Position numbers and translations under genes: made by a program. Shown here in pieces: positions 1-64,000 of a stretch of 64,000 nt of DNA (the stretch's first letter is position 1; every line of letters starts with the position of its first letter). This stretch comes from a virus. The stretch is taken from IMG/VR virus record IMGVR_UViG_3300017814_000184; one strand, 5' to 3'. The notes below the pieces were generated by a model. The model was not told where the DNA came from and did no database searches. It worked only from the letters and a program-made list of their open reading frames with translations.

Positions 1-409
1 TCATGAGCAGCTCACCGGAAGTCGTGAGGGTGTTGATATTCTGAAGTTGGAAGAACACCCCCACGCCCAGGCTTTTTAGTTCGCGCGTGGCCTTGAGCGT
101 CGTCTCCGTATTTCTGGCAAACCGCGATATGCTCTTCACGATGATGAGGTCGATTTTACCCGCTCTTGCGTCGGCAAGCATTCTTTGAAACTCCGGCCTG
201 TTTTCCTTATATCCTGATATGCCCTGGTCAGCGTATACGCCGCCGAACTCCCATTCAGGATTGGCGTTGATGTAATCCGTGAAATACTGCGTCTGATTGT
301 CGAGGGAATTTTCTTGCTCCTCACTGTCTGTAGACACTCGAACGTAAGCGGAAACCTTCAGCTTGCGATCCAACCGCCGAGCGGTCGGTTTTACAACTCT
401 GATACGCAT
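1..409 (-). CDS. Large serine recombinase, N-terminal part (continues beyond window start)
   Basis: Manual translation from ATG 409: MRIRVVKPTARRLDRKLKVSAYVRVSTDSEEQENSL..YADQGISG..KSISRFARN; RBS GGAGG; clear paralog of 53685-55034. Confidence 0.93.
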   Translation of the reverse strand, partial: MRIRVVKPTARRLDRKLKVSAYVRVSTDSEEQENSLDNQTQYFTDYINANPEWEFGGVYADQGISGYKENRPEFQRMLADARAGKIDLIIVKSISRFARNTETTLKATRELKSLGVGVFFQLQNINTLTTSGELLM

Positions 410-435
410 TTCAGCGCCTCCTTTCTATTGGCGTA

Positions 436-470
436 GTGTATATATCACTCTAAAGCGGGTATTAGTCAAG
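436..470 (-). promoter_or_regulatory. Conserved promoter motif, copy A (recombinase gene)
   Basis: Minus strand CTTGACTAATACCCGCTTTAGAGTGATATATACAC; near-identical copies at 21262-21297 and 55061-55097. Confidence 0.7.
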
Positions 471-520
471 CAATAAACCCGACAATTATCCGTTTTATTT
501 CTGTGTGGATTTGCATTGAT

Positions 521-562
521 AAAAAAAGGGCGCCGGGCCTCTGCTGCGAAGCCCGGACGCCC
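521..562 (-). terminator. Intrinsic terminator after endolysin
   Basis: GGGCGTCCGGGC/GCCCGGCGCCC stem followed by T7 on minus strand. Confidence 0.8.
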
Positions 563-570
563 TGTGGCGC

Positions 571-1389
571 TTATAGTTTTGTCGCATAGTCGAGAGATAT
601 CCACCCCGCGCGACTCTTGGCATAGGACTTGAGAAGCCCCCACTTTGAAGCTCCTGCGCCGTTTGCCTCCTCAACAATAGTGAACACGCCTTTGCCCGTA
701 TATCTGCCTACGGTATTGAAGTTCGTTCCGGGGCCTTTGCGGATATTGAGATTGGCGATTGAAACCCGGACACGGTACGGCGAGAAGGCGCCGGGTTCCG
801 CAGCGGGCGTGGGCGGCTGAACCGTGCCGGAGGAAAGAGCGGCCTTGACCTCCGCCCGGAAAGAGTCCATGCTCTTGCCGTGCTTTGGCCACCAGTGCAT
901 GACGTCGCCGTGATTTGATGCAATACCCAGCTTGTAGCCCTCGCAGTGGCAAATGATGTTCTTTTCCGTCAGCCCGTAGAGCTTGCACAAATACACGCAC
1001 AGCTCCACAGCTTCCTTATAAACGGCAGAAAAATATGCGGGGTCGGTAAGCCCGTCCTCGCAAATCTCAAATCCGATATGGGTGTTGTTGGAGCTGCCGC
1101 CTCCGTGCCAGCCGCGCATATTCCAGGGAAGCGTCTGGTAGGTAGCGATACTGCCATCCTTCAGCTTGCCTATGAAAGCATGGACGCAGACCTGTCGGCC
1201 GCCGGGCTTCGCCGTATTCCAATGGTTGCCGTACTGATTCACGCCGAGCAGCCCATCGTCGGGACCGACGTAGCGTTTGAGGTTGGGATTGTTCGCGCCC
1301 GTGGAATGAACCATTATTCCTTTCGGGGTGATGGTTTTCCCAGCCTTGTAGCAATCGTTGTTCGTGAGAATGAGTTTATTCAGGTTCAT
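571..1389 (-). CDS. Endolysin: N-acetylmuramoyl-L-alanine amidase (Amidase_2) with C-terminal SH3-like cell-wall-binding domain
   Basis: IMVHSTG, HIGFEICE and SNHGD zinc-amidase motifs; LNIRKGPGT..GWISLDY binding domain; downstream of holin. Confidence 0.92.
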   Translation of the reverse strand: MNLNKLILTNNDCYKAGKTITPKGIMVHSTGANNPNLKRYVGPDDGLLGVNQYGNHWNTAKPGGRQVCVHAFIGKLKDGSIATYQTLPWNMRGWHGGGSSNNTHIGFEICEDGLTDPAYFSAVYKEAVELCVYLCKLYGLTEKNIICHCEGYKLGIASNHGDVMHWWPKHGKSMDSFRAEVKAALSSGTVQPPTPAAEPGAFSPYRVRVSIANLNIRKGPGTNFNTVGRYTGKGVFTIVEEANGAGASKWGLLKSYAKSRAGWISLDYATKL

Positions 1390-1390
1390 G

Positions 1391-1804
1391 TCACTTGTCC
1401 TCCTTTTCGGCGCGGTCGTGGAGCTGCTCCAGAACCGCTTTCAGCTTTGCCGGAATGCGAAGTCCCAGGTGTCCGGCGTTTTCAATGAGGGATACGCCTT
1501 CGTTTGAGATGTAGAAAAAGATGATGGCGGTACGAAGCACGGAACCCGTGCCAATGACGTTCACATCGAGGATATTCGCCACCCCGACCAAAGCAAAGAT
1601 AAGCACCTTTTTGAAGATGCCTTTGAACCCCACGGCGCTGGACAGCTTCTTATCGATCACGGCGCACATGACGCCCGTGATATAGTCGATGACCACAAAG
1701 GCAATCAGCGCATACAGCAAGCCGTCGCACCCTCCCATGAACCATCCGAGCCAGCCGCCGATAGCGGCGAAGGCCACTTGAATTACACTCCAAAACTCCT
1801 TCAT
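1391..1804 (-). CDS. Holin (toxin secretion/phage lysis holin family)
   Basis: Hydrophobic helices, DYITG and NEGVSLIENAGHLG motifs; GGAGG RBS 8 nt before ATG 1804. Confidence 0.92.
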   Translation of the reverse strand: MKEFWSVIQVAFAAIGGWLGWFMGGCDGLLYALIAFVVIDYITGVMCAVIDKKLSSAVGFKGIFKKVLIFALVGVANILDVNVIGTGSVLRTAIIFFYISNEGVSLIENAGHLGLRIPAKLKAVLEQLHDRAEKEDK

Positions 1805-1820
1805 TTTCATATCCTCCGTT

Positions 1821-3152
1821 TTAATAGATTTCCACGCCGTTTGTATTCGGCGTATCGGATGCTTTGCCAATCAAATCAGACAGTCGGGCTTTCGCTTTCC
1901 TGCCTCCGCTATCTACGGAAAAGGACGTGTAGAATCCCCCCTTGCCGTAGTTGTGCGTAACGTCGGTGATTGTGCCGACGATCTCCTCATCACCGTCTTC
2001 ATCAATAATGTGGACTTCATCGCCGAGGGTGAGCTGCGGAGTAAAAACGCCCACGAAACTCTCAAGCCGCCCGGAGATGGAAAGAGACTCTGCCAGCTCG
2101 TTTGCCATAGAAGTGATCTCGGCGAGCGTTGCTCCGTCTGCGGCAGTCACAAACAACGTTCTGTGAGACGGCTGAACCCACCACCTGCTTTGAAGCACAT
2201 CGGCATACACACGAAGCTCCGGGTCGCCGCAGGTTACGCACACGCGGCTCGCGGCATCAGAATCGTCGTATTCCACGCTGTAGCTCCAGCAGTTTTTATC
2301 CCGCTCGAAGGTGTAGACTCCGGGTTGCTCGAAGCGCGGGTCTGTCGACGCGCCCACGCCAACTTTTCCGCTCTGCGTCTCGTCCACCTTCCAGTCGGGC
2401 AAAAGCGATATTACGCGCTTCAAGCCGTCCAAGATACTCACGTCCGGCTCGAAGCGCAGCTTCCACGCCTTTCCAGCGTCACCCACGAAAAAGTCCTCAA
2501 CCTCCGCAAGCCGCATAATAGCGGTCATATTGTCTATGAGAGACCCTTCCTCGAAGGTGTTATCCTCGTTAAAGGTCTGCTCCTTTAAGAGCTTGCCGAT
2601 AGCGTTTCGGGCGGAGACGGATACCTTCTCATCGGGGTACGCAACATTGGCGCGGTCAATATAGAAGATGCCGATGGAAACTTCGTCGCTGTCGCCCATC
2701 GAGAAATACAGCTCCATCTTTGTGCCGGGCGTTACCAGGGCGCGGAAGCGGTTTAGCAGCTCCCCCCGGATATTAAGCAACGTGCAGGACATGGACGAAA
2801 CCTCGCTGCCCGTGCTGAAGGTAGTTGATCCGTCCACAAGCGCCTTTGAAATATCGGTCGGCATCATGAACATTACGAAGCGGTGATCTCCCTCCGCGCT
2901 CCAAAAGCCGTAACCGCCATAATGCGCCACTCTTTTGATACTCGGATAGGAAATGTTGTCGTCGGGAGAAGCTCGCCCCTTGTCCGTGAAAACAAGGTCG
3001 GCGTACAGTCCAAGCACGGGGTCGGCATTAAGAGCGCGAATATCGCCGTCCGAGCTGAGATAGAAAACCCGCAGGAGATTGTCATAAGAATGAATCGCCT
3101 GCGGACATAGCCCTTGTCCGATATTCATGGTGTACTCAAAAGTGAGTGTCAT
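1821..3152 (-). CDS. Tail-tip/baseplate hub-like protein (Tal-like)
   Basis: 443 aa beta-rich ORF between tail genes and holin; GIFYID..VSVSARN and short C-terminal OB-like segment typical of hub proteins (inference). Confidence 0.55.
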   Translation of the reverse strand: MTLTFEYTMNIGQGLCPQAIHSYDNLLRVFYLSSDGDIRALNADPVLGLYADLVFTDKGRASPDDNISYPSIKRVAHYGGYGFWSAEGDHRFVMFMMPTDISKALVDGSTTFSTGSEVSSMSCTLLNIRGELLNRFRALVTPGTKMELYFSMGDSDEVSIGIFYIDRANVAYPDEKVSVSARNAIGKLLKEQTFNEDNTFEEGSLIDNMTAIMRLAEVEDFFVGDAGKAWKLRFEPDVSILDGLKRVISLLPDWKVDETQSGKVGVGASTDPRFEQPGVYTFERDKNCWSYSVEYDDSDAASRVCVTCGDPELRVYADVLQSRWWVQPSHRTLFVTAADGATLAEITSMANELAESLSISGRLESFVGVFTPQLTLGDEVHIIDEDGDEEIVGTITDVTHNYGKGGFYTSFSVDSGGRKAKARLSDLIGKASDTPNTNGVEIY

Positions 3153-3158
3153 GCGCTG

Positions 3159-4748
3159 TCACCCCCTCTGAAGTTGAATGGAACAGGTGAAGCGGAGCAG
3201 GTTGTTTTCGGTCTTGAACGGGTATTCGATGGCATAGCTCGCGGTAATGGTTTCTCCCGCTGCCGGAGGATTCGCGAGTTTTAGCCCAGGGACGGATTTG
3301 CCGAGGAAAAACGTGCAACAGTACGATTGACCGTCTCTCAAAATGGAGGAGCGGATGATGGAGTACGACCAGTTATAACTCGGAATATACACGCGCCAAT
3401 ACCGGGCGGTTACGAGCGGCCACGACCACACCTGACTCTCGCGTGTGTATTCCACGGCAGTCCAGTTCTCATTATCGGAGGAATACTCGATGACAAGGTT
3501 TGCAATCTGTGCGGAGGGAACGGTCACGCCGTTAATTTTCAGACGATTACAGTCCTTCGGTGAAAGAAAATCAATCCATATTGGCTTTTCCGCAGAAACC
3601 GTGCAGGTGGTCGGATACATCTGTACTCCCCCGCAATACCACCACGCCATTGGGTCATAATAGGTGTAGGTGCTTGTGGTCGGCGTTAGTTCCTTCATAT
3701 TTCCGAACATCACGTTGTCATCGAGAGCCGTGAGCGCCGCGCTATGGTAGTTTTCGTACCAATCGCCGCAGTTGCTTTCGCAGTCCACCTCAAAATCAGT
3801 TCCGGCTACAAGCTCCACGTTGTTGATGAATACTCGCGGCGTCCCCGCCTGAATGAGCGGGCACTTGATATTGAACACTGTGGTTTCGCCGTCGCCCTCG
3901 CCGATGACAATGTGGTCGATGGCATATGGAGGGAAAACGGTATGGTCTGGAAACGTAAAGGCCCCGAACCCGGCTATGCCGAGGTGCTTCACTATTCGGT
4001 TATTGCACTCGCTGTCCAGGAAGGTAGTGACCGGGATGTCGTATTGATAATTCTCCATGCTGCCGATACCGTTCGTGAAAGAATAGCTCTTTGACCCTGA
4101 ATATTTGGCGTCCATGTCAGACGAGTTTTCGAGCGCGAACCTGCTAAACCGAATGGTCCCGTCTGTTTCGCCAGTCAAAAGCCAGCGCACCAGATAGTTT
4201 TTATCCGGCCTTGGATATATCCCGTTTTCGCCGAAGCCGGACGGCGTGTAGGTAGCATAGAAGGTCGCGGTGATGTACACCACATCGGTGTCGGTCTTGG
4301 CGATGGCGATTTGGTTGCCCTCCGAATCTTGGAGCATAGCGTGAGTCACAAGATAATAATATCGGGACCATGTGCCGCTGTAGTAACCCTCCAATCCGAC
4401 CTCTGTAATATTTGACCCGTTGCACTCTGTCGCTTCGAGTTTGATTTGCTTAGTTGTGTGGGATGTTGGGTACTCATACACAGTTTCAATCGTCGTTACT
4501 TCTTTGCGGGTCAAGTGTGTGAAAAGCGCAGTGTCGGTAATGGCCGGAGTTCCCGCCCCAGTACCGACTGCAATATAGGTCAGCAGGTTGCTCGTCTTAT
4601 ACAACGGCGAGTTCAGAAGCCGACTGTTGAAGTAGTAGTTCAAAATGACGTTGTATGCGACCGCCGTTTGCCTGACTTTGCCGGAGGCAGCGTCAACCAC
4701 TTTGATTTCAAACTTGTTGTGCAGAAGCACTTTTTCCTTTATGTCCAT
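3159..4748 (-). CDS. Minor tail/receptor-binding protein with internal discoidin-like segment
   Basis: Start MDIKEKV at 4748; GDGETTVF..NPPAAGETITASY scaffold flanking IEYSSDNENW..ARYWRV F5/8-like motif. Confidence 0.6.
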   Translation of the reverse strand: MDIKEKVLLHNKFEIKVVDAASGKVRQTAVAYNVILNYYFNSRLLNSPLYKTSNLLTYIAVGTGAGTPAITDTALFTHLTRKEVTTIETVYEYPTSHTTKQIKLEATECNGSNITEVGLEGYYSGTWSRYYYLVTHAMLQDSEGNQIAIAKTDTDVVYITATFYATYTPSGFGENGIYPRPDKNYLVRWLLTGETDGTIRFSRFALENSSDMDAKYSGSKSYSFTNGIGSMENYQYDIPVTTFLDSECNNRIVKHLGIAGFGAFTFPDHTVFPPYAIDHIVIGEGDGETTVFNIKCPLIQAGTPRVFINNVELVAGTDFEVDCESNCGDWYENYHSAALTALDDNVMFGNMKELTPTTSTYTYYDPMAWWYCGGVQMYPTTCTVSAEKPIWIDFLSPKDCNRLKINGVTVPSAQIANLVIEYSSDNENWTAVEYTRESQVWSWPLVTARYWRVYIPSYNWSYSIIRSSILRDGQSYCCTFFLGKSVPGLKLANPPAAGETITASYAIEYPFKTENNLLRFTCSIQLQRG

Positions 4749-4761
4749 ATTGGGTACCTCC

Positions 4762-6168
4762 TTATATTGGCAAAGTTGAAACAGGGACAAGCGACATGGA
4801 CGAAGCCGATAGCACGACCGTCGCATAGCTCGGTTCATCAAAGAGCGAAGTAAATGTCGCCTCGTCTATCCATACCCTCGGATTGAAGGAGCTGATAGCC
4901 GCAGTCTCCGTTTCGTAGCCGTAGTAATAAATAGCTTCTGCTTCGGCGACGGCTGTCAGCGTTGGCAGATACCACTTTTCGTTTTGCAGCCTGTAATACC
5001 AAAATTGGCGATGTTCCGGGATAGTTATCGTGACTTCAAGCGTTCTGCGGATGTCCACGCTCGTATAAAGCACGAGGGCCTGGAGCGAAGCGTCATATTC
5101 TGCCGAAGTGACGTTTACATTGGATGCAGACACTTTGCACCCGGCAAGAAACGCGGCGTCCGGCGTACCGTTGAGCGGACGGTCAAGATAGACACGGAAT
5201 CCATAGCAAGCGAAGCCAACATCGCGGTTTATCTTTTCGACACTCTCCACGGAGATTTCCAGCGAAGGAGTCGCGTCATCCACCATAAAGTATGGCAGCT
5301 CGCTCTTTAGCCCGGCCGCTTCGTTCTCCACGGTATAGAACCGAGCAATAGTCGGCGTCCACGCCCTCGCATTTGAAGTGTTTATATGCACGGTTTCAGG
5401 TCGGACGCTCATTCCTGCATAGTTTCGGTGTGTGAGGGTGAGCAGCATATCATTGCCGTTCTGCGCGAGGAACCCGATGCGGAAATCGTTTGTTCGGATG
5501 ACCGAAAGCGTTGTATTGCCGGAGCCGAGAGCGGTCACCTCATGCTCACCCTCCCAGACACGAGAACCGTCCGACTGGCAGCAGAAAGCGCGGTAGAACA
5601 CACGTCCTTCACGGAGATAACCTATGATAAGCCCTTGGTCGAGATCAATATCCACGCTTGACTGCCAGCCCTTGCAGGAGGAAATCTGCGACACATTGTT
5701 TGCAAGCAGTGTTCGGGTCGAGGCATCGTCCCAGTATTGAACATAAAGATTGCCGCTCTCGACTGTGAAGATGTAGGGATACTCCTCGGTTTGGAGAAAG
5801 TACCACTCTTGCGCGGCGTTCATCTTCCACACGCCGTCATACTCCATTGCCACGTCGCTGACCGGGCCGTACCGCCAGAGGAACTCCCACTTGAAGTCGA
5901 ATCCTGCCGGAAAACGCCGAGTGTATATGTTGGCGACGCCGTCGTCAAGGCAAATGGCATAGGCACGGGATAGATTGCTTTCGCCGTCCATCTGCCTGAC
6001 GGCAACGTCGCCGAGAGCCGGGGAGATATCCTCGTGAATCGGCTCTGAAAGCAAAGTGTTGATTGAGGTCTGTGTGGCCACGAGTCGGATGTTTGGCTTG
6101 CTGTTGGTATCATCTGCCTTGAAGCGGTTAAGGAGTTTGAGCTTCAAGGCTGTCGGGATAGCTCTCAT
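4762..6168 (-). CDS. Minor tail protein
   Basis: 468 aa ORF in tail operon, overlapping the upstream gene. Confidence 0.6.
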   Translation of the reverse strand: MRAIPTALKLKLLNRFKADDTNSKPNIRLVATQTSINTLLSEPIHEDISPALGDVAVRQMDGESNLSRAYAICLDDGVANIYTRRFPAGFDFKWEFLWRYGPVSDVAMEYDGVWKMNAAQEWYFLQTEEYPYIFTVESGNLYVQYWDDASTRTLLANNVSQISSCKGWQSSVDIDLDQGLIIGYLREGRVFYRAFCCQSDGSRVWEGEHEVTALGSGNTTLSVIRTNDFRIGFLAQNGNDMLLTLTHRNYAGMSVRPETVHINTSNARAWTPTIARFYTVENEAAGLKSELPYFMVDDATPSLEISVESVEKINRDVGFACYGFRVYLDRPLNGTPDAAFLAGCKVSASNVNVTSAEYDASLQALVLYTSVDIRRTLEVTITIPEHRQFWYYRLQNEKWYLPTLTAVAEAEAIYYYGYETETAAISSFNPRVWIDEATFTSLFDEPSYATVVLSASSMSLVPVSTLPI

Positions 6169-6512
6169 CGGTCGGTCACCTCGCTTACTGCGGACAGGGT
6201 GGCCGTGGTCTTATACCACCCCGCCGCCAGGTATTCAAACTTCTCAAGCGATGAGATGCGCCCTGCAAAAACTCCCTGCTTCACAGACACCTCAAGCAAA
6301 GGGAGTTGGTCAGCGGCGCTCATTAGGGCGGCTTTGCCCGACTCATCCACATAGAGTTCAAGCTCGTAGCGGATGGTCGGGCTGCCGAACCGGGTCAAAT
6401 ACTCCGTGCCGTCAAGCGCGTTCTGAACCGTGAGAATCAGCTCCTGTGTGTTCTTAAAGCTGACGAAGCGCGTGATTTGGCTTGCTTCGCCGTAGATTTT
6501 CAGATATGCCAT
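6165..6512 (-). CDS. Small tail protein at the distal-tail (Dit) position
   Basis: 115 aa, start codon overlaps the tape-measure stop. Confidence 0.6.
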   Translation of the reverse strand: MAYLKIYGEASQITRFVSFKNTQELILTVQNALDGTEYLTRFGSPTIRYELELYVDESGKAALMSAADQLPLLEVSVKQGVFAGRISSLEKFEYLAAGWYKTTATLSAVSEVTDR

Positions 6513-8848
6513 TACACGCGCACCTCCTGTCTCAATCTGTCGATAACGATGTCCACCACGCCCGTAAGCATCCCTTCGTCGTTTACGCCTTCCACGCGGA
6601 TAATCCCCGTGTGCTGCATAATTGTAGTGACCGTATTCGCGGCGCGATCCAATAGCGATGGGTTAATTCCTGCATTCACATCAAGGTTGAAGTCGGTCGG
6701 AAGCGCGGTTTCCATGTCGTCGGCAAGTGTTTTCATAGCGCCGTCAATTTCTCCCGCCATATCGGTTACGGCTTTCACAGCCTCATTGCCGTTGGATTCG
6801 ATAGACCCAGCAAGACCCTCGACCATCATTTTGCCGACCCATCCCATCTCCTTCGAGGGAGAAGCGATGCCGAAGAAGTCGCAGATGCCGTCCCAAATGG
6901 AGGAAATCCATCCGGAAACCTTGTCCCACAGCCATGAGGCCAGAGATTGAATGCCTTGCCACAAGCCGGAAACAATGTTCTTGCCTATCTCGAACACGGC
7001 CCCGACTGCTTTTCCAAGCCCCTGTACGATTGCAGCAATGATTTGAGGAAGAGCCGCTACAAGCTGCGGGATAGCTTTCACCAGCCCGACTGCGAGCTGT
7101 ACTATAAGCTCAATACCCATTTCAATGATGGCGGGGAGGTTGTCGGTGATGAAGTTGACGATGGTTATGATGATCTCCGGCAAAGCCTCCACCAGCTTTG
7201 GCAGGGCGTTCAAAAGCCCTTCTGCCAAACCCTTGATGATGGCAAAAGCCGCTTCAAGGATTTTGTCCATGTTGTCGAGAAGAACCTGACAGATGAGAAT
7301 AACTGCCTCCACGATGGAAGGGATCAGCTCCGGCAATGCGTCCGCGATGCCCATAGCCAGGGTTACTATCATGTTGATTGCCGCCTCCACAATGGCGGGG
7401 AGATTATCGATGATGCCCTGAACGAGCGTCATGACAAGGGAAACCGCGCTCTCTGTGATGGCCGGCAAAGCCTCCACCAGACCTTGAACAAGCGTCATGA
7501 TAATAGACGACGCACACTCCACCAGGGTTGGCAGGTTATCCACGATGGCTTTTCCAATTGCCATGACGATGTCCATTCCGACCTGTATGATCTTCGGCAA
7601 ATGCTCCATAATCATTTCTGCCAGGCCGCCGACCGTGTTGCCGATGACCTCGCTTATCTTGTCGAAGTCGTCTCCTGCTTCAACAAGGCCGGATGTGAAC
7701 TCGCCGAGAAGCGCCGTGCCGTCATCTGCGAGGTCTTGAAGCTGTGGAAGCAGTACCGTTCCCATGACTCGCTTTGCGGCTTCAGAGCCTTGCTTCAAAC
7801 GCTGAACGCTGTCGTCGAATGCGCCGAGCTTGGCAATGGTTTCTTCAGAAAGTACTGCGCCCATACGCTTGGCTTCATCGGTCAAAGCCGCGATACCTTC
7901 GCTGCCTTGAGCAATCAACGGATTCAAGTCTTGAGCGGATTTGCCGAAGAGCTGCATAGCAAGAGCATCGCGTTCCGTTTCATTGCTGACTTCGCCGAGA
8001 GCGTCGATTACCTCCCAGTAGACGTCCTCACTGTCGCGCAGCGTACCGTCCGCATTTGTGACTGCCACGCCAAGCTGTGCGTAGGCGTCGGCATACTTCG
8101 CTGACCCCTGCGCCGCACTGGACATAGACTTGACGTTTTTAGCCATCGACCCGGTGAGGGTATCAAGTGAAACATCCACCAGATCGGCGGCGTAGGAGTA
8201 TGCCTGGAGACTTTCCACACTCATGCCCGTAACTGTCGACTGCGTGAGCATTTCGTCTGCGTAGGCGGCGGCTTCGACCGTCATGTCCACAAGAGCCTTA
8301 CCCGCGGCTATGGCGGCAGTGCCGATTGCGGCAAGCGCAACGCCCATAGCCGTGCCAACGCCCTTGACAATAGAGCCGAGCTTGCTGAATTTGCCGCCCG
8401 ATTTGTCCGCCTGATCTCCGGCATCGTCCAGCTCATCGCCGAATTTGTCCGTCTGCTGGGCTGCGTCGTGCATTTCATCGCCGATGTCATCGATGGCTTT
8501 TTCGTTCTGCGAAAGCTCGCGCTCCATGCCGTTTAGCTCCGCTTGGGCATTATTCAAAGCGGCGACCCATTGCTGGGTGCGCTTATCGTTCTCTCCGAAA
8601 GAGTCAGAGGCGTTTTCGAGAGCTTTCCGCAGGGTTTCGATTTTTTCTTTCTGTGCTTCGATTTGCTTGGAGAGAACCTCGTTTTTCGACGTGAGGGACT
8701 CCACGCTTCGCTCGTTGGAATCAAACTGGGAGGTGGCGAGCTTCATCTCCGAGCCGAGAACCTTAAACTGCTGATTGATATCGGACAGGGCTTTTTTGAA
8801 CTCTTTTTCGCCCTCGACGCCAATTTTGAGACCGAAATTGTCAGCCAC
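6512..8848 (-). CDS. Tape measure protein
   Basis: MADNFGLKIGVEGEKEF N-terminus, coiled coil, Ala/Ile-rich amphipathic repeats, GIASPSK motif; follows the tail chaperone. Confidence 0.92.
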   Translation of the reverse strand: MADNFGLKIGVEGEKEFKKALSDINQQFKVLGSEMKLATSQFDSNERSVESLTSKNEVLSKQIEAQKEKIETLRKALENASDSFGENDKRTQQWVAALNNAQAELNGMERELSQNEKAIDDIGDEMHDAAQQTDKFGDELDDAGDQADKSGGKFSKLGSIVKGVGTAMGVALAAIGTAAIAAGKALVDMTVEAAAYADEMLTQSTVTGMSVESLQAYSYAADLVDVSLDTLTGSMAKNVKSMSSAAQGSAKYADAYAQLGVAVTNADGTLRDSEDVYWEVIDALGEVSNETERDALAMQLFGKSAQDLNPLIAQGSEGIAALTDEAKRMGAVLSEETIAKLGAFDDSVQRLKQGSEAAKRVMGTVLLPQLQDLADDGTALLGEFTSGLVEAGDDFDKISEVIGNTVGGLAEMIMEHLPKIIQVGMDIVMAIGKAIVDNLPTLVECASSIIMTLVQGLVEALPAITESAVSLVMTLVQGIIDNLPAIVEAAINMIVTLAMGIADALPELIPSIVEAVILICQVLLDNMDKILEAAFAIIKGLAEGLLNALPKLVEALPEIIITIVNFITDNLPAIIEMGIELIVQLAVGLVKAIPQLVAALPQIIAAIVQGLGKAVGAVFEIGKNIVSGLWQGIQSLASWLWDKVSGWISSIWDGICDFFGIASPSKEMGWVGKMMVEGLAGSIESNGNEAVKAVTDMAGEIDGAMKTLADDMETALPTDFNLDVNAGINPSLLDRAANTVTTIMQHTGIIRVEGVNDEGMLTGVVDIVIDRLRQEVRV

Positions 8849-8862
8849 AGCTCACCACCTCC

Positions 8863-9072
8863 TTATAACCCGCCGGGGATTATTTCATCGATATTCCAGA
8901 TGCGTTTGGGTTTTGTCATGCCGTTGAACTGCATATACACCTCCCATTGGTCGAGAAGATGACCGAGCGGCATGAGCCACACTTCAGCTTCCGACCGATG
9001 CAAGAGGGATACGCCGTAAAAAATCAGCCGGGCAAACAATTCTTCATCGCTTACCCGACCAGTGCGTTTTTT
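8863..9072 (-). CDS. Tail assembly chaperone C-terminal extension (gpGT-like), reached by -1 frameshift
   Basis: -1 frame is open from the slippery A AAA AAC (9072-9066) to TAA 8863: RVSDEELFARLIFYGVSLLHRSEAEVWLMPLGHLLDQWEVY; no RBS/ATG of its own at the start. Confidence 0.75.
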   Translation of the reverse strand, partial: KKRTGRVSDEELFARLIFYGVSLLHRSEAEVWLMPLGHLLDQWEVYMQFNGMTKPKRIWNIDEIIPGGL

Positions 9073-9437
9073 GAGGAGTCGTCCTCGCTCTCCACATCGC
9101 GCTTCGCGCCCTTCATCATGGCCTGCATGATGCTGTCCTTGTACTCGGCAAGCTCAAAAGGCGAAGTGAGCAGCTCGACAGCCTCCTCTGTGAGCATTTC
9201 CTTTTTATCCTCCGGGTTTTGCAGATTATGGACAAGTACGGACTGGTTGACGAGCAGGGTGATGAGCCACACGATTTCATCGAGAGCCATCTCGAAGTTT
9301 TCGGTTTTCATCAGCTTTTCGCCGAGGTTGGAAAGGCCGCCGTACCTTTTTGCGATTTCTTTTGTAGCGCGCGTAGTGAGAATCATCTCGTAATCTTTCC
9401 CGCCAATACGGACGGGTGCGCTTCTATCATCAGCCAT
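9051..9437 (-). CDS. Tail assembly chaperone (gpG-like)
   Basis: 128 aa acidic protein between major tail and tape measure genes. Confidence 0.85.
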   Translation of the reverse strand: MADDRSAPVRIGGKDYEMILTTRATKEIAKRYGGLSNLGEKLMKTENFEMALDEIVWLITLLVNQSVLVHNLQNPEDKKEMLTEEAVELLTSPFELAEYKDSIMQAMMKGAKRDVESEDDSSKNALVG

Positions 9438-10039
9438 TATCCCTCACCTCCCACAGTAGGCGTGAACACAGGCTCGTAAACCTGCGAATACCAGCCGGAG
9501 ATAACTGTTGCCGGAACATCCGCATCGCCCTCGGTCGCTTCCGCTTTCCACGGATGCTTACCGTTGAGGTCGAGCTTGTTTCGCCGCAGCACAGTCCCCT
9601 CGATGGTAGGCGTAGAAAAAGTGATGGAGTCGCCCTTCGTGGCGAGATTGGTGGCGGGAACGCCGAATTTGACGCGGTACAGCCAAAAGTAACGGTATTT
9701 GCCGTTGGACTTCTTGGCTCTAAAGCCGATAGCGACAGGATCGCCGCCGTCCTCTGAAGCCGCGATGACAACGCCGTTGTCGTCGATTTTCGCCCCGGTC
9801 AGGTCTTCGGCTGTGGTCTTGCCTATATCGTCAATACCCAGGGAGAGCGTTCCGCTTTTAAATTCCTTGACGACCTCGGAAGGGCCGTCGTCTGCGTAAA
9901 GGGTCGCTTCGGCAAGTTCGACCGAGAGGTCGGCTTGCATCGCCTTTGCAAGCTGCACGGGAGCGGCGTAGGTTTCGTCGCCGTTGGCCGCCTCCGTGAT
10001 TTTCGAGTAATATAGTCTGTCAAGACCGATAGTAGCCAT
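9437..10039 (-). CDS. Major tail (tube) protein, phi13 family
   Basis: MATIGLDRLYYSKIT..LYADD..YFWLYRVKF..TKGDSITFSTPTIEG pattern. Confidence 0.9.
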   Translation of the reverse strand: MATIGLDRLYYSKITEAANGDETYAAPVQLAKAMQADLSVELAEATLYADDGPSEVVKEFKSGTLSLGIDDIGKTTAEDLTGAKIDDNGVVIAASEDGGDPVAIGFRAKKSNGKYRYFWLYRVKFGVPATNLATKGDSITFSTPTIEGTVLRRNKLDLNGKHPWKAEATEGDADVPATVISGWYSQVYEPVFTPTVGGEG

Positions 10040-10042
10040 AAT

Positions 10043-11053
10043 TCATTCCTCCGTGTTATAAACTTGCGCCACGTCAATGGCGCTGTGGTGATACCCCGTG
10101 TCGTCCTCGTGAGTGATGTACCGCCTGTCGGTAATTGTGATTTCCGAGGCGAGCAGGGCTTCAACGATGCGATTTCGCGTCCGCAGATAGTTGCCTTTGT
10201 CAAAAAGCGAGATTCGAATTTCCTGCACCTCATGCAGTGGATGATTGTCCGCGAACAGCTCAAAGCTGTCGGTGAGTGGCGTCAGTACGGCGTAGCAAGC
10301 GGGAGGAGTTCCCGAAAACACGCCCGTTTCGACTGGAATTGACAGCTCGACCAGAATGGTTTTCAGCGTGGTAAGCAAAAATCTGTCATCGCCTTCGACC
10401 CTCGTGTAGAGAGCATGGACGGTCGTGTCCTGCGTAATATAACCAGTCGGCTCGCTCCACCCGTCAAAGGAGTATCCTTCGCGCACGGGGTTGGAGGGCG
10501 GCGTGACCGAACCGCCGTATTCGACCGTTTCCGACTTCAAGACCGTCCCGTCCCAGTCGAGGTACTGAACATCGTAAAGAGCGACGCCTTCCTCGGCGGT
10601 TATTTCCACCTCGCCAAGCCCGACAAAGGTGTTGCCGGACATATAACCGCTCTCACATACGATCCATAGCGTGTCGGTCACGACGGGTTCGCTGAACTCT
10701 ATATCAAGCGTTGAAAAAGATTCTTCGGCAAATTGTCCCTGACCAATACGACGCCCCATATCCGCATCGGCGTAAACCGACGCAATTTTTGAGAGGTGGC
10801 TGTAGCTCGAATACTTGTTATAGAGCTTCAGATGCGTTATTCGCAGGGTGACTGGAAACGACCACTTCCACCATGCTGGAATTGCATCCCTCGCCGACTC
10901 CCAAGAGGTATTTGAACCTTCGTGGATACCGTCTGCGGCTTTCCACGGCAAAGCGACTGATGAAGCGTTCTGTGAGCTTGCGGAAATAGCGCCGTAGTCG
11001 GTGTTGGAGCTAACGATGGGCTGTGTCCACGATATCCATCGAAAACTGCTCAT
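10043..11053 (-). CDS. Tail terminator fused to an N-terminal discoidin-like domain and an InlB B-repeat-like (Listeria-Bacteroides) repeat
   Basis: C-terminal about 110 aa (IPVETGVFSG..FADN..EIRISLF..YHHSAID) fits a terminator at the expected locus; YDVQYLDWDG..PVREGYSFDGW repeat; WTQP..WKAADG module. Confidence 0.75.
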   Translation of the reverse strand: MSSFRWISWTQPIVSSNTDYGAISASSQNASSVALPWKAADGIHEGSNTSWESARDAIPAWWKWSFPVTLRITHLKLYNKYSSYSHLSKIASVYADADMGRRIGQGQFAEESFSTLDIEFSEPVVTDTLWIVCESGYMSGNTFVGLGEVEITAEEGVALYDVQYLDWDGTVLKSETVEYGGSVTPPSNPVREGYSFDGWSEPTGYITQDTTVHALYTRVEGDDRFLLTTLKTILVELSIPVETGVFSGTPPACYAVLTPLTDSFELFADNHPLHEVQEIRISLFDKGNYLRTRNRIVEALLASEITITDRRYITHEDDTGYHHSAIDVAQVYNTEE

Positions 11054-11481
11054 ATCCGATCCACCTCCTCCTCAAATACCCGCTTCATAGCGTCGATGCA
11101 CTCGCTCTTTGACGCCGATTTTGCGGGTTTCAGAAAAGGTTTCGGGGCTTGACCATGTTTCCCATATTCCAGAATATTGGCGATTTTGGCGTTACTCTCG
11201 CCGTTTTGTCGCGGCTCGGAAAAGCCGATCTTCACATCATGGTTGCCCTCGCGGTTGACCCTCGGCTGTGATACGCCTAAAGCCCCGGCGAGTTGACCTG
11301 TGGATTTGGACTCGGTTTTGGTATTCGCCCCTATGACCGATTCGAGGTTGCTCCGAACCTTATCGGCGACGACCGCGCCCCCGGCTTCGAGGGCTTTGCC
11401 CGTGATTTCGTCGGTCTTGTCGCCGAGCCGAGACAGCTTCAGAAGGAAGTCCTCCGGCATTTTGATATCGCATTTAGCCAC
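11050..11481 (-). CDS. HK97 gp10-like tail-completion protein
   Basis: ILEYG..PKPFLKPA motif; position in neck module. Confidence 0.85.
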   Translation of the reverse strand: MAKCDIKMPEDFLLKLSRLGDKTDEITGKALEAGGAVVADKVRSNLESVIGANTKTESKSTGQLAGALGVSQPRVNREGNHDVKIGFSEPRQNGESNAKIANILEYGKHGQAPKPFLKPAKSASKSECIDAMKRVFEEEVDRI

Positions 11482-11806
11482 TCGGCTTCACCTCCTTAGC
11501 CAGCACTTCCACATACATCCCACGGCCTTTCACATCTTCCACGGAGGTGATCTCGAAACGGCCGCTCTCGTTCACGACGACCATAGCGGTCGTAACAGTA
11601 ATGCCGGGTATTCTACGGAAGCAGAAAAGGTCGGTGGCTTCCGAGAAAGTGGCTCTGTTAGCCCATCTCTCGCTGCCGTGCCGACCTTCTCGGTACGCTC
11701 TCACGGAGGCGAGGATATAGTCGGTTTCTGTGGAGAAGCCCTCGCCGTCCTTTGTAATTCTTTTCTCTATGAGGTCTATAAATGTGTTCATCTGCCCATA
11801 GCTCAT
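11474..11806 (-). CDS. Head closure protein (SPP1 gp16-like)
   Basis: FEITSVEDVKGRGMYVEVLA C-terminus; position. Confidence 0.82.
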   Translation of the reverse strand: MSYGQMNTFIDLIEKRITKDGEGFSTETDYILASVRAYREGRHGSERWANRATFSEATDLFCFRRIPGITVTTAMVVVNESGRFEITSVEDVKGRGMYVEVLAKEVKPSG

Positions 11807-11808
11807 AA

Positions 11809-12117
11809 TCACACCTTCCAATCTCGGTCAAGCCGGAGCAGCAGGTTTGCCGTGTTCCATACCTGCTGCCCCGCCTGAACGCTGTCGGCGAAAAAGCCGC
11901 CCGTGCTGCCGTCTCTGGATTCGTAGAAATGGGACGAAAGCATTACAACGGCTTGTTCGGTGGTCGGAGGCATAGCGTTTTCCGCATACCATCCGGCCGT
12001 GATGTGCTGATAGCTTTCGGCATAAGAGACGGCGGCGGTGATATACGTTTCGAGCAGAGCATCGTCCACGCTGTGTTCCAGAATGAGGTTCACCTTGACT
12101 TTCTCAAGTAATGTCAT
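11809..12117 (-). CDS. Head-tail connector (HK97 gp6/SPP1 gp15-like)
   Basis: LLEKVKVNL..DDALLETYITAA..HFYESR. Confidence 0.88.
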   Translation of the reverse strand: MTLLEKVKVNLILEHSVDDALLETYITAAVSYAESYQHITAGWYAENAMPPTTEQAVVMLSSHFYESRDGSTGGFFADSVQAGQQVWNTANLLLRLDRDWKV

Positions 12118-12137
12118 ATATCATCGCCGCCTTTCGA

Positions 12138-13322
12138 TTACGCGCCCATCTGAAGGAGCTTGATGCCCTCGTTGAGGATGACCTTGCCGTCCACGCGCTC
12201 GGTGGCGATGAAGCCGACCTGACCGTTTCCGGCGTACAGCTCGTTCAGTCGCTGGACGGTACGACCCATACGGTCGGCAATCCAGTAGTTGGAGAAGTCG
12301 CCGAATGCGATGGGGAAAGCGGAAGCCGCCGCTGCGGGGACATAGGGAGAGGTGTAGATGGGATAGCCGAGCAGACGGTCGGGCTGACCCGCCTGAACGC
12401 TGGGCTGCCACAGGTACGCGCCGTTGTTGTCCTTGAGCTTACGCAGAGAGGAGATGGTAACATCCTTCATGAGGAACACAGCGTTTCTGCGGTACGGAGA
12501 CTTCAGGGAGTAGATGAGGTCAATGATGTTGTCCACGGTGATGGCGGTGGGGCTACCAGCGGTAACGCCCACCTCGCCGCCGTTAGCGGTGAAGATGCCC
12601 GTAGGCTGACCGACGCCGGAGCCGATGCAGAAAGCCTCCTCTTCGGACACGCCGAAGGCGCGGGAGAACTCCTGGGCGATGTAGGACTCAAGGTCGAACA
12701 TGGAGTCCTGGAGCAGTTCGGTGCTGACTTTCACAAGGTCGGTCAGCTTGAAGGCGTCAATCTGCTTCTGTGCGAAGGTGGGATTGCTCTCGGTGTATGC
12801 GCCGTTCTCGGCAGTCCACTGAGCAGTGGAATGGGTTGCGGCGATGGGGATTTTGCGTTCAGCAGAGGTGGTGATGGTCTTTGCGATGGAACGGATGATG
12901 TTGAACTCATCCAGGCCGGTGATGATCTGATGCTCGAATTCCTCAGGCACCAGGAAACCGCCGTCGGCATCGACACTCTCGGTCATAACATTGTGCAGAG
13001 CGGGCTTGCCACGCAGGGCGCGACCGAAGTCCTCTTTGTATTCTGCGGACGCGCGGCCGGTTTTCTTGTCCGCCTGTGCGGTGCCGGGCTTGGCGGTGAT
13101 GGGAGTCGCCGTGGGCTGATTGAGTTCGGCGTCCATAGCGGCCTGGCGGGTCAGACGCTCAATTTCCGCGCCGAGCGCCTGGACGTCCTTTTCCATGCGG
13201 TCATAGGTAGCGGCATCCTCTGCGGAGATAAGGCCGTCCGTGCCGCGGCGGGTTTCGAGGAATTTCTTGGTGGCGTCCCATGCCTGGGCGCGCTTTTCGA
13301 GCAGTTCCTGAATCTTGTTCAT
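12138..13322 (-). CDS. Major capsid protein (HK97 fold)
   Basis: N-terminal coiled delta domain, DGGFLVPEEF, LLGYPIY, RVDGK; strongly biased codon usage. Confidence 0.95.
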   Translation of the reverse strand: MNKIQELLEKRAQAWDATKKFLETRRGTDGLISAEDAATYDRMEKDVQALGAEIERLTRQAAMDAELNQPTATPITAKPGTAQADKKTGRASAEYKEDFGRALRGKPALHNVMTESVDADGGFLVPEEFEHQIITGLDEFNIIRSIAKTITTSAERKIPIAATHSTAQWTAENGAYTESNPTFAQKQIDAFKLTDLVKVSTELLQDSMFDLESYIAQEFSRAFGVSEEEAFCIGSGVGQPTGIFTANGGEVGVTAGSPTAITVDNIIDLIYSLKSPYRRNAVFLMKDVTISSLRKLKDNNGAYLWQPSVQAGQPDRLLGYPIYTSPYVPAAAASAFPIAFGDFSNYWIADRMGRTVQRLNELYAGNGQVGFIATERVDGKVILNEGIKLLQMGA

Positions 13323-13341
13323 AGTAATATCCTCCTAAAAA

Positions 13342-14052
13342 TTAGTGTTGAATGAGAGAAAGCCGCTGTTCCAGCGCATCGGCTGACACAGGCGGCTTTA
13401 CGGACTTGGCGGGTTTTGCTTTAGGGAGCTTGTTCAGCAGAGAGTTGGTAACCGCTCTCCGGCTGAAGATGAAGCTGTTTTCCACAATGGTATCGGGCGG
13501 CTGTTCACCGTCCCTAAAAAGAATGCCGTCTGCAAAGCCAAGCTCCACGGCCTTGTTGGCGTTGAGCCAGGTCTCGGCATCCATCATGTGCGAGATTTTC
13601 GCTCGCGTCTGGCTGGACTTGATTTCGTATGCGTTGATGATGGATTCCTTGACCTCGCCCAGCATGGCGATGGCTTTCTGCATCTCTTCGCTGTCGCCGA
13701 TAGCGACGGTGAGCGGGTTGTGAATCATCATCAGCGCAGTCGGGGCCATCAGCACTTCCGTTCCCGCCATAGCGATGACCGAGGCGGCAGAAGCCGCGAT
13801 GCCGTCGATTTTGACAGTCACGTCACCCTTGTAATCCATGAGCATTGAATAGATCTGACTTGCTGCGATACAGTCGCCGCCGGGCGAATTGATCCAGATG
13901 GTGACGGCGCCGTCCGCAGAGAACAGTTCATCTCTAAACGCAGCCGGGGTGACGTCATCGTCAAACCAGCTCTCCTCCGCAATCGTGCCGTCGAGGTACA
14001 GGGTGCGAACGCCGGATTCTTCGTCCTTCACCCAGTTCCAAAACTTGTTCAC
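13342..14052 (-). CDS. ClpP-like prohead maturation protease
   Basis: INSPGGD, AASAASVIAMAG, MIHNP and ETWLNA motifs. Confidence 0.92.
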   Translation of the reverse strand: MNKFWNWVKDEESGVRTLYLDGTIAEESWFDDDVTPAAFRDELFSADGAVTIWINSPGGDCIAASQIYSMLMDYKGDVTVKIDGIAASAASVIAMAGTEVLMAPTALMMIHNPLTVAIGDSEEMQKAIAMLGEVKESIINAYEIKSSQTRAKISHMMDAETWLNANKAVELGFADGILFRDGEQPPDTIVENSFIFSRRAVTNSLLNKLPKAKPAKSVKPPVSADALEQRLSLIQH

Positions 14053-14360
14053 TTGGTTTCCTCCGTTTCTGTAGATTTCGAGCGTTCCAGTTCAATCACC
14101 GACATAATGGCGTAATTGGCGAGGTCGAGGAGCGTGTCCCTGACCGACTCGTCATGCACCTGTGCCGCCCGGATACACAGGCTTTGCAGCCGATTGACCT
14201 TGTCGGTGATGCGTGTGACCGCGCTGATAACGCCGAGCTTGCGGAAGGTCTCGCCGAAGCTGTCGCCATAATCGGCGTTCTTTCGGCGGTACACATCGTT
14301 AAGCTCGGCGCAGATTTCAGCGTGGCGTTCTGGTTTTGTTTGCTGTACCGTTGTTCTCAC
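14049..14360 (-). CDS. DUF1599 / nucleotide-modification-associated domain-like protein
   Basis: KNADYGDSF..RITDKVNRL..DTLLDLANYAIM; overlaps both portal and protease genes. Confidence 0.75.
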   Translation of the reverse strand: MRTTVQQTKPERHAEICAELNDVYRRKNADYGDSFGETFRKLGVISAVTRITDKVNRLQSLCIRAAQVHDESVRDTLLDLANYAIMSVIELERSKSTETEETK

Positions 14361-15615
14361 CATCCTTTCCTGCGTCCGCTGCGGTATCGGCGAATGCGCC
14401 CGCATCCTCAAGCTTTGTCATCGCGCCGTTGATAAGATATAGGTCGCCGCCAAGCTCGGCGGGGATGCGGTCGAGGTTTTCAAGCTCACGGATGTCGTTT
14501 GCGGACATCCAGCCGTTCTGTCTGGCGGTGGCATAGCCCGTCATGCGGGATGCGTAGTCGCCCCGAAGCAGACCGTCCACATTGAATTTGATAAACTCCT
14601 GCGGCTTCTCGCTTTCTGACAGAAGCACACGGCTCATGGACTGCTCCCATCGGATGCACCAGGGGTCGAGTGTGTATTTCACAAACTCAAGGCTCTGCTG
14701 CTCGATGTTGCTGAAGGACGATTTTTCCAGATCGGCGAGCATATGGGGAGGCACACGGAAAATACGGGCGATCTCGTTTATCTGAAATTTGCGGGTTTCG
14801 AGGAACTGCGCCTGTTCCGGCGAGATGCCGATGGGCTGATACTTCATGCCCTCTTCAAGAACTGCCACACGATGGGCGTTTCCGCTCCCCTGGTAGGCGG
14901 CGTTCCAACTCTCCTTGACGCGCTGCGGGTCTTTAATTGTGCCGGGGTGTTCCAGCACACCGCCCGGAGCCGCGCCGTTGGCGAAGAACTTGGCCCCGTA
15001 CTCCTCTGTGGCAATGGCAAGCCCGATGGCGTTCTTCGCCATAGCAATGGGGCTGTAGCCGACCAGACCGTCGAAGCCGAGTCCGGGAATGTGCAACACA
15101 TCCGTGGGTGCGAGGTAGATTTGGCTCGTCTTGCCGATTGCCGCCGCATCCTCCTGGCTTCGCTGATACAGGTAGTAGAGCTGACCTTTGGAATCGCGGT
15201 CGACTTTCATCTTGTTCGGCATGAGTGGATACAGAGCCACGACCTCGCCGCGCGCGTTACGGATGACCTGCGCGTAGGCGTTACCCCAAAGGAGCAGGTG
15301 ACTCATCAGCGTTTCACGGAACACGAACGAGGTCATTTCTGGGTTCGGCTCGTCATGCAGAAGGCGGTACAGCGGGTGGTCCAGGTCTTTCTCCTTGCCG
15401 CCCGAATCGTTGTACCTGTAAACATGAAGCGGCAGTCCCGCTATTGCCTCCGAAAGGATACGGACGCAAGAGTAGACCGCCGTCATCTGCATAGATGTGT
15501 TTTCGTTTACGGGTTTGCCGGATGTGGTGCTTCCAAAGAAGAAGCTGTATCGGCTGCCGTTCAAGCTGTCACGGGGCTTGTCACGGGAATGGAACATTTC
15601 GGAAAATATGCTCAT
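14317..15615 (-). CDS. Portal protein (HK97 family)
   Basis: LLLWGNAY, VLHIPGLGFDGLVGYSPI, IARIFRVPPH, SNIEQQS. Confidence 0.95.
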   Translation of the reverse strand: MSIFSEMFHSRDKPRDSLNGSRYSFFFGSTTSGKPVNENTSMQMTAVYSCVRILSEAIAGLPLHVYRYNDSGGKEKDLDHPLYRLLHDEPNPEMTSFVFRETLMSHLLLWGNAYAQVIRNARGEVVALYPLMPNKMKVDRDSKGQLYYLYQRSQEDAAAIGKTSQIYLAPTDVLHIPGLGFDGLVGYSPIAMAKNAIGLAIATEEYGAKFFANGAAPGGVLEHPGTIKDPQRVKESWNAAYQGSGNAHRVAVLEEGMKYQPIGISPEQAQFLETRKFQINEIARIFRVPPHMLADLEKSSFSNIEQQSLEFVKYTLDPWCIRWEQSMSRVLLSESEKPQEFIKFNVDGLLRGDYASRMTGYATARQNGWMSANDIRELENLDRIPAELGGDLYLINGAMTKLEDAGAFADTAADAGKDGENNGTANKTRTPR

Positions 15616-15635
15616 AAGCGTTTCCTCCTTCTGCC

Positions 15636-17225
15636 TCATAAAATAAGAAGCCCCCGACCGTCATAAACGGAATCGGTGACTTCGCAGCGAATCGCCCGGT
15701 CAAGGGCCATGATTTCGGCGACAATACCGTCGATTTTTTCCACGGATTTCTCCTTGTCGGGCTTGATGTTTCCTGCGGGGTCAGTTCGCATGACCACATT
15801 CTGCGCCATCCATTTGAGGACGGGGTTGCCGCCGTGGTTCACTTCACCGCCCATCAGCAGTTTGTATAGTTCCTTCGAGGGCGGGGACATATCCTTGAAT
15901 CCCTGCCCGAAGGGAACGACCGTGAAGCCCATGTCCTCAAGATTCTGCACCATCTGTGTGGCGTTCCAGCGGTCAAAGGCGATCTCGCGGATATTGAACT
16001 TTTCACCCAGTTCCTCGATGAACTTTTCAATGAAGCCGTAGTGGACGACATTGCCCTCGGTGGTGTTGATGAAGCCCTCACGCTCCCACACGTCGTAAGG
16101 AACATGATCGCGCCGGACGCGCAGTTCAAGCGTTTCCTCTGGCAGCCAAAAATACGGGAGAACAATATACTTCTCGTCCTCGGAGCGCGGCGGGAACACC
16201 AGCACGAACGCCGTGATATCCGATGTGCTTGAGAGGTCAAGACCTCCGTAGCATTCGCGCCCGTACAGCTCGTCCATATCAATCGGGAGGTTGCCACGCT
16301 CGTAGATGTGATCGGGAATCCAGCACACAGTCGCGGAAGTCCAGATGTCCAGGCGGAGCTGCTTGAAGATGTTTTCCTCCGCAGGGTTGTCGATGGCGTT
16401 TTTATACGCCTCCCGAACACGCTCAATGGTGATGGTTTGCCCAAGCGACGGGTTGGCGCGATACCAGTTTTTTTCGTCCGTCCAATCGTCCTCCTGGGTC
16501 AAACCGTACACGACGGGATAGAAGGAGGGGTCGATTTTCCGTCCCGCAATGAGGTCATTAGACTTGGAATGCAGCTCATAGCAGATGCTGTTTTTGTTCG
16601 TGCCGGCCGTGGTGATGATAAAGAATAGCGGTTGTTCACGGGCGTCGCCGGAACCTTTGGTCAGCACGTCGTACAGCTTGCGGTTTGGCTGGGCGTGAAT
16701 CTCATCAAATACCAGGCCCGACACGTTCAAGCCGTGCTTGGTTCCCGTTTCTGCGGAAAGCACCTGGTAGAAGCCGTTGTTGGAATAGTTGACGATGCGC
16801 TTGTTTGCCGCCGCCACCTTCGACCGCTTGATAAGGGCGGGCGACATGAGAACCATCTGCTTGGCGACGTCGAAAACAATGGACGCCTGGTTACGGTCGC
16901 AAGCCGCGCCGTAGACCTCGGCAGACGGCTCCCGGTCTGCGTAAAGCAGGTAGAGGGCGATGGCGGCCGCAAGTTCGGATTTGCCGTTTTTCTTGGGAAT
17001 TTCCACATATGCCGTTCGGAACTGCCGCTTGCCGTTTTCGCCGACGATGCCGAACACATCACGGATGATCTGTTCCTGCCAGGGCAGAAGGGTGAACTTC
17101 GTACCCGCCCATTTGCCTTTGGTGTGGCAGAGATTTTCGATGAAATTCACAGCGCGGTCGGCCTTGCGTTTATCATAACGGGAGGTTGGCAGTATAAAAG
17201 GCGTAGGATCATATTGATACGGCAT
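15636..17225 (-). CDS. Terminase large subunit
   Basis: Walker A IPKKNGKS, Walker B LVFDEIH, nuclease GGLDLS and KIDG. Confidence 0.95.
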   Translation of the reverse strand: MPYQYDPTPFILPTSRYDKRKADRAVNFIENLCHTKGKWAGTKFTLLPWQEQIIRDVFGIVGENGKRQFRTAYVEIPKKNGKSELAAAIALYLLYADREPSAEVYGAACDRNQASIVFDVAKQMVLMSPALIKRSKVAAANKRIVNYSNNGFYQVLSAETGTKHGLNVSGLVFDEIHAQPNRKLYDVLTKGSGDAREQPLFFIITTAGTNKNSICYELHSKSNDLIAGRKIDPSFYPVVYGLTQEDDWTDEKNWYRANPSLGQTITIERVREAYKNAIDNPAEENIFKQLRLDIWTSATVCWIPDHIYERGNLPIDMDELYGRECYGGLDLSSTSDITAFVLVFPPRSEDEKYIVLPYFWLPEETLELRVRRDHVPYDVWEREGFINTTEGNVVHYGFIEKFIEELGEKFNIREIAFDRWNATQMVQNLEDMGFTVVPFGQGFKDMSPPSKELYKLLMGGEVNHGGNPVLKWMAQNVVMRTDPAGNIKPDKEKSVEKIDGIVAEIMALDRAIRCEVTDSVYDGRGLLIL

Positions 17226-17698
17226 TACTCCTCACCACCAAGTAAACGCTCCATCTCGTCGGCGGGGTCAACAGCACCGTCCCCGGCGATGATGCGACTA
17301 CGGGCCGATGGCGTGAGTCCGAACTGTTCACAGAAACGGAGCATGATTTTCTGATTGGTCTGCGCGATGGAGACCTGCGGGACCTGCTGAAGGTAGCCGT
17401 TTGGCGTCCGCACCATCGCGCCGTGCTGAGTGATAAACTCCTCGGCCTCCTTCCATCGGGCGTATGCCTGGCAGTACCCGGCGAAGGCCGCCATATCCAT
17501 TTCAGTTAAAAGCCCCATCTGTTCGAGGATTTTTCCCATACGCCGCCATTCCTTTTTGGCTTCGTCTTCAAGCCAGGACGGGCATCGCGGAGCTTTACGT
17601 TCGGGCTTCGGCTCGTTTTCGTTAAGCTGTCGGCGGCCGGGGTTGCCCTCAAGTTCTTTCAGAGCCGTGGGCTTTGGTTTCCTTCCTCTCTGTGCCAT
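17225..17698 (-). CDS. Terminase small subunit (P27 family)
   Basis: RGRKPKP..GNPGRR..FGLTPSARSRI. Confidence 0.92.
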   Translation of the reverse strand: MAQRGRKPKPTALKELEGNPGRRQLNENEPKPERKAPRCPSWLEDEAKKEWRRMGKILEQMGLLTEMDMAAFAGYCQAYARWKEAEEFITQHGAMVRTPNGYLQQVPQVSIAQTNQKIMLRFCEQFGLTPSARSRIIAGDGAVDPADEMERLLGGEE

Positions 17699-17731
17699 GC
17701 AAAACACCTCCTCTCATCGGAAAATGGCAAC

Positions 17732-17754
17732 AAAAAAGACCGCCGAAGCAGTCT
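17732..17754 (-). terminator. Intrinsic terminator ending the moron transcript before terS
   Basis: AGACTGCTTCGGCGGTCT hairpin followed by T6 on minus strand. Confidence 0.65.
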
Positions 17755-17810
17755 CGTCAAAATCTATGTGTACGAGATACAGCCCCGAAGGGCTGGTCTC
17801 CTTTGCTGTG

Positions 17811-18038
17811 TTAGCTGTTTTCGCCGTGAAGCAGAATCTCAAGCGCGAGCTGGGCGTCGGGGTCAGAGGGTGTCACATCCCATCCTCTATCGTAGTTGCA
17901 TTCGATTTTGCCGTTCCGCTTGAGCATCAGCTTTGAAATCCTGCCGCCGTCGATGCCGAACTCGCTGCCTTCGTCGAACTGCTTCATCCAGTAATGGAAA
18001 ACGCTGTTGTAAACCTTGAGGCTTCCTTCTTTCCACAT
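17811..18038 (-). CDS. Small conserved phage protein (MWKEG..GRISKL..NYDRGWD)
   Basis: 75 aa; GGAGG RBS; start abuts the stop of the 59 aa gene. Confidence 0.7.
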   Translation of the reverse strand: MWKEGSLKVYNSVFHYWMKQFDEGSEFGIDGGRISKLMLKRNGKIECNYDRGWDVTPSDPDAQLALEILLHGENS

Positions 18039-18217
18039 TATCTTTTGCCTCCCTTCGCTTCGGCAGTCTGCCATCTGCGATCCATCTCGGTCAAGAGGTC
18101 GTGGTTGCGGTTGATAAGCTCTCGCTTATCGGCGAGGCCTGCGGTTCTCATTTTGATACGGTTGGAAATAGCCTCGGTTTCAAGCTCCTTGTAGGTCATG
18201 GTTTTCGGGTTTTTCAT
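18038..18217 (-). CDS. 59 aa helical hypothetical protein
   Basis: MKNPKTMTYKELE..; GGAGG RBS, directly downstream of promoter copy E. Confidence 0.7.
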   Translation of the reverse strand: MKNPKTMTYKELETEAISNRIKMRTAGLADKRELINRNHDLLTEMDRRWQTAEAKGGKR

Positions 18218-18239
18218 GGTGTGTACCTCCTTCGTTTTC

Positions 18240-18313
18240 CCTTTCGGTAGGTACATATTCGCTCTAAAAGCACCTAATATCCAGTCATATTCGCGATATA
18301 AAGCGCACAAATA
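18240..18313 (-). promoter_or_regulatory. Promoter/leader repeat, copy E
   Basis: Aligns over about 75 bp with 20332-20407. Confidence 0.65.
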
Positions 18314-18335
18314 TGAGCTGAAGCAGTTGTTGGTA

Positions 18336-18611
18336 TTACGGCTTTTCGATATACACGTCGTCCCCGCATTCACAGCCAATCATCTGACCGCCGCAGACGG
18401 GACAGCGTTCGCAGTCGCAGCCCCAATGGTGGATGCCACCGACCTTTGCACCGCAGTCACCGCAGCGTTCGTCAGGACCCATGCCGAAGCAGAAGTCGCC
18501 GGGCTCACCGCAGCGGATGCGTTTGTAGACCTTGCCGTTAATATGAACTTTCGGAACGTTGCAGCCCTTCGCCGTGAGCATCTCACGACCGCAGATTTCA
18601 CACTTTGCCAT
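18336..18611 (-). CDS. Cys-rich zinc-finger protein
   Basis: CEIC, CGDC, HHWGCDCERCPVCGG..CEC in 91 aa. Confidence 0.75.
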   Translation of the reverse strand: MAKCEICGREMLTAKGCNVPKVHINGKVYKRIRCGEPGDFCFGMGPDERCGDCGAKVGGIHHWGCDCERCPVCGGQMIGCECGDDVYIEKP

Positions 18612-18858
18612 TTTCGTCCTCCGTCAGTTTCAGATAGCGGTCAACCCCGTACACGAGATTTAGTCCACTTCCGTTGTCCCATGCGACCAGGATATTGGCG
18701 GCATCGTCCACGCCCCGAACCGTGCCTTTCGTGCCAATGGGCGGGGCCTGCTTGTCGTCCATCTCCATGAGTACGATGCGTGTGCCGGCCGGCAGCCGTT
18801 TGCGAAGCCGCTCCACCACATTGCGGCGGGAATAGACAGCGAGGTCATTTATCGTCAT
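18598..18858 (-). CDS. DUF4314-like SH3-fold protein
   Basis: GTRIVLMEMDD..PPIGTKGTV..VDD..WDNGSGLNL. Confidence 0.8.
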   Translation of the reverse strand: MTINDLAVYSRRNVVERLRKRLPAGTRIVLMEMDDKQAPPIGTKGTVRGVDDAANILVAWDNGSGLNLVYGVDRYLKLTEDENGKV

Positions 18859-19315
18859 TTTCATCGTCTTCCTGCTCTTGAGCGATGGTGTCTTCCAGAG
18901 CCTTTTCAAGAATCGCCGTATCAAAGCCGAAGCGTAGGTAGGCGTCCTCGACGGTCTTGTAGTATTCGTACACAGGTTCTCCGAACGGTCGATTCTCGTG
19001 CATAACATAAACCATCGCATGGCAGGGTTTGCCGTTGAGTTGGACCGTCACCGATTTCTTGTAGTAGAAATTGGGAAAGCCCTCGTAGCGGTCAAGGCGT
19101 TCCTCGTCACGGGGCGTTATCGCCCAAACAAGAATGGGAACCTTGTAGCCCTCCGCCCGTTCCACCGTTGCGTATGCTCCCGACAGAGAGCCTTTGAAGA
19201 GAAGCCGCCAGCCGTCCAGTACGGACACGCCAAGCAGTTCAGCCTTCGGGCAGCGCCATTCCATCTGGTCGACGTCCATGTTGCTTCCGTAGGCTATGTA
19301 GAATTTCTTTTCCAT
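18845..19315 (-). CDS. Gamma-glutamylcyclotransferase (AIG2-like)
   Basis: YIAYGSNM..QM..RCP and LDRYEGFP motifs. Confidence 0.9.
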   Translation of the reverse strand: MEKKFYIAYGSNMDVDQMEWRCPKAELLGVSVLDGWRLLFKGSLSGAYATVERAEGYKVPILVWAITPRDEERLDRYEGFPNFYYKKSVTVQLNGKPCHAMVYVMHENRPFGEPVYEYYKTVEDAYLRFGFDTAILEKALEDTIAQEQEDDENDDK

Positions 19316-19403
19316 GATATATTCATCCTTTCCGAAGGGTGAAAGCCCCTTCTACCACCTCAAGACCGCCGAAGCGGTCGGAGGGGGCCTGTGGCTATGT
19401 TCT

Positions 19404-20297
19404 TCAAGCGGCGGCGTGTCGCCACGCGCTGTTTCCGTCGAGGTTCTTGAGGAAGTGGAGGCGGCAGGTCTTGAACTCGTCGCCAATAAGTCCCAGTCGG
19501 AGCATCCAGCATCGGAATGCGTATTTCTCGTTGTCGGTGACCGTCTTTCTGCAGCTCGCCTTGCTCTGCGTGAGAGCCTGCTGTGTAACAGCAAGGCAAA
19601 ACTGTATGTAGGCTTTAATCTCACCTGCGTGGGTCGTGCCGTTGAAAAGGCGGAACTCGACCGTCCCTTTCGTAAAGGTGGCATGGAGGTTCAAGCCGTG
19701 GTATCTGGTGTGGTTGTAATGCCGCTCTCTGCCGTTGGGGTCTTCGGCGTACCAAATGTCCGCAAGCTCGCTCATGGTCTTGGGCTTTTTGCGGTTGATG
19801 GTTTCAAGAAGCTGGGCGTTCGTCTTTTTGCAGTAGCCCATCCTCGCAGGGTCGATTTGGAGGGCGCGGTAAAGGATGTCCTCCTTGCTTGCGATGATGT
19901 TCACGATGTTGCGGAGGGTCTGCGGTGTGAACCGTTCCGCACCGACGTGAATATGAATCCCGCAGGAGCTGTTTGCGAAGGCTCCGTTGTGCCGAAGCTG
20001 TCTGACAATTTCCTGCAGGTCTTCGATGTCGTCGTACTGAAGGATGGGGCTGACCACCTCGCATTTGTAATCGTCGCCCGCTGCGACCGTTCTGCCGTTC
20101 TGCTTCTTTTCGGCACGAAGGCTGGAGTCGCTCATGGCCTTCCAGGTTCTGCCCTTGCGGTCGGTGGCGGTGTAGGCGCTGTACCCCAGCCCTGCGTATT
20201 CGTAGGAAGTTCCAAAGTAGGCGGCGATGGTCTTGGCTGCGTCCTCGCGGGTGATGCCCGTAAGCTCAATCTCGATTCCAAAGTTCTGAGTTTTCAT
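19404..20297 (-). CDS. Putative amidoligase (COOH-NH2 ligase type 2)
   Basis: FGIEIE, DSSL, CEVVSPIL, SCGIHIHV, RYHGLN, TVEFRLFNGT. Confidence 0.88.
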   Translation of the reverse strand: MKTQNFGIEIELTGITREDAAKTIAAYFGTSYEYAGLGYSAYTATDRKGRTWKAMSDSSLRAEKKQNGRTVAAGDDYKCEVVSPILQYDDIEDLQEIVRQLRHNGAFANSSCGIHIHVGAERFTPQTLRNIVNIIASKEDILYRALQIDPARMGYCKKTNAQLLETINRKKPKTMSELADIWYAEDPNGRERHYNHTRYHGLNLHATFTKGTVEFRLFNGTTHAGEIKAYIQFCLAVTQQALTQSKASCRKTVTDNEKYAFRCWMLRLGLIGDEFKTCRLHFLKNLDGNSAWRHAAA

Positions 20298-20331
20298 TGC
20301 GTTTTCATCCTTTCTCCGTCGAGGCTCTGTG

Positions 20332-20407
20332 CCTTTCGGTACTGTATATATCACTCTAAAAGCACATAATAGCCAGTCTTTTATGCGATATATATCAGAC
20401 AAATATT
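20332..20407 (-). promoter_or_regulatory. Promoter/leader repeat, copy D (amidoligase)
   Basis: TTTTAGAGTGATATATACAGTACCGAAAGG core. Confidence 0.68.
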
Positions 20408-20426
20408 AGGATGAAAACTGTGTACA

Positions 20427-21236
20427 TTATTCCTCGTCGGCGCCCTCCGAAGCCTGGGCGAGAGCCGCTTTTCGTGCGGCGAGCCGTGCCTTGTGTTTCT
20501 CGGCGTCGGCGGGGGTGCGGAATGCTGTGTGTCCGTTCAACCCTTCCAAAAGAGCCTTGCGAGATTCTTTGCCGCCCATGCCCGTCAAGCCGATACGAAG
20601 CAGCCATGAGCGGAGATAGTATTTCTCGTTTTCGGGTCTCTGTTCATTGGGGCTGACCCTGGACGCTTCTTTGGCGTGGGCGACCATGAAGGCCGACAGC
20701 TCGGCGTAGGCGCGGTTTTTGGCGGGGTTTTCCGACAAGGGGTAAGTGAACGTGACCTTGCCGTCGTCGAAGCACAAGCCCTTCATTTCGCCCGTGTCGG
20801 CGGAGAGCGCGGCGTAGAACGATTCCACGCTTGGGATCGCTTCGTCGGTCAGCGCGGAGATAAGGCTGTCGCTGACGGCAAAGGTCTCGGCGCGTGTGAC
20901 GCGGTTGAGCAGGTACGACTTGCTTTTCAGCATGAAGACCAGGTTGCGAAGCATCGTGCCGTCCATACCGTCAATGGGTACAGAAATTTCAAGGTTCTCA
21001 GGTTCTTCTGGGATGTGGTCGATGAAGCCGCGTTCGGCAAGCCCCTCGATGAGCTGCTCGATCTCTTCGCTATCGGCGCGGTCGTCAAAGGTAATACTGC
21101 TGTCGCGTTCAATGGTGAAGTAGTCCACGGTGTAGTTGAAGGTGGGCGGCCCGGCGTATTTTGCTTCCGCTCCTGTGATCTCTGCAATGGCCTTTACCAG
21201 GGCCTTACGGTCGCTGGCGTTTGTTTTGATTTCCAT
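20427..21236 (-). CDS. Hypothetical phage protein with an amidoligase-like C-terminal domain
   Basis: C-terminus NEKYYLRSWLLRIGL..LNGHTAFR parallels the amidoligase NEKYAFRCWMLRLGL..LDGNSAWR. Confidence 0.8.
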   Translation of the reverse strand: MEIKTNASDRKALVKAIAEITGAEAKYAGPPTFNYTVDYFTIERDSSITFDDRADSEEIEQLIEGLAERGFIDHIPEEPENLEISVPIDGMDGTMLRNLVFMLKSKSYLLNRVTRAETFAVSDSLISALTDEAIPSVESFYAALSADTGEMKGLCFDDGKVTFTYPLSENPAKNRAYAELSAFMVAHAKEASRVSPNEQRPENEKYYLRSWLLRIGLTGMGGKESRKALLEGLNGHTAFRTPADAEKHKARLAARKAALAQASEGADEE

Positions 21237-21255
21237 TTTTCATACCGCCTTTCTT

Positions 21256-21297
21256 TTTCGGTACTGTATACATCACTCTGAAAGGGGTATAAGTCAA
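21256..21297 (-). promoter_or_regulatory. Promoter motif, copy C
   Basis: CTTGACTTATACCCCTTTCAGAGTGATGTATACAGTACCGAAA; overlaps the C5-MTase stop. Confidence 0.7.
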
Positions 21298-22637
21298 GTC
21301 ATTTCAGCGATCTTGCAGCCGATATAATAGACAACATTCACGGTCACGCCATTGCCGGCCTGCTTGTAAAGCTGCGCGTCAGAATTGACCGCGGCCGCCT
21401 TTTCAAAGAGGTCGTCGCTGAAGCCTTGAAGCCTGAAACACTCCTTCGGGGTAAGCCGTCTGATGCGGACGCGTTTGCCGCACCACACAGCCACTCCGAC
21501 CGCGCCAGAACAGGAAAGAGCGTGGGCGAAACCCTGCCCGACCCGTGCGCGGCGAGTGTCGGAAGCGGGATAAGCAAAATCCACGGAGTCGCCCGGTCGC
21601 GCTGTCTGATATCCTTGCTTGGTGGCGTTCCGCAGCTTGACTCCGGCCGTAGTGTGTTTTTGCGAGTCTGATTCTTCCTTAACAGGACTGTCTTTATCCT
21701 CTGTCAGCTCAAGCATGACGCCGTGCCTATCCTGACTCGTGAGGGTAAACATCGGCTCGTCCGAGCCTTTCATTCTCCGTCCGTTCTGCCGCTTTTCAAG
21801 GCGGTCGGGAGTCAGCACCGGGTAGGCGGCGCCGACCTCAAGAACGGCGCTGTTCATCGCCGTGCGCTTCGTGGCCCCGGAGGTGTATCGGGCTGTGATA
21901 CATCGGGCCTCCTCGGTCAGCTTGGGAGCAGTTAACGACTGGTCGATAAGGTAAAGACCCGTCTTTGCGCCCATACCCCCGGCTTCGCTTGCCAGGGTGG
22001 ACGAAACGCCGGAGGGGTCGTAGACCCGGTAACCCTGCATCCCGCCTATAATCTGCTTAAGATTTCCACAGCTCGCTGCGCCGATAGGTAGTATTTTTCG
22101 TCCGCCTCCGGCTCTAAGACGTCCAACAGTGTACACTCGCTCTCGGTTTTGAGGGACTCCGTAGTCTTTGGAGTTGAAAATCTGCCACTCGCAATCGTAC
22201 CCAGCTTCGGCCAGTTCACCGAGATATTCAAGGAAGTCCCATCCGGCATTGCTCGAAAGAAGTCCCTTAACATTTTCAAGGATAATCCATTGGGGCTTAT
22301 CCGCTTCCGCTTTCCCTTTGAGGAGGTCAACGAATTGAAAAAACAGTCCGCTTCGGTCACCGTGTAATCCGGATCGTCCCCCTGCAATAGAGACATTTTG
22401 ACAAGGACTTCCCGCAGTCCATATATCTGCTTGAGGAACGTCGTCTGCTCCGAGCTTGGAAATGTCCTCTCCATACCATTCTCCCTCCGTATCGTACATA
22501 GCACGGTAAGACCGTACCGCAAATTTATCCTTCTCGCAGAATCCGACGCACTTGAGTCCGGCAAGCTCAAGGCCGTGCCGGAAGCCGCCGATCCCCGAAA
22601 AGAAATCTATAAATGTAAGCTGCTTGTTATCAGACAT
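21294..22637 (-). CDS. DNA (cytosine-5) methyltransferase (alpha chain)
   Basis: Motifs FFSGIGG, GSPCQ, ENVKG, PQNRER, RRLTPKECFRLQGF, QAGNGV. Confidence 0.95.
   Translation of the reverse strand: MSDNKQLTFIDFFSGIGGFRHGLELAGLKCVGFCEKDKFAVRSYRAMYDTEGEWYGEDISKLGADDVPQADIWTAGSPCQNVSIAGGRSGLHGDRSGLFFQFVDLLKGKAEADKPQWIILENVKGLLSSNAGWDFLEYLGELAEAGYDCEWQIFNSKDYGVPQNRERVYTVGRLRAGGGRKILPIGAASCGNLKQIIGGMQGYRVYDPSGVSSTLASEAGGMGAKTGLYLIDQSLTAPKLTEEARCITARYTSGATKRTAMNSAVLEVGAAYPVLTPDRLEKRQNGRRMKGSDEPMFTLTSQDRHGVMLELTEDKDSPVKEESDSQKHTTAGVKLRNATKQGYQTARPGDSVDFAYPASDTRRARVGQGFAHALSCSGAVGVAVWCGKRVRIRRLTPKECFRLQGFSDDLFEKAAAVNSDAQLYKQAGNGVTVNVVYYIGCKIAEMT
22046..22474 (-). CDS. Nested +1-frame gene, putative beta subunit of the C5-methyltransferase (M.EcoHK31I beta-like)
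   Basis: 142 codons open in the +1 frame; GGAGG 9 nt before ATG 22474; ends WPKLGTIASG..ECTLLDVLEPEADEKYYLS..ILSRL. Confidence 0.72.
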   Translation of the reverse strand: MERTFPSSEQTTFLKQIYGLREVLVKMSLLQGDDPDYTVTEADCFFNSLTSSKGKRKRISPNGLSLKMLRDFFRAMPDGTSLNISVNWPKLGTIASGRFSTPKTTESLKTESECTLLDVLEPEADEKYYLSAQRAVEILSRL

Positions 22638-22658
22638 AGCTGTCCGCTCCTTCCAAAT

Positions 22659-22685
22659 GAAAAAGGCACGGGACAGCCCATGCCT
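22659..22685 (-). terminator. Putative terminator between the two methyltransferase genes
   Basis: AGGCA-GGG/CCC-TGCCT stem followed by T5 on minus strand. Confidence 0.5.
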
Positions 22686-23952
22686 AAAATAGTGGTATTT
22701 CGTCCTCGTCGCTCTTCGGCTTCGGGACCTGTGCGAACGGCGTCTTAACCCCATCGCGCACGAGGAACACTCCGTCCGAACCGCCGACCGCTTCAATGTA
22801 GCGGTTCACGATAACGTCGGCAAACTTCTCGTCAAGCTCTATGCCGTAGCAAATCCGCCCGGTCTGTTCACACGCCATCAGCGTAGAGCCGGAACCGAGG
22901 AAGGGGTCGAGAACGACACAGCCCCTCATGGATGAGTTCTGTATCGGATATGCGAGAAGTGCAACGGGCTTCATGGTCGGATGCTCCTTCGAGGACTTCG
23001 GGCGGTCGTATTCCCAGATAGTCGTTTGCTTGCGGTCGCTGTACCAGACGTGCTTCCCACACTTCTTCCAACCGAAGAGGCAGGGCTCATGCTGCCATTG
23101 ATACGGCGAGCGGCCCAGGACGAGTGCGTTCTTTTTCCAAATGCAGCACCCGGAGAGGTAGAACCCTGCATCGGCAAAAGCTCTGCGGAACGTCAAACCC
23201 TGGGTGTCGGCGTGGAACACATAGATGGAAGCGTCGCTCTCCATGTTCTGCTCCATATTAACGAAAGCGGCGAACAGGAACTTATAGAAGTCCGCGTCCG
23301 CCATGTTGTCGTTCTTGATTTTACCCGCCGTCTCCTCAACATTCACGTTGTAGGGCGGGTCGGTCACCACAATGTTGGCCTTTATGCCGTCCATGAGAGC
23401 AGTAAAGGTTTCCGGCAGCGTGGAGTCGCCGCAGATGAGTCGGTGCTTGCCGAGTAGCCACAGATCGCCGGACTTCGAGACGGTCGGTTTCTTCAGCGCC
23501 TCGTCCACGTCGAAGTCGTCTTCCTTGACCTCTTTGTCATGTACTTTTGAAAAGAGTTGCTCGACCTCCGGGGCCTCAAAACCAGTGAGATCAATATTGA
23601 AATCTACATTCTGCAGGTCAACAAGCAGATCGGCCAGGAGCTGTTCATTCCAGGCGCCCGTGATTTTATTGAGCGCGATGTTGAGCGCCTTGACCTTGTT
23701 TTCGTCCTCAATATGCAGAACGACGCATTGCGCCTCGGCGTATCCGAGGTCGCGCAGAACCGTCAAACGCTGGTGGCCGCCGATGACCGTCATATCGTAG
23801 TTGACGATGATAGGCTCGACGTACCCAAACTCCAATATGGAGTTTTTGATTTTCTCGTATTCCTTGTCGCCGGACTTCAGCTTCTTGCGCGGGTTGTAAG
23901 CCGCTGGGCGAAGAGAGTCCAAAGAAAGGGTTTCCCATTGCATATCATTCAT
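22684..23952 (-). CDS. ParB-N-domain DNA amino-methyltransferase (N6-A/N4-C, beta class)
   Basis: AAYNPRK..GGHQR ParB domain; TDPPYN; HPTMKP; LDPFLGSGST. Confidence 0.93.
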   Translation of the reverse strand: MNDMQWETLSLDSLRPAAYNPRKKLKSGDKEYEKIKNSILEFGYVEPIIVNYDMTVIGGHQRLTVLRDLGYAEAQCVVLHIEDENKVKALNIALNKITGAWNEQLLADLLVDLQNVDFNIDLTGFEAPEVEQLFSKVHDKEVKEDDFDVDEALKKPTVSKSGDLWLLGKHRLICGDSTLPETFTALMDGIKANIVVTDPPYNVNVEETAGKIKNDNMADADFYKFLFAAFVNMEQNMESDASIYVFHADTQGLTFRRAFADAGFYLSGCCIWKKNALVLGRSPYQWQHEPCLFGWKKCGKHVWYSDRKQTTIWEYDRPKSSKEHPTMKPVALLAYPIQNSSMRGCVVLDPFLGSGSTLMACEQTGRICYGIELDEKFADVIVNRYIEAVGGSDGVFLVRDGVKTPFAQVPKPKSDEDEIPLF

Positions 23953-24430
23953 GGGCGGCTTCCTCCATTTTCTGCGTGTCCGAAACGTATGGCTCGCGGC
24001 CTTCCTCCGCTCTCCAGAAGCGGTCGCGCACATAACATTCGTGACTGCAGTATTTTCGTGTTTTGTTTCCGTAGGATTGATAGACCTTGCCGCAATAGGC
24101 ACAGGTGAGTTCGTACATCGCCGACTCATTTTTCTGAAGAGCGCCGGGGTGCGCGCCCCACCATTGCCGTCTGCATTTGTCCGAGCAGAACTTCCGTTTG
24201 CGCCCGGTGACGGGCTGCTTCACAGGCTTTCCGCAGCACAGGCAAACAGCGCCTTGCTGCATCTGCTCTTTCATATTGGCGGTCAGCTCTACGCCAAATC
24301 CGTCGAGCGCGTGGGTCTTGCAGTAGTTGCGGACGATGTCGCGGGATAATCCCGTGACCGAGGCGATGGCACGATAGCCCACGCCTTTCATCCTGAACTC
24401 CCGAATCTGTCGGGTCTGGTAGTCGTTCAT
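23945..24430 (-). CDS. HTH plus zinc-finger protein
   Basis: GYRAIASVTGLSRDIVRNYC helix-turn-helix; CLCC..FCSDKC and CAYC..YCSHEC. Confidence 0.8.
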   Translation of the reverse strand: MNDYQTRQIREFRMKGVGYRAIASVTGLSRDIVRNYCKTHALDGFGVELTANMKEQMQQGAVCLCCGKPVKQPVTGRKRKFCSDKCRRQWWGAHPGALQKNESAMYELTCAYCGKVYQSYGNKTRKYCSHECYVRDRFWRAEEGREPYVSDTQKMEEAAHE

Positions 24431-24589
24431 CGCTTCACATCCTTTCGCATAAAAAATGGGTGAAACTCACACAAAAACCGTGTGAACTTCAGCCCTTAAT
24501 CGTAACCTCGCGGCGAAAGGCGGCTTTCAAGACGGGGTCGGGTTGCGCCGTCAAGTACCGCAGTTTCGCCAGTTTTTATCCCTTTTGCC

Positions 24590-24714
24590 CGTGGCGCGGC
24601 GGTTTAGAGGGTATCCCCCCTAACTAATTCCGCGAAAATTTGCGTTTGACCCCGCCCCGGTCTTCTTCTTGAAAAGACGCAGAGATTTGACCGCCCCCAG
24701 GGCCCTCGGCCCCG
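24590..24714 (-). other. Candidate cos/packaging-origin region
   Basis: Non-coding, directly after HNH; G-run blocks GGGGGCGGTCAAATCTCT..GGGGCGGGGTCAAACGCAAATTTTCGCGGAATT..GGGGGATACCCC as seen next to HNH-cos phage ends (inference). Confidence 0.5.
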
Positions 24715-25074
24715 TCAGTATTTGAAGTCCTGATATCTGTCCTCGGTCATGGTCTTGGTGTCGTGACAGGATTTACACAGAGGCTGCCAGTTTCCTTCAT
24801 CCCAAAAGAGATGCGGGTCGCCGCGATGAGGAACGATGTGGTCGACCACTGTGGCGGGGACGAGCTTGCCCTCCGACTGACACTTCACGCAGAGCGGGTG
24901 CGTTTTGAGGAACGCTCCGCGAGCTTTCTGCCAGCGTCTTCCGTAACCTTTCTCTTTTGTTGACTTCACATCGTGCCGATGGACTGGGGTGTGGTCATCG
25001 CAGTAGTCCCGCCCATAAGGCACGAGCTTCCCACAGCCCGGATGTTTGCACGGCGTGTTCGGTCGGCGCGGCAC
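24715..25074 (-). CDS. HNH endonuclease (terminase-associated)
   Basis: CKHPGC; CVKC..VVDHIVPH..NWQPLCKSCHDTKT; GTG start. Confidence 0.92.
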   Translation of the reverse strand: MPRRPNTPCKHPGCGKLVPYGRDYCDDHTPVHRHDVKSTKEKGYGRRWQKARGAFLKTHPLCVKCQSEGKLVPATVVDHIVPHRGDPHLFWDEGNWQPLCKSCHDTKTMTEDRYQDFKY

Positions 25075-25076
25075 GG

Positions 25077-26123
25077 TTACTGCTCCCAAGGGAATGCGGG
25101 GTCGCCGAAGTGACCGTAAGCCGACACCAGGTTGAAGTCGAAGTCCCGGAGACCAAGCGCATCAATGATGCCCTGCGGAGAAAGGTCGTAGTTGTTGTAA
25201 ACGAAAGCATAGATTCTTTCCATCGGCACACGCTCGCCGCCGAAACATTCAATGTAGACGGCGACGGGTTCGGGAACGCCGATAGCGTAGGCAAGCTGAA
25301 CTTCACAGCAGTCAGCCCAGCCTTGGACGACTACGTCACGGGCGATCTTTCTTGCTGCGTAGGAGGCGCTTCGATCGACCTTCGTGGGGTCTTTGCCGGA
25401 GAAAGCCCCTCCGCCGTGGCGGCACATACCGCCGTAGGTATCGGCGATAATTTTTCGCCCAGTCAACCCGCTATCGGCAAAAGAAGAACCGACAACAAAA
25501 CGGCCGGTAGGATTAACAAGGCGAACGAAGTCAACGGGCAGACCGTAGTCGAGCGCCGCCGTTTCCATGACGGCTTCCACAACGGGTCGAATGTCCTCGA
25601 CCGTCGCCTCCTCAATGTGCTGTGTGCTGATAAGAAATGTGGCGATGCGGTTGTTATCGTAATCGTAGGACACCTGGCATTTAGCGTCGGGAAGGAGAAG
25701 CGGACTGTTCAGCTCACGCAGCAGCTTCAAAGCGTGGGTCGCCACGGCAAACGGCAACGGCATCAGCTCCGGCGTTTCGCTCGTGGCATAGCCGAACATC
25801 ATGCCCTGATCTCCGGCGCCGTTGACGTCCACGCCCTGTGCGATGTCCGCGCTCTGCTGGCTGACAAGGACGGTCACTCTGTACCTGTCCACGTTCGGTA
25901 AACCGATGCGTGAAAGAACGCCGCGCACGATTTCAATATAGTCCGGCTCATGGGCGGAGGTGATCTCGCCGGCCACAATAACGTCGTAGTCCTTGATAAG
26001 GCACTCGGCTGCAACACGGCTGTAACGGTCGTGCTGAAGGCAGTCGGTTAAAATGGCGTCCGAAATTTGATCGCAGATTTTGTCGGGGTGTCCGCACGAC
26101 ACCTGTTCGCTGGTAAAAATCAT
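25077..26123 (-). CDS. metK: S-adenosylmethionine synthetase (phage-borne, divergent)
   Basis: GHPDK, GAGDQG, NPTGRF, GLTGRKII.DTYGG, GGGAFSGKDPTKVDRS, YGHFG. Confidence 0.95.
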   Translation of the reverse strand: MIFTSEQVSCGHPDKICDQISDAILTDCLQHDRYSRVAAECLIKDYDVIVAGEITSAHEPDYIEIVRGVLSRIGLPNVDRYRVTVLVSQQSADIAQGVDVNGAGDQGMMFGYATSETPELMPLPFAVATHALKLLRELNSPLLLPDAKCQVSYDYDNNRIATFLISTQHIEEATVEDIRPVVEAVMETAALDYGLPVDFVRLVNPTGRFVVGSSFADSGLTGRKIIADTYGGMCRHGGGAFSGKDPTKVDRSASYAARKIARDVVVQGWADCCEVQLAYAIGVPEPVAVYIECFGGERVPMERIYAFVYNNYDLSPQGIIDALGLRDFDFNLVSAYGHFGDPAFPWEQ

Positions 26124-26183
26124 AATTGACAGCTCCTTTCTATGTACGGGAGCGGGAAAGGATGAAAGCCGCTCCCGACCACG

Positions 26184-26215
26184 AAAAAAGGACTTGAGGT
26201 CGAAACCCCAAGCCC
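26184..26215 (-). terminator. Terminator-like hairpin in the metK/late-operon leader
   Basis: GGGCTTGGGGT-TTCG-ACCTCAAGTCC followed by T6, about 20 nt downstream of a TATAAT (26238-26233). Confidence 0.65.
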
Positions 26216-26447
26216 TTTATGCTTTCCTGGCAATTATAAGTATAGCGCAGGTCAAATAAAAAAACAGCTAACCAACAGGACACCTTTGGATAACCAAATT
26301 GGCAAAACCATAACCCCAGGCGAGGACAACGCGCCATAATATAGTTCTGTTAGACCAATATGTAGTTCCGCTGATTTCTGTATGTTCGCTTCTCTCATGC
26401 ATATAATTATTTTAGAACTATTATTCGTTCCAGAGGGAGGTGTAGGA

Positions 26448-26768
26448 ATGGACTTGAACGCTGTCGGCGCACGGATTAAGGCTGCAAGAGAAGCGAAGGG
26501 ATTAACGCAGGAGAAACTGGCGGAGATTATTGGAAAGAGTACGACTCATATTAGCGTTATCGAGCGTGGATGTAAGGCCCCGAAACTGGAAACCTTTGTT
26601 CAGATTGCAAACGCGCTCGACGTTTCAGCCGATTCACTTCTCCTTGATGTGGTAGACCACTCCAATCAAAGCATTGCATCCGAGTTGTCCGCCATGATTG
26701 AAAAGCGGCCCAAAAAGGAACAGCAGCGAATAATGAATGCTGTAAGGGCTTTATTAACAGAAGAATAG
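26448..26768 (+). CDS. XRE-family HTH regulator
   Basis: GARIKAAREAKGLTQEKLAE..ISVIERG; GGAGG RBS. Confidence 0.92.
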   Translation: MDLNAVGARIKAAREAKGLTQEKLAEIIGKSTTHISVIERGCKAPKLETFVQIANALDVSADSLLLDVVDHSNQSIASELSAMIEKRPKKEQQRIMNAVRALLTEE

Positions 26769-26782
26769 ACCGCATTCCGCAA

Positions 26783-26809
26783 GAAGGGCCGAAAGGCTCT
26801 TCTTTTTTT
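26783..26809 (+). terminator. Intrinsic terminator after the XRE gene
   Basis: GAAGGGCC-GAAA-GGCTCTTC followed by T7. Confidence 0.75.
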
Positions 26810-26814
26810 GCCCT

Positions 26815-26887
26815 CTCGACAAAGGTTGCCACCATTCGACAAAATCCTCACGGTATAGTAATTCTAATAGAACTATAAGAAGTTCTA
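26815..26887 (+). promoter_or_regulatory. 0A-box-like array and palindromic operator upstream of the Spo0A_C-like gene
   Basis: CTCGACA 26815, GTTGCCA 26825, TTCGACA 26835 (10 bp phasing); TAGAACT-N6-AGTTCTA 26868-26887. Confidence 0.55.
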
Positions 26888-26909
26888 AAAGAATAAAAAG
26901 GGTTTTGCA

Positions 26910-27140
26910 ATGAAAACATACGACGACATTTTTCGCCAAATAGCGAAAAAGGAAAAGACGACGGTCGAACAGGTTTATAAGGATATACAGGAGGCGATTG
27001 ACGCGGGGTTTGATAATCTCGACCCCGAAGTACGGGCGGTTTGGAAAGACATTCCGTTCAAAGGCGCTCGACCGACGCCGGAGGACGTTATTTCCTACTG
27101 CGCCTTGCGTCTCGCCCCGCCAAAAGGCTTGGCGCAATAA
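26910..27140 (+). CDS. Spo0A C-terminal (effector) domain-like protein without receiver domain
   Basis: IFRQIAKKEKTTVEQVYKDIQEAI..RPTPEDVISYCALRL aligns by eye with Spo0A IAKKFNTTASRVERAIRHAI..KPTNSEFIAMVADKL. Confidence 0.7.
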   Translation: MKTYDDIFRQIAKKEKTTVEQVYKDIQEAIDAGFDNLDPEVRAVWKDIPFKGARPTPEDVISYCALRLAPPKGLAQ

Positions 27141-27141
27141 A

Positions 27142-27173
27142 AAAGTGGTCTGTATCATAATGTGATACAGACC
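27142..27173. repeat. 32 bp palindromic element, copy 1
   Basis: GGTCTGTATCA-TAATG-TGATACAGACC perfect 11-5-11 palindrome; 30/32 identical to the reverse complement of 55185-55216. Confidence 0.9.
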
Positions 27174-27202
27174 AAATCATATACGCTTTTACGAAAACAT
27201 AG

Positions 27203-27565
27203 TCAGTTGTATTCCTCGAAGACTCCGATTTGCACCTGCAGCGCCGTCGTTATCTGCCCCATGACCTTCTTACTCGTGATTTCTCCTTTGTAGTCCAAGA
27301 GACGGTCTTTATCTAACGTCTCCACTTGCTCGGCAAGAGCAAGGCTCGTGCGGTTCAGTCCAATGCCGGCCGTGGTCGGGATAAGCACATGGGTCGGCAG
27401 CTGTGTCTTTCGGGTTTTGGAGGTCAGCGGCACAACGGTTACAACGGGCGAATGCGTATTTGCTTTATTGTTGCTGACCACCACGGCAGGGCGAGTCCCG
27501 CTCTGCTTGAAGCTGCCTATGTTGTCGCCGAAGTCCACAAAGTAGATTTCTCCTCGTTTACACAT
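27203..27565 (-). CDS. PemK/MazF-family endoribonuclease-like protein
   Basis: RGEIYFVDFG..QSGTRPAVVVSNN..VTVVPLTS..LAEQVETLDKDRL. Confidence 0.88.
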   Translation of the reverse strand: MCKRGEIYFVDFGDNIGSFKQSGTRPAVVVSNNKANTHSPVVTVVPLTSKTRKTQLPTHVLIPTTAGIGLNRTSLALAEQVETLDKDRLLDYKGEITSKKVMGQITTALQVQIGVFEEYN

Positions 27566-27578
27566 ATCGTTGACCTCC

Positions 27579-28070
27579 TCAATTCAAAATGTACGCCGCC
27601 ACCTCTGCGTCGTGGACGGTATAGAGCCTGTCCAGCTCGACAATGGCGCGTTTTCTGTATTTGACCACCATCGTGCGGCTGACGAAATATTTTGCGGCAA
27701 GGGAGTCGTAAGTCATGCCGTCGAGTACCATATCTTTCATTATCCCCGACAGTTTGCCGGGTAAAGATGAAAGCGCCGACTCGAAGAATCGCAGTTCCTC
27801 AGAAAGCAGGAGGTATTTCTTTTCGAGGTATTCATACCACTCGCTGTTGATGCGTTCCATGCGCTCTCTGTACGAAATGGCGATACGGGCAGTTTTGTCC
27901 GAAACGCCGCTCGTCTGAACCCGATCCCCTTCGGGATGGGAGAAAAGCATCGACTCAATCATCTCCGTTTCGGAAATACCGCGAAAGTTGCGGATTTGAT
28001 TTTCAAGGCACTTGACCTCGGTTTTCATCTGCGGATAATCCCGCATCAGCTTTTCTATCCTTTCACTCAT
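27579..28070 (-). CDS. Late transcriptional activator-like protein (ArpU/RinA/DUF1492-like, sigma region 4 HTH)
   Basis: C-terminal MTYDSLAAKYFVSRTMVVKYRKRAI HTH; last gene of the replication module. Confidence 0.7.
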   Translation of the reverse strand: MSERIEKLMRDYPQMKTEVKCLENQIRNFRGISETEMIESMLFSHPEGDRVQTSGVSDKTARIAISYRERMERINSEWYEYLEKKYLLLSEELRFFESALSSLPGKLSGIMKDMVLDGMTYDSLAAKYFVSRTMVVKYRKRAIVELDRLYTVHDAEVAAYILN

Positions 28071-29413
28071 ACGCCGCCTCCTATTCGGGCCTTGACCGCT
28101 TCGATCAAAGCGTCTTGGCTCATGTCCTTTCTGTCCAAAGCTCTCATAACGTCCTCGTCGTGAGTGCCGCTTGTGATAATGTGGTGGATGACCACCGAGT
28201 TCTTCTGTCCCTGTCTCCAAAGACGGGCGTTTAGCTGTTTGTACAGTTCAAGCGACCAGGTCAGCCCGAACCACACGATGGTCGAACCGCCGTCCTGTAG
28301 GTTCAGCCCGTGTCCGCCCGAAGCGGGGTGCAAGAGAGCCACGGGAATTTTTCCTTCGTTCCAGTCGGTGATATCCTTTGCCGTGGAGATCTCCCGCACG
28401 TTAAACCTCGCCTTGATGCGGTCGCGGTCGTGATTAAACCAGAACGCCACAAGGAGCGGTTTCCCGTTGGCGGCTTCGATGATATCCTCCAAAGCGTCGA
28501 GCTTGCGGTCGTGGATGCGGTGAACCTTCCGCTCCTCGCCATAAACCGCGCCGTTTGCCATTTGAAGGAGCTTGCTCGAAAGGGCAGCGGCGTTGACGGC
28601 GTCAAGTTCTCCGTCCGGCAGCTTCAAGACCATGTCCTGACGGAATTTGTCGTAAAGCGCCGATTCCTTGCTGTCCATGTGAACTTCAACCTTGTTGCTG
28701 ATCAGCTCCGGCATGGCGAGGTGGTCGGTCGCCTTCATGGAGACGCAGATGTCGGAAATAAGCTCGTATATCTTTTCCTCCGCACCCTCGCGGGGCTTGT
28801 AGCTGTACACGATTTCCCGATTGCGCTTGTCGGGGAGAAAGAAGCGGTCGCGGTATCCGCCGATAAAGCGGCCGAGCCGTTTGCCCATATCCAAAAGGTA
28901 AATCTCCGGCCATAGGTCGATGAGCGAGTTCGGCGCCGGAGTGCCTGTCAGCCCGATGACCCTTGTGATAAGCGGCCTTACACGCTTGAGGGCTTTGAAC
29001 CGCTGCGCTTTCGCCGATTTGAAGGAGGACAGTTCGTCGATGACCAGGGTGTCGAAGTCCCACTTGTAGTTCTCCACGAGCCACGCCACATTCTCCCGGT
29101 TGATGATGTAAATGAACGCTCTCTGTTGCAGAGCTTCGCGGCGTTGCTTTTCGCCGCCGAGAACCAGGGAATAGGTCAGCCCGTCAAGGTGATCCCATTT
29201 TGCCAGCTCCTTCGGCCAGGTATCCTCCGCCACGCGCTTGGGAGCGATGACGAGGACTTTGCCCACGTCGAAACTGTCAAGTATCAAGTCCCACAGAGCG
29301 GTCAGCGTTATCACGCTTTTGCCGAGGCCCATATCGAGTATCAAACCGCAGGCCGGATGCGTCAGTACGAAGTCGGTCGCAAAGGTCTGGTAATTATGAG
29401 GATTGTATTTCAT
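28067..29413 (-). CDS. SNF2-family helicase
   Basis: DMGLGKS, VIDELS, GLTGTP, GHGLNLQ, NARLWRQGQ. Confidence 0.93.
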   Translation of the reverse strand: MKYNPHNYQTFATDFVLTHPACGLILDMGLGKSVITLTALWDLILDSFDVGKVLVIAPKRVAEDTWPKELAKWDHLDGLTYSLVLGGEKQRREALQQRAFIYIINRENVAWLVENYKWDFDTLVIDELSSFKSAKAQRFKALKRVRPLITRVIGLTGTPAPNSLIDLWPEIYLLDMGKRLGRFIGGYRDRFFLPDKRNREIVYSYKPREGAEEKIYELISDICVSMKATDHLAMPELISNKVEVHMDSKESALYDKFRQDMVLKLPDGELDAVNAAALSSKLLQMANGAVYGEERKVHRIHDRKLDALEDIIEAANGKPLLVAFWFNHDRDRIKARFNVREISTAKDITDWNEGKIPVALLHPASGGHGLNLQDGGSTIVWFGLTWSLELYKQLNARLWRQGQKNSVVIHHIITSGTHDEDVMRALDRKDMSQDALIEAVKARIGGGV

Positions 29414-29675
29414 CCAAAACGCCTCCAATCTGTTCTGTGCCGTCTACGCAGTAGACCTTGAAACCGAGAGCGGTAAGCTGTTCAATGCGTCGGAGCTGAA
29501 GGGGTCGCGGCCTTTTTCCGGGCGCCTTCAATTCCACGAATGCCAGACGACCTCCGGGTAGAAGTACCAGACGGTCGGGCACTCCATCTAACCCCGGCGA
29601 TACGAATTTGGCGGCAAGCCCACCACGCTTTTTTGTCTCGATGACGAGCTTGCGCTCGATTGTACTTTCTCGCAT
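29394..29675 (-). CDS. VRR-NUC domain nuclease
   Basis: GVPDRLVL..FVELKAPG..RPLQ. Confidence 0.9.
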   Translation of the reverse strand: MRESTIERKLVIETKKRGGLAAKFVSPGLDGVPDRLVLLPGGRLAFVELKAPGKRPRPLQLRRIEQLTALGFKVYCVDGTEQIGGVLDEIQSS

Positions 29676-29903
29676 AACATAGCCTCCCGTTCCTCTGAAC
29701 CGTTCTTTGCCCCAAAATCCCTATACGCGCATATACATACATGAACGTGCCTGTTTTCAACCTTTTTTACCTTGTAGACCATATAATGCTTGAAGTAAGG
29801 AACAGTAGGAACAGAGCCGTCGTAGCGCCGTGTCGGACTACCGTTTGCGGATGTTCCTTTCTCCGTTCCCTCTCTAAAGCAAGGAATCACAAGCACGTTC
29901 CTA

Positions 29904-32291
29904 TCATGCGTTTGCTGTTCCTTCGGCATGGCGCACGAAGGTCTTTTGAGGGCCGTAAAGGGGATAGCGCGACTTGCCGCTTTTGTTGGCGGTCATAATC
30001 TCCCACTCGCCGAGCCGCATGATAATGCCTTCAATCTCATAGGAGTCCGTGCGTTTGAGGTTCTGCCGCTCTTTGCAGAAGCACTCGCACCATATTTCCA
30101 TAATGCAGACCTTGCTTCGGCGCACCGTACCGTTGGCGGCGGCTCCGTCAAACTCGCTACCGCCCAGGAAGCTCCTTCTCTGATACAAATCCATCGCGTC
30201 CCAGTTTTCGGGCAGGAGACGATCGAGGTAATCGGATACCACGCCCTCGCGGTCGTCGGCCTCCATCGCTTCCTGCTGCGCGCCGTATGCGAGATCGGCG
30301 ACGTCGCCTTTTAGATACAGTTCCTCGCCGTCACGGTATTTCACGATGGCTTCAGCCCAAATCTGATTGACAAGCTCCGGCGTGACGCTCCACACGGGTC
30401 GGTTGCCCTTGCCCGTTACAAGAACAGGCCAGAAGCGGCGGTTGCCTGTGACGTCGCGCAGGAAGCCGGACTCCGAGTTGGTCGACCCGACGATGACGTT
30501 GTTGCGAGGATGGCTCTCTACCGTTACGCCGTAGGACTGGCGGAACTTATCGTCGGTGCGGGTGATAAACGACTTGACAGTCTCCACATCGACCTTTTTA
30601 ATTCCGGCAAGCTCGCCCAATTCGAGAATCCAATATCCCTGCAGCTTCTCGGCTGCGGTCTTGTCCCTCATATCCGAAATGGTGAGCGAGTCCGAATACC
30701 ACTCCTGACCGAGTCGTGCAAAAAGCGTGGATTTGCCGATACCCTGCGGACCGTTCAGCACGAGGATTGAGTCGAACTTCACGCCCGGCTCGTACACACG
30801 GGCGACGGCGGCGCAGAGCGTTTTTCTCGTTACCGCGTGGGTGTAGGCATTATCCTCCGCTCCGAGATAATCCACGAGCAAACGGTCTACGCGCTCCTCT
30901 CCATCCCAGGAAAGCGTGTCAAAGTAGTTCTTGATGGGGTGATAGACCCGCTCCGCAGAGATGACAGCAAGCAGGGCGTCCTTGAATTTTGTCGGCGACC
31001 ATATGCCGTAGACCCGCTCGAAGTACACCTTCGCGCAAGCGACGTCGGCGTCGCCCCATCCGGGCTTTACCTGCTTCCACGGCACTTCGCCGATCACGTC
31101 CACCATGCACTTGAACTCGTTGTAAACGATGGCGTGAAGATTCGGGTCAAAGCGGACGATGTTGGCAAGGTTCGTGAGCGTATCCTTTACGCGCCCCTGC
31201 TTGTCGAGTTCGAGGACGCTCTGCCAGTCGTCGGCGTCTGAGGTGAACTCTCGGGAGGCGGCGATCTGACGCTCCTTGGCAAGCTGCAGCTTCACGCCTT
31301 CGTCTTGAACGGCGAATTCCTGCATCGCCTTGAACGACGGGAGTTTGCCGGAGTCGGCGTCTTCGTCCGCTTTGGTGTCGAGCGCGCCGAACCGATGAAG
31401 GCGGACAACATCAAAGGCGTTCAGCAACTTGCCGCAAGCGGGGTCGGTTGCATGATGGCTGTAGCAATATTTATCGTCGTAGATAACCACGCCGGCCTGT
31501 GAATCGGCAGGGATATAGTCGAAGCGACCCGGCATGGCGCTGTGTTTGTAAACATCTGTGAGAAAGGTCTCAATCGCCTCTTGCACAGAGTACGTCCGGC
31601 AAAACGCCCCTACCGTACCGGGCTTTTCGAGCGGGTCAGCCTGTTTTTTGACCTCGCGCTGCACCACCGTTACCTGGCGTTTGGACACGGGCCACTCCGC
31701 CGTGTTATGCCAGTCGACGTATTTGGCGAGAACCGCGTCGGGATCGAGTAGCGCGCCGTCGATCTCTCGGAAGATAAACTCTCCGTCCGAGGAGGTCGAA
31801 GGCCAGTACATGAGACGGCTCGGCTCGTAGGTGGTGTCGTCGAACTGCTCGATTCCGATTCCCTCGGCGACCTTTCTGCCAACCGCCATGTATTCGTCCG
31901 GGGTTACGTCACGGGAGAGCGGGACGATGAGCCGGAATCGGGGTTTCTCCGGGGTGTGCTTATGGGTGCTGTAGAACCAGCAGCGGAAGGAGAAGAACAT
32001 CTCGATTTGGTCGATGACGCTCGCTTCCGCATAGTCCATATCCAGGCACAGAGCGGAGCGGGAAATGACGCTGTCCTTCTTCCTGCGTCCGTTTTTGAGA
32101 ACGCCGAGAACGAAACCGCCCACATCCTTGATGTCGTCCTGTTTTGCTTTGGAGAGCTTTTTATACTGTTCGACCGTTTCGGCCGTCCGCTTGGTGATGG
32201 CGATGCGATCCCGGAACTCGTCAAGCTCCATCTCGACAAGATTCCACTTCTTATCCATGCGGCTGTTGCCGACAGATACCTTTATCTTCAT
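29904..32291 (-). CDS. Primase-helicase (VapE/VirE family)
   Basis: N-terminal PrimPol-like STHKH..PRFR; Walker A GPQGIGKST; GNRRFWP. Confidence 0.9.
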   Translation of the reverse strand: MKIKVSVGNSRMDKKWNLVEMELDEFRDRIAITKRTAETVEQYKKLSKAKQDDIKDVGGFVLGVLKNGRRKKDSVISRSALCLDMDYAEASVIDQIEMFFSFRCWFYSTHKHTPEKPRFRLIVPLSRDVTPDEYMAVGRKVAEGIGIEQFDDTTYEPSRLMYWPSTSSDGEFIFREIDGALLDPDAVLAKYVDWHNTAEWPVSKRQVTVVQREVKKQADPLEKPGTVGAFCRTYSVQEAIETFLTDVYKHSAMPGRFDYIPADSQAGVVIYDDKYCYSHHATDPACGKLLNAFDVVRLHRFGALDTKADEDADSGKLPSFKAMQEFAVQDEGVKLQLAKERQIAASREFTSDADDWQSVLELDKQGRVKDTLTNLANIVRFDPNLHAIVYNEFKCMVDVIGEVPWKQVKPGWGDADVACAKVYFERVYGIWSPTKFKDALLAVISAERVYHPIKNYFDTLSWDGEERVDRLLVDYLGAEDNAYTHAVTRKTLCAAVARVYEPGVKFDSILVLNGPQGIGKSTLFARLGQEWYSDSLTISDMRDKTAAEKLQGYWILELGELAGIKKVDVETVKSFITRTDDKFRQSYGVTVESHPRNNVIVGSTNSESGFLRDVTGNRRFWPVLVTGKGNRPVWSVTPELVNQIWAEAIVKYRDGEELYLKGDVADLAYGAQQEAMEADDREGVVSDYLDRLLPENWDAMDLYQRRSFLGGSEFDGAAANGTVRRSKVCIMEIWCECFCKERQNLKRTDSYEIEGIIMRLGEWEIMTANKSGKSRYPLYGPQKTFVRHAEGTANA

Positions 32292-32683
32292 TTCGCTTTC
32301 CTCCCCGTGAGCTGTTCAATATTTCGAGTAATGCGCTCGTGCTGTCGTTTGACATTCTTGAGCTGCGAGTAAACGTCGTCATAATCCTTTTCAGAAAGCG
32401 TCGCGTCATCCAATCGTCCGTCCAGTTCGAGAGCCTTGTCCGCATAGGACTTCGCTTTGCGGAGCAGAATGGCGAGAAGCTCCTCTTGTTGGATTGCCGT
32501 GCAATGCTCCCGGACGAGCCGGAATACCTTTTTACCTTTCTCGACCGGGCAAGGAAAGAAATTCTCGACATTCAGTTCCATGTACCCGGTCGGATACGAA
32601 ATACGGAAACGCTCCGAATTGCGTATCGCGTCATAGGCCGTGGGGTCGCAATACCCCTCGGCGTTATATCTGTTCACTCCCAT
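32288..32683 (-). CDS. Hypothetical phage protein
   Basis: MGVNRYNAEGYCDPTAYDAI N-terminus; coupled to the VapE gene. Confidence 0.75.
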   Translation of the reverse strand: MGVNRYNAEGYCDPTAYDAIRNSERFRISYPTGYMELNVENFFPCPVEKGKKVFRLVREHCTAIQQEELLAILLRKAKSYADKALELDGRLDDATLSEKDYDDVYSQLKNVKRQHERITRNIEQLTGRKAK

Positions 32684-32695
32684 CGTTGTACCTCC

Positions 32696-34633
32696 TCAAT
32701 CTTTTTTATAGAACTCGCATTCGTAGCCATCGGCTCGAAGCGGCAGGCCGTCCGCCCATTCGGGGGCTTCCGACATAATTCGACAAATCTCGTCAACGGA
32801 TGACACGCCGTCCGGGACTTCAATGACGGCTTCGTCGTGGATGTGCATGACAATGGCAAACCCGGCATTCCGCAGCCGGAGCATTGCGTCCGCAAGCAGG
32901 TCGCGAGCCGTCGCCTGGACAATGTTTTCAACAATTTTCGGACCATAGGTTTCGATACGCATCCACTTCTTGCTTTCACCGACGCCCTCATAGGTCAGCC
33001 CCATTCTGCCGAAACGGTTTGTAGCAAGGCGTGGCTTGATGTACGAGAGTTTTCGACCGCTTGGAAGCGTGATGAACAGGATGCCGGAACGCCATGCAAA
33101 CGTGATGCGGCCGACCGAGGTTTTCGTCTTCTCCTCCACGGCTGTGTATGCCGCCGAATCGCAGTCCCACCAGTATTTCGTGATGTGCGGATTCGCCGCG
33201 CGCCATTGATTCACGAGCGGTTGAAGCTCCTCCTCGGTCAGTCCCATATCCAAAGCGCCCATCGCTGTCAAAGCTCCCACAGAGCCGCCATAGCCGAGAG
33301 CTAACTCCGCGATCTTGCCCTTCTGCCGGATAGGGTCGCCCTTGTGGATGCTCTCCACAGGAACGCCAAACATGGCTGCGGCAGAGGCTTCGTAGATTTT
33401 GCCGTGGGTGGCAAACACATCAAGCCGCCACGACTCTCCGGCGAGCCATGCGATGACCCGCGCTTCTATTGCGCTGAAGTCTGCGACGATGAATCTGCAT
33501 CCTGGACGGGGAACAAAGGCTGTGCGGATAAGCTCCGAAAGCACCCCTGGGGTGGAATCGAATAGCAAATCGACGTCATCGAAACGCCGCTTTTTTATAA
33601 GATCGCGGGCAAGCCCCAGATCGGGGATGTGGTTTTGCGGAAGGTTCTGAACCTGGACGAGCCGTCCCGCCCATCTGCCTGTCCTGTTTGCACCATAAAA
33701 TTGAAGCAGTCCGTGGACTCGACCATCCGAGCAGACGGAACGCTCTATAGCCTGGTACTTCTTGACCGAGGTTTTTGCCATGAGAAGTCGGAGCTTCAAC
33801 ATCTCCAAGACCTCGCCGTCCGCATCGCCGATGAGTTCCTTGACCGCCTTCTTGTCGAGACTGTCGGCTTCTACTCCGCGCTCGGACAGCCAGTCCTTGA
33901 CCTGCGCCACGGAGTTGGGGTTGTTAAGCCCGGTCAGCTCGTATGCGCGGCGGGTAGTTTGCTCTTTGTACTGAAGGTCGCATTCAACGGCTCCTGCGAC
34001 AAGCTCGCGGTCGACAAGAATGCCTCTGTCGTTGATTTCCTGGTCGAGCCGATACAGCTCCTGTTCGTGTTCCGGGATGGGGAAGTTCCGCAGCTTCTCA
34101 CGAATTTCGCGCTCGGCCTCAACGTCGCGGACGCAGTATTCCTTGAACTTTGCCCATTTTTCAGGCGCGTCCGCCGGGAGATTGCGCGTCCGACCGCCGT
34201 TGGTCTTTGTCGGCTTGCAGGGAATGCAGAAGAAGCGGAGCAGATCTGCGCCCTCCTTGAGTTTTTTGCGGGTGATGTCGAGAACTTCGCCTACGCCGTC
34301 AAGGGAAAGCGGAAGGGCAAGCATCGCCGATTGTACGGCCGTGCATTGCCACGAAAGCGGCCGGAGCTGTACGCCGAACCACCTTGAAAGGCAGGTGCGC
34401 TCGAATGCTGCGTTGAAAGCCGTTTTCACGATGTTGTCGTCGGTCAGAGCCGAGCGCACCTCCTCCGGCAACACCTCATGGCAAGTAAAGTCCACGATTT
34501 TTACCGGGTCATCATCGAAGGCATAGGCGAATAGCAGAATTTCAAATTTCGGACTGTCGGAATATGCGTAGACCCCCGATTTGGTCAGGTCTATATCCGA
34601 ATAGGTTTCAATGTCTATGGCTAAAGTCTTCAC
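32696..34633 (-). CDS. Family A DNA polymerase (phage type)
   Basis: Exonuclease DIET; motif A DFSAIEAR; motif B KIAELALGY; motif C HIHDE. Confidence 0.95.
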   Translation of the reverse strand: MKTLAIDIETYSDIDLTKSGVYAYSDSPKFEILLFAYAFDDDPVKIVDFTCHEVLPEEVRSALTDDNIVKTAFNAAFERTCLSRWFGVQLRPLSWQCTAVQSAMLALPLSLDGVGEVLDITRKKLKEGADLLRFFCIPCKPTKTNGGRTRNLPADAPEKWAKFKEYCVRDVEAEREIREKLRNFPIPEHEQELYRLDQEINDRGILVDRELVAGAVECDLQYKEQTTRRAYELTGLNNPNSVAQVKDWLSERGVEADSLDKKAVKELIGDADGEVLEMLKLRLLMAKTSVKKYQAIERSVCSDGRVHGLLQFYGANRTGRWAGRLVQVQNLPQNHIPDLGLARDLIKKRRFDDVDLLFDSTPGVLSELIRTAFVPRPGCRFIVADFSAIEARVIAWLAGESWRLDVFATHGKIYEASAAAMFGVPVESIHKGDPIRQKGKIAELALGYGGSVGALTAMGALDMGLTEEELQPLVNQWRAANPHITKYWWDCDSAAYTAVEEKTKTSVGRITFAWRSGILFITLPSGRKLSYIKPRLATNRFGRMGLTYEGVGESKKWMRIETYGPKIVENIVQATARDLLADAMLRLRNAGFAIVMHIHDEAVIEVPDGVSSVDEICRIMSEAPEWADGLPLRADGYECEFYKKD

Positions 34634-34698
34634 GGCGATCTCCTTTCTCCGTTATGTAGGAGGGGCGGCAGTTGCCTACCGCCCCGGTAGTTGTGTGC

Positions 34699-35241
34699 TT
34701 AAGAGAGGAAATCGTCGTCTTCGACCGTGCCGAACTCTTCTGCAGCGTTGGTGCGACCGCCGAGAGACTCGCCATCCCTGAGTTTCTGGATGTTGCCGAG
34801 ACCTGCGGCGATGCCGCGATTGCCGTTGCTGTTGTAACCATAGAAGGTTACGCTGATCCTGCCGTAGCAGCCGGAGTACACTTCGTTCTGGTCGATGACG
34901 GGCTGGACCGCCTTGTCCACGACCTGCGGAGCCTGACGGCTGTTGGCGTTGAAGAAATAGCAGCCCTTGTACGCCTCGTCGTCGGGACGGTCAATATCGC
35001 CGTCGCGCAGAGGGGTCTTGAGGTTACCAGAGACTTTGCCGCCCCACTTGGAAACAGAGTCCTTCTTCGCCTGTTCGATGGCGGCCTTAATAGCCGTAAC
35101 AGTCGCCGTATCAGACTTGGGAACAATAGCGGAAACGCTGTACTTGGGATCGCCGCCGTTTACGGAGTCCGGCTCCCAGCAGTGCAAGTAGGAGAAACGG
35201 CAAGGGACGATAACTTTGGTGTTGTTGGTATTGGTGTTCAT
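34699..35241 (-). CDS. ssDNA-binding protein (DUF2815, T7 gp2.5-like)
   Basis: RFSYLH..KYS..YSGCYGR..GLGNIQK; acidic C-terminus DDDFLS. Confidence 0.88.
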   Translation of the reverse strand: MNTNTNNTKVIVPCRFSYLHCWEPDSVNGGDPKYSVSAIVPKSDTATVTAIKAAIEQAKKDSVSKWGGKVSGNLKTPLRDGDIDRPDDEAYKGCYFFNANSRQAPQVVDKAVQPVIDQNEVYSGCYGRISVTFYGYNSNGNRGIAAGLGNIQKLRDGESLGGRTNAAEEFGTVEDDDFLS

Positions 35242-35243
35242 AA

Positions 35244-36374
35244 TTAAACCTCCTGAAAATCCGCAAGAGCGGTTGTTTTGTTGATGGCTTCACGTTTGTC
35301 GGCGTCGGGTGCGAGGGTGACCTTGCCCTGGGGTTTGTAAATGAGACCGCCGAGGATTCGGGCAAACTCATCTTTTCCCATGAGCTTCTCCATCTCGCCG
35401 ATGCCGATGAGGGATCGCTTGTAGATGTCGGTGTATCCGGCAGCTTTCGCGGCCTCTTCGACCTCCTCGTCGGATGTGTATTTGCGGTTGCTTCTGCCTT
35501 CCACGAGCTTATATCCGGGCCACACCTTGCCGTGGACGATAGCCTGATCCTGGGCGAAGGCATACACATCGGACGCCCATTTTGCCAGCTCGTCTGATTT
35601 GCGGAGAACTTCCGAGATTTCCTCGTCGGTCAAGAGAGCCGGAGCGCGAAACTCCATCTTCGCCAGGGAGAGGAACTCCTCTGCTCTTGCGCGGCATTGA
35701 TTTCTTGCACGACAGAACCTGCACCATGCGCCTGCGGCGAACTCTCCGGCGCCCATCAGCGCCATCGCGCCCCTTGGACGGAGAACCTCGTCGCCCCACT
35801 TCTTCAGCTCGGCGGGAGTGATATCCCAAGTAGACGAGCTGTTGAGTCTGGGCTGAAACACAGTAAGCCGGACCGTCTCCACGTCGAAAATCAGCTCCGC
35901 CATCGCCAGAACGCCGAGACCGTAAATCATGAGCTGCGGGTTTGCGTCGGCATAGACCGGGACTCCCTTACCGAGCTTGAGGTCGATTACATGGGCGACC
36001 TTGTCGGTCACGATGACCGCATCGGCCGTGCCGAAGCACTCGTCCACATAATCCGAAGCGTCTACACGCTGCTCTACGCAGATGACAGGGCTTACACACT
36101 CTCGCCGCGCGTCCTCGATCTCGCCGATGACGAAAGACACATATTCGTCCACGGCTTCAAGCAGTTCGTCAGAGTAGTAATCGGATACCGGGCGTTTGGA
36201 GCGGATTTTGAGATGCTTTTTGATGAGGTGTTCGGCGAGCGCGTGGCCCGCCGTTCCCTCCGCAGCGTATTGGCTTTCGTCCTCGACGAACTGCTCTTCC
36301 AAACGCAGGGAGGGAGGACAGTTCAAACGGCGATTTGCCGCAGAGGGAGAAAACCGGGCGTGGCGTTCGGGCAT
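35244..36374 (-). CDS. DUF2800 Cas4-like PD-(D/E)xK exonuclease
   Basis: HARFSPS..CPPS, FGTAD, IDLKLG, QLMIY, CRFCRARNQC. Confidence 0.88.
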   Translation of the reverse strand: MPERHARFSPSAANRRLNCPPSLRLEEQFVEDESQYAAEGTAGHALAEHLIKKHLKIRSKRPVSDYYSDELLEAVDEYVSFVIGEIEDARRECVSPVICVEQRVDASDYVDECFGTADAVIVTDKVAHVIDLKLGKGVPVYADANPQLMIYGLGVLAMAELIFDVETVRLTVFQPRLNSSSTWDITPAELKKWGDEVLRPRGAMALMGAGEFAAGAWCRFCRARNQCRARAEEFLSLAKMEFRAPALLTDEEISEVLRKSDELAKWASDVYAFAQDQAIVHGKVWPGYKLVEGRSNRKYTSDEEVEEAAKAAGYTDIYKRSLIGIGEMEKLMGKDEFARILGGLIYKPQGKVTLAPDADKREAINKTTALADFQEV

Positions 36375-36658
36375 TACAGCACCTCCGCTTCCGCAAGAAG
36401 CGCGGCGTAATCCTCCGGCTTAACCCCGGAGAGTCTCCCTGCATCGTATTTCATCAGTAACGCCCTGACCTGCGCGGTTTTGCCGGCCGCGCTTTTCTCG
36501 CCAAGTACGGCGCGGACTTCTTCCACATCGACTTCGCGTTCCTCCGGCTGGGACGCGGGAGACGTCTTGACTTCATTGCCCTCGTTGTCCGCCAGGGCGC
36601 GGTAACCTGCGGCCAGCTTATCGAAGCCGTCAGCCAGGGAAAGATATACATCGTTCAT
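36374..36658 (-). CDS. Small phage replication-module protein
   Basis: 94 aa; VRAVL..VRALL.KY.A..LS.V..EDY..LL pattern; coupled to DUF2800 gene. Confidence 0.75.
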   Translation of the reverse strand: MNDVYLSLADGFDKLAAGYRALADNEGNEVKTSPASQPEEREVDVEEVRAVLGEKSAAGKTAQVRALLMKYDAGRLSGVKPEDYAALLAEAEVL

Positions 36659-36675
36659 GCTCTTGCCATCCTTTC

Positions 36676-37071
36676 TTACATGAGGTTTGCGCCTTTGAGC
36701 GCGTCCAGAAATTCATCGTCCACGCGGTCGTCGACCGCCAGCGTTTCGGGGTAGATGCGGTTTGCGTCTCTGTCATACAGGCGGACAGGGAGCTTGAGCT
36801 TCTTTGCCGCGTCGATTTCAAACTGCATACCCTTCGTGATCTTGTTTCCGACGACCCACATCATGTCACAGACATTAAGCAGCTCTGCGCCGAGCGTGAT
36901 GCCGAGGATGCGCTCTTTCGGGTCGTTGTCGTCCAGAAATTGCGGAAACACCAGGTGCGGGATGATAGGGACGTAGTCGCACTTGGCGGCGAGACGTCCG
37001 AAGTCCCTGGCAATCTTGGTGTTTTCCTTGATATCCCCACGGTACGGGGAGCATATAAAGACTTTTTTCAT
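36676..37071 (-). CDS. DUF4406-like / nucleoside deoxyribosyltransferase-fold protein
   Basis: VFICSPYRGD..PHL.FPQFLDD..CD.MWV..GM..EI. Confidence 0.75.
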   Translation of the reverse strand: MKKVFICSPYRGDIKENTKIARDFGRLAAKCDYVPIIPHLVFPQFLDDNDPKERILGITLGAELLNVCDMMWVVGNKITKGMQFEIDAAKKLKLPVRLYDRDANRIYPETLAVDDRVDDEFLDALKGANLM

Positions 37072-37211
37072 AGCAATTCACCTATAACCTTTCGTGTTCA
37101 TTCGGGGGTGTATCCCGTGTTCTTGTTTGTGATTCGAGCCGTGGCGGGAGCCGCCGCGAACTCTTGAGTGGCCATCTCATGTGCTAATTGTAGCGGCGAA
37201 ACGCCCTCGTT

Positions 37212-37337
37212 ACCCGGACCGAAAAAGCCCGGTTTTAACGCAAAAAAGGCCGCTCCGAGCCGCCCAAACCTATGGGCAAAACACTCGAAGGGGCCTTAAA
37301 TATGAAAAAAGCGACCGGGCTTTTTTGACCCGGTCGC
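37212..37337. promoter_or_regulatory. Two CCGG-N11-CCGG sites; the second is also a minus-strand terminator hairpin
   Basis: CCGGACCGAAAAAGCCCGG (37214-37232) and inverted CCGGGCTTTTTTGACCCGG within stem 37311-37337, followed by T6 on minus strand. Confidence 0.55.
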
Positions 37338-37362
37338 GTGAAAACTTTTTTATTTTTTTCGG

Positions 37363-39264
37363 TTATTCCTCTTTAGAAAGAGTCCTGACGTTCATAGCGC
37401 GGAGCATTTCATTGCATTCGTAGATGCTGTTCTGCGTCATGGTACAAAGGATAATGTTGTATGCCGCCTGTTCCAGACCGCTCTTCAGCGTGAACCCCGC
37501 CTTGTCCACAAGGTCGAAGCCGAGCATGGGAGGAAGCTGTAAGCCCACGCACAACGCGATGACCGTTTGGAGTTTGGGCTTTTTTTGACCGTTGCGGTAT
37601 TTTCGAATGTTGTCCTCATTGATGAGGCAGCGGTCGGCCATTGCTTCGTTTGTCATGGAGAGCCGCTTCATGTGGGCCGAAAGGGTATCTCCGAACTCGG
37701 AGGGAAGAGCCTTCTTGACGGCTGTGATTGCCGTAACCGACGATTTGAAGTCCGCGCTCGTGGACGCTTTCACGTCTATCGCCTGGTTGAACTGATTATG
37801 GAGGTAACCTGCTTCGGGGTGTGAATCCGACATCGCCGCCCGGAACAGCGCGCACTCCGTATAAAACGAAGCTCCATACTGGCTGTTCTTCTTATAGGTA
37901 ACGTCGAATGTGAGGCAGCACTCGTCCATGTGCTGCATGGCGTAATCCGTGAGAACCGCCGTCCCCGCAGCCGTCTTGCCGATGTACTTTTTGTCGTTGA
38001 TGCAGATGTGCTTGTCTACATACACATAACGCCCCGACTCCATCATCGATTGGAAATTGGGCTGTGTCAGAAAGGCAATGGCGAGATCGGCTTCACCGAC
38101 GACAAAGGTCTGGTTCTTCGCCACGGCTTTCAACTCGAAAGAGTGGCTCGGAACGTAGCCGTCGTCGGTATAGTTAAACACGCCGATGGCGTCTGTGTAT
38201 CCGAGATCAATCATGCGGATTTTCGCCGACTGTTTGGAAACGCCAAAAAAATCCGCAAGCGCGATGACGACCTGTTCCATGATGTCTGAAGGGGCTGCGT
38301 TCGGCGAAGCGGTTCTCGCTGCAGCGAACAGTTCCTCAATTTTGACTTTCGTGGTAGCGGCCGGCATGAGGATGCGCGGCGCGAGGTGGTTGGCTTGCCA
38401 CTCCATCCACTCAAGCGGCGACCTCTTTTTTTCCGGGGCGTCGCCCTCTTTGACCTGGCAGACGATGGACTTGGCTTCCGTATTGTAGAGCTTTTCAAGC
38501 TCGAAGAAGCGACGGTGCAGTCCCCAGTGGACGCACTCGTGGACGATAGTGTTATTGTAAGAGCCGAGCGTCCGCATAAAGAACACGTCGGGGTCAACGA
38601 GGATCGTTCCCTCATCGACCGCCACGTCGTGATAAACGCCCTTCTCTTCATCGTAGCAGGGGACGACGCAATCGGCGAAGAACACCTGCCCGAAAACCGT
38701 GCAGGTCTTGGTGATGTGTTCTTGTCGGATTGTGAGTCCCATCCGAGCCGCGAGTTCGGCGGCTGGAACGGGCGTCGGCGATTCGAGTGCTTCGGGATAA
38801 TACTGCCGGAGGAAACCCTCCGCGACGGCGTCGAGTTCTTCTTTATGGATGATGGGAACGAGATAATCCGAAAGCTGACCGGGTTTCCCTGCCCTTGATT
38901 TCGAGTAAATGCAGAAGCCTTCAACCCGGAAGTTCTTGATACCGTTCGAGACGTCGCAGGAACACGACACCCTGAACCACTGCTCCGCACAGTCGTTTTC
39001 AAGGTCGTGATGACGGGCCGTTTCGGTAATTTCAATTTCGGCCGAAACGACAACGTCGAACTTCAGCTCGTTGCTGGTGGTTCCCGTGATGCTCAACAAA
39101 CGGACGTCCATATCTTCGAGACGCGCTTCCTCCGGGTCCTGTACGGAGGACGAACGGCAGCCGAGCTTTGACGGGTTCTCCTCAACGTGCGCCGCCAGCG
39201 CGGAAAAAATAACATCATAAAATCTGTCAGCTATAACGTCTTTGAAAGATGCAATATTCGCCAT
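37363..39264 (-). CDS. ImmA/IrrE-family metallopeptidase fused to a C-terminal XRE HTH (probable master regulator)
   Basis: HECVH (HExxH), EWQAN; LSMTNEAMADRCLINEDNIRKYRNG HTH; RBS GGAGG before ATG 39264. Confidence 0.88.
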   Translation of the reverse strand: MANIASFKDVIADRFYDVIFSALAAHVEENPSKLGCRSSSVQDPEEARLEDMDVRLLSITGTTSNELKFDVVVSAEIEITETARHHDLENDCAEQWFRVSCSCDVSNGIKNFRVEGFCIYSKSRAGKPGQLSDYLVPIIHKEELDAVAEGFLRQYYPEALESPTPVPAAELAARMGLTIRQEHITKTCTVFGQVFFADCVVPCYDEEKGVYHDVAVDEGTILVDPDVFFMRTLGSYNNTIVHECVHWGLHRRFFELEKLYNTEAKSIVCQVKEGDAPEKKRSPLEWMEWQANHLAPRILMPAATTKVKIEELFAAARTASPNAAPSDIMEQVVIALADFFGVSKQSAKIRMIDLGYTDAIGVFNYTDDGYVPSHSFELKAVAKNQTFVVGEADLAIAFLTQPNFQSMMESGRYVYVDKHICINDKKYIGKTAAGTAVLTDYAMQHMDECCLTFDVTYKKNSQYGASFYTECALFRAAMSDSHPEAGYLHNQFNQAIDVKASTSADFKSSVTAITAVKKALPSEFGDTLSAHMKRLSMTNEAMADRCLINEDNIRKYRNGQKKPKLQTVIALCVGLQLPPMLGFDLVDKAGFTLKSGLEQAAYNIILCTMTQNSIYECNEMLRAMNVRTLSKEE

Positions 39265-39345
39265 CGCCGTTCCTCCTATCTGCGCTATTCGGCGCACACG
39301 CCCGTTTCCACAGCCCCGGTTATTCTCCGGCTTCCCTTGAGTCCA

Positions 39346-39374
39346 ATTATAGTATGGGACGGGCTTACTGTAAA
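39346..39374 (-). promoter_or_regulatory. Sigma-A promoter of the ImmA-HTH gene
   Basis: TTTACA-17-TATAAT. Confidence 0.75.
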
Positions 39375-39402
39375 TCTTTATATCCTTTTCCTCCGTATGT
39401 GT

Positions 39403-40644
39403 TCATCGTGCCATCATGCCCGGCATGATAATTTCGTGGATTCCGCGACCTGGCATTTTCAAGTCGCCCATGAGGGCCGCCGAGTATATCGACCGTTTCC
39501 CGAAGCGGCCGCGAATATCCTCGACTGCGGTTTCGAGCCTATCCAATCTATCGAGCCGGACGGGGTCGGTGAAGATATCCATCTGCTGGGGCTGTCCCTG
39601 CGGCAGAAGGTTGATTGCGCGAACGGTGACCGCCCGAACGGGGATGCGCCAGTCGTACCGTTCATGAAACAGCTCCCGCGCCTTTTCTGCGATTATCATT
39701 GGGCTGCGTGTGGCGATAGAAAACGGAGCCTGGTATTGCCGATAGCTCAATTCGTTGCTCTTGACGGTGATCTGAACACCCCCGGCAACGAGCTGATGGA
39801 TGCGCAGCTTGTGGCCGATATCCTGAGAAAGTTCAAGCATCACCTTCCAGACCTCTTCCTCGTTATTAAGGTCTGCCACGCAGGTGATGCCGTGACCGAT
39901 GGATTTGACTGGCGAAACAAAGTCCTTGTTTGCCACGGGGGAAGAGTCCGTGCCGGAGGCGAAAGCCCACAAAGAAAGGCCGTTCACGCCGAGCCACCCC
40001 TTGAGCGTCTGCGGTGAGGTGGCGGCAATGTCCCCAATCGTGTGGATACCGTATCCGGCGAGCTTCTTCTCCGTCGCTCTGCCGACGTATATCATCTCCG
40101 AAGCGGGGAGCGGCCACACCTTCTCCTTATAGTTATCGGGAGTGATTTCCGTGATAGCGTCCGGCTTCTTCATGTCGCTTCCGAGCTTGGCGTAGATTTT
40201 GTTGAATGAAACGCCAATGGAAACCGTGAGACCAAGTTCGTCCTTGACGGTCTGCCGTATGCTTTCCGCGATATCCATGCCGCTCCCGCACATCCCTCTG
40301 CTCGCCGTCACGTCAAGCCAGCACTCATCCATGCCGAAAGGTTCAATGAGGTCAGTGAACCTGCCGTATATGGCGCGGGCAAGCGCGGAGAATTTTAGGT
40401 ACTGCTCATACTGCGGCGGCACGAGAATAAGATTCGGGCATCGCTGCTTCGCCTCCCAGTTGACCATACCCGTTTTGACTCCGGCGCGTTTGGCGAGTTC
40501 GGACTTCGCCAACACTATACCGTGCCTGTCCTCCGTACTGCCGCAGACTGCCACGGCCTTGTTCCGCAGCGACGGGTTGAGCATCATCTCTACCGAGGCG
40601 TAAAAGCAGTTCATGTCGCTGTGCAGGATACTGCGCGTTTCCAA
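39403..40644 (-). CDS. dinB: Y-family DNA polymerase (DinB/UmuC-like)
   Basis: ILHSDMNCFYASVE, GMDECWLD, KLGSDMKKPD, clamp motif QMDIF; likely TTG start at 40644. Confidence 0.93.
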   Translation of the reverse strand: METRSILHSDMNCFYASVEMMLNPSLRNKAVAVCGSTEDRHGIVLAKSELAKRAGVKTGMVNWEAKQRCPNLILVPPQYEQYLKFSALARAIYGRFTDLIEPFGMDECWLDVTASRGMCGSGMDIAESIRQTVKDELGLTVSIGVSFNKIYAKLGSDMKKPDAITEITPDNYKEKVWPLPASEMIYVGRATEKKLAGYGIHTIGDIAATSPQTLKGWLGVNGLSLWAFASGTDSSPVANKDFVSPVKSIGHGITCVADLNNEEEVWKVMLELSQDIGHKLRIHQLVAGGVQITVKSNELSYRQYQAPFSIATRSPMIIAEKARELFHERYDWRIPVRAVTVRAINLLPQGQPQQMDIFTDPVRLDRLDRLETAVEDIRGRFGKRSIYSAALMGDLKMPGRGIHEIIMPGMMAR

Positions 40645-40815
40645 AACTTCACCCCCCCGTCTAAAACTTCTCAAGGAATTTCATAAAACCCCTTGACAAG
40701 AAGCCGATGGGAAGTTACAATAAAGTAAAACTTCCCAAACTTCTCTTTCAGTATAGCGAGCAAGAGAAGTTTTGTCAATAGACTTTGAGAAGTTTGAGCA
40801 AATAATGAGAAGTAT
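40643..40815. promoter_or_regulatory. Face-to-face promoters with an operator half-site array
   Basis: Plus: TTGACA 40693-17-TACAAT 40716. Minus: TTGACA 40778-17-TATACT 40755. About eight AAACTTC/GAAGT(T) sites. Confidence 0.8.
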
Positions 40816-40835
40816 TTTTCAAGGGAGGAATTCCA

Positions 40836-41267
40836 ATGACTTTCTCTGACAAGGTCAAAATCGCGCGGGATGAGCGCGGAATCAATCAGGAGGAGCTGGC
40901 GACTCAGATGGGCGTATCCCGTCGCAGCGTCGTAGCATGGGAAACCACGGGGACAAAGCCGCGCGGTTGGCGCATACGTAAGCTCGCCGAAATACTTGAC
41001 GTGTCGGAGGACTACCTGGCGAACGACGAGATTACCGACCCGAAGTACGGCATCGAAAAGAAGGAGTACGTCGAGGAGACGCGCTCCCGCTTCGGCGACC
41101 GCGCCGCGAGAGAGATGGACTCGCTTCTTGAAAGAAACGTCGCCCTCTTTGCAGGGGGAGAAATAAGCCAGGAGGCGAAGGACGCCTATTTCGAAGCCGT
41201 GATGAAAGCCTATCTCGCTTGCAAGGACGAGGCGAAAAAGACCTTCGGTCATAAGAAGAAGTCCTGA
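40836..41267 (+). CDS. XRE-family repressor (ImmR-like)
   Basis: KVKIARDERGINQEELA..VVAWET HTH; GGGAGG RBS. Confidence 0.92.
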   Translation: MTFSDKVKIARDERGINQEELATQMGVSRRSVVAWETTGTKPRGWRIRKLAEILDVSEDYLANDEITDPKYGIEKKEYVEETRSRFGDRAAREMDSLLERNVALFAGGEISQEAKDAYFEAVMKAYLACKDEAKKTFGHKKKS

Positions 41268-41331
41268 TTATGGTACACCCTTTATTTTAGAATAAGGATG
41301 TAGTCTACCCTAAACCGGGGAGGTATCGGAA

Positions 41332-41889
41332 TTGTCTATGGACTGGATAAGCCGAGAAGTCGCGCGGCTAAAAAGAAAGTACGACGAAACCGACCCGTTC
41401 AAGATGTGCCGCGCAATGGGCATCATCGTCCTCTACGAGCCGATGGGATTATTTGAGGGCGCTTGCAAAGGATTCTTCCTCTCGCAGAGCCGCAAACGGT
41501 CGATTACCATAAACAGCGATCTGCCAAAAGCCCTCCAACGTATCATTGCTACACACGAGCTGGGTCACGCCGTCCTTCACGCCAGAGCCGCAGGAGTAAA
41601 GGCATTCCACGACTTTGAACTGTTCGACGGAACGTCTCGCATGGAATACGAGGCTAACATATTCGCCGCCGAGTTCCTCATGGACGACGAGGACGTGCTT
41701 GAGCGGCTGAACGACGATATTTCTTTTTTCGGCGCGGCTTCGGAACTTCGCGTTCCTGCGGAGCTGCTTGATTTCAAGTTTCGCGTCATGAAGCGTAAGG
41801 GTTTCAAAATGATAGACCCTCCGCTCATGTGCAACAGCAATTTCCTGAAGGATGTGGAGGTGGGCGACGATGGAGACGAAGCCGATTAA
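41332..41889 (+). CDS. ImmA/IrrE-family metallopeptidase (anti-repressor)
   Basis: ATHELGHAVLH, EYEANIFAAEFL. Confidence 0.92.
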   Translation: MSMDWISREVARLKRKYDETDPFKMCRAMGIIVLYEPMGLFEGACKGFFLSQSRKRSITINSDLPKALQRIIATHELGHAVLHARAAGVKAFHDFELFDGTSRMEYEANIFAAEFLMDDEDVLERLNDDISFFGAASELRVPAELLDFKFRVMKRKGFKMIDPPLMCNSNFLKDVEVGDDGDEAD

Positions 41890-42148
41890 AGTCTATGTGG
41901 CGGTCGCCGCGGAGTTTGACTCCGAGGGTCGTCTTATCCCCACGGTGATCACCTGGGAGGACGGAAACAAGTACGAAATCGACCGTATCACGAACATCTG
42001 CCAGGCGGCGGCAATGAAGGCCGGTGGGCAGGGAGACAGATATACGATTATGATAAACGGGCATCAGAGCTATCTGTTCTTTGAGCGGAACGCTTCTCTG
42101 TCCGGGAACAACATAGGCCGGTGGTTCGTGGAACGGCGCACAGCGTGA
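41870..42148 (+). CDS. Small beta-rich protein, putative Y-polymerase accessory factor
   Basis: KVYVAV.AEF..EG.LIP..ITWEDG.KYEIDRI..KAGGQGDRY; GGAGG RBS; overlaps the immA-like gene. Confidence 0.75.
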   Translation: METKPIKVYVAVAAEFDSEGRLIPTVITWEDGNKYEIDRITNICQAAAMKAGGQGDRYTIMINGHQSYLFFERNASLSGNNIGRWFVERRTA

Positions 42149-42182
42149 AATAGTGGATGGTAAAATATAATAGGAGGACTCA

Positions 42183-42584
42183 ATGAAACTTATAATTTGC
42201 GTTGATGATGATATGGGAATGATGTTTAACAATCGGAGGCAGAGCCAGGATAGCGTGTTAAGAGAACACATCCTGCATAAAATTGGCAATTCCCGCCTGT
42301 GGATGAACCACTATTCCGCAAAGCAGTTTGATGGTAAACCGCAGATTAACGTTGATGAAAACTTCATTAGCGAGGCAGCAAACGGCGATTTCTGTTTTGT
42401 CGAAAATACAGATATAACGCCTTATGAGCAATGGATCGAGCAGATAGTTCTATACCGATGGAATCGAAGATATCCCGCCGATTTCCATTTTAATGTGGAC
42501 TTATCCGCATGGAGACTAATAGAAACAAACGAATTTCCCGGCTCTTCGCATGAAAAAATTACCGAGGAGGTTTATGAAAGATGA
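42183..42584 (+). CDS. Degenerate DHFR-fold-like protein
   Basis: N-terminus LIICVDDDMGMMFNN and C-terminus ADFHFNVDLSAWRLI..EEVYER follow the DHFR first and last strand pattern (inference). Confidence 0.5.
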   Translation: MKLIICVDDDMGMMFNNRRQSQDSVLREHILHKIGNSRLWMNHYSAKQFDGKPQINVDENFISEAANGDFCFVENTDITPYEQWIEQIVLYRWNRRYPADFHFNVDLSAWRLIETNEFPGSSHEKITEEVYER

Positions 42585-43798
42585 AATTCGGTGAGAAACG
42601 CAGAGCAAAGAAGGAAGAAGCTCGTAGGCAGAAAGAGACTCAGCAAAAGAAGACTTTAAAAATTCTCATCCCGATTATCGCAGTTCTTGCCGTAATCATT
42701 GGTATTGGGACTTTAACCGAAAAAAAAGAGACACCGACGATCGACACGCCTGGTATCTCTGATACTGTGTTAAGCACTCCCTCTGCTGATGTTTCTGAAG
42801 ACGAACCTCTGAACGATGTATCACAACCAGATAGTACTGCACCCACAAATGATACTACGCAAGGCGAAAACACATCGCAGCCGACCACTACTCCGGCGCC
42901 TGAAACACAAAATCCAATCGGAACAACACAAACGCCCGTTACAGTTACCATATCATTTAGCGACATTCCCGCCTATTCCGGGTCGCCGTATGTGGCGATT
43001 AACGGGAATGAACCATCTTTTGCAAAGTCCGACTTCACCACTACCTCAAGTGAGAGTTATAGCAGCCTTGACAGTCTTGGCCGATGTGGTGTCGCTTTTG
43101 CTAATATCGGGAAAGATATTATGCCCACGGAGGAGCGTGGGTCAATTGGGCAAGTTAAACCCACCGGGTGGCATACAGTTAAATATGATATCGTTGATGG
43201 TAAATACCTGTATAACCGCTGCCACCTCATCGGGTATCAGCTTACCGCTGAAAATGCCAATACCAAGAACCTTATTACCGGGACACGGTATTTGAACGTT
43301 GACGGTATGTTGCCTTTTGAAAACATGGTGGCCGATTACATAAAAGAAACGAACAACCACGTTCTTTACCGTGTAACGCCTATTTTCGATGGAGATAACC
43401 TCGTGGCTACAGGGGTGCAAATGGAAGCAATGTCCGTCGAAGACGAAGGTGACGGAATTTGCTTTAATGTCTTTTGCTATAATGTACAGCCCGGCGTTAG
43501 CATCGATTATGCAACGGGTGATAGCGAGCTAACAAATGGCGGCGCTGCTGAAACAACACCTCCTGCCACCACTGCTCCGAGTCAAACAACACAGTCTCCC
43601 GCAACCACGACCCCAAGCACAACACCAGCAGAGCAGACCGAGCAAACCTACATTCTGAATACGAATACATATAAATTCCATTATCCATCATGCTCAAGCG
43701 TGGGACAGATGAATGAATCGAACAAACAGGAATACACAGGAAACCGTGATGACTTAATCGCCCAGGGTTATGCCCCCTGCGGTCGGTGTCACCCGTAA
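42581..43798 (+). CDS. Membrane-anchored DNA/RNA non-specific endonuclease (EndA/DNA-entry type) with C-terminal Ada-like metal-binding domain
   Basis: TM helix ILIPIIAVLAVIIGIG; LDSLGRCG, ERGSIG, YNRCHLIGYQL; KFHYPSC..GYAPCGRCHP. Confidence 0.88.
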   Translation: MKFGEKRRAKKEEARRQKETQQKKTLKILIPIIAVLAVIIGIGTLTEKKETPTIDTPGISDTVLSTPSADVSEDEPLNDVSQPDSTAPTNDTTQGENTSQPTTTPAPETQNPIGTTQTPVTVTISFSDIPAYSGSPYVAINGNEPSFAKSDFTTTSSESYSSLDSLGRCGVAFANIGKDIMPTEERGSIGQVKPTGWHTVKYDIVDGKYLYNRCHLIGYQLTAENANTKNLITGTRYLNVDGMLPFENMVADYIKETNNHVLYRVTPIFDGDNLVATGVQMEAMSVEDEGDGICFNVFCYNVQPGVSIDYATGDSELTNGGAAETTPPATTAPSQTTQSPATTTPSTTPAEQTEQTYILNTNTYKFHYPSCSSVGQMNESNKQEYTGNRDDLIAQGYAPCGRCHP

Positions 43799-43883
43799 AT
43801 ACAAGTCTGCGGCCAGAACGCTATGCATATTGATGTAACGCTGTGGCACAGAATGCCACCTACGAAAAGAAGGGATGGGGATA

Positions 43884-44108
43884 ATGAAAGCTGATGTTAT
43901 CACTTGTAAAAAATGCGGCGGTAAGTTTACATGGCACGAATACAATGGAGGCTACCCCGGAGGCAAGGACAGAGAAAGTGTTGACTGCCCTTACTGTGGC
44001 GAAGAGGCGTTCACCGTTGTGATAAGCGGGGTCGTTGCTGTCGAAAAGGTCGAAGAGCCTGAGACGGATGAAACCGTGGCAACAATGACCACTCTCGGTT
44101 TGCTGTGA
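43884..44108 (+). CDS. Small zinc-ribbon protein
   Basis: CKKC..CPYC; GGAGG-like RBS. Confidence 0.65.
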   Translation: MKADVITCKKCGGKFTWHEYNGGYPGGKDRESVDCPYCGEEAFTVVISGVVAVEKVEEPETDETVATMTTLGLL

Positions 44109-44148
44109 TATCAAATGATAGAACCGAAGGAAACTTATGGAGGGAACG

Positions 44149-45228
44149 ATGATGAAACGTCTGATTGCATTACTGCTTTCTTTTATACTGATTCTTGCTT
44201 TAACTGCTTGTGGGCAGTCTAAACCCACGCCACCTCAAACCGCTCCCCCACAGGATACCGCGCCAAATGAAGCGACCACTCCAGTGGAGGAATCCGTGTG
44301 GGCGGCACTTCCCGATGAAGAAGGGTTCGAGAATATGCTCCGTGAAATTTTGTCCGAGATGTCAAATACCGATATTGTGATTGAAGACTACAAGAGCGAA
44401 GAAGGTCACATTTCATGCACATATCTTAACGGAACGGTTTATTTCATGGGTAGGGTCATTGATGGGAAGGTAACCACCAGCTACGCTTACACATCACTCG
44501 AAACATTCAATCGATATAAAGACTCTGCCGGACAGTCGTTTCTTGGTTTAGTCATCGCTCCTTTGGCCCTCTATAACGCCGACTGTACTGACGGTAAGAG
44601 CTTGTTCGCCTTTGTTGACTCGGTGGCCTCATCAAGAGAAGATGAAAACGACCCCAAAGGAAAGCTCGAACAGGATGGGATAGAGTACACTTTTTCTACG
44701 CAGTATATGCTGTCGTGCCAAGCACGCTATGTGGAGGACATGAGTATATACGATGAGGATGATTTGCTTACCCCCTCGGATTCGACCCTGCCAGAGCCGG
44801 GAAGCTCCGAGGGTCAAAACGACCCGCCTGCTGATACGCGAGAAAAACACACTTTGAGCGGCTCTTTCACAATGAGCGATTACGACCGGCCGTGTTTTGT
44901 GCTGACCGAGCCGTACACCTTTGTGGATGATGTTGATGACACCTCTGTGACCATAGAACGTGTTTATTTCTATCCCGACAGTTGGGTTCAAAATGCGTAT
45001 GAAGGCTTTAATATCCTCGCTTTAGGCACTGGCTCTGCATCCAATTATACCGTAACAGGACATCTGAACAATTACCGAGGCGGCGGGGACTTTTATTGGG
45101 AAGATGTTTCCATCACTCCGAATGACTACACATCAGAAGGCGAAATAAAGATTTGCCCGGTATGTGGCGGCGGACTCAATTGGCAAGGCGGGGCCTGGAT
45201 TTGCGATAGCTGCGCGGCGGCTTATTAA
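44149..45228 (+). CDS. Lipoprotein with C-terminal zinc ribbon
   Basis: Signal peptide and lipobox LALTA-C; Pro/Thr linker; CPVC..CDSC at the C-terminus. Confidence 0.85.
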   Translation: MMKRLIALLLSFILILALTACGQSKPTPPQTAPPQDTAPNEATTPVEESVWAALPDEEGFENMLREILSEMSNTDIVIEDYKSEEGHISCTYLNGTVYFMGRVIDGKVTTSYAYTSLETFNRYKDSAGQSFLGLVIAPLALYNADCTDGKSLFAFVDSVASSREDENDPKGKLEQDGIEYTFSTQYMLSCQARYVEDMSIYDEDDLLTPSDSTLPEPGSSEGQNDPPADTREKHTLSGSFTMSDYDRPCFVLTEPYTFVDDVDDTSVTIERVYFYPDSWVQNAYEGFNILALGTGSASNYTVTGHLNNYRGGGDFYWEDVSITPNDYTSEGEIKICPVCGGGLNWQGGAWICDSCAAAY

Positions 45229-45248
45229 GGTTAAGAGAAAGTTGGTGG

Positions 45249-46232
45249 GTGACGGTGGCGGTTTTACAAGCCTATGGAAGAGAGGTAAACAGCGTTTTTC
45301 AGCTTCTTGGCGAAAAGGAAAATGACCTCACAATGAGTATGTCTTGGGCGCTATCTCGTTGCCCGGTTTTTCTTGAAGCTGTTGTTCTAAAAATCACGGG
45401 CTTGGCACCTGTTGCCGATGAGATCGTGATAAAGAACCAGGTGTATGACCCAGCACTCGGAATCACCGATATTGAGATTTCAGACGGCAGGAACTTCCAT
45501 ATAATAATCGAGGCAAAACGGGGCTGGATTTTACCGTCCGCGAATCAACTCACCATGTATTCGGTTCGGATGAAAAACCCACAAAGGCTTATTCCGAATC
45601 GGCATATTGTGACGCTATCAGAATGCTCACAGAAATACGCCCAACTCTATCTTCCTTTTACTTCGTGCAATGGGATTCCCGTTTCGCATCTGTCATGGAA
45701 GGAAGTGTTTGACTTTGCGGAACAGTCAAGGGCTGCTTCAAACCATGAACAGAAGCATCTTTTGGCGGAGTTCTCGGATTATTTGAAGGGAGTGATGACC
45801 ATGCAAAAAAAGGACTCGAACATGGTATACGTTGTTGCGCTTGGCACGGACAAGCCGAACAAATGCGATATTTCTTGGATTGATATTGTCCTCCGGCATA
45901 ACCGCTACTTCTGCCCCGTTGGAGGCAACGGATGGCCGAAAGAGCCACCGAACTACATAGCGTTTCGATATTACGGACAGCTACAGTCCATCCACCATAT
46001 CGAAGGGTACACAGTTTCGCGCAATATGCATGATGAGATTCCCGAAATGCCGGATGAGGTGTGGGATACTGATTGTTATATTTACAAGTTGGGTCCCGCC
46101 ATTAAGCCACAGAAAACCGTTAAAACAGGCAAGATATACCGAAGTGGGCGGGTATGGGCGATGCTCGACACTCTTCTCACTTCCGACAGCATAAGCGATG
46201 CGCGTGACTTAACGCAGGAGAGAATGAAATGA
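45249..46232 (+). CDS. PD-(D/E)xK nuclease-family protein with a second C-terminal domain
   Basis: ENDLT..ITDIEI..IIIEAK..QLTMY catalytic pattern; C-terminal WPKEPPNYIAFRY. Confidence 0.75.
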   Translation: MTVAVLQAYGREVNSVFQLLGEKENDLTMSMSWALSRCPVFLEAVVLKITGLAPVADEIVIKNQVYDPALGITDIEISDGRNFHIIIEAKRGWILPSANQLTMYSVRMKNPQRLIPNRHIVTLSECSQKYAQLYLPFTSCNGIPVSHLSWKEVFDFAEQSRAASNHEQKHLLAEFSDYLKGVMTMQKKDSNMVYVVALGTDKPNKCDISWIDIVLRHNRYFCPVGGNGWPKEPPNYIAFRYYGQLQSIHHIEGYTVSRNMHDEIPEMPDEVWDTDCYIYKLGPAIKPQKTVKTGKIYRSGRVWAMLDTLLTSDSISDARDLTQERMK

Positions 46233-46336
46233 ACAACACGATAACCGTTGATAAAGACCGTTTCGATTTTCTCCTGTACGCTTATTTCGGTGAAAGCGAT
46301 AACCCCTACCCAATGTCGCTTCCGGCAAAGCGGTAA
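46229..46336 (+). pseudogene. 5-prime remnant of a gene coupled to the nuclease
   Basis: ATGA overlap with the nuclease stop; MNNTITVDKDRFDFLLYAYFGESDNPY then runs into helicase antisense sequence. Confidence 0.5.
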
Positions 46337-47994
46337 ATGCTCTGCCAGTCGTCTCCCACGCAGAATAACGAGTAGAAGGCATCAGCCCTCATGGCTTGGA
46401 GAAGGCTATACTGCCCTTTAGAGATGTCCTGGTACTCGTCAATAATGATGTACTTGAAGTTGTGGTGGAAATCCCCGGCGACAACATGGTCGCAAGCTCG
46501 GTTAATCATATCGCTGAAATCAATTGAGCCTTCGCTCGCAAGCATCTTATCGTAGGCATCATAAATCGGGAGAAAAAGGCGTACCAGCACCTTCTGCCCG
46601 ACATAAGACGGAGCCGCACACAAGTCCAGCAGTCCTTGCGAAGTTAGGCGGTTACTCTTCGACAGCGACAAGACGGTTTGAAATAGCTCCGCAAGCCCAT
46701 CCAGGACATTCTTTTTTCCCGTGTCCATCTGCGAGAAGAGTTCGTTTGCTGAAACCTGCTCCATCCGCACTCCACGCTTTTGGAGGGCTTTTCGTAAGTT
46801 TTCAAGAAGACTGCCATTGAGCTTCTCATATGCAAAGCACTCAATCAGAGTGGTGCTGTTTGCTGCGTGGAGGCCCTCTTTCCATGCGATTCCTTCTTGG
46901 TAGACCTCGCTTGCCGTTTTACCATCACGACCCGAAAAGTATGAAGGAACTTCTCCTTTGCTGTTCGTTCCGAAGTATTCGATGTAAATATCGTATTGCG
47001 GCAGGTAGAAATCCGGGTAGTATTGTCCGAACTCTTCTGTGCGGGTATCGACCTTGTAGGATGCCTCGTAGTGGTACTCTATGCCATACTGTGTGAGGAA
47101 ATTGGCGATCTCCATTTCCCCGTAGCTCTTTACGGTTTCGCCCTTGATTGTAGTCGGAGGATTGGTAGTTAGATAATCTTTGTATGACCTTTCGGAATCG
47201 AAATCGAACTCGGACTGCTGATTAACACGATGGAAGAGCATATATACAATGAGGAGTCGAGCGTAGTCATCATCTTCGAGGCATCGGTCAATCTGCTCAC
47301 GAATGAACCTGCGCGAATCGCCTTTGAAAATGAGCGGCGTTATTGACTCGGCCTTTTTTATGATATCCAAGCCGAGCTTATGAAATGTTGAAACCCTTAT
47401 GTCGAGGTTTGTCTCTTTGGTGAGCCTCGCATTCATCTCGCTCGCAGCGGCATTTGTAAAGGAGAGGACAAGGATTTCATCGGCGCGGCAAGCCCCGGTC
47501 GCAAGAAGGTATTTTACCTTACCCAAAATGGTCGTGGTCTTTCCTGTTCCGGCTCCGGCTACTACAAGGTGGTTCGGAGCGTCCTTTACGATACATCCCA
47601 TTTGCTGTTGGTCGAGAGGCCGCCCCTCTATGTTGCCGATGAGCCTATACGCCTCGGTAATTGCGTTCTTGAGCCACGAAGCATTATGGGCGGAAATGCC
47701 GCTATTGAGGTTTGCGAGAGATGTTTGAAAAAGGCTGCTCTGTCGCTGAAGCTCACGGTGTGAGGCGGCTTTTCGTAGCTTACGATTCCGCTCCGCAATC
47801 CGACTCTCCAATTGATGCCACGAGGCAAGTGAACTTGCAAAGCTGTAACCGTAGATATAGCCCGGAGTATCATTAAGGAGGTTCGATATGCCCTGGTTCG
47901 CTGCCGACACTTCGTCAATGGCAGAGCGGCATAAAGCGTCCCGCTCGTCTTTCTTCTGTTTCCGATTAGCGAAAAAGCTGTCAAGCAGACCCAA
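46306..47994 (-). pseudogene. UvrD/helicase IV (HelD-like) SF1 helicase truncated after motif III
   Basis: VVAGAGTGKT, IIIDEYQD, VGDDWQSIYRFAGSD then TAG; the second RecA domain is missing. Confidence 0.85.
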
Positions 47995-48504
47995 GTGAGC
48001 CACCTCCTATTTCTGTATTTGGTTTCGCCGAAAGGTTGAGTTTCGCCAATAAGTTAATTATAACTGTACCTTATGGCGTTTCTCAACCCCGTTTTACTCT
48101 CAATGTTCATTCTTCACAGCGCGGACAAACCTAAAAACACACAGGCGATATGTACCGAAGTGAGCAAAATCTGCCCGTAATACGAGCAAAACCCCCGAAA
48201 TAGGGGCTTTTATCAGCGATATTTGCTCCCTGCATCGCGTTCCACAAGGTAATCAGACACCCGACAGCTAATCCGTTCGATACAAAATACCAAATATGCG
48301 GTTGCCGAAACAATCGGGCACTATATGCAGTGTTTTGCCACCCCGTCCAGAAATACCAAGCACCCCTGGGGATACCCCTTTGCGGGGTAAGCACCCCACA
48401 AAAAGAACCCGGCACTGTGGAATTGTCGCCGGGTTAAGAATGTGTTACTTCTTATTATTATAGACGATATAGCACATCTTTTCAACAAACTTCTGTTCTG
48501 CGCC

Positions 48505-48540
48505 AAAAAAGAAAAAGGCACCCACCCGAAGGTAGGTGCC
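48505..48540 (-). terminator. Intrinsic terminator after the 78 aa gene
   Basis: GGCACCTACC-TTCG-GGTGGGTGCC followed by a T-rich tract on minus strand. Confidence 0.75.
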
Positions 48541-48634
48541 ATAAAGGTTTGGTGGTTTAATACGATGTTGCCCTCGTATCGCTTTGAGGCTTGCGGAAAG
48601 GAGGTGATTATTATGAAAACACAAAAAGAAGCAT

Positions 48635-48871
48635 TTAATCCGCAGTTGTCTGCGGCGCCAATTTGAGTTCAACACCATCGGTGTTCGCCTGGAGACCAAA
48701 AGTGTAGCCTTTGTCCATGACATCGTTACACAAAGCGTAGAGCTTGTCGATCAGATAAATCGCGGCCGGTGTGGCAAGGATAATCCAACCGTAGTTTCCT
48801 GCATGGGATGCAAGAGTAAGAAGTTCCTTATTCATGTGCGTGGTCGCACTTTTCGCAACAGTGTTATTCAT
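48635..48871 (-). CDS. 78 aa protein with one hydrophobic segment
   Basis: AAGGTGA RBS; own extended -10 TGGTATAAT (48934-48926); YGWIILATPAAIYLI. Confidence 0.6.
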   Translation of the reverse strand: MNNTVAKSATTHMNKELLTLASHAGNYGWIILATPAAIYLIDKLYALCNDVMDKGYTFGLQANTDGVELKLAPQTTAD

Positions 48872-48967
48872 TTTTTATCACCTTATAATTTTATTTCGTA
48901 TTGCTGACCACCCTCCTTTTCCATAATTATACCACAGGGACGGAAAAATGGAATTAGGCACTGTGAA

Positions 48968-49378
48968 TTATTGGGCTGCGGCCTTGGGGTCACGGCGCCA
49001 GTAGGGCTTGGCGGTTTTCAGATCGAAGATGACCGCCTTGTCCTCCTTACTGAACTGCCCAGCGATAGAATACTTCTCGCCCGGCTTCCATTCGGGCATG
49101 ATGCCACGGATGAGTGAAACCATCACAGCGTTCTGGAACATAACAGAGGACTTCTGCTCGTCCTTGCTCTTGGAGAAGTTGATGGTGTTGGCTTCGTTCC
49201 CACGAGCGACCTGGATGGCGATGCGCTTGCCCTGATCGTCCATAAGAATTTTTGCGAAGGGAGCAAAGTCCAGGAGGCTGACCACGGGCTTGGTGAAACG
49301 GAGATGCTTGTCATCAATGATGACACAAGCGGGTTCTACGCTCTTGATGACTTCCAGTACCTTGAAATTTTCTAACAT
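48968..49378 (-). CDS. Recombinase-associated hypothetical protein (possible directionality or accessory factor)
   Basis: 136 aa, starts 5 nt after the recombinase 3 stop. Confidence 0.7.
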   Translation of the reverse strand: MLENFKVLEVIKSVEPACVIIDDKHLRFTKPVVSLLDFAPFAKILMDDQGKRIAIQVARGNEANTINFSKSKDEQKSSVMFQNAVMVSLIRGIMPEWKPGEKYSIAGQFSKEDKAVIFDLKTAKPYWRRDPKAAAQ

Positions 49379-49383
49379 GATTA

Positions 49384-50562
49384 TTATCCTCTCATTCGTT
49401 TGTTGTTGTGTGCGGCTATGCCAGCGCGCACTTCTTCCATGTTTCTTGCTTTCCACGAAGGGTCCAGTTCAAGAAAACCTTTCGTTTTTCCACGCCGCGA
49501 CCAAACCAAGGTCAGTGGGGGCGGCGGTGGTTTGACCTTGCGGCGCTGCTCAAACCTCCGGGTTTTAAGCAGTTTCTGCACTAAACGCCAGTCTGCCTCG
49601 GACACGATTGCTGGGTGATGGTCGTGCATCACATACTGCCGCTCCTGGCCGGTGTTTTTTATGGAGCGGTGAGAAAGGCAGTCCGGGGTAACCGTTTTTT
49701 GCATAAGGACATCGCCGAAGTATTTTTCATTCCGAAGAATGCAGTAGACACTACCAGGCGGCCAGGCTTTCAGCCCTTTGACCGTTGGGATGCCGAGGCT
49801 GGTGAGGCGTTCTGCAATCTCCCGGCAGTTTTCTCCGCTTATGTAGGACTCATAAATCAAGCGGACAACTTCTGCCTCATCCTCAACGATGACCATATTG
49901 CCATCTTCATCCTTGTCATATCCAAGGAGTGCCCAGGTGGGAGTAAGCGGGATGCCGCGAGAAAAGCGGTTGCGGCAAGCCCATTTTATTGCTTCGGATT
50001 TGTTCTCAGACTCGCCCTGGGCCACGGAACTCAGCAGAGCCAGCATTGCCTCTGTGTTCCGGTCGGTTGTGTTGATACCCTCGTTTTCAAAGAAAATTGC
50101 CACAGGCGGGGTGAGCTGCTTTAGTTGCCTGGCATGGGACAGGCAATCCAGCGTATTACGGGCAAAGCGGCTGATGGACTTCGTAATGATGAGGTCAATC
50201 TTGCCGGCCACGCAATCCGCTATCATGCGCTGGAACTCTTTGCGGTGCATAATGTTGGTGCCGGAGATACCCTCGTCAGCATATATATCCACAAACTCCC
50301 ATGCCGGATTCTTATGGATGAGATCGGTGTAATACTGCACCTGTAGTTCATAACTGCCAGCCTGCGCCTCTTGGTCGGTGCTGACACGGCAGTAGGCAGC
50401 AACCCGGAGTATCTTTGGCTCATCGGCGGTCAAGTCCCGTGTGGCAGGAATAACCTCCACTTCGGCACTGTCGGTATAAGCCACCTTGATTTTATCCTTG
50501 GCAGCTTTTCGCCGCTCAGCCTTGGATGCACCTTTCCACTGTGGCTTCCTTTTGTTGCTCAT
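49384..50562 (-). CDS. Large serine recombinase 3 (lacks zinc ribbon)
   Basis: AAYCRVSTD, YADEGISGT, TKSISRFARN, ILRNEKYFGD. Confidence 0.93.
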   Translation of the reverse strand: MSNKRKPQWKGASKAERRKAAKDKIKVAYTDSAEVEVIPATRDLTADEPKILRVAAYCRVSTDQEAQAGSYELQVQYYTDLIHKNPAWEFVDIYADEGISGTNIMHRKEFQRMIADCVAGKIDLIITKSISRFARNTLDCLSHARQLKQLTPPVAIFFENEGINTTDRNTEAMLALLSSVAQGESENKSEAIKWACRNRFSRGIPLTPTWALLGYDKDEDGNMVIVEDEAEVVRLIYESYISGENCREIAERLTSLGIPTVKGLKAWPPGSVYCILRNEKYFGDVLMQKTVTPDCLSHRSIKNTGQERQYVMHDHHPAIVSEADWRLVQKLLKTRRFEQRRKVKPPPPPLTLVWSRRGKTKGFLELDPSWKARNMEEVRAGIAAHNNKRMRG

Positions 50563-50894
50563 GATTTCATCACCACCCTTCCCACGACAGACCGTGCCGT
50601 GTAAGGGATTTATGCCTCCCTATGGGGCCAAAGAAGATTATAACAAGAACTACTCTTTTGCGTTAGTTGCAATTCAAAAGATAAAGCGTTGTAATAATTA
50701 TCCCGGTCGTCTTTGCGGCGAAACCAAAACGGGAGCAAGAAACGGTGGTGTTATGTTGATTTATTCGACATCATTTGCTACACTATACTTAGCTGTAAAA
50801 ATGCGATGAAATCCCGGAACACCTATAACGTTGGGAAGAATTGTAACATATATACCGCATTTGGGGCGGTTGTAAGAGGAACGGAGGAATTGGT

Positions 50895-52325
50895 GTGCTG
50901 CTGTTTTCAACGACTCTGCCCATAAATGATACGCTGACAAAAGATGCATTTATCGCACTTGTAATAGAATGGAACCAAGGAAGCCCCCACCCTAACAATG
51001 TCATTGCCGGAATAGACTGGCATGGTGAACGAAACATCCGCTATGGGAACGACCACCTTTGGATGGAAATCGAAGAATACCGCAACCAAAATGTGATTGC
51101 GATTCGCTATGAAAAAATAGAGGCAGATGGCGTAATTTGGGATACGGATTATGTGATGAACTTCAACGCCATGAAAATGTCAATCAGACTTGACCGAAGT
51201 TTTATGGAAGAGGCGCTTACGGTTGACCCCAACTTTTCCACACCTCACTTTATTACATTACTGATTAACCATGGATATCTAAAAAATGACGGGGATTTGC
51301 CGGTTCAGCGTCAGCCTGTTCTTATTGACGAGAACAACATAGAAAAACTGTCCAACATAATCAACGGGAGTATACGGTATCGCCTTCCGGTAGTGTACAT
51401 CTCAAAAACTTTTGACAATAAAGATCCTATAGATGTGTGGTTCTTGGCAAGCAAGCTAAAGGGCGCAGCCCATGTGCTTGTGCAAAAAGGAACGTGGCTT
51501 AATAGTAGACTCAGAAGGCTGTGTGAGGACAAAAACGAGTATTTGGGCGCGATTGGAATTTACTACCCTAACCCAGCAGTGGCTCACAAAAAATTACTGT
51601 ATCGCGAATACACTGGAAGCCAACAGGTATTATTTGAAAAGGTGGTTCGCACGGTAATCCAATATGGGAACTCACAAAATGTAGACAGCCTGTACACATG
51701 GCAAGGAGTAAGCAATGCACTATTAACGGACAGGCTCGAAAACCAGCGTGCTGAAAGACTTGCCGCAGAAAAAGCTAAACAACAGACAGAGGCTGAAACC
51801 GACCAGTTGTTGGAAACCTTTGACGATGATTTTCAAAAGTTGCAAGAGCAGGTTAAGGAACTGACCCGTGTAAACGAGGCATTGCGGCAAGAAAACGACG
51901 GCCTGCACGCTAAACTGAGCGCAACAGACTCTGTGCCGATCTTGTGCTTAGGAGATGAGGACGAGTTCTATCAAGGCGAAATCAAGGACATGGTTTTATC
52001 TATATTATGTGATGCTTTACCGGGGCTTGTAGAAAAATCAAGACGAGCAGATGTGATTCACGATATTATCAACAGCAATGAGTATCAACATTTGTCCGAA
52101 CACCGTGCCGAAACGATAAAACGGTTATTGAGAGACTACACTGGAATGCCCAGCCGTTTGCGGCAGGATTTAACTGATTTTGGCTTTGTCATTACAGACG
52201 ACGGGAAGCACTATAAACTTACATACTATGGTGATGGTCGCTATCAAACGATCTTCGCCAAAACGCCAAGTGATGGTCGTGCTGGAAAAAATAATGCAGC
52301 AGCAATAATCAAAAGTATGCTTTGA
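50895..52325 (+). CDS. 476 aa hypothetical protein: N-terminal domains, coiled coil and HicA-like C-terminus
   Basis: AT-rich, opposite strand to flanking recombinases; GFVITDDGKHYKLTY..KTPSDGRAGKN C-terminal motif. Confidence 0.75.
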   Translation: MLLFSTTLPINDTLTKDAFIALVIEWNQGSPHPNNVIAGIDWHGERNIRYGNDHLWMEIEEYRNQNVIAIRYEKIEADGVIWDTDYVMNFNAMKMSIRLDRSFMEEALTVDPNFSTPHFITLLINHGYLKNDGDLPVQRQPVLIDENNIEKLSNIINGSIRYRLPVVYISKTFDNKDPIDVWFLASKLKGAAHVLVQKGTWLNSRLRRLCEDKNEYLGAIGIYYPNPAVAHKKLLYREYTGSQQVLFEKVVRTVIQYGNSQNVDSLYTWQGVSNALLTDRLENQRAERLAAEKAKQQTEAETDQLLETFDDDFQKLQEQVKELTRVNEALRQENDGLHAKLSATDSVPILCLGDEDEFYQGEIKDMVLSILCDALPGLVEKSRRADVIHDIINSNEYQHLSEHRAETIKRLLRDYTGMPSRLRQDLTDFGFVITDDGKHYKLTYYGDGRYQTIFAKTPSDGRAGKNNAAAIIKSML

Positions 52326-52340
52326 AATGACTATGTAAAT

Positions 52341-52370
52341 AGGCCACCCGGCTTTTTCGCTGGGTGGCCT
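52341..52370. terminator. Hairpin between convergent genes
   Basis: AGGCCACCC..GGGTGGCCT. Confidence 0.65.
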
Positions 52371-52384
52371 TTGCTATTGGTCGA

Positions 52385-53791
52385 TTATTCCTGGGTGGCA
52401 ATGCCCACGCTGCTTCCGTCAAGGAAATAGACATCCACTACCCCAAGGGGGCGAACGATGCAATGGTCGAACACTTTGCTGACCAGGGCGCAATCCAATT
52501 CCCGAACCGGGGTGGTGTCCTCGGTGAGTTCCATGAACTGCCGTGCGCGGAAGGCAACCAGCGCATTGTCACCCTTGCTCTGCTTTTCCCACCGAGGCAG
52601 ATAGTCCTCACGGCTTTCGAGGATGGCGTTCCAAGCCAGGAGGAAAGCCTTGTGGAGATCGGCTTCGGTGAGGTTTTCACTCGTGCAGCCGACCACGCCT
52701 TTCTCCTTGTATCGCTTGCCACATTGCCATACGACCTTTTTGGCGTTGAGCCGATAAAAGGTTCGGCGCCAGTAAACATTGCCGCACACCCCACACAGCA
52801 CCCGATTGGAGAAAGGCTGGGTATCGGTGTAGCGCCCCATCGTGCGAAGCCCATGCTGGGCCATGTATTCCCGGCGGCGCGCAATCTCCATCTGCGTGGC
52901 GTACCAGAACTCCTTGTCCACCAGGGCTTCGTGGTCATCTTTGATGTGGTACTGGTCGATGTGGCCCTTGTTGTCGACCATGCGCTTGGTGAGGTAGTCG
53001 GAAGTGTAGGTCTTTTGCAGGATGGCATCGCCCATGTGCTTCTCGTTCTCCAGAACACTCATAATGGTGGCGACCGTCCAGCTTGGCTTGCCCATGCAGC
53101 CAGGAACGCCCTGCTCGTTCAACCGCCGTGCAATCACATCGGGGTTGACACCGTTCATGAAATCACGGTAAATCTGCTGGACGATGGGGCCTTGCTCTTT
53201 GTTGATGACCAGCCGCCCTTTGGCATCCTTGTCGTAGCCATAGAAGCGGTTGGCGTTGAGATGCAGAACGCCCTGCTTGAACAGCGACCGGATACCCCAG
53301 GTGGTGTTTTCGGAAATGGAGCGGCTTTCGTCCTGTGCCAAGGAGGACAGGATGGTGAAAAGCAATTCCCCGGTGCTGTCCAGCGTGTTGATGTTTTCTT
53401 TCTCGAACTGTACCCCAATGCCCAGGTCTTTCAAATGGCGTGAGTAGTTGAGGCAGTCCTGCGTGTTTCGGGCAAAGCGGCTGATGGATTTGGTGATGAT
53501 GAGGTCGATTTTACCCGCCTCGCAGTCCCGAATCATCCGCTGGAAGTCATCACGGTGGCGGGTGCTGGTACCGGAAATGCCCTCGTCTGCGTAGATGTCC
53601 ACCATTTCGTATTGGGGGTTGTTGTTGATGAACTCGGTGTAGTAGGTCACCTGGTTCTCAAAGCTGTTGAGCTGCTCGTCCTGCTCAGAGGACACTCGGC
53701 AGTACGCAGCCACTCTGATTTTGCGGGTGGAAATTGCCGCCCTGTTGCTTAACTCCCGCCGTGCGGGAATGTGCAATATCTCTCTTGCCAT
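52385..53791 (-). CDS. Large serine recombinase 2
   Basis: AAYCRVSSE, YADEGISGT, SRFARN, ENEKHMGD, zinc ribbon CGVC..C..C. Confidence 0.95.
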   Translation of the reverse strand: MAREILHIPARRELSNRAAISTRKIRVAAYCRVSSEQDEQLNSFENQVTYYTEFINNNPQYEMVDIYADEGISGTSTRHRDDFQRMIRDCEAGKIDLIITKSISRFARNTQDCLNYSRHLKDLGIGVQFEKENINTLDSTGELLFTILSSLAQDESRSISENTTWGIRSLFKQGVLHLNANRFYGYDKDAKGRLVINKEQGPIVQQIYRDFMNGVNPDVIARRLNEQGVPGCMGKPSWTVATIMSVLENEKHMGDAILQKTYTSDYLTKRMVDNKGHIDQYHIKDDHEALVDKEFWYATQMEIARRREYMAQHGLRTMGRYTDTQPFSNRVLCGVCGNVYWRRTFYRLNAKKVVWQCGKRYKEKGVVGCTSENLTEADLHKAFLLAWNAILESREDYLPRWEKQSKGDNALVAFRARQFMELTEDTTPVRELDCALVSKVFDHCIVRPLGVVDVYFLDGSSVGIATQE

Positions 53792-55034
53792 TTTCGTCCA
53801 GTCCTTTCTGTTTGTAGGGGCATTCCTCGGAAGCCTCATATTCTGTTTTCGGGAAAGCAGTAAAATGCTTCATCCCGTAATCGTCTGTGTAAGCGATGAC
53901 CGTCACGGGTTCATCGATGTCACCCCAGCCGTTGGCGATGCCCGCTGGAATGGAAACGCCCTTGCAGGCCGCAGCGGATACCTTGATGTTGGTTCGGCAA
54001 GTCCAGTATTCTTGTTTCCCGCCATTCGACCATCTGTGGACGAGCGAGGCACCGCAGAACGGGCAGAACAGCTTGCCAGTCAAAGGATACCGACTGTGGC
54101 TTGAACGGCGTTCCTGGGGCTTCTGCGGGGGCGTGGGAGCAAGCTGCTGGCTCCGCTTGGCAAGAACCTCCTGCACAGCATCCCACTGCTCTGGCGGCAC
54201 AATGGCTGGGTGGTTTTCGGCAATGTACCACTGGTCAACCTGGCCTTGGTTCTTGTGGCGCTTGCGCCGACTGTCGAGGTAGGTCTTTTGCAGAATGAGA
54301 TCGCCCTTGTAGGCGGTATTGTGCAGGATGCGGAAAATGCCAGTGTCATTCCATTTGGCTTTCGTGCTGGTGGGGATATGATGCTTGTTCAGGTAAGCGC
54401 GGATTTTGCCAGGCCACACGCCATGCTCGGCAAGGTCGAAAATAAGCCGAACCGTCTCGGCTTGCTTTTCATTGACCGTGATGCCGCCGTTTGCATCCTG
54501 GGAAAAACCGTAGGTGCGCTCCAAGCCCGAAGCAGGGATACCGCTGGAAAACTTGCGCTTGTAGGTCAGCTTGGCGTTGTCAGATGCGCCCTCGCTCTCG
54601 GCCTGTGCAAAAGCCGCCAGCACCGTGAGCATGAGTTCGCCGGCCCCGGACAGCGTGTTGATGTTCTGAAGCTGAAAGAAAATACCGACACCGATGCTTT
54701 TCAGTTCCCTGGAGAACTTCAGCACGGTCTCGGTATTTCTTGCAAATCGTGATACGCTTTTTACGATGATGAGGTCAATCAGCCCTGCCTTGGCATCGGC
54801 AATCATCTGCTGGAACTGTGGGCGGCTCTCCTTGAAACCAGAGATGCCCTGGTCTGCATAGATGCCAGCGAACTCCCAGCCAGGGTTGGTGGCGATGTAG
54901 TCACGGAAGTAAGTGGTCTGGTTCTCCAGCGAGTCCTCTTGCTCGTCACTGTCGGTGGAAACGCGCACATAGGCGCAAACCTTGAGGCGCTTCCGTTCTG
55001 CTGCCACCGTGGACTTTATCACTTTAATTCTCAT
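53685..55034 (-). CDS. Large serine recombinase 1
   Basis: CAYVRVSTD, YADQGISG, SRFARN, NTAYKGD, CPFC..C..C. Confidence 0.95.
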   Translation of the reverse strand: MRIKVIKSTVAAERKRLKVCAYVRVSTDSDEQEDSLENQTTYFRDYIATNPGWEFAGIYADQGISGFKESRPQFQQMIADAKAGLIDLIIVKSVSRFARNTETVLKFSRELKSIGVGIFFQLQNINTLSGAGELMLTVLAAFAQAESEGASDNAKLTYKRKFSSGIPASGLERTYGFSQDANGGITVNEKQAETVRLIFDLAEHGVWPGKIRAYLNKHHIPTSTKAKWNDTGIFRILHNTAYKGDLILQKTYLDSRRKRHKNQGQVDQWYIAENHPAIVPPEQWDAVQEVLAKRSQQLAPTPPQKPQERRSSHSRYPLTGKLFCPFCGASLVHRWSNGGKQEYWTCRTNIKVSAAACKGVSIPAGIANGWGDIDEPVTVIAYTDDYGMKHFTAFPKTEYEASEECPYKQKGLDENGKRDIAHSRTAGVKQQGGNFHPQNQSGCVLPSVL

Positions 55035-55060
55035 TTCGTTGTCCTCCTTCCTATTTTGGT

Positions 55061-55097
55061 AGTCATATAAATCACTCTAAAGGGGCGATTAGTCAAG
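55061..55097 (-). promoter_or_regulatory. Promoter motif, copy B (recombinase gene)
   Basis: CTTGACTAATCGCCCCTTTAGAGTGATTTATATGAC. Confidence 0.7.
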
Positions 55098-55133
55098 TTA
55101 ATTCGTGCTGTTTTTCGGTGGATTTTCAAGGGC

Positions 55134-55170
55134 AAAAAAGAGGCTGGCCCCGAAGAACAGGACCAGTCTC
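55134..55170 (-). terminator. Intrinsic terminator after endolysin 2
   Basis: GAGACTGG..CCAGCCTC stem followed by T6 on minus strand. Confidence 0.7.
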
Positions 55171-55184
55171 TGTCCGTGGCGAGA

Positions 55185-55216
55185 GGTCAGTATCACATTT
55201 TGATACAGACCACTTT
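55185..55216. repeat. 32 bp palindromic element, copy 2 (inverted relative to copy 1)
   Basis: GGTCAGTATCA-CATTT-TGATACAGACC-ACTTT. Confidence 0.9.
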
Positions 55217-55228
55217 GCCATAGTTGCG

Positions 55229-56485
55229 TTAGTTTTTTGCTGCGTAGTCGAGAGAAATCCACCCGGCACCGGATTTGAGCCGTCCCCATTTGGTAGCGCC
55301 ATTTCCGCTGGCTTCCTCAACGATGGTGAATACGCCCTTGCCAGTGAACTTCCCGGTCGTGGCATAGTTGGTGCCAGGGCCTTTTCGGATGTTCAGATCG
55401 GCAATGGCGACCCGAACCGTGTAAGGAACCGTGCTGATGGGCTTGTCTGCCTCGGCGGCGGTCGAAGCGATGCTCTTGAGGATGGCGAGGATTTTCGTGC
55501 CGTATCCCTCGCCAGCAGCCCAGCCCAGACCATTGGGGTTTTCTTTCTGCCCAAGCCACTCCACATATTCCGCAGAGCCACGGGTGACATACTTGAAGCG
55601 GGGGTCGATGCAGCCGTTCGCCAACGCTGCCGTGCTGGCGTAGGCTTTGAGGTGCTGAACCTGGGCACGGATACCAAGCTGGGGTGAAGTGAACGAATTG
55701 CCCATCACACCATTGCTCGTAACGCCCATGCCACAAAAATTGTTCTGCCCCAGGGTGACCGCAGACCCGGCAAAGGTGAAATTCCCGGTTTCCAAGCAGG
55801 ACTGCGCAAAAGCCACATCGCCCCGCACACCCTCTGCTGCACCTTCGGTGAGGTACAGCGGAATCATGTCAAGAACGCTCTGTGCCACTTTGGCATTCAC
55901 GCGCTTGATGTAGGATTGCATCTGCGCGGCGGTCGCCACGGCCTTTCCCATGATGGCGGTTTTATCGGAGGCAGAGGCACCCGCCAGCCGAGCGTTGACC
56001 TGTTCGGCGATATACGGGAACTTGCTCTCAAGGTAAGGCCCAGGGCAAGCCGTGGCGGCAAACCACTTGTGCATGGTGAGGTTGCCGGACTTGTTTCCGG
56101 TGTAATTGAGCCGAGCGATGCCGTTGCGCTTGCAGATATCCACACAGAGTTCAATCAGCTTTGCCAGGGCGGTGTCGCTGATGTGCCAGTTGCCGCCCAC
56201 CTGGTCGTTGGCGACCTCAATGGTTACGGCGCGATTGTCGTTCGCCTTATTGGAACTGCACCAACTCCGGTTTGCCTCGTCCACATACAGACCGGCCCGA
56301 CCGTCCGAGCCGATACCGTAGTTGGAACTGGCCTGTCGGCTGCTGGGCGCAAACACAGCCCCGCAAGTTTCTACGGACAGGTTACCAGCCATGTGGTGAA
56401 TGGTAATCTTGTCAATGGAATGATTGCGGGGCTTCGTGCAGTTCGGGCTTAAGCGGGTGTAGGATACCAGTTTACTATTACTCAT
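55229..56485 (-). CDS. Endolysin 2: Amidase_2, glucosaminidase (GH73-like) and SH3-like binding domain
   Basis: ITIHHMAG..SSNYGIG..TIEVAN..HKWF..CPG; AQSCLETG..NNFCG..QVQHLKAY; LNIRKGPGT..GWISLDY. Confidence 0.92.
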   Translation of the reverse strand: MSNSKLVSYTRLSPNCTKPRNHSIDKITIHHMAGNLSVETCGAVFAPSSRQASSNYGIGSDGRAGLYVDEANRSWCSSNKANDNRAVTIEVANDQVGGNWHISDTALAKLIELCVDICKRNGIARLNYTGNKSGNLTMHKWFAATACPGPYLESKFPYIAEQVNARLAGASASDKTAIMGKAVATAAQMQSYIKRVNAKVAQSVLDMIPLYLTEGAAEGVRGDVAFAQSCLETGNFTFAGSAVTLGQNNFCGMGVTSNGVMGNSFTSPQLGIRAQVQHLKAYASTAALANGCIDPRFKYVTRGSAEYVEWLGQKENPNGLGWAAGEGYGTKILAILKSIASTAAEADKPISTVPYTVRVAIADLNIRKGPGTNYATTGKFTGKGVFTIVEEASGNGATKWGRLKSGAGWISLDYAAKN

Positions 56486-56900
56486 TTTTCTCGTCCTCCT
56501 TTTCGGCACGGTCGTGGAGCTGCTCCAATACATCCTTCAGCTTGGTGGGAATAGGCAGACCAAGGTGTCCGGCATTCTCCAGAAGGGATACGCCCTCGTT
56601 GGAGATGTAGAAGAAAATCACGGCCGTGCGAAGCACACAGCCGGAGCCAATGACCTGGACATCCAGGATGTTTGCCACACCGACCAGCATGAAAATCAGC
56701 ACCTTTTTGAAGATGCCCTTGAAGCCAACCTCGCTGGACAGCTTCTTGTCGATGATGGCGCACATGACACCCGTGATGTAGTCGGCGGCGACAAAAGCAA
56801 TCAGTGCATAGAGCAAGCCATCACATCCTCCCATGAACCAGCCGAGCCAACCGCCAATCGCGGCAAACACCAACTGAATCACATTCCAAAATTCTTTCAT
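56478..56900 (-). CDS. Holin
   Basis: Close paralog of 1391-1804. Confidence 0.93.
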   Translation of the reverse strand: MKEFWNVIQLVFAAIGGWLGWFMGGCDGLLYALIAFVAADYITGVMCAIIDKKLSSEVGFKGIFKKVLIFMLVGVANILDVQVIGSGCVLRTAVIFFYISNEGVSLLENAGHLGLPIPTKLKDVLEQLHDRAEKEDEKNE

Positions 56901-56969
56901 TTCGTTTCCTCACTTTCGTTTTTGTGTATGAAAAAAGCGGCTACCCCGGATGGGCAGTCGCTTACTTCC

Positions 56970-58394
56970 TTATTGCTCCTGGATGATGTAGGTGACCTTC
57001 ATCGTCTTATCGGCGGTCTTGGTGACCGGGGTGGACAGATTGTTGATGGTCGCCAGGTACATCGCAGGAATGCGGATTGTGCCTGTGGTGTAAGTGCCGT
57101 AGCTGACAAAAAAATAGAAATCATCACCGAGGAATGGCGTGTAGGTCATCACATAGCTGCTCGGTCCAGCGAAGGTGTACGATTCCAACGGCTCCAGGTA
57201 GTTGCTCTCGGTATTCATCACATAGCTGCAGCAGTTGCCCTCGTAGCTGGTCATATACTCAAAGAAAATCCGGCCATTGAGGGCGAAAACAGGATAGGCA
57301 TTCAGCGTGATGGTTTCGGTCATCCGCACCTGGGTAACATCGGCTGGGTTGTTGACGCCAATTTTGTAGAGTGTGTAGGGCGAGTTGTAGGCTTTCACAT
57401 ACAGATAGCCCCGGTAAATGAAAACGGAGTAATGGGAAGCACTGTTCATCATCAACGGCGTATTCGTTTGGTTTGTACAGGTGTACTCCGTAACACCCCA
57501 ATCGCCGAAGGAAATCTTGGCGATTTGGTAAGTGCCACCAGCGGCAAGTGAACTGGTGTTGGCGGTGGAGACAAGGTACAAGGTCTTCTCTTCGTTGTCG
57601 AAGTTGTAGGCGAAGTAATTGGCGTTGAGCAACCCTATCTCCAAATCTGGCAGCGTGAACTGCTCCTCCACAGCTTTCTGTGAATAGGGACGCTCAAAAA
57701 GAGATACAGACTTGAGGTAAGCCCTTCGTTTCACGATGGAGATGGACTTCATGCTGTTAACCTTGAAGTAGTAGGCGTAGTCCTCATCCTTGTCGATTAC
57801 AAATAGGAACTCGGTAGTGCCGGGGGTGTTGTAAGTGGAGCGGTCGCCCGTGTTACCCCCGGTATAGCCGGGATATACATATTGCAAGGTGCTGGTGCAG
57901 ATGTTGACGAGCGGATAGCACCCGCTCAAGCGCACAGCATCATCAGCACCCAATGACGTGAAACCACCCATTTTATGCGACAGGCAGATGGTGGAAATCA
58001 AGCCGTTGGCCTGACTGGTGGCGAAGTCGTAAACAAACTTTACATAGCGATCGGTGATGTTGACTTCGCTCTCCGTGGTGTTGAATGCCCCACGCTTTTT
58101 GCCAGTGGTATCATTTTGTCTGTTGTACACGGCACAGCCCGTTAGGTTCACGCTGGCGGGTGCATAGAGCATATCTGCCCGCTCCTCAATGGGGCCGTCA
58201 AACATGAGCAGCCCACCAAGCGGATACTCCCAAAAGGGCGACTGCGAGTTGAACATAGTGTCGGAACTCTTGACATGGCCGAGCGGCTCGAAATACTTGG
58301 TGAGGGCGTTGGTGATAAGGTTGGTCTCTTCCAGATGCTCCACCTCGCCCGTGTGGACATCCTTCATTTCGATTATGGTTTTACCTTTAAGCAT
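56970..58394 (-). CDS. Minor tail/receptor-binding-type protein
   Basis: N-terminal EETNLITNA..KFVYDFATSQANG and C-terminal PVTKTADKTMKVTY scaffold around a Tyr/Asn-rich beta core. Confidence 0.65.
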   Translation of the reverse strand: MLKGKTIIEMKDVHTGEVEHLEETNLITNALTKYFEPLGHVKSSDTMFNSQSPFWEYPLGGLLMFDGPIEERADMLYAPASVNLTGCAVYNRQNDTTGKKRGAFNTTESEVNITDRYVKFVYDFATSQANGLISTICLSHKMGGFTSLGADDAVRLSGCYPLVNICTSTLQYVYPGYTGGNTGDRSTYNTPGTTEFLFVIDKDEDYAYYFKVNSMKSISIVKRRAYLKSVSLFERPYSQKAVEEQFTLPDLEIGLLNANYFAYNFDNEEKTLYLVSTANTSSLAAGGTYQIAKISFGDWGVTEYTCTNQTNTPLMMNSASHYSVFIYRGYLYVKAYNSPYTLYKIGVNNPADVTQVRMTETITLNAYPVFALNGRIFFEYMTSYEGNCCSYVMNTESNYLEPLESYTFAGPSSYVMTYTPFLGDDFYFFVSYGTYTTGTIRIPAMYLATINNLSTPVTKTADKTMKVTYIIQEQ

Positions 58395-58404
58395 GGTGGC
58401 CTCC

Positions 58405-59955
58405 TTAATTCATAAAGGTGATTTTGAAGCGGGTGAAATGAGCATCCTCGTACAGAATGAAGGTAAGAAGCAACATTCGGTTTTCCGGCAGACTGTTCCA
58501 AAGTTCCACCACATCGGTGTGGAGCCATGCGCCGATGGTCATTTCATCGCTATAGGTGGCACCGTTATCCAAAGAGGCAATCACGCCAATATGGCCGGTG
58601 TATTCTGCGGAGAGCAGCTCAATGCCCGTAATGCTCACGCTGGACATATCTACTGCCACCGACATGGACTGCGGGAACGGATACGCCCGCATGACAACCT
58701 TCGGCGTGGCAATCTTCTGTGGGCTGGATGACCAGTAGATAATCTCCGGCGTAGTAAGTGGCAAGAGCAGTTTCCCCGGAGGGGTATCGTCAAAGCCGAA
58801 CTTGAGGAACATTGCAGCGGTCAGATTGATGATGTCCACAGGGGTCAATACCTGGACTTCATTCAAATCCTCGTCCTGCACCGTGTCCATGCGATAATAA
58901 ACCCCGCCGTCCTTCAGCAGAAAGCGTGTGGTGTAGGAGTCGCTTTCCTGATATTCTTCATAGGAAATCGCCCAGTTCAGCCCACCGCTATCCTGGTGAT
59001 AGAAGCACACACGCTTCCCACCGCCAGAGCCGTCAGCAAGACTGAGCGGCTGATTTTTGCCGTTGCAGATAAGAGCCGAAGTGCCAAGATATCCGACATT
59101 GGTTGGCGTTTGGATGATGTTCAGAACCATATCGTTATTACCCAACAGGAAGAGTTCGAAAATCAATCGAGTTGTGTCACTCCTGGAATTGTAGACGGTG
59201 TAGCCCTCCCAGCGGAGTTTAAGATACGAAATATCATCCCCAACCGTACCTGTGCCACGGTACAAATGGTCGCAGATGCCGTCACGGCGCAGGATTTGAA
59301 GCTGCTCTGCCGCTATGCCGAAGCCGATCCAGTGGTTACCGCTCACATAGACATTGGTTGCTTCCACATTGTTGAAATAGAAGTCAGCCAAGCCAGCGAC
59401 TGTATCAGTGCCATCATCGTTTAGCGTACTGCGGATGCAGTCCATGCCATCGGTCGTATCATAAAGATTGGCAAGATCGACTTTGAGAATGCCCTCCTCA
59501 GCCACGAGCCGGATATCAGAAAGGCCAAAGTATTTGTTTTCTGTGGTCAGAGTGAAAACAAGGCAGTCGGTTGCAACGGGAGTATCCGGCTCAAGGGCTA
59601 ACGCACTACGGCCATAGGCTTCAAATACGCCTGATGCGAGTTCCACGGTTTTTTCCTCATCAGCGTAAGCGGTAATGTTCTTCGTGACCATTGTGCCGTT
59701 GGATGCCTTGTTGACCAATTCAATACGGTAGATTCGCAGGGGCGTAGGAAACCGCCATTTGAAGGTGCCAGACAGAACACCATCTGCACCTTCCCACTGC
59801 GTTTCGGTATATCCGTCCAGCGCCTTATAGGCCGAGTAGTCAACGCCAGCAGCTTTGTGGACACTGCTGGCGGTAAGCTGACCCCAGGAATCGTCAGCCG
59901 TGAAGATGGGCTGTGTCCACGGTTGCCACTTGTATTTGGTTTCGTCAATTAACAC
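58405..59955 (-). CDS. Minor tail protein with N-terminal discoidin-like module
   Basis: KWQPWTQPIF..AYKALDG..WRFPTPLRI..GLSDIRLVAEEG, homologous to the N-terminus of 10043-11053. Confidence 0.7.
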   Translation of the reverse strand: MLIDETKYKWQPWTQPIFTADDSWGQLTASSVHKAAGVDYSAYKALDGYTETQWEGADGVLSGTFKWRFPTPLRIYRIELVNKASNGTMVTKNITAYADEEKTVELASGVFEAYGRSALALEPDTPVATDCLVFTLTTENKYFGLSDIRLVAEEGILKVDLANLYDTTDGMDCIRSTLNDDGTDTVAGLADFYFNNVEATNVYVSGNHWIGFGIAAEQLQILRRDGICDHLYRGTGTVGDDISYLKLRWEGYTVYNSRSDTTRLIFELFLLGNNDMVLNIIQTPTNVGYLGTSALICNGKNQPLSLADGSGGGKRVCFYHQDSGGLNWAISYEEYQESDSYTTRFLLKDGGVYYRMDTVQDEDLNEVQVLTPVDIINLTAAMFLKFGFDDTPPGKLLLPLTTPEIIYWSSSPQKIATPKVVMRAYPFPQSMSVAVDMSSVSITGIELLSAEYTGHIGVIASLDNGATYSDEMTIGAWLHTDVVELWNSLPENRMLLLTFILYEDAHFTRFKITFMN

Positions 59956-61943
59956 AGACTCACCTCCAAGCTGTCGATGCGGTCATAGTTCGTGGTATCA
60001 ATGGCGAGATGTTTCATAAGGCCATAGTTGATGGCGATATCCTCGCCAATAAAGGTGTAGTCGGATTTCAGAACAAAGGAATCGCCGTCCACCAACACCA
60101 CGCTGTGGTCGTAGTGACCGGGGTTGTAAACATCCAGCGTGAAGGTCTTGATGATAATGGTGTCCGTGAGGTTCTCATTCAGTGCAAAGACCACAAAGGC
60201 CTGCGGGTCAAAACGGATGCGGGATACCACATCGTTGGCGGCACCTCGCCGCGAGTCATCCAGAGCAGAGTCGAGCTGCTCAGAAAACACACGATACGAG
60301 AACTCTGCTGGGAAGCAGGAATTGATGCGCCCGATGAACTCTGTAACCTCAATACGCCCATCCCAGCCGGACAACCCGGAAACAAGCCCCTGGCCGCTGA
60401 TGGTGGCACGGATTTGACCTTCGCCAATCTCCACCGTGCCGCTCTCGGCAGAAAGCAAAACAGAAAACCGCTGCCCCACGTTGGAGGCAACGGCTGTAAT
60501 CGGGTGGAACAGGGTCAGAATGTGTTGACCATCCTTGAAGTTGTCGATGGGGTAAAAGGTGGCCTCTTCCTCCAAGTCGTTCTTGTAGGTGACCTTGAGC
60601 ATGACGACACCATCGGTCGGTAGATTGAGGGTCATTTCATTGCCCTCGGAATCGGTAGCGACTACTTGCTGTGTGCCTTTTTCGGGGTTGGCTTTCAGCA
60701 AAATCTCTGCAAGAAATGTCGCACTCGTTTCCTCGGCCGCCACATACTCAATGGAGAGAACCTCCTGTGGCGTGGTCTTGATGAGGAACGGTGCGGCGTT
60801 GATGAAGTTGTAGTAGATGATTTTGCCTGCTTCCACCTGGTTGAGCAGCCCAGTGATGTTTTTGTCGTTTTTGCTTTTGGCGTCAGCCAGCCGTGGATTT
60901 TTACCCACGCACTTGATGGTGTGCTTGCCGTTGATTTTGTAGGTGTACCCCGTGATACAGGTGCGGGACTGCTCATCGGCGTGACCGCCGGAGAAAGTCA
61001 GTATATCTCCCACATCCAAGGCGGGGTTTCCAATGGTGGTGGAGTCGAAAGGCACATAGTCGATGACAGAAATGGCTTGCAACACCGCTTCGAGGATGCG
61101 TTTGCGGGTTTCGTCCAGGCCGTATTGGAGCAAGGGGCTGACACCGAGGTTCATGGTCAGCCCATCGTCCGGGTCGAGGGCATAATATTCTGCCGTTTGT
61201 GTGCGTTGATTGGTGGAACTGATGGCCGTGTAGCGGGTCTTGAAATCTGAAAAGCTGCTGGAAAAGCGCTGCGTGTTTGGTACATCCAACACAGGCGCCG
61301 TACCGTAGGTTTTGAACACCAACTGACCCGACCGATTGATGGAAGCAAAACACGCCATCGACTGTGCCAGATAGTAAATCAGATCTCGCCAAGTCTGAAT
61401 GTCGTTGTCGCTGTAAACGCCGAATACCTCTTTGCCATTGGGCAGAGCCTCGACTTCGGCCTGGGTCATGCCGAGTTCCACCTTGCAGGCTTTGGAGGCG
61501 AGGGTAAGCAACTGCCAAGGTGTACCGCTGGAAGTGGCGCCGCCGAAGGACTGCTCAAGCCAAAGCATACGGTCGTAGGCTTTGATTTCCAGGCAGTTGA
61601 TGGTGCGGTTGGCTTCGGATACCTCGAAGATGCCCATTGGGACACTCTCGTACTCTCCGCTTTCCAGCAGAAGATGGTAGAACAATTCCACCTGTGCGCC
61701 GTCCAAGGTATAGCGATCTATGTCCAGGAACAGCGTAAGGCCGAGTTCGGCGGCGTACACCGTGCCGAGTTCAATCTCGCTGCTCCCACAGCACTGGTGC
61801 GTGATGTACCCGCTGCCCTTGACGATATCGTCATTGGTGAACGGGTACTCTACGCCCTTTGCCGTTGTGATCTTTCCAGACCAATAGAAGCTGCGGGTGT
61901 TTTTCTGCACCGCTTGCAGGAACGCTTCACTGACCGAATACAT
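59949..61943 (-). CDS. Tail-tip/hub protein (Tal-like)
   Basis: 664 aa after the Dit-position gene; ELGTVYAAEL, PMGIFEVSEA, GNPALDVGD. Confidence 0.7.
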   Translation of the reverse strand: MYSVSEAFLQAVQKNTRSFYWSGKITTAKGVEYPFTNDDIVKGSGYITHQCCGSSEIELGTVYAAELGLTLFLDIDRYTLDGAQVELFYHLLLESGEYESVPMGIFEVSEANRTINCLEIKAYDRMLWLEQSFGGATSSGTPWQLLTLASKACKVELGMTQAEVEALPNGKEVFGVYSDNDIQTWRDLIYYLAQSMACFASINRSGQLVFKTYGTAPVLDVPNTQRFSSSFSDFKTRYTAISSTNQRTQTAEYYALDPDDGLTMNLGVSPLLQYGLDETRKRILEAVLQAISVIDYVPFDSTTIGNPALDVGDILTFSGGHADEQSRTCITGYTYKINGKHTIKCVGKNPRLADAKSKNDKNITGLLNQVEAGKIIYYNFINAAPFLIKTTPQEVLSIEYVAAEETSATFLAEILLKANPEKGTQQVVATDSEGNEMTLNLPTDGVVMLKVTYKNDLEEEATFYPIDNFKDGQHILTLFHPITAVASNVGQRFSVLLSAESGTVEIGEGQIRATISGQGLVSGLSGWDGRIEVTEFIGRINSCFPAEFSYRVFSEQLDSALDDSRRGAANDVVSRIRFDPQAFVVFALNENLTDTIIIKTFTLDVYNPGHYDHSVVLVDGDSFVLKSDYTFIGEDIAINYGLMKHLAIDTTNYDRIDSLEVSLC

Positions 61944-61958
61944 AAAAACACCCCTTTC

Positions 61959-62321
61959 TCAAAATTCTTTTAGGTTGAAGGACACCCGCCACAAGCCTTT
62001 GTAGGAGGTATCCTTCTCCAGCTTGGCACGGTAGCCCTCAATGAACATTTCTGCTTGCTGCACTTCCAGTGTTTCGGTGTCGAAGAAGGCAACATAGATT
62101 TTTGCCATCTGCTTATAGGCAGTCAGCTTTTTCAGCCAAAATGGCGTGACGGAAAACGAAACAGCGATGGTGTGGACTCCGGCTCTCACCACATCGCGCT
62201 GCTGGGTTCCTGCCTCCGTTTCCCCGGAGGAATCAGCCTCCACATCATCCATCGAAACATCGTAGGAGTCCGGGAGCGGGAGGTTCTCTCCCTCAAAGGC
62301 AAGGTATTGGATATAAGCCAC
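61959..62321 (-). CDS. Small distal-tail-position protein
   Basis: LPLPDSY..ETEAGT..RDVVR..LW.VSF.L.EF; follows the tape measure gene. Confidence 0.7.
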   Translation of the reverse strand: MAYIQYLAFEGENLPLPDSYDVSMDDVEADSSGETEAGTQQRDVVRAGVHTIAVSFSVTPFWLKKLTAYKQMAKIYVAFFDTETLEVQQAEMFIEGYRAKLEKDTSYKGLWRVSFNLKEF

Positions 62322-62334
62322 GGGTCACACCTCC

Positions 62335-64000
62335 TTATCTGCCGCCGGAGCGGAGGTTCTGTCGGTTCTGTGCGTTGACGATCACCTCATCCAGCAGCGT
62401 GTTGCCCAGATATACAGGAATGGAGATGGTGCCGCTGTTCTGGGTACTCAGCGACTCCACCATGTCCCGGATGCCAGAGAGCAGAGCCGAAACCGAACCA
62501 TCTGTCATCGTGCTGCCAGATACGGTTGCCTCCCCTGCGGTCTGCATTGCTGTGACCGTGGGGCTGATGACCATATCCGAAGCAACGCCCTGCACTGCAC
62601 TGGCAATCATGCCACGGCTCTTTTCGATGCCCTTGGCAAGACCACCCATGAAGTCGGGCATCCAGCTTTCGTAGTCGGTCAATGGACCCTCGTCCGGGAC
62701 GGAGAAATGCAGGAAAGAACGGATGGTTTCTGCCACATTGCTGACAGCATCCTTGATTTTACCGATACAGCTTTTGATGCCGTTCACAATACCGTTGATG
62801 ATATCAGCGCCCCAATTAAATGCGGAGGAGGCCAGCCCCTTGATGAAGCTGACCGCATTGTTGAACCCGCTCTTGATGGTGTTGACCACATTGTTCATGG
62901 CGTTGGAGATACCAGACACGATGGCGTTCCAAATGCTGGTGACCGTGCTTTTGATGGCGTTGAGGACGGTGGTGACTGTGTTTTTGATGCCATTCCAGAC
63001 CGTGGTAAACAGGTTCTTGATGGTGTTCAGCACATTGGTGATGACCGTGGAAATGGCAGTGATGATGGTCGTGACCGCCGTTTGGATTGCAGTCCATATC
63101 GTGGTGAACACCGTCTGAATGCCAGTCAGCACCGTGGTAATAGTGGTGGTGATGGCGTTCCATGCTGCCGAAAGGAAATTACTGATGGCGGTGACGATGG
63201 TGGTCACCACCGTCTGTATGCCAGTCCACACCGAGGTAAAGAACCCGGCGATGGCATTCCAAATGGTCGTTGCCACCGTTTGGATGCCCGTCCATAGGGT
63301 CGAAAAGAAAGTGGCGATGCCGTTCCATGCTGCTGTGGCGACCTCTGTGATGGACTGCCACAAGCTGGTGAAGAACTCTGCAATGGAGTTCCACACGCTG
63401 ATACAGAACGCCTTGACCTCCTCCCAATGGGTGATGAGCAGATAGCCGATGGCGATGACTGCGGCAATGGCAGCTACGATTGCAAGGATGGGCAAGCCAA
63501 CACTGGCGATGACCGGGATAATGGCGCTGATGGCGCCGCCCAGGGTGGAGAACAGCCCCATGAGGCCGCTGATGCCGGATACAATGGAACCGACCGCACT
63601 GATGACCTTGCCCACCACGACCAGTACCGGCCCAACGGCTGCAACGATCATGGCGATTTTGACGATCATCTCTTTGGTGCCATCCGACAGCCCGGAGAAC
63701 CATTCGGTGAAGCTGCGGATGATTTGGGCGAGGTCTTGCAGAATAGGACCCAGCACATCGGAGATTGCCCCGCCAAGTTCTGCTCCCGCCAGCTTCATGT
63801 TGTTCATGGCGGTGGTGAAATTGTCCACGCCATCCTTCGTGGCGGTGTAGGTGTCGCCAACCACGCCGCTGTATTCGGACATGGAGGCAGACAGGTCATC
63901 GAAGCTGAGTCGGCCTTCCTTGATGGCCTGCACCATTTCGGGTGCGGCTTTGGCGCCGAACAGGTCGGTGGCAATGGAGAGGGCTTCGGTTTCGGTGCTG
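62335..64000 (-). CDS. Tape measure protein, C-terminal part (continues beyond window end)
   Basis: Trp/Phe-periodic 11-residue repeats (WNGIATFFSTL), FLHFSVPDEGPL motif; frame open to the edge. Confidence 0.92.
   Translation of the reverse strand, partial: STETEALSIATDLFGAKAAPEMVQAIKEGRLSFDDLSASMSEYSGVVGDTYTATKDGVDNFTTAMNNMKLAGAELGGAISDVLGPILQDLAQIIRSFTEWFSGLSDGTKEMIVKIAMIVAAVGPVLVVVGKVISAVGSIVSGISGLMGLFSTLGGAISAIIPVIASVGLPILAIVAAIAAVIAIGYLLITHWEEVKAFCISVWNSIAEFFTSLWQSITEVATAAWNGIATFFSTLWTGIQTVATTIWNAIAGFFTSVWTGIQTVVTTIVTAISNFLSAAWNAITTTITTVLTGIQTVFTTIWTAIQTAVTTIITAISTVITNVLNTIKNLFTTVWNGIKNTVTTVLNAIKSTVTSIWNAIVSGISNAMNNVVNTIKSGFNNAVSFIKGLASSAFNWGADIINGIVNGIKSCIGKIKDAVSNVAETIRSFLHFSVPDEGPLTDYESWMPDFMGGLAKGIEKSRGMIASAVQGVASDMVISPTVTAMQTAGEATVSGSTMTDGSVSALLSGIRDMVESLSTQNSGTISIPVYLGNTLLDEVIVNAQNRQNLRSGGR

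Follow-up and report, generated by a model that had tools for sequence, protein, structure and literature searches.

An XRE-repressor and Spo0A-remnant cassette on a temperate phage, behind a row of 0A boxes most likely read by host Spo0A

A two-gene island in temperate-phage DNA encodes an XRE-family repressor and a 76-aa protein, which is a true but reduced homologue of the Spo0A effector domain (Spo0A_C). The small gene follows a conserved row of 0A boxes, and these boxes are most likely read by the phosphorylated Spo0A of the host (Spo0A~P) rather than by the small protein itself. We favour, with modest confidence, the view that the island is an autonomous XRE-repressor/Spo0A-remnant cassette that would be gated by host Spo0A~P and by its own XRE, with the remnant acting by protein contacts.

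The window, by which is meant the whole 64-kb stretch of viral DNA that was analysed, contains genes for a DNA polymerase A, a DUF2800 nuclease, a VapE-like protein (a call based on a domain seen in the gene of syntenic relatives), an endolysin, and three large serine recombinases. With these replication, lysis, and recombinase genes around it, the small gene is a phage-carried, receiver-less relative of the effector domain. The closest record is a 57.7-kb virus contig that encodes an identical small protein, and 71–93% of the sampled words of the locus are present in 14 DNA runs from 11 studies, comprising bioreactor, wastewater, sludge, and landfill metagenomes. An Rfam search of the window gave no match. 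A first-pass annotation of this DNA had described a two-gene plus-strand island in minus-strand surroundings. The gene calls around 26.3–27.2 kb bear this out, as all adjoining genes lie on the minus strand, and every motif reported in that annotation was found where it had been placed. The genes of the locus, and a hairpin between two of them, are the following:

26448–26768, plus strand: XRE-family repressor of 106 aa, with a helix-turn-helix and a C-terminal tail of roughly 40 aa (Pfam HTH_3, 4.7e-16)
26910–27140, plus strand: 76-aa Spo0A_C remnant (helices C–F), acidic, called from profile, fold, and alignment evidence
27146–27174, minus strand: 12-pair hairpin between the convergent small gene and pemK, with a T-run on the minus strand only
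27203–27565, minus strand: PemK/MazF-like toxin gene, the convergent neighbour (Pfam PemK_toxin, 4e-27)

The neighbours on one side of the island are genes for an SNF2 helicase, a sigma-like regulator, and PemK, and those on the other side are genes for a SAM synthetase, an HNH protein, and a ParB-methylase. Contigs from RNA libraries lie over parts of both island genes (X15 at 26922–27131 with no mismatch, X16 and X17 from 26443). Their depth is low, the neighbouring minus-strand genes are equally covered, and DNA carry-over is possible, so that they carry no information on expression, strand, or start sites.

The relationship of the 76-aa protein to Spo0A is visible mainly at the level of its family. 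The window protein itself scores 22.2 bits against Pfam Spo0A_C (PF08769; E 1.5e-4), which is below the gathering cut-off of 25 bits, and the match covers profile positions 39–103 of 104 instead of the whole six-helix domain (A–F). A profile search collected 1148 clusters of relatives, mostly of 70–85 aa, and Spo0A_C was matched by 94 of 141 relatives at E below 0.01 (best 4e-11). When the family profile of 141 sequences was compared with the PDB, it matched 1fc3_A (2.2e-6) and 1lq1_A (1.1e-5) over chain residues 51–118; a shallow profile of eight sequences found no Spo0A match in the PDB. Homology to Spo0A_C is secure at the family level. PHROGs and NCBIfam hold no family for the small protein, an annotated phage collection holds two relatives only, both unannotated, and a plasmid collection holds none.

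A fold comparison with Spo0A_C, which the first-pass annotation had proposed as a check, places Spo0A first. The AlphaFold (AF2) model of the 76-aa protein consists of four helices (pLDDT 89.7). The best six matches of a Foldseek search of the PDB are all Spo0A (1fc3, 1lq1), with TM 0.56–0.65 and weak E-values of 0.76–3.0. VIA-align, which is independent of Foldseek, aligned the model to residues 180–258 of 1fc3 (1fc3_A, Z 6.0, rmsd 3.3 Å over 71 residues); this is the sole match with Z of at least 5, the next best having Z 4.0. Foldseek, VIA-align, and the profile agree on a fold in common with the solved Spo0A effector domains. The four-helix model and the span of the profile match identify the protein as helices C–F, i.e., the helix-turn-helix followed by helices E and F. 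Neither the receiver nor helices A and B are present. In full Spo0A, the helix between the helix-turn-helix and the C-terminal helix contacts sigma-A.

For the residues that read DNA, the comparison was with true Spo0A taken from four genomes in which relatives of the small gene occur. The recognition helix is invariant in these four proteins, S(R/K)VERAIRHAIEVAW. At positions 210–218, Spo0A has S, R, E, R, A, R, H, and the window protein has E, Q, Y, K, D, Q, E. Both this alignment and the column counts of the family indicate that the helix VERAIRHAIEVAW, which reads TGTCGAA, is not kept in the small proteins. The residue-level contacts between Spo0A and DNA are supported by the invariance of these residues in the aligned true Spo0A. 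The buried positions of the recognition helix are kept in the small protein (V, I, A, I, A/G, aromatic), and at the exposed positions the family is rich in Glu and Asp. The pI is 5.3 for the window protein, with a family median of 6.05, compared with 9.6–9.8 for the same segment of Spo0A. At the position of R214, loci whose boxes are identical have K, R, S, or Y, a deeper gut clade has N, and no recognition-helix residue separates box-bearing loci from box-less loci. Helix C retains the IAKK motif, and helix D retains some basic or polar residues. The small protein may bind DNA, and, judging from the replaced residues, it can probably no longer read 0A boxes.

These residues bear directly on the idea that the 76-aa protein is an autoregulating mimic of Spo0A, which binds the boxes, regulates its own expression, and, with no need for phosphorylation, acts at host promoters in competition with host Spo0A or in its place. 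A Spo0A_C homologue that retains the helix-turn-helix and shares IAKK with Spo0A, and whose gene lies directly behind perfect 0A boxes, would suit such a role, and what has been proposed for phage spo0A homologues is similar (PMC10294663). Nevertheless, we regard a mimic as quite unlikely. The protein lacks helices A and B, and in place of the invariant residues of the recognition helix it has others, some of them acidic. The putative contact positions differ between loci whose boxes are identical, and they fail to distinguish loci with boxes from those without. Moreover, the box row also stands before ComK-like genes and phage membrane genes that have no Spo0A_C-like gene nearby. An invariant DNA site fits an invariant reader, i.e., host Spo0A, and not the variable helix of the small protein, which argues for host Spo0A as the reader. 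The first-pass annotation had offered sensing by host Spo0A or autoregulation, each with an XRE gate, and the lost recognition residues together with the acidity of the protein make sensing the more likely and autoregulation, or a constitutive mimic, the less likely of the two. Its comparison of the protein with a receiver-less Spo0A DNA-binding domain stands as far as homology and the missing receiver are concerned, but the protein is acidic, retains helices C–F only, and has lost the reading residues.

The promoter of the small gene has a TG-extended −10 and no −35 at the normal spacing, and the row of boxes occupies about −51 to −25. The elements of this promoter are the following:

26815–26821, plus strand: 0A box 1, CTCGACA, in reverse orientation, ending 32 nt before the −10 (84% mean pairwise identity, 7 loci)
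26825–26831, plus strand: middle element GTTGCCA, a degenerate 0A box (4/7) and/or a −35-like TTGCCA, 22 nt before the −10
26835–26841, plus strand: 0A box 2, TTCGACA (TGTCGAA on the minus strand), ending 12 nt before the −10 (100% identical, 7 loci)
26851–26859, plus strand: extended −10, CGG-TATAGT (TAnnnT in 9/9 aligned loci)
26861–26894, plus strand: XRE operator array over the start site of the small gene (ATTCT, TAGAAC, GTTCTA, AGAAT), with a perfect palindrome

Counts within the window are at the level of chance. TGTCGAA occurs 11 times, with 10.7 expected, and the box pair pattern occurs once at up to two mismatches, with 0.65 expected. The first-pass annotation had rightly cautioned that a single 0A 7-mer is common by chance. 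With such counts, one window alone cannot show that the boxes are meaningful, and their significance comes from the comparison of loci. In the seven compared loci, the small proteins are about 40–70% identical to that of the window, with one locus at 100%. Conservation of the boxes in homologous loci had been suggested as a further check, and it was found: the flanks are 30–51% identical, with 51% for the 13 nt between the boxes (38% in distant pairs) and 30% for the 9 nt after box 2, far from the values of the two boxes themselves. By this comparison, the conserved core is exactly TGTCGAA, the 0A core. G2, C4, and G5 are conserved in the boxes, and these are the bases contacted by Spo0A, the same in Bacillus and Clostridioides (PMC3485338). 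The spacing of the boxes to the −10 is fixed at 12, 22, and 32 nt across the aligned loci.

Box 1 is perfect in L001, L005, L012, and L023, and TGn precedes the −10 hexamer in 8/9 aligned loci, where the window has CGG. Compared with the relatives, the window has a weaker box 1, a weaker TG motif, and a weaker ribosome-binding site. Over ten promoters, the middle element matches the box at a mean of 3.9/7 and TTGACA at 3.6/6 (p about 1e-8); in many ComK-type promoters, the same position holds a perfect TTCGACA. The proposal of three boxes at 10 bp phasing is thus upheld as a conserved phased row, but the middle box is weak here. Tandem 0A boxes with 3-bp spacers (7+3 bp phasing) are the published geometry of Spo0A sites (PMC2731898). 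Tandem consensus boxes with such spacers near a core promoter mark this as a putative Spo0A-regulated promoter. An alternative promoter, TCGACA-18-CAAAAT, was dropped because it is not conserved in the relatives.

The arrangement is not limited to the cassette. The two-box pattern TTCGACA-N13-TTCGACA-N9-TGnTA has 9 viral matches, compared with 0 for a reversed control pattern, and it is present in >120 metagenome contigs. A promoter-first survey yielded 69 promoters for which a downstream gene was called; of these, 22 stand before small Spo0A_C-like genes, 23 before ComK-family genes (PF06338, 3.3e-41), and 8 before a phage membrane protein. Single downstream cases include a TM2-domain protein and a DUF4234 protein. 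In the stretches examined of viral contigs with the two-box promoter (up to about 15 kb each), no Spo0A_C-like protein was found. Many of the ComK-type promoters have three perfect TTCGACA boxes with spacers of exactly 3 bp. The recurrence of this three-box architecture indicates that the row in the window is a degenerate form of a real, recurrent arrangement. To our knowledge, a recurrent class of three boxes at strict 10-bp phasing has not been described. In B. subtilis, comK is a direct target of Spo0A~P (PMC3297582).

A search of five host genomes for the 20-bp box pair gave 5 matches, compared with 14 for the control, and the sole perfect match is the cassette. Without enrichment in host genomes, the pair does not represent a regulon motif of general use. 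This could mean that the TTCGACA repeats are read by a factor other than Spo0A, either a host regulator or a special promoter element, with the identity to the 0A core being a coincidence, and the position of the proximal box, which is unusual for Spo0A activation, could be taken in the same sense. We consider a reader of this kind very unlikely, because the 0A core is matched at 7/7 positions, two or three times, at the canonical 7+3 phasing (PMC2731898), and because the row stands before a Spo0A-related gene as well as before ComK-like genes. The spoIIGA promoter of a host genome, moreover, has a box that agrees in sequence, orientation, and phase.

Host Spo0A thus remains the preferred reader. 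A full Spo0A is encoded in 5/5 genomes carrying relatives. The cultured carrier genome has the same reverse box in its spoIIGA promoter, where 22 nt separate the end of the box from TATAAT; the box is placed like the middle element of the cassette, in phase with the row. This spacing corresponds to that of the classical spoIIG promoter, with its 22-bp spacer. The sign of the control is less clear. The proximal box of the cassette lies at about −31 to −25, and we know of no Spo0A-activated promoter with a box at this position. Because of this unusual placement, the sequence does not decide between activation and repression. The boxes resemble those of the activated spoIIG promoter in phase and orientation; with the repressed A2c promoter of phi29/Nf, they share a perfect box in the core promoter and a TG-extended −10. 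We lean slightly towards repression of the small gene's promoter by Spo0A~P.

The first gene of the pair is a regulator in its own right, with an HTH_3 score of 59 bits (cut-off 23). Its control region contains the following elements:

26343–26369, plus strand: upstream operator of the XRE promoter, with half-sites AGTTCT, AGACC, and AGTTCC, found by sequence comparison
26402–26407, plus strand: TATAAT, the −10 of the XRE promoter, identical in 3/4 aligned loci (TATACT in the fourth)
26413–26432, plus strand: operator TAGAAC-N8-GTTCCA over the XRE start, a candidate autorepression site, 33–34 nt before the ATG in 6 loci
26781–26811, plus strand: intrinsic terminator after the XRE gene, with a 10-pair stem and a T-run

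The palindromes at the XRE's own promoter are putative operators of the kind found with XRE/HTH_3 repressors. A perfect palindrome at 26868–26887 with a degenerate copy at 26413–26432 before the XRE gene had been noted in the first pass and is confirmed: TAGAAC-N8-GTTCTA and its one-mismatch copy are the sole sites with up to two mismatches in the 64 kb, and both lie just downstream of a −10. Before the small gene, AGAAC-N8-(G/A)TTC is found 36–40 nt from the ATG in 8/8 distinct loci with a tandem XRE. The further upstream site, (A/G)GA(A/C)C-N8-CGTTC, occurs 92–96 nt before the XRE ATG in 5/7 scanned loci (the window, L001, L002, L005, and L012); at this position, L010 has only a related inverted repeat and L018 has none. 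XRE orthologues in tandem with the small gene are 52–84% identical, with an invariant helix-turn-helix, and the promoter-first survey found an XRE orthologue in 20/20 small-gene loci with at least 600 nt of upstream sequence. The terminator after the XRE gene is kept in the relatives, and L005 has changes on both stem arms. The claim of a dedicated XRE regulator is well founded, given a co-evolving tandem XRE with operators common to both promoters.

Such close pairing raises another reading, in which the small protein is chiefly a partner of the XRE and, like SinI with SinR, serves as its anti-repressor or co-repressor, while its Spo0A ancestry is historical and Spo0A~P times its production. 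The two genes form a conserved tandem pair over deep divergence, and the small protein is acidic with poor DNA-reading features. The XRE promoters of the scanned loci have no 0A boxes; these lie on the small gene, as in B. subtilis, where 0A sites are found on sinI, which encodes the small partner of an XRE-type repressor (PMC3297582). However, neither the XRE nor the 76-aa protein of the window matches Pfam SinI (PF08671, E up to 0.1), so the SinI-type helical hook domain is not found in the two partners, and three family members (L014, L016, and L025) have no tandem XRE. We consider this reading unlikely.

The preferred reading of an autonomous, doubly gated cassette is also shaped by where the cassette occurs. 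It was found in other gene neighbourhoods, without pemK, in L010, L012, L018, L023, and the gut clade. As it also occurs outside the gene neighbourhood of this phage, it behaves as an autonomous module, or moron. Some members of the family have neither XRE nor boxes. L023 is the cultured isolate 'Bacterium 1XD42-1', whose cassette has two perfect boxes. The first-pass annotation had suggested a circuit linking prophage state to host sporulation. The link to prophage state was not borne out, since the cassette also occurs in these other neighbourhoods and nothing was found that ties the XRE to the lysis-lysogeny switch of the phage.

The same distribution bears on the convergent toxin gene. It might be supposed that the island supplies the antitoxin that is missing for the PemK/MazF toxin, given that no MazE-like gene adjoins pemK and that pemK is syntenic with the island in the close clade. 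This is highly improbable. pemK is present in L001, L002, and L005, but L010, L012, L018, and the gut clade have the pair of XRE and small gene without it, and the island is convergent with pemK instead of forming an operon. The type II MazEF layout, with the antitoxin directly upstream in one operon, is not seen either, as the gene upstream of pemK encodes a sigma-like regulator. By these comparisons, pemK belongs to the synteny of the close clade and not to the cassette.

Taken as a mechanism, the preferred reading would run as follows. The cassette would be carried as a moron by a temperate phage of spore-forming Clostridia (Oscillospirales-type hosts in an anaerobic-digester habitat). The XRE would repress itself via two GAAC-N8-GTTC-type operators and probably also the small gene, via a like operator over its transcription start. 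Host Spo0A~P would read the box row, so that the sporulation signal would be the input of the cassette and the XRE a second gate. The small protein would most likely act through contacts with other proteins, either in the Spo0A pathway or with its own XRE, and a feedback loop would thereby be closed; the choice between these two targets is speculative.

A wider version is possible but rather doubtful. In it, the cassette would belong to an undescribed class of Spo0A~P-responsive promoters in gut and digester Clostridia, with three 0A boxes phased at strictly 10 bp, the last of which would end 12 nt upstream of a TG-extended −10. This class would drive ComK-like genes and an XRE-gated Spo0A remnant that feeds back by protein contacts. 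Phages would have captured the module, and the bare promoter for membrane morons, either tying these genes to the sporulation state or shifting it.

At present, phage 'spo0A' genes are read as signal-independent copies of the sporulation master switch. The widespread short class, as far as its sequences indicate, suggests the opposite wiring, with the gene as a target of Spo0A~P and the XRE as a second gate. If this is true, these genes would modulate, by feedback, the entry of gut and digester Clostridia into sporulation, phages would have borrowed them, and the recurrent three-box promoter would be a simple marker for Spo0A-controlled accessory genes in uncultured Clostridia. As the carrier L023 is cultured, the idea is directly testable.

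Several known systems resemble the cassette in part. Spo0A_C is enriched on mobile elements of Firmicutes (PMC6907783). The receiver-less spo0A homologues of gut phages to which the first-pass annotation referred were indeed published in 2023: truncated homologues on human-gut phages, for which signal-independent control of sporulation was proposed (Schwartz et al., mBio 2023, PMC10294663). The likeness lies in a phage-borne relative of the effector domain without a receiver. In contrast to those genes, that of the window stems from digester and wastewater samples and forms part of a fixed cassette, together with an XRE and behind a 0A-box promoter; its product is shorter (76 aa, helices C–F), falls below the Pfam cut-off, and lacks the recognition-helix residues. 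Whereas those authors proposed signal-independent control, the evidence here points to the gene as a Spo0A target. With the solved effector domains (1FC3/1LQ1), the protein shares the fold of helices C–F, the hydrophobic core, and the IAKK and (K/R)PT..E motifs; the solved domains are basic and include helices A and B, whereas the window protein is acidic and has neither.

On the side of the promoter, the closest phage system is phi29/Nf, where tandem 0A boxes, 3 bp apart, also overlap a core promoter, and host Spo0A~P sets phage gene expression through them (PMC2731898). In that case, the phage is a virulent one of Bacillus, and the boxes repress its origins and early lytic promoters (PMC2731898). 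Here, the boxes belong to a moron cassette, which is carried by a temperate phage of Clostridia and is also found outside phages. The spoIIG, comK, and sinI promoters likewise have boxes over a −35-like element 22 bp from the −10; with comK, there is the additional likeness of a ComK-family gene driven by the same box row, and with sinI, that of a small regulator gene with boxes beside an XRE-type repressor. Compared with these, the cassette adds a perfect box within the spacer and the TG-extended −10. SinI-SinR is similar in having an XRE-family repressor of about 110 aa beside a small protein with 0A boxes in its own promoter, but the cassette has the opposite gene order, no SinI-type domain, and a Spo0A remnant as its small protein. 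What is new here is the four-helix class without the reading residues, its fixed XRE partner and operator, and a promoter class that it has in common with ComK-like genes.

The control region of the small gene, which encodes the 76-aa Spo0A_C remnant, is weaker in the window than in its kin at three places (26896-26909, 26851-26853 and 26815). The ribosome-binding site at 26896-26909 reads AAAAAGGG in the window versus AAGGAGGG in a virus record that encodes the identical protein. Ahead of the -10 region, CGG stands at 26851-26853 where kin have TGn, and box 1, from 26815, is CTCGACA in the window and TTCGACA in kin. The total number of 0A cores in the window is at chance level; two single perfect cores are intergenic:

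44039-44045, plus strand, upstream of the gene that starts at 44137, at a distance of about 90 bp
50764-50770, minus strand, in the divergent region next to the gene for the serine recombinase, which ends at 50562

Two further elements lie close to the cassette. The leader ahead of the phage metK-HNH late operon (26124-26340, minus strand) is predicted to form two strong hairpins, the first with a U-run after it. Its folding has a z of -3.98, with no shuffle equally stable, and it is near-identical in the close relatives L001 and L002. Rfam gave no match for this leader, which may act in attenuation or antitermination. The PemK/MazF-like toxin gene (27203-27565, minus strand) has no adjoining antitoxin gene; it is preceded, after a gap of 13 bp, by a sigma-like late regulator gene, and its synteny is kept in the close clade.

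Up to five Spo0A_C matches were found per genome carrying relatives of the small gene (host genomes G004 and G006; L034, L035, L038 and L039). In G004 and G006, they include open frames of 260-381 aa with a full-length Spo0A_C match and stand-alone domains of 132-157 aa; the latter carry variant recognition helices of their own. These lineages have evidently seen a radiation of Spo0A_C. In family members L022 and L024, the XRE-like gene is divergent and the boxes are replaced by a different palindromic operator, AACCCG-N4-CGGGTT.

The box promoter is also found before other genes. In viral contigs L052-L060, a two-box plus extended -10 promoter like that of the small gene precedes phage membrane or moron genes, and the examined parts of these contigs contain no Spo0A_C-like gene:

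Downstream genes: TM2 domain; DUF4190-like; coiled-coil zinc-ribbon protein

Among the metagenome promoter matches (L066-L139), loci from gut and rumen carry three perfect TTCGACA boxes in exact 10-bp phasing, followed by TRTGnTAnnnT, before ComK-family genes (PF06338, 3.3e-41; e.g., L075, L083, L086 and L124):

L124:3190-3672, minus strand, ComK-family gene behind a three-box row

In Clostridia, this arrangement looks like a candidate comK promoter under Spo0A control, and a remarkably regular one.
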